Source of the DNA: Candidatus Zixiibacteriota bacterium
Lineage (GTDB): Bacteria; Zixibacteria; MSB-5A5; WJJR01
Length of the DNA: 12,636 nucleotides
Reading direction: 5' to 3'
Assembly: GCA_036170655.1 (NCBI GenBank)
Contig: JAVHPP010000088.1
Coordinates: forward strand, 1-12,636
Both the position numbers and the translations under genes were made by a program. This document shows positions 1 through 12,636 of the stretch, in pieces (within the stretch, counting starts at the first letter, position 1; every line of letters starts with the position of its first letter). The notes under the pieces were generated by a model. It saw nothing but the letters and a program-made list of their open reading frames with translations. It made no database searches and was not told the DNA's origin.

Positions 1-168
1 GGCACCTCAGGGGCGCTCTGGCAAGAGGGATACTTTGATCGTATTGTTCGTGATGAGACTGAGCTTCGCGAGAAGTTCGCGTACATGGTAAACAACCCAG
101 TCAAAGCGGTGTTGGTAACGGATTCTCAGCAATACGGGTTGTTCATTATTCCGCCCGAAGGGTTGTGA
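1..168 (+). mobile_element. 3' fragment of a REP-associated tyrosine transposase (RAYT / TnpA-REP, IS200/IS605-like Y1 HUH family); 5' part lies outside the window
   Basis: Frame +1 translates as GTSGALWQEGYFDRIVRDETELREKFAYMVNNPVKAVLVTDSQQYGLFIIPPEGL*, with stop TGA at 166-168. This matches the RAYT C-terminal signature WQxx(Y/F)xD(R/H)xxR...YxxxNP, which includes the catalytic Tyr. A GTAG-REP lies 8 nt downstream. Confidence 0.88.
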
Positions 169-176
169 CGAAAGAC

Positions 177-200
177 GCCGGACAAGAGTGTCCGGCCTAC
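177..200 (-). repeat. REP element: GTAG tetranucleotide plus 8-bp perfect palindromic stem
   Basis: The + strand reads GCCGGACA-AGAG-TGTCCGGC-CTAC; the - strand reads GTAG-GCCGGACA-CTCT-TGTCCGGC. This is the canonical GTAG+hairpin REP layout, adjacent to a RAYT gene. Only one copy is seen in the window. Confidence 0.85.
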
Positions 201-248
201 CGAAATGTGCGGAACGGTGAGTGTGTTAGGACGAAGGGAGAAACCACG

Positions 249-1427
249 ATGCAAGTAGAACACAATCGACAGTCTCGGAGCCACGCAATCAGGGTGGGCG
301 TTTGTTGTGTCCTTTCGGGTGCTTCTCTTCTCCTTGCCGCCTGCAGCAGTTCCCCCACCGGGCCGAAGGCGACGGATCACATTGTCGAGGGGGTCAACCT
401 CACGCAGGTGTTCAAGGCGCCGAGCGCGGCGGAGGTCAGCGCGATATTGCACGATTGGGAAACGCGTGATGTGTCAGCAAGAAACATTCGAGTGGAGGGC
501 AATTCAGGCGGGATCGGTGGAAGACCTGTGGGACCAACGGTGACTATCCTGTCGCACACGGTAGGTGGGATTCGGCATTTTGGGGCAGTTCTGGCGCAAG
601 CCAACAGGCCTGCGCGAACTGTTCCGATCCTGGTCTACGCCCACGGGGGAGATGGCGGCGAGAATTTGAGCCTGACCTTGAGCTTTCTGCCCTCCCAACT
701 CGCCGGGCTGCTGCAAGATTTTGTGGTCGTTGTTCCGTCGTTCCGGTCGGAACCCCTGGTGTTCGCCGGGAACACTTATGTGTCTGGGGGACAGCCCAGC
801 CCGTGGGATTACGATGTCGATGACGCGCTGGCGCTGCTGAACGCGGCGATTTCGATCACACCGTCGGCTGACCCGGCGCGCATCGGTGTGCTGGGGTTCA
901 GCCGTGGTGCGGGTGTGGGGATGCTGATGGCGATTCGCGACCCGCGCATCGACGCGGTGGTCGAATTTTTTGGGCCAGCCGATTTCTTTGGCAGCTATAT
1001 TCAAACATTGACCGAGGATGCACTGCGCGGCCATCCTCGTGATCTGCCGGGATTGAACTACCTCAATACCACTTTCATCCAACCACTGAAGGAACGCAAG
1101 ATTACGATCGCCGATTTCCGTCGCGAGATTGTGCGACGCTCGGCGGTTCTGTTTGCGGACCACTTGCCACAGGTGCAAGTGCATCATGGCACAGCCGATT
1201 CGGTTGTCGAATTCAGCCAGGCCGAGAGTCTGCGTGATGCGATGCACTCGCTGGGACGCGGCGAGCCGGAATTCGAATTCTATTCATATAGCGGGGGCAC
1301 GCACGACTTCACCACGCTCCGCGGCAGCCTCGATCGCGCGGTGGCCTTCCTGCAGCGGTTGCGGACGCCCCTTCTGGTTGACAGAACACCCGATGGTATG
1401 CGGCGTAATCGCCTGTTTGCCAAGTGA
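249..1427 (+). CDS. Lipoprotein alpha/beta-hydrolase (S9 prolyl-oligopeptidase-like / esterase), ~392 aa
   Basis: ATG at 249 is preceded by an AAGGGAG RBS. Lipobox LLLAA|C. Oxyanion-region motif YAHGG, nucleophile elbow GFSRG, acid HGTADSVV and His in GGTHDF. The 165 start of the ORF track would translate the REP and overlap the RAYT stop. Confidence 0.85.
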   Translation: MQVEHNRQSRSHAIRVGVCCVLSGASLLLAACSSSPTGPKATDHIVEGVNLTQVFKAPSAAEVSAILHDWETRDVSARNIRVEGNSGGIGGRPVGPTVTILSHTVGGIRHFGAVLAQANRPARTVPILVYAHGGDGGENLSLTLSFLPSQLAGLLQDFVVVVPSFRSEPLVFAGNTYVSGGQPSPWDYDVDDALALLNAAISITPSADPARIGVLGFSRGAGVGMLMAIRDPRIDAVVEFFGPADFFGSYIQTLTEDALRGHPRDLPGLNYLNTTFIQPLKERKITIADFRREIVRRSAVLFADHLPQVQVHHGTADSVVEFSQAESLRDAMHSLGRGEPEFEFYSYSGGTHDFTTLRGSLDRAVAFLQRLRTPLLVDRTPDGMRRNRLFAK

Positions 1428-1501
1428 CTACAGAATATAACTATTTTAATGGTGTATCCGCTAATCGTCTGGGCCAAACACGGCCCTGCAAGGCACGGCA
1501 G

Positions 1502-1525
1502 TGTCCCCAAAAATGTCCCAGAAAA
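1502..1525. repeat. Tandem 12-bp direct repeat TGTCCCCAAAAA / TGTCCCAGAAAA
   Basis: Seen directly (10/12 identical), ending 3 nt before the TTGACA hexamer. Function unknown. Confidence 0.55.
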
Positions 1526-1528
1526 CGC

Positions 1529-1557
1529 TTGACATACGATGTGGAATTGTCCATGAT
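1529..1557 (+). promoter_or_regulatory. Putative sigma70-type promoter for the cohesin-dockerin cluster
   Basis: Perfect TTGACA (1529-1534), 17-nt spacer, then CATGAT (1552-1557; 4/6 match to TATAAT). It lies in an AT-richer intergenic segment. Confidence 0.55.
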
Positions 1558-2068
1558 TGTGTTAGATAAGGCGGCTTCGGTGCCTGTACATGGGCGCGGC
1601 GCAATGAGGAACTGAGAGGAGAATCAATCACTGTCATGAGGTCTCTGGTCTTGGGTGAAATGGTTGACTGGTGATTTCCGATTACGTGAGCACCTGACAT
1701 CTGTACCGATTTTTTTGTTCCTCCTATCTTGAATGCCCTACGTGCTCTGGTAGTACGATACAGTTCTGATGAAACAGTGGGCCGGTCGGTGTGCCGGAAC
1801 CCGCACGGTGTGACTTGCCCTCTAATGTCATTCCGTCGAGGAATCGCCGACGCTGTGTGATCAGTATGCAGCGCCTGCGTCATGACGGGAAAACCATCGG
1901 GAGCACACGGAAAACAAACGGGGCAGGAGAGGGGGGCGCACGGTTGAGAATTGAATTGCGGTAATGCAGCGAATCTCCAGATGCCTTTTCACGCAGTATG
2001 TGGCGCGCAGAATCTGCGTCGCAGGACTTGAACGTAATCCGCCGGAGGGCGGAGAGGAGGAAGTGCTC

Positions 2069-5000
2069 ATGCGAGTTGCAAGATGTGTGTTTGCGGGGGT
2101 GGCGTTTCTCGCCGCGGGGCTATGGCTTGTCGCCGAGCCGGTGTACGGCGGACCGGTTGCCCCACGGGACGGCCAGGCAATCCTGACACAAGGTAAGATG
2201 CCGGGCGCGACGGCCGTGCGGTCGGCCGGTGTCATGACGGCGATGGCTCCCGGTGATCCGGTCAACATCAGCGCCTCGTTGGTTGCTGCATCAAATTACC
2301 TGAAACACATGCAGTCCGACGTAACGGAAGACAACGCCGGCAACGGCTCGGGTGTGACTGAGTCGCCCAATGACCTCGAAGATGGCGGTTGGGATTGGGT
2401 GCTGACGTCCCCGCCGGATCCATTTTTTCACACGGCAGGCGCAAGTCCGCCGAACCTCTATGGGGTGACGGCCTTGGGGTTGTACTACGGGTACTTGCAA
2501 ACGAGTGATCCGTCGTACTTCACGGCGATGACCGACGCGGCCGACGTGATGGTCGCTAATGTCGGCATCAAGTATTCTACAGACATGGTTTTTCTGATGC
2601 TGTATAACGACTTGCCAGGCGTTGTCGGCACGGCGTACAAAGATGCGGCCAAAGCAAAGTTCGATGCCCGCATCGCGACCTATGGCTCGGCGACCTTGTT
2701 CGCCCAGAACATGCGGGACACGCGCGGCGTGACCCAAGGGCACCCCAACGGGATCATCGGCTGGGACCTCGGTGCGTATGTGAAGGCAGCCGCGATGCTG
2801 GAAGTCCGGTATCCCTTGGATCTGTACGATTACGCGACCGCAGCCAGCGACATGGCCGAGGTGCTCTGGCAGGATTCCTTCAACAGCAATCCAGGATTGT
2901 TTGATATCGTTGCCGATGCGGGTTGGGATCCCACTTGGATGAATGCGAACTACTTGTGGTATACTCTGGGAGTTTCGGGCCTCATCGAGGCGTTCACGTC
3001 GTCCGGCACGCACATGGCCGAGGTGCCGGGTCTCGCAGCGAGGCTCCTTGCCAGCCAGTTCTCCAATGGTGCGATTAGCGGCAGCTATGGCGCCCATGCC
3101 ACCGACGAAGACTGGCAGTCGACGGCGTATGCGGCGCCCGCTCTGGCTGCGGTCAATCTCCCGCTCTATCAGGGCAAGATCAACCACATAGCCTACTGGC
3201 TTGGCGCAACTCAGGACGTGAGCGGCGGCTGGAAATACGGCGACAATATACACTACCCCGAAATCGGCGGCGAGTGCGCCAGCGCGCTGGCGCTGGGTCT
3301 GGCGCCATCGTATGTCATCGTCGATGATGGTTTCACGAGCCAGGCCGATGTGGATGTCTACAACACCGCCCATAGCACGGACTATGTCTTCGGCTACGAC
3401 GCGGTCGGCACGATCGCAGGTGGTGTCAATGGCGTGGCTGCCGGGGGAACGGTGCAAGTGTTAGCAGGCACGTACAATGAAGTCGACATCACGATTAATA
3501 AGGCGATGAGTGTTATCGGCGATCCCGGCACCTGCGGGCCCGGGCCTGATGCACCGGTGCTTCAGGGTACTGGCACTGGAATCACCGAGCGCGGCTTTAT
3601 CATCACCGCAGGTACCGATGATGTCTTGATCGACGGGTTTGTCGTTCAGAACTACGGAGGCATCCCGAATCAGGGCGGCGGTTCGTGTGGCGTATGGTCA
3701 TACGGCACCAGCGCTGACCCGGTCACCAATGTGACGGTGCAGAATTGCGCATTCAGCCACATTCGCTGGGCGGGGATCTTCTTCTATAATGAAGGTCACA
3801 GCATCTTTGACAATATCCAGATCCATTGCAATACCGTCAACATGGACAACGGGATGGCGGATAATGCCAATGAGTATGGCATTGAGTGTACCAACTGCAA
3901 GAACTCGGTGATCTCGGACAACACCGTTGACGGCGGATGGACTGGTATCTTGATGACTGCTCAGGCGCTTCGCAGTACGCCAACCTCAGTTACGGTGGAG
4001 CACAACACGATCAGCGGCAACACCGTCACGGGCTCGGTCGGTTGGACGGGCAACGTCGGCATCGTCTCTTACAGGGATCCCATCACCAACTCGGCGCTGA
4101 TCCGGAACATCACCATCTCCGGCAATCAGATCGCGAACAGCGTTGATTCCGGATACGGCGCGTACGGGATCAGGTCCTATCCTTTGAATGGCGGAACTTT
4201 TGCCGACACGATGAAGGTCTTCAACAACAGCTTTACCGGTAATGCCACCAAATCGCTCGGCAATCTGACCGGGATTTTGTGGGATGCCTCCGGTAACTAC
4301 TGGGGATCAAGCGACTCGGCGGCGGTCGTGGCCGCAGTCAGCAGCAATGTGGATTACACTCCCTGGATGCAAAACCCAGGCACGGTCCTGACCCCGGGGT
4401 TCAACGGCGATTTTTCGCTGCTCACTGTCGATGACAATAGCCCGCAATTTGGCGCTGTTGGCATCGTGCAGGAAGCCGTTGAGATGGTGTCGGGCAGCAC
4501 GATACTCTTGATGCCGGGGACCTATGCCGGCCAGGTTCACATGACGGGCTTCACGAATCTCAACCTCATCGGTTCCGGAGTTGGCTCGACGATCATCCAA
4601 CCGCCGGCGGCATCGATGACCAAGTACTTTACCACCAGCGGCAATAACTACCCGATTCTATTTGTTGAAAATTCCGACGCAGTGAATATTTCCAACCTGA
4701 CTGTGGACGGGCTGGGCAAGGGCAACATCAACTACCGTTTCATGGGTGTCGGCTATCATGACGCCGGCGGTGCGGTCAGTAACTGCGAAGTCAAGGATAT
4801 CCGTGAGACTCCCATCAGCGGCACGCAGCATGGCAACGGCATTTACGCTTATGTCGATGCGCTTCCCAATCGGACGCTGGATGTCACGAATTGCTGGGTG
4901 CACGGTTTCCAGAAGGGTGGCATCACCCTGAATGGCGTTGGTTTGACCGCGCATGTGAATGGGTGCAATGTTGAGGGCTACGGCCCAGCCAGCTTCATTG

Positions 5001-7822
5001 CCATGAACGGCATCCAGATCGGCTTCGGCGCCACCGGTTCGATCATCAATAACCAGGTGTCCGGATGCAACTACACGGGTGCAGGCTGGATTTCCGCCGC
5101 GATGCTGCTCTACAATCCGGCAGGAACGATCACGACGAAACACAACACAGTGACGGAAAGCCAGACGGGGATCTACTACATTAATGTTGGCGGTAACATC
5201 GACAGCAACACGGTGACCAACACGACAGCGGGAATGGGAACAACGACCTACTGGTGGTGCATTGTTGCCGATCCGGGAACGGGCACGTCTCACCTACCGA
5301 GTGCGCAGCCATTCGACGCGAATCTGGCTCTGACGCCATTCGGATCGGGACCAGCGACGATGGGTATTGCCACAATCACCACGTCAGCGACTGGGAACAT
5401 TGTCGATGGCGGCGGCAACGGGACAGGACTTGAAGCCGATGCCGTGAGTTCCTACGTGGGCACGGAGACGCTCAACTTCGCGGCGACGGGCAACCAGGTG
5501 ACCGGTTGTACGGCTGCTATGTCCACTTGGGAGGACCCGGGAACAACGGTCAACGTCACGCTCACGTCCAACCACTTTCTCTGGAATACCTATGGCATTG
5601 GCAACACGAGCGCTACAATCAGCGCTACTGGCAACGTCTTTGCCAATACCACCAACGGGGCCGATGATCAGCCGGGCAACTACTACAACGCGAATTGCTG
5701 GAATGACTACAATGGTACCCCGCCCTACCCTGTCGGCGGCGCCGGTGGCAACGTGGATACGAATCCGGTGTCAGATTGTGGTCTTGACATGTCGCCCAAT
5801 GCTATCCTGTACCATTGCAGCGGCAACTTCAACTTTGATGTCAGCATTGGCGATGCGGTACAGGACCTGGAGGGCGCGCATGTCGTGATTGAATACCCGG
5901 CAGGCTTGATCCTATCCAGTGTGATCAAGTCCTCCGCCAATTACACGCTGTTCTACGCGTTGACCGACAACGTCGTCGGGAACGATGTCCTGACGGTTGA
6001 TCTGGGGGTGCTGGCCGGTTCGCAGAATGGACCAGCGCCGCTGTTTACCGTTACGCTGAGCGGTAGTGTCGATCAGTGCGGCGGGTCTCAGATAAGCATG
6101 CCGTCGGCGCTTCTGCGCAACAGCGCCAACAATCCCATCATCGCCCCACTGGCGTCGCCGGTTTCACTCGTTGCCGATTGCGCCGACCCGGTATTTGCCG
6201 TCAACTCACCGGCCTCGGGTGGATTCTACAATGTCTCGCCTGTGCTGGACATCTCGGCGACTGATAACTGCAATCTCGACGCGGTCTACTACCAGATCGA
6301 CGGATGTCTCCCCGGTGGCTGGCTGCCGATTGCGGCCGGACTCGTGGGGACGACCTACGCCAATCCCGCCTGGACAATGCCGGGATTCGCCGGCCTCACC
6401 GAGGCGAATCACTGCATTCGTTTCAAGGTGATGGATGACAACGCACGCGGCAACGCCGACTCGTGCAGCTCCACCTGGTGTTTCACCAAGGACGTGACCC
6501 CGCCACCGCCGCCGACAGATCTGGTTGCGACGCCGGGGCACAACAAGGTTCACCTGAGCTGGACCAACGCAGTGAGTGACTTTAACCACGTCGTGATCAT
6601 GCGATCCGATTGGTATAGTATCGGACATGGTTATCCTGAGTACGACGACGACAATGCCGAAGGACCGTATCCGCCGGATACCTCCAGCGTTGATCGCGTC
6701 TATGCCGGGACGGCATCGACTCTCACGGATACCGACGACCTATCCAACGCCACGCGCGACGTGTATCACTATCGGGCGTTCACAGTCGATGCCGCTGGCA
6801 ATGTCTCGGTGCCGTCCAATAATGCCCGCTCGACGTCGTACTGGCTGGGCGACATCAAGTCCGCGTACGATGGCCAGGTCTACTTCGAGGATTTGACCGT
6901 GTTCTCGTCCGCTTTCGGCACGGCTCACGGCAATCCTGGATACAACAACGAAGTCGACTTTGGACCCACATACAACATGAGTCCGAAGGGCATTCCGACG
7001 ACCGACAATGTCATCGACTTCGAAGATTTGGCGATCTTTGCGATCAACTTCGACGCGGTCAATCCGCTCGCCAAGTTCGCACCGATCTTTGCTGATGCGG
7101 GACGTACGACCGATGTCACCGGACCGTTGTCTCTGTCACTGGTCGTCCCGTCGCAGTTACCGGTGATCGGGGAAACGTTCACTGTCCAAGTCGTTCTGGC
7201 CAACAATGTCGATCAGGTCAAGGGTATCCGTTTTGTTCTCCCGTATGACCAGACACGGCTGGAGCTGGTTGCTGTGACGATGAACCCGCAACTGCGGCAG
7301 TCGCAGTGGCCGGTTTTCTTCGCCAGCAAGGATATGAACCACGCAATCGATGCCAGTTTTGCTCTCTTGGGCGGGAAAGCCGCCATGGGCGGATCGGGCG
7401 AGATTGCGTCCGTCACCTTCAAACTCCTGGAGGCGGAAAACGTGATCCTCAACTTCGATGCGGTCGACATGAGGGACAGCGAGAATCACCGGCTGGATGT
7501 GGTCTATCACGGGGCACAACTGGCGGCTGGTTCAACGCTCCCGAAATCCTTCTATCTGGCGCAGAACTATCCAAATCCGTACAACGCCGCAACCCAGATC
7601 GTCTATCAGGTTTCCGAGGCGGCGCACGTCTCTCTCCAGGTCTATAATGTGACAGGACAACTTGTCAAGACACTGGTTGACAACGTGCAGGAACCGGGCA
7701 CCTACACGGTATCGTGGGATGCACGGGGTGAAAACGGCGCAGAAGCCTCCACCGGTGTCTATTTCTACCGGATGGTGGCCGGGCATTACGTCGCCACCAA
7801 GAAGATGGTGATCATCAAGTAG
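2069..7822 (+). CDS. Large secreted multidomain protein (~1917 aa): QW-repeat alpha-toroid-like domain, two right-handed beta-helix modules, cohesin, Ig-like, FN3, dockerin-like, cohesin, T9SS type A / FlgD-Ig C-terminal domain
   Basis: ATG at 2069 follows a GAGAGGAGG RBS and starts a signal peptide (MRVARCVFAGVAFLAAGLWLVAEPVYG). Approximate domains: QW-like motifs 2270-3300; beta-helices with TI..GV...GGTVQVLAGTY and GIVQEAV...TILLMPGTY caps plus many IxxNxV repeats at 3310-4370 and 4420-5770; cohesin 5785-6180; Ig-like 6180-6490; FN3 (PPPPPTDLVATPGHNKVHLSW...YHYRAFTVDAAGNVS) 6500-6835; dockerin-like 6840-7060; cohesin (GETFTVQV...GIRFVLPYD...GSGEIASVTF) 7120-7510; sorting domain (LAQNYPNPYN...GVYFYRM...TKKMVIIK*) 7540-7822. 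Confidence 0.9.
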   Translation: MRVARCVFAGVAFLAAGLWLVAEPVYGGPVAPRDGQAILTQGKMPGATAVRSAGVMTAMAPGDPVNISASLVAASNYLKHMQSDVTEDNAGNGSGVTESPNDLEDGGWDWVLTSPPDPFFHTAGASPPNLYGVTALGLYYGYLQTSDPSYFTAMTDAADVMVANVGIKYSTDMVFLMLYNDLPGVVGTAYKDAAKAKFDARIATYGSATLFAQNMRDTRGVTQGHPNGIIGWDLGAYVKAAAMLEVRYPLDLYDYATAASDMAEVLWQDSFNSNPGLFDIVADAGWDPTWMNANYLWYTLGVSGLIEAFTSSGTHMAEVPGLAARLLASQFSNGAISGSYGAHATDEDWQSTAYAAPALAAVNLPLYQGKINHIAYWLGATQDVSGGWKYGDNIHYPEIGGECASALALGLAPSYVIVDDGFTSQADVDVYNTAHSTDYVFGYDAVGTIAGGVNGVAAGGTVQVLAGTYNEVDITINKAMSVIGDPGTCGPGPDAPVLQGTGTGITERGFIITAGTDDVLIDGFVVQNYGGIPNQGGGSCGVWSYGTSADPVTNVTVQNCAFSHIRWAGIFFYNEGHSIFDNIQIHCNTVNMDNGMADNANEYGIECTNCKNSVISDNTVDGGWTGILMTAQALRSTPTSVTVEHNTISGNTVTGSVGWTGNVGIVSYRDPITNSALIRNITISGNQIANSVDSGYGAYGIRSYPLNGGTFADTMKVFNNSFTGNATKSLGNLTGILWDASGNYWGSSDSAAVVAAVSSNVDYTPWMQNPGTVLTPGFNGDFSLLTVDDNSPQFGAVGIVQEAVEMVSGSTILLMPGTYAGQVHMTGFTNLNLIGSGVGSTIIQPPAASMTKYFTTSGNNYPILFVENSDAVNISNLTVDGLGKGNINYRFMGVGYHDAGGAVSNCEVKDIRETPISGTQHGNGIYAYVDALPNRTLDVTNCWVHGFQKGGITLNGVGLTAHVNGCNVEGYGPASFIAMNGIQIGFGATGSIINNQVSGCNYTGAGWISAAMLLYNPAGTITTKHNTVTESQTGIYYINVGGNIDSNTVTNTTAGMGTTTYWWCIVADPGTGTSHLPSAQPFDANLALTPFGSGPATMGIATITTSATGNIVDGGGNGTGLEADAVSSYVGTETLNFAATGNQVTGCTAAMSTWEDPGTTVNVTLTSNHFLWNTYGIGNTSATISATGNVFANTTNGADDQPGNYYNANCWNDYNGTPPYPVGGAGGNVDTNPVSDCGLDMSPNAILYHCSGNFNFDVSIGDAVQDLEGAHVVIEYPAGLILSSVIKSSANYTLFYALTDNVVGNDVLTVDLGVLAGSQNGPAPLFTVTLSGSVDQCGGSQISMPSALLRNSANNPIIAPLASPVSLVADCADPVFAVNSPASGGFYNVSPVLDISATDNCNLDAVYYQIDGCLPGGWLPIAAGLVGTTYANPAWTMPGFAGLTEANHCIRFKVMDDNARGNADSCSSTWCFTKDVTPPPPPTDLVATPGHNKVHLSWTNAVSDFNHVVIMRSDWYSIGHGYPEYDDDNAEGPYPPDTSSVDRVYAGTASTLTDTDDLSNATRDVYHYRAFTVDAAGNVSVPSNNARSTSYWLGDIKSAYDGQVYFEDLTVFSSAFGTAHGNPGYNNEVDFGPTYNMSPKGIPTTDNVIDFEDLAIFAINFDAVNPLAKFAPIFADAGRTTDVTGPLSLSLVVPSQLPVIGETFTVQVVLANNVDQVKGIRFVLPYDQTRLELVAVTMNPQLRQSQWPVFFASKDMNHAIDASFALLGGKAAMGGSGEIASVTFKLLEAENVILNFDAVDMRDSENHRLDVVYHGAQLAAGSTLPKSFYLAQNYPNPYNAATQIVYQVSEAAHVSLQVYNVTGQLVKTLVDNVQEPGTYTVSWDARGENGAEASTGVYFYRMVAGHYVATKKMVIIK

Positions 7823-7837
7823 CTCTTGGGCTGATGT

Positions 7838-7874
7838 GGGAGGAGCGTCCCGTGGTATGCGGGGCGCTCCACCC
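7838..7874 (+). terminator. GC-rich intergenic stem-loop without a U-tract (weak terminator or mRNA-stabilising hairpin)
   Basis: GGAGCGTCCCGT-GGTAT-GCGGGGCGCTCC (7842-7870) forms 12 bp including two G-U pairs, extendable by GGG/CCC. It is followed by TTCAAA rather than poly-U. Confidence 0.55.
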
Positions 7875-7920
7875 TTCAAATCATCATTAAGAGGGTTCTT
7901 AGCAGTAAGGAGCAAGGGTT

Positions 7921-8664
7921 ATGCAGATTCGGCGGGGTCTTCGTCTTGGCGCCTTTCTGGCGATTCTGACGCTTGGGCCAATTGCATCAGGATCGGCAGC
8001 TCCGGGGCAGGTGTACTTCACTCCTGCGACTCAGACGGTCACCCCTTTCGACACATTTGAAGTCAGCATCGCGGTTGATGCCGCTTTGCACAATATTCAC
8101 TGTTTCCGCACGCAGGTGAACTTCATCCGTCCGAATGTTCGCATCCTGGACATTCGCGAGGGCCCGTTGCTCAGCGGCGCAGGAGGCACATTTTTCTTCT
8201 CGAAGGACACCATGGGTGTTTACGACATTTTTAGCTGTATCCTTGGCAATGGTCTCTTTGCGAATGGACCGGGCGTGCTGGCGATCATGAAGTTCGTTAC
8301 CGATGCGTCGCCCTGCACTACACCGTTGCAATTCAGCTATGTCCACATCGAGGACCCTCTCCTCGATTCCATGACGGTGAGTTCCGTGGACGGGATCGTG
8401 ATCGTTCCCAGTTGCTGCGACTGCTCCTTGCACGGTGATATCAATGGCGATGGTGCCTACGACGTCCTCGATGTGGTTGGCATCATCGACCATGTCTTCA
8501 ATGGGGCACCACAGCCCCCCCATGATCCTGCCTGCCCGCATAAGGACAGAGGGGACTACAACTGCGACGGGTCTGATGATGTGCTTGACGTTGTTTACGT
8601 GATCGACTTGGCATTTAGCGGCGGCGCGTTTCCCTGTGATCCCTGTTTGCTGGGATCCTGGTGA
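7921..8664 (+). CDS. Secreted cohesin + Cys-rich dockerin protein (247 aa)
   Basis: AAGGAG RBS and signal peptide. Cohesin-like beta-sandwich (FEVSIAVD...FRTQVNF...IREGPLL...NGPGVLAIMKF...DGIVIV). C-terminal dockerin with two EF-hand-like loops, GDINGDGAYDVLD and GDYNCDGSDDVLD (~8413-8646). Confidence 0.85.
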   Translation: MQIRRGLRLGAFLAILTLGPIASGSAAPGQVYFTPATQTVTPFDTFEVSIAVDAALHNIHCFRTQVNFIRPNVRILDIREGPLLSGAGGTFFFSKDTMGVYDIFSCILGNGLFANGPGVLAIMKFVTDASPCTTPLQFSYVHIEDPLLDSMTVSSVDGIVIVPSCCDCSLHGDINGDGAYDVLDVVGIIDHVFNGAPQPPHDPACPHKDRGDYNCDGSDDVLDVVYVIDLAFSGGAFPCDPCLLGSW

Positions 8665-8687
8665 GCGCATACTCTGGAGGTTGTACG

Positions 8688-9416
8688 ATGGTGAAGATGA
8701 CTTTACGAATCAGCATGATTGTGATGCTTGCGGGATTGGGGGGCTTGGTCTTGCCGGGTGAGCAGGCTTGGGGACAACGGACTTATATCAATCCCGCAAA
8801 CTTCAGAAATCACTGCAATGTAAGTGACACGCTTTGGATTTGGATTGACGATCAGCTCGCCGGGATCGAGGGCGCCAGCTTCAGTCTGGCATTCGATCAG
8901 TCCATCGCCAATGTGGATACGGTCATAGCAGAGCCGTTTCTGGCCGGCAACATGTTCCTCGCTTTTCGGCGATACAGTCCCGACTCGTTGAATGTTGACT
9001 TGGGTATTCTTTCCGGATCGGTCAGCGGCCCGACGCCTCTGTTTGGTGTCGTGGTCACGCTTACGGACAACCTGGGACTGACGACGCTCGTCCAGACACG
9101 CTCGATTCTGCGCAATGCGAACAACCAAGATATCGTGCACCTGTCGGCGGCCGGGGGGATCGACAATCCCTGTTGTTGCCAGTACCATGGTGTCATGGTG
9201 GATGATGGCGTTTTCAACGCGCTGGATATTGTGGCGCTCATCGATTACATATTCCGGAGCGCGGGTGCCCCGCCGACTGACCCCGGATGCCCGCATATCA
9301 ACCGCAGCGACGTCAACTGCGACGGCGTGCCGAATGTGCTGGACATCGTGCGCATGATCGACTTCGTTTTTGGCGGGGTTCCGCTGTGCGAGCCCTGTGA
9401 TGCCGTCATTCCATAG
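8688..9416 (+). CDS. Secreted cohesin + Cys-rich dockerin protein (~242 aa), paralogous in architecture to the upstream gene
   Basis: ATG at 8688 follows a GGAGG RBS and starts a signal peptide. Cohesin-like domain (IEGASFSLAFD...SGPTPLF...ILRNANNQDI). Dockerin with a degenerate first loop (GVMVDDGVFNALD) and an intact second loop (DVNCDGVPNVLD), ~9171-9398. Confidence 0.85.
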   Translation: MVKMTLRISMIVMLAGLGGLVLPGEQAWGQRTYINPANFRNHCNVSDTLWIWIDDQLAGIEGASFSLAFDQSIANVDTVIAEPFLAGNMFLAFRRYSPDSLNVDLGILSGSVSGPTPLFGVVVTLTDNLGLTTLVQTRSILRNANNQDIVHLSAAGGIDNPCCCQYHGVMVDDGVFNALDIVALIDYIFRSAGAPPTDPGCPHINRSDVNCDGVPNVLDIVRMIDFVFGGVPLCEPCDAVIP

Positions 9417-9653
9417 CCGGGTGGTCATTCCGTTTACGTAACACAGTCTGAGTTGCTGTTTTCTGATCGACACTGCCATTGTCTTGGTTCGGGCTCGGGT
9501 GCTCCCCGCTTCGTCCCGGCAAGGCGATCCGTTGTGTAATGGTTATCGTGTACGATCGCTCGGTCCCGTTTGTACCGGTCTGTCCTGAGTCCGAAGTTGA
9601 ATCTTGACTCGCAGCGGGCTTTTCCGTCTATAAGGGCGGAGAGGACGGGGGCG

Positions 9654-10775
9654 ATGAGCAGGTATATCGGCAGTCCCAATTTCGAGCATGGCCGGATGTC
9701 CGTGACGGGGATTCTTCTGGTCAATCTGGGCACGCCCGATGCGCCGACGCCCCGGGCACTGCGGCGTTACCTCAAGCAGTTCCTCTGGGATCCGCGTGTC
9801 GTCGAGATATCGCGTCCTGTCTGGTGGCTGATCCTCAACGGCATCATCCTCAACACCCGGCCCAGGCGCTCGGCACACGCCTACCGTCAGGTTTGGACCG
9901 AGGATGGGTCGCCTCTTCTGATTCATACCCGCCGCCAAGCGTCCGCGCTCGAAGCAAGTCTGAAACAGCGCATTGGCAGCCCTTTGCAGGTGGCGATGGG
10001 GATGCGTTATGGCAAACCGTCAATCATGGCTGGTCTGGACATGCTCCGCCAGCATGGATGCAGCCGTATCCTCGTATTTCCGCTTTATCCCCAGTACGCG
10101 GCCGCGACAACGGCGTCGACCTTCGATGCGGTCTTTGAAGTCATCACGACCTGGCGTTGGGTCCCCGAACTGCGGACCATAGCGCAATACCATGACGATC
10201 AGGCTTATATCGGCGCGCTGGCAAGCAGCGTGCGGGAGCTCTGGCAGAAAGACGGTGAGCCGGAGAAACTGCTGTTTTCCTTTCACGGGACACCAAAGGA
10301 ATCGCTCCTCGCCGGCGATCCGTACCACTGTCAGTGTCAGAAAACGGCCCGCCTTGTGGCCGAGGCGCTGTGTTTGCCGCCCGAGCGGTGGCAGGTTGCG
10401 TTCCAGTCGCGCTTCGGACGCGCCGAATGGCTCCAGCCCTATACCGATGTGACACTAAAGGAATGGGGGCGAGATGGTGTTCGCAGTGTCGATGTGATCT
10501 GTCCCGGTTTCTCTTCCGATTGTCTCGAAACGATCGCGGAGATCGGTATCGAGAACCGCGACCATTTCCTGCGAAGCGGAGGTCGGCAATACCGCTACAT
10601 CCCGGCGCTCAACGACCGTCCCGACCACATCGCAATGCTCGCCGATCTGGCTCTGCGTCACATGCAAGGCTGGACGGTTGCGAGGGAATCGTGGGATGCG
10701 AACGCCGCCCGTACGGCGGCCACAGAATCCGCCCGGCGCGCCGAAGAATTACAGCAGAGAAAAACCAGCCAGTGA
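9654..10775 (+). CDS. hemH: Ferrochelatase (~373 aa)
   Basis: Motifs GILLVNLGTP, FLWDPRVVE, GSPL, MRYGKP, PLYPQY, SFHG (catalytic His), FQSRFG..EWLQP, PGFSSDCLET and YIPALN. The likely start is ATG 9654 (MSRYIG) after GAGGACGGGG. Confidence 0.97.
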   Translation: MSRYIGSPNFEHGRMSVTGILLVNLGTPDAPTPRALRRYLKQFLWDPRVVEISRPVWWLILNGIILNTRPRRSAHAYRQVWTEDGSPLLIHTRRQASALEASLKQRIGSPLQVAMGMRYGKPSIMAGLDMLRQHGCSRILVFPLYPQYAAATTASTFDAVFEVITTWRWVPELRTIAQYHDDQAYIGALASSVRELWQKDGEPEKLLFSFHGTPKESLLAGDPYHCQCQKTARLVAEALCLPPERWQVAFQSRFGRAEWLQPYTDVTLKEWGRDGVRSVDVICPGFSSDCLETIAEIGIENRDHFLRSGGRQYRYIPALNDRPDHIAMLADLALRHMQGWTVARESWDANAARTAATESARRAEELQQRKTSQ

Positions 10776-10843
10776 ACTGGCCGGCCGGGACGACGAAGGC
10801 AGTGATGTTGTCGGCGAGGCAGAGTCCGGTTCAATCAGGTTTT

Positions 10844-11893
10844 CTACCCTGACCCATGCCGTTTTGCGTCAGCCGGTCCCGGCGAGCCAGACTCGCTTTG
10901 GAGGACTTGGAACTCAAACCGCCAGGCAACATCCGTGTAGGGTTGCCCGTCCAAGCGGACGTACGGGTAGATAAGATAGTTGACTGAGGTGGAGTCGCCG
11001 TTTCCCTCCAGCGGGATATCGCGGCCGATGGTGAAGGCGACACGATTGGCATCGAGTGTGCCGAAGAAGTAATCGGCCTTGTCCGGGTGCTTGATGGCTT
11101 CGGAGGCATCGACGGGGATCCAGCCTTCGCCATCGATATACAGGTCGGCCCAGCAGTGATACCCTTGGATCTCACCCGATGTCGATGTGTCCGGCAGGGG
11201 GAATCCCATGGTGAACCGCGCCGGGATTCCTTCCGCCCGTGCCATCCCGATCAAGAGTGAGTGGATGTCGGAGCAGTTGCCGCGCCGCGCCGTGCAGGCG
11301 AAAACCGCATCGCCCTGTCCCCATCCGGCGCCGCTCTTGTCGTACTTCATCGTTGACAACACATGGTCGTAGAGCGCCCGTGCCTTGTCCCGGTTCCCTG
11401 TGAGATTGCCGGCGATTTCATGGGCCTCGCGCGCAATCGGACCATCGATCGGCACCAGCGCGTCCGGCTGCAGAAACCGCTTGAGCAGGTTGCTGGATTG
11501 ACTCGTCACCGCCGCTGTGCGGAGCAGACCCGCCTCCAAACGGCGGACCCGGAATGTCATGACGATCGGCAGACTATCGGGAATGTCTGTCGGGATGTCA
11601 AAGAAGAGAGCATGGTTGCCGTACTGTGGATCAGTTCGCTGTGAAAAGGGAACTGGCGACTTGACCCGAAGGCCGGATATCGTCTGCCGTTCATCGCTCT
11701 GCGGAGCCGGGATCCATACCTCCAGATTTCGCGCATTCTTTGGTAGGTTCCGAACGGTGACCTTGTAAGAGAACTCAAGGAATTTCGACACAGGCTCGGC
11801 GGCGTTCCCTGGCCCACTGGCGCCGACTGCGGCCACCATGACGGTGGCCGTCAGCAGGCACACCGACCTTATCATCCTCATGTACTCCGTCAT
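10844..11893 (-). CDS. Secreted transglutaminase-like domain protein (~345-349 aa)
   Basis: Cys-His-Asp triad motifs GNCSD, YHCWA and WIPVDAS, plus ARAEGIPAR. N-terminal signal peptide. The start could be ATG 11893, 11881 or 11875. Confidence 0.9.
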   Translation of the reverse strand: MTEYMRMIRSVCLLTATVMVAAVGASGPGNAAEPVSKFLEFSYKVTVRNLPKNARNLEVWIPAPQSDERQTISGLRVKSPVPFSQRTDPQYGNHALFFDIPTDIPDSLPIVMTFRVRRLEAGLLRTAAVTSQSSNLLKRFLQPDALVPIDGPIAREAHEIAGNLTGNRDKARALYDHVLSTMKYDKSGAGWGQGDAVFACTARRGNCSDIHSLLIGMARAEGIPARFTMGFPLPDTSTSGEIQGYHCWADLYIDGEGWIPVDASEAIKHPDKADYFFGTLDANRVAFTIGRDIPLEGNGDSTSVNYLIYPYVRLDGQPYTDVAWRFEFQVLQSESGSPGPADAKRHGSG

Positions 11894-11965
11894 CAGTTCG
11901 ATCCTACCGGGGAGTATGTTCCGGCCGAGGCCGATCGGGGCCCCGGCCAATGATTGCTGCCCGAA

Positions 11966-12454
11966 TCACTTCGCCGCCACGGGTTGTTTCTTCCAGATGC
12001 CGCCATCCTCTTTCCATGTGTAGCGGGGGGCGCCATTGATCTTGTGAACCGAGATGTCCGTGGTCACCAGGTCTTTCTCGCCCTTCTTCATGAAGATATC
12101 GAGATCATAAATCGTGTTGTCGGGAGCGGTACAATCCACACAGGCAAAATAGACATCCCCGCCGAGGGAGGCCAGTTTGTCCTCGTGCACTTTCGACAGT
12201 TTCAGTTGCAGCGTCTTCTTGTCTTGAGGATCATAGACAAGAAAGTAGCCGCCTTTGATCTTGGAATCCTGGGCCACGTAGTCCTTGATGGCCTGCGAGA
12301 GCGCTGTCATCGTCAATTCATTCTTGGGGTGCTGCATGCTGCTCATGGATTCTTTGGGATGTTCCGGGTGCTCTTGTGCCTGTACTCCCGCGGCCATCAT
12401 CAACCCGGCGCTGAGCATGGCGGCCGGGATCGACATCCATGTGCTTTTTTTCAT
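11966..12454 (-). CDS. Secreted hypothetical protein (162 aa) with an N-terminal EHPEHP motif
   Basis: ATG at 12454 follows a GGAGAGGAG RBS. Signal peptide MKKSTW...AGVQA|QEHPEHP, then a globular-looking, Lys-rich domain. Co-directional with the transglutaminase gene, 72 nt upstream of its earliest ATG. Confidence 0.85.
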   Translation of the reverse strand: MKKSTWMSIPAAMLSAGLMMAAGVQAQEHPEHPKESMSSMQHPKNELTMTALSQAIKDYVAQDSKIKGGYFLVYDPQDKKTLQLKLSKVHEDKLASLGGDVYFACVDCTAPDNTIYDLDIFMKKGEKDLVTTDISVHKINGAPRYTWKEDGGIWKKQPVAAK

Positions 12455-12522
12455 TGGGTTCTCCTCTCCCGTTGGTTCAATTCGTTTTGCTCGGGACATC
12501 CGAGCATCCGACAAAGCACATG

Positions 12523-12549
12523 TTACCTTGTTTGACGTGAGTTTGTTCC
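12523..12549 (-). promoter_or_regulatory. Possible ECF-sigma promoter for the EHPEHP-protein/transglutaminase pair
   Basis: The - strand reads GGAAC-N17-GGTAA, about 70 nt upstream of ATG 12454. It resembles GGAAC-N16/17-(C/G)GT ECF promoters, but the motif is short and could be chance. Confidence 0.3.
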
Positions 12550-12584
12550 GGTCTTTCGAAAACGGTCTGCCCCGCGCCGCTGTG

Positions 12585-12628
12585 CGCCCGCCGCATCTTC
12601 GTGTTGTGAAGTGACACGGAGGCGGGCG
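12585..12628. other. Imperfect inverted repeat / hairpin in an apparently non-coding region
   Basis: CGCCCGCC (12585-12592) pairs with GGCGGGCG (12621-12628); inner TTCGTGT pairs with ACACGGA. No U-tract on either side. Confidence 0.4.
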
Positions 12629-12636
12629 TCTATCGG

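Follow-up and report, generated by a model that had tools for sequence, protein, structure and literature searches.

The three cohesin- and dockerin-encoding genes analyzed here could, with about even probability in our judgment, encode a single branch of a surface docking system that is finite and has two tiers, and in which two small proteins work as adaptors. The host is probably a diderm Zixibacteria bacterium with type IX secretion system (T9SS) parts. The small proteins carry the dockerin that tags dozens of other proteins of the genome, and the large one carries a dockerin of a different kind next to its own cohesin and T9SS tail.

The genes lie in a 12,636-nt stretch of DNA (the window) from the genome designated G000, and all features below are on the forward strand. 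The preliminary description had listed three co-directional secreted proteins separated by 98 and 23 nt, and the ORF coordinates agreed: the giant P0001 (1917 aa, 2069..7822; ORF list, Pfam, TIGR04183, and structure model) is followed by P0002 (247 aa, 7921..8664), with a signal, cohesin A, and a Cys-flanked cargo dockerin assigned by model and homology, and by P0003 (242 aa, 8688..9416), with a signal, cohesin B, and a cargo dockerin assigned by homology. Read by eye, an AGGAG/GGAGG-type site precedes each of the three starts, and all three proteins begin with a signal-like hydrophobic stretch. An in-frame GTG at 8661 would give a longer P0003 ORF; the ATG at 8688 was preferred because the ribosome site belongs to it. 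Between the giant and P0002 genes, a 12-bp RNA hairpin without a U-tract was found (7842..7870; z −3.5 in the window, 0 of 200 shuffles as good), and a longer hairpin is present at the same place in genomes G002 and G003 (z −4.0 and −4.6). A weak sigma-70-like site, TTGACA-17-CATGAT (1529..1557; 10/12 matches), was located 512 nt before the giant gene, and 10 sites of this kind were found vs 4.6 ± 2.1 in shuffles. The Rfam scan gave 0 matches, and no terminator-like site downstream of the operon appeared in the scan. The neighboring hydrolase, ferrochelatase, and transglutaminase-like genes show no conserved position next to the operon and were left out of the system. Among 37 loci having the C-terminal module of the giant, cohesin G2 (see below) was present in all, both small genes were found at 24 and were absent at 5, and P0002 was the gene most often inherited together with the giant. 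These counts, along with the T9SS parts of the genome, bear out the earlier proposal of a scaffold-plus-adaptor operon in a diderm.

The giant is ordered as signal, alpha/alpha-toroid, two beta-helices, cohesin G1, Ig, FN3, type-II-like dockerin, K-x-x-P linker, cohesin G2, and T9SS tail. After a signal-peptide-like N-terminus read from the sequence (2069..2149), the toroid passenger domain (2249..3304) contains squalene-hopene cyclase/prenyltransferase-like QW repeats (1gsz, E 7.4e-8). The match to class II terpene cyclases is limited to the QW-type repeats, within a single 350-aa domain. The toroid is 57–79% identical across 8 related giants, has a conserved acidic loop near its N-terminus, and is found with either tag, dockerin or T9SS tail. 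Two stretches of right-handed beta-helix follow (3305..5782; Pfam Beta_helix, 39.3 bits), a region that varies between giant orthologues, as judged by their lengths, and that gave 0 matches in a PDB sequence search. Downstream of cohesin G1 (5783..6184), the Ig-like and FN3-like domains (6185..6832) were all-beta in the model, with Big_7 detected in 3/17 members; the FN3 label was taken from the sequence pattern, and the giant cohesin together with FN3 matched 2w1n in the structure comparison. The FN3-like domain may occupy the position that the X-module has before type II dockerins. About 1,230 N-terminal residues (toroid and two beta-helices), plus the Ig and FN3 domains, were absent from the preliminary description. 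Next come the type-II-like dockerin (6833..7066), a linker with the conserved K-x-x-P (7067..7117), cohesin G2 (7118..7528), and the FlgD-like T9SS type A sorting domain (7544..7819), which scored 38.8 bits with TIGR04183 (cut-off 23) and was also matched by PF18962 and PF13860. The linker, modeled with low confidence, has K in 88% and P in 88% of 17 sequences and is a candidate processing site, where cleavage may take place. Lys or Arg was present in the linker after the giant dockerin in 65/75 sequences. In the contig search, the T9SS tail dominates the matches, and 2 of the 80 loci listed cover the whole module.

The cohesin assignments rest on structural models and homology. The model of P0002 (pLDDT 88.8) had cohesins as its first matches (Foldseek 1g1k, E 5.5e-11), and cohesin A (about 8005–8409; model, Foldseek, and VIA) realigned with VIA Z 17.6, rmsd 1.9, and 133 aligned residues, the next non-cohesin being at Z 9.7. 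The 679-aa model of the giant retrieved only multi-Ig matches with Foldseek, and VIA realignment was used instead, which barely probes the Ig, FN3, and dockerin parts; cohesin G1 aligned to 2vo8 with Z 17.8 (rmsd 1.7, 127 aligned) and cohesin G2 to 6kgc with Z 17.4 (rmsd 2.4, 133 aligned). Cohesin G2, also assigned by alignment, exceeded the Pfam Cohesin cut-off (29 and 32 bits vs 24.1). The models of A, G1, and G2 have the nine-stranded jelly-roll fold of cohesins, with VIA Z between 17.4 and 17.8, the outcome on which the preliminary description had made its reading of these beta-sandwiches depend. Cohesin B (about 8772–9167) is taken to be a cohesin by homology to G1 (BLASTP E 1e-7, 26% over 118 aa); the protein homologue search gave 2 proteins for P0003 and 20 for alignment. 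The cohesins fall in families, G1 with B and G2 with A, and the second small gene has a G1-like cohesin only in the family of the source genome, and a G2/A-like one in other families. Strands 3, 5, and 8 of cohesin G2 hold an invariant Lys, Phe, and Arg (17/17), and strand 5 of cohesin A contains an aromatic run. The composition given by the preliminary description was confirmed: the giant has two cohesins, a dockerin, and a T9SS/FlgD-like tail, and the small proteins consist of cohesin and dockerin with no catalytic domain, according to the P0002 model, P0003 homology, and Pfam.

The plugs of the operon, from signatures read in alignments, appear to belong to two classes, type-I-like on the small proteins and type-II-like on the giant. 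In the Pfam and TIGR04183 search that had been proposed as a check, cohesin G2 and the tail stood above the cut-off, but the dockerins of P0002 (8410–8652; 13.7 bits) and P0003 (about 9168–9407; 20.3 bits) fell below 22.9. Both are of the common cargo type, the former being Cys-flanked and identified with the model and the orthologue profile. Dockerin_1 was matched in 14/25 orthologues of the P0002 dockerin, the best PDB match of the small-protein profile was a type I dockerin (E 7.6e-5), and the two helices in the P0002 model aligned to the duplicated F-hand loop-helix of 2ccl_B (VIA Z 8.8). The first calcium loop of P0003 is degenerate, with GVMVDD lacking the first Asp where orthologues have GD. 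The giant dockerin was nearly invisible to Pfam (1/35 members, E 0.099) and its region was modeled with a pLDDT of about 58–83, preceded by the FN3-like domain; its profile matched type II dockerins (4u3s_B, E 1.1e-4), and 6/7 PDB matches were cellulosomal dockerin-bearing chains. It has a conserved second helix, FEDLxIFAINF, with an acidic FED motif, and was found 217–258 aa from the C-terminus in 75/75 sequences, leaving room for cohesin and tail.

The idea that dockerin-tagged proteins are encoded elsewhere was borne out by the genome census, where 41 ORFs of G000 had a cargo-type dockerin, 36 of them within 20 aa of the C-terminus and only 3 also with a T9SS tail. Some three dozen G000 proteins, many of them peptidases (9 of the 30 dockerin proteins scanned), share the dockerin of the small proteins as a terminal tag. 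The dockerin of P0002 shares 69% identity with an unrelated G000 protein vs 51–54% with its own orthologues in the genus, and the dockerin of gene 1 was nearer to gene 2 of its own genome than to orthologues in other families in 14/14 genomes; the same comparison for cohesins gave 0/14. Plug and socket of one small gene thus seem to have different histories, and the homogenized plugs point to one shared partner, without telling which. In 46/60 relatives, 15–92 matches to the P0002 dockerin were found, and the FN3-dockerin of the giant is present in 72/239 genomes of the phylum; the single-contig genome G043 has 63 dockerin matches and similarity to the giant at the level of the tail only. In all three family-f17 loci examined (G056, G241, and G242), the small gene encodes cohesin A with a T9SS tail. 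Families f3, f4, f10, and f17 comprise 13 of the genomes; 11 of these have at least 78 TIGR04183 matches and a twelfth has 68, and none of the other 48 genomes exceeds 66. The 8 f3/f4 genomes have 0–2 Pfam dockerins, with cohesin and dockerin both scarce. The f17 and f10 genomes have terminal dockerins (6–20 Pfam matches) and no clear gene for cohR, a cohesin with a T9SS tail; since they keep these dockerins, the f17 tag swap is not explained by dockerin loss.

The common tag is inferred to have a genome-wide socket, for which cohR is the leading candidate; it is encoded in single copy at C140:3014–4093 in G000 and was detected in 44/61 genomes, mostly in one copy. It was not found in the 13 genomes of f3, f4, f10, and f17 within the 61-genome search, and this trade-off between tail and cohR rests on four families, perhaps one or two clades. 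In f8, f12, f15, and f16, the cohR matches were weak and partly other cohesins, and 4 dockerin-rich genomes (59–97% complete) had no match with a single query. Pfam Cohesin was matched in 11/38 aligned cohR members; the cohR and adaptor profiles were related weakly (HHalign probability 3%), and the best PDB match had E 0.52. A lipoprotein-cohesin at C154 is the second candidate, and any of the other cohesin-like proteins of G000, at least a dozen, could be the socket. The C45-type cohesin-like domains were rejected as a universal socket, being found only in family f1 (15/61), and the terminal dockerins retained in f10 and f17 weaken the proposal that genomes without cohR are exactly those without dockerins. 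As for the export machinery, the genome encodes SprA (597.9 bits), 7 PorV paralogues above the cut-off, and a C25 protein with a T9SS tail that adjoins PorV and is PorU-like on the basis of C25, tail, and position; the motor protein GldM, the sole motor/ring part searched, was not found in the genome, and the control was silent too. With its sorting domain and a signal read by eye, the giant is a predicted T9SS type A cargo.

In the two-tier display that we favor, the giant would be exported via its own type IX tail, and P0002 and P0003 would use the common cargo dockerin to attach to a general socket, presenting new cohesins there. The adaptor role is suggested because their plug is the tag on dozens of other G000 proteins, and a socket encoded elsewhere because this tag is abundant without the giant and was swapped for a T9SS tail in three relatives. 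If the tag binds the genome-wide socket (cohR or C154), the dockerin would act as an indirect T9SS tag. The type-II-like dockerin of the giant may pair with cohesin G2, which always follows it, possibly keeping the toroid/beta-helix body attached to an anchored stub once the Lys linker has been cut; it may also pass to P0002 cohesin A, as A is of the same family as G2 and P0002 is most often co-inherited with the giant. The toroid and beta-helices are likely to be for adhesion or polymer binding, and the outcome would be a short tree of anchor, adaptor, and giant, not an endless chain. We put forward only tentatively the wider proposal that the dockerin stands in for the T9SS signal, with dozens of secreted proteins, including both adaptors, taken across the outer membrane or fixed on it by one small cohesin-T9SS carrier, and that the second, type-II-like plug of the giants re-binds their own anchored cohesin after the linker cut and is passable to adaptors.

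Other arrangements were weighed on the same observations. A cellulosome-like scaffold, in which G1 and the related cohesin B bind the common cargo dockerin, peptidases are recruited directly by the giant, and P0002 and P0003 lengthen or branch the scaffold, would fit the two cohesins in one exported protein, the peptidases among the tagged proteins, and the conserved operon, and would give a ligand to G1 and B, which have no other candidate; the same model was put forward for Cloacimonadota in the consulted sections of PMC8542988. We consider it unlikely, however, because most dockerin-rich genomes are without a recognizable giant, about 36 cargo proteins would have to be served by just two dissimilar cohesins, and the G1-like second small gene is confined to the source family. 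Of the interpretation in the preliminary description, the non-cellulosomal scaffold with adaptors stood, but the self-assembling chain or lattice, where each plug binds the socket of another unit and the giant branches a surface mesh, now appears quite improbable, since it requires the small-protein dockerin, the common genome tag, to bind a cohesin of the operon, and the plugs divide into two classes. Chains would be capped by monovalent cargo proteins, some three dozen of which carry the same plug; the plug is replaced by a T9SS tail at 3 loci, small genes are missing at 5/37, and the plug and socket of the same gene differ in history. Self-assembly is nevertheless plausible and not without precedent: every member has a cohesin and a dockerin, the tight cohesin-dockerin junction in the P0002 model would favor binding in trans, P0003 would chain if cohesin B binds the common tag, and the cohesin and dockerin of Archaeoglobus fulgidus ORF 2375 were used as a matching pair in the part of PMC3520109 consulted.

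It is similarly improbable, in our estimation, that the cohesin folds serve as spacers, or as adhesin domains that bind glycans or proteins, and that the terminal dockerin is a sorting signal recognized by a T9SS component, e.g., a PorV paralogue, instead of a cohesin. The tag swaps and the genome-wide trade-off fit this equally well, as do the 7 PorV paralogues, the f17 and f10 dockerins without a clear cohR, and the aromatic run of cohesin A. It does not sit well with a conserved operon that combines four cohesin folds with three dockerins, the strict dockerin-cohesin adjacency in the giant, the invariant basic residues of G2 and the acidic FED motif of the dockerin, or the joint scarcity of cohesin and dockerin in f3/f4.

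Like scaffoldins with two or more cohesins, the giant has two, of different families, and P0002 and P0003 resemble ScaC-like adaptor scaffoldins in having one cohesin, one dockerin, and no catalytic domain. Ruminococcus flavefaciens ScaC, Acetivibrio cellulolyticus ScaA/ScaB, and Clostridium thermocellum CipA, which has a type II X-dockerin, share the cohesin fold, single cohesin-plus-dockerin adaptors, and, as it appears, a division of dockerins into a type-I-like class for cargo and a type-II-like class for the large protein. Here, in contrast, the host is a diderm, a T9SS tail replaces SLH or sortase, the type-II-like dockerin lies internally with a cohesin behind it, and the cargo dockerins are Cys-flanked. 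The earlier statement that no cellulase or CBM3 is recognizable held: Pfam found no CBM on the giant, both of whose sandwiches match cohesins, and a scan of 32 of the 41 dockerin proteins (30 plus P0002 and P0003) revealed no catalytic family of glycoside hydrolases. The best match of cohesin G1, 2vo8, is the Clostridium perfringens GH33 sialidase, and 2w1n is the cohesin-FN3 of GH84C; these also place a cohesin before an Ig/FN3 domain within a large multidomain secreted protein, but are Gram-positive glycosidases. Non-cellulosomal cohesin proteins of C. perfringens form complexes.

For Candidatus Stygibacter (Cloacimonadota), a cellulosome-like complex was proposed in silico (Williams et al. 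2021, PMC8542988); the consulted sections describe, as here, a diderm with dockerin-tagged peptidases and a large cohesin-bearing protein that ends in a sorting domain, but its scaffoldin has tandem cohesins and CBMs, and those sections do not describe an adaptor pair, a type-II-like cis cassette, or a tag swap. The planctosome of Nemodlikiaceae, also an in silico proposal (Andrei et al. 2019, PMC6461901), likewise joins a non-cellulosomal anchor, a cohesin/dockerin adaptor, and peptidases, but, in the portion consulted, belongs to another phylum and has a lamin-tail domain as anchor and no T9SS. The A. fulgidus 2375 cohesin (2xdh) was among the top structural matches of the P0002 model (Z 17.3), and both of its modules come from one ORF, as in the small proteins; it differs in being archaeal, without T9SS, and in that its own pair binds (PMC3520109, in part), which is thought less likely for the small proteins here. 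ANME archaea have many dockerin fusions and cohesin-plus-dockerin proteins in non-cellulolytic organisms, with putative partners there as here, and Limihaloglobus sulfuriphilus has a protein with the Coh-Doc-Coh order of the giant; the sections consulted make no T9SS link in either case (PMC9012536 and PMC11557425). In-silico precedents for non-cellulosomal cohesin/dockerin systems exist in other phyla. Our literature search, which covered main texts outside subscription journals, found no paper on cohesin/dockerin, cellulosome, or T9SS in Zixibacteria among the matches listed, and no cohesin/dockerin paper on Latescibacteria.

The role of non-cellulosomal cohesins and dockerins is an old open question, and, to our knowledge, nearly all cases in diderms are in-silico sketches. 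The operon, cohR, and the lipoprotein candidate offer a small, soluble, and finite set in which the wiring of six cohesins with two dockerin classes can be tested directly. A dockerin that takes the place of the T9SS tail would provide an indirect route of T9SS export or anchoring, which in most of the phylum would serve as many as 90 or more proteins in a genome, and would give designer enzyme complexes new orthogonal pairs of cohesin and dockerin. Should the carrier proposal be true, it would mean a piggy-back route of secretion and anchoring and a two-tier cohesin code outside cellulosomes.

The three genes run in the same direction on the + strand (2069-7822, 7921-8664 and 8688-9416) with gaps of 98 and 23 nt. 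All three have a motif resembling a ribosome site and, as read by eye, an N-terminus resembling a signal, in agreement with the secreted cluster of the preliminary description. Near-identical copies (99%) of the small proteins, P0002 (gene 1) and P0003 (gene 2), are present in other assemblies, so an assembly artefact is excluded. Pfam searches with single sequences were weak, giving 13.7 and 20.3 bits for the dockerins of the small proteins and no cohesin match on the full-length proteins; the assignments therefore rest on alignments and structure models. The predicted model of P0002 (pLDDT 88.8) scored Z 17.6 against cohesins versus 9.7 against other sandwiches, and its C-terminal part matched a dockerin (Z 8.8). 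In the giant protein, sandwiches G1 and G2 were both identified as cohesins by model comparison (Z 17.8 and 17.4), and the predicted P0003 cohesin is homologous to G1 (E 1e-7). The giant's dockerin probably belongs with type II dockerins, as judged by a profile match (E 1.1e-4), and its C-terminal tail passed TIGR04183; the cohesins, dockerins and T9SS-like tail proposed earlier were all recovered.

The preliminary description did not mention the passenger that makes up two thirds of the giant, namely two beta-helices and a putative alpha/alpha-toroid of 350 aa whose repeats resemble those of squalene cyclase (E 7.4e-8; Atlas leads under 0.9). Of the 17 related giants first examined, 8 had the toroid, at 57-79% identity, and in the other 9 it was not found. 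The toroid (2249-3304) belongs to a large family for which we found no name, with 894 representatives at E<=0.001 and 209 at 1e-30, and it occurs alone or joined to one or the other tag; an Asp/Asn-rich loop is invariant, His, Arg and Glu are conserved, and the toroid is possibly an enzyme. Giant orthologues span about 600 to 2,760 aa, with FN3, dockerin, linker, cohesin G2 and tail as the constant core, preceded in most by G1 and an Ig domain. The neighbours are an alpha/beta hydrolase with DLH/S9 matches and a lipoprotein-like signal (165-1427, +), not conserved beside the operon, a ferrochelatase (9570-10775, +), a secreted transglutaminase-like protein (10844-11950, -) and a 162-aa secreted His/Met-rich protein lacking Pfam matches (11966-12454, -).

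The FN3-dockerin of the giant was detected in 72 of 239 genomes searched in the phylum, and every genome listed from that search is assigned to the same class. Among 40 loci fetched from the best matches, 37 had the full giant module, and the other three had G1-Ig followed by a different end. The synteny comparison suggested previously showed two small cohesin+dockerin genes downstream at 24 of the 37 loci, a single one at three, a larger cohesin+dockerin gene at one and none at five; one locus ended with the contig, its pair lying on another. At three loci, all of family f17, the tag was swapped, cohesin A being followed by a T9SS tail. The second small gene of one two-gene locus (L283:3187-3904, genome G067) is split over two frames, by either a frameshift or a sequencing error. 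Flanking genes vary. Two relatives share with this locus a strong hairpin between the giant and gene 1, which may govern the relative amounts of the products. The host is probably a member of the Zixibacteria: in a comparison of five sequences its RpoB showed 69% identity to two Zixibacteria records and 59% to KSB1 and Ignavibacteria records, and the top Atlas cluster for P0002 was mostly Zixiibacteriota. The whole module also occurs in two public records (L046, L047) titled 'uncultured Ignavibacteria' by depositors.

The genome-wide dockerin census, also proposed earlier, returned 41 ORFs with the small-protein type, terminal in 36; the T9SS tail was found in 40 ORFs, and both together in three. 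Peptidases accounted for 9 of 30 dockerin proteins scanned, with propellers and cadherin-like proteins among the others, and none of the 30 had a glycoside-hydrolase domain. At the pair of positions that by type I dockerin numbering classically govern specificity, the residues are uniform inside each genome but vary from genus to genus: VL in the source genome (G000), VF in G002/G003, AV in G004/G008, and IS, LS, VS or ID in the remaining genera. In 14/14 genomes, the dockerin of gene 1 was closer to that of same-genome gene 2 than to other-family orthologues, and the cohesins showed the opposite pattern (14/14). Such similarity of the plugs would be expected if all of them in a genome had a single partner in common. 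The genome may hold other proteins like this pair: two further small proteins (C5:10097-11011, C70:4203-5063), without Pfam matches, appear by eye to join a cohesin-like domain to the cargo dockerin. No paralogue of the giant's dockerin was found in the source genome. This dockerin keeps a nearly invariant FED helix and lies 217-258 residues from the C-terminus (75/75), and the following linker has Lys or Arg in 65/75. Other T9SS cargo there (C41:720-3482, C140:6083-8359, C121:2-1810, C12:4217-4906, C11:2-1897) ends in the giant's cassette order of dockerin, often Lys-containing linker, domain of about 120 aa and tail.

Of the possible sockets for the cargo dockerins, the strongest candidate is cohR (L144; C140:3014-4093), predicted to carry a signal, one divergent cohesin-like domain and a T9SS tail, and found in 44/61 genomes, mostly in single copy. 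It was not found in any of 13 genomes of families f3, f4, f10 and f17, which are not independent samples. T9SS tails numbered at least 78 matches in 11 of these, 68 in one and 39 in a half-complete one, and 23-66 in the other 48 genomes; the eight f3/f4 genomes had 0-2 dockerins. Against a clean cohR account, Pfam finds 6-20 dockerins, many of them terminal, in f10 and f17, and profile searches there gave just weak tail-less cohesins, in f17 alone. Moreover, cohR matches were weak in f8, f12, f15 and f16, and cohR aligned poorly to the adaptor profile. A lipoprotein-cohesin (L146; C154:3069-4067) combines a LAGLG-C lipoprotein-like signal with a cohesin-like domain at its C-terminus; it occurs once in each of 28/61 genomes and is a second candidate anchor or socket. 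The source genome has further cohesin-like proteins; three (C24:7864-8508, C93:6515-7420, C120:2023-2643) are secreted proteins consisting of a cohR-like domain alone, with neither tail nor dockerin, and one of them has a lipoprotein-like signal.

SprA and a PorU-like C25 protein are encoded in the source genome, together with seven PorV scoring above cut-off; GldM gave no match in it, the control search being likewise silent. One T9SS gene cluster (C33, about 3000-53600) groups the genes for SprA, PorU-like C25 and PorV with two genes for dockerin cargo and one for another tail protein. We consider a finite two-tier display system the most likely arrangement, at about even confidence. The folds, dockerin classes, synteny and tag swaps are observed, and from them we infer binding, linker cleavage and localisation: the giant would exit via T9SS by its own tail, and its type-II-like dockerin would pair with G2, perhaps once the Lys linker has been cut. 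Another possible partner is cohesin A, which is of the same cohesin family as G2 and is retained where just one small gene is present. The small proteins would also be cargo, with the common plug fixing them to cohR or to a different general socket. A bolder piggy-back version, in which the dockerin stands in for a T9SS signal and a cohesin-T9SS carrier bears the cargo, with the giant's own plug as a second tier, is less likely than not.

The giant could instead scaffold enzymes directly, which we consider rather unlikely; at least 15 matches to P0002's dockerin occurred in 46/60 relatives, including a single-contig genome with merely tail-level similarity to the giant, so the giant is not necessarily the common plug's socket. 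The operon behind the self-assembling network proposed earlier is real and conserved, and plug and socket coexist in every member; a lattice is the less likely reading and seems improbable. We give little credence to a reading in which the dockerin serves purely for sorting and the cohesin folds bind nothing. In G2, Lys, Phe and Arg are invariant in strands 3, 5 and 8, on the face that dockerins contact in solved complexes.

The proposed working mode would resemble cellulosomal adaptor wiring, but cellulases and CBM3 were not found, so the system is not a cellulosome, as the preliminary description held. In-silico relatives are described in reports on Cloacimonadota (PMC8542988), Planctomycetes (PMC6461901), ANME archaea (PMC9012536) and Limihaloglobus (PMC11557425). 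In A. fulgidus, ORF 2375 alone provides both halves of a matching cohesin-dockerin pair (PMC3520109). A literature search without most subscription journals and supplements found no paper on Zixibacteria dockerins. Collectively, the operon is real, conserved and uncharacterised, and is a variant of cohesin-dockerin display.
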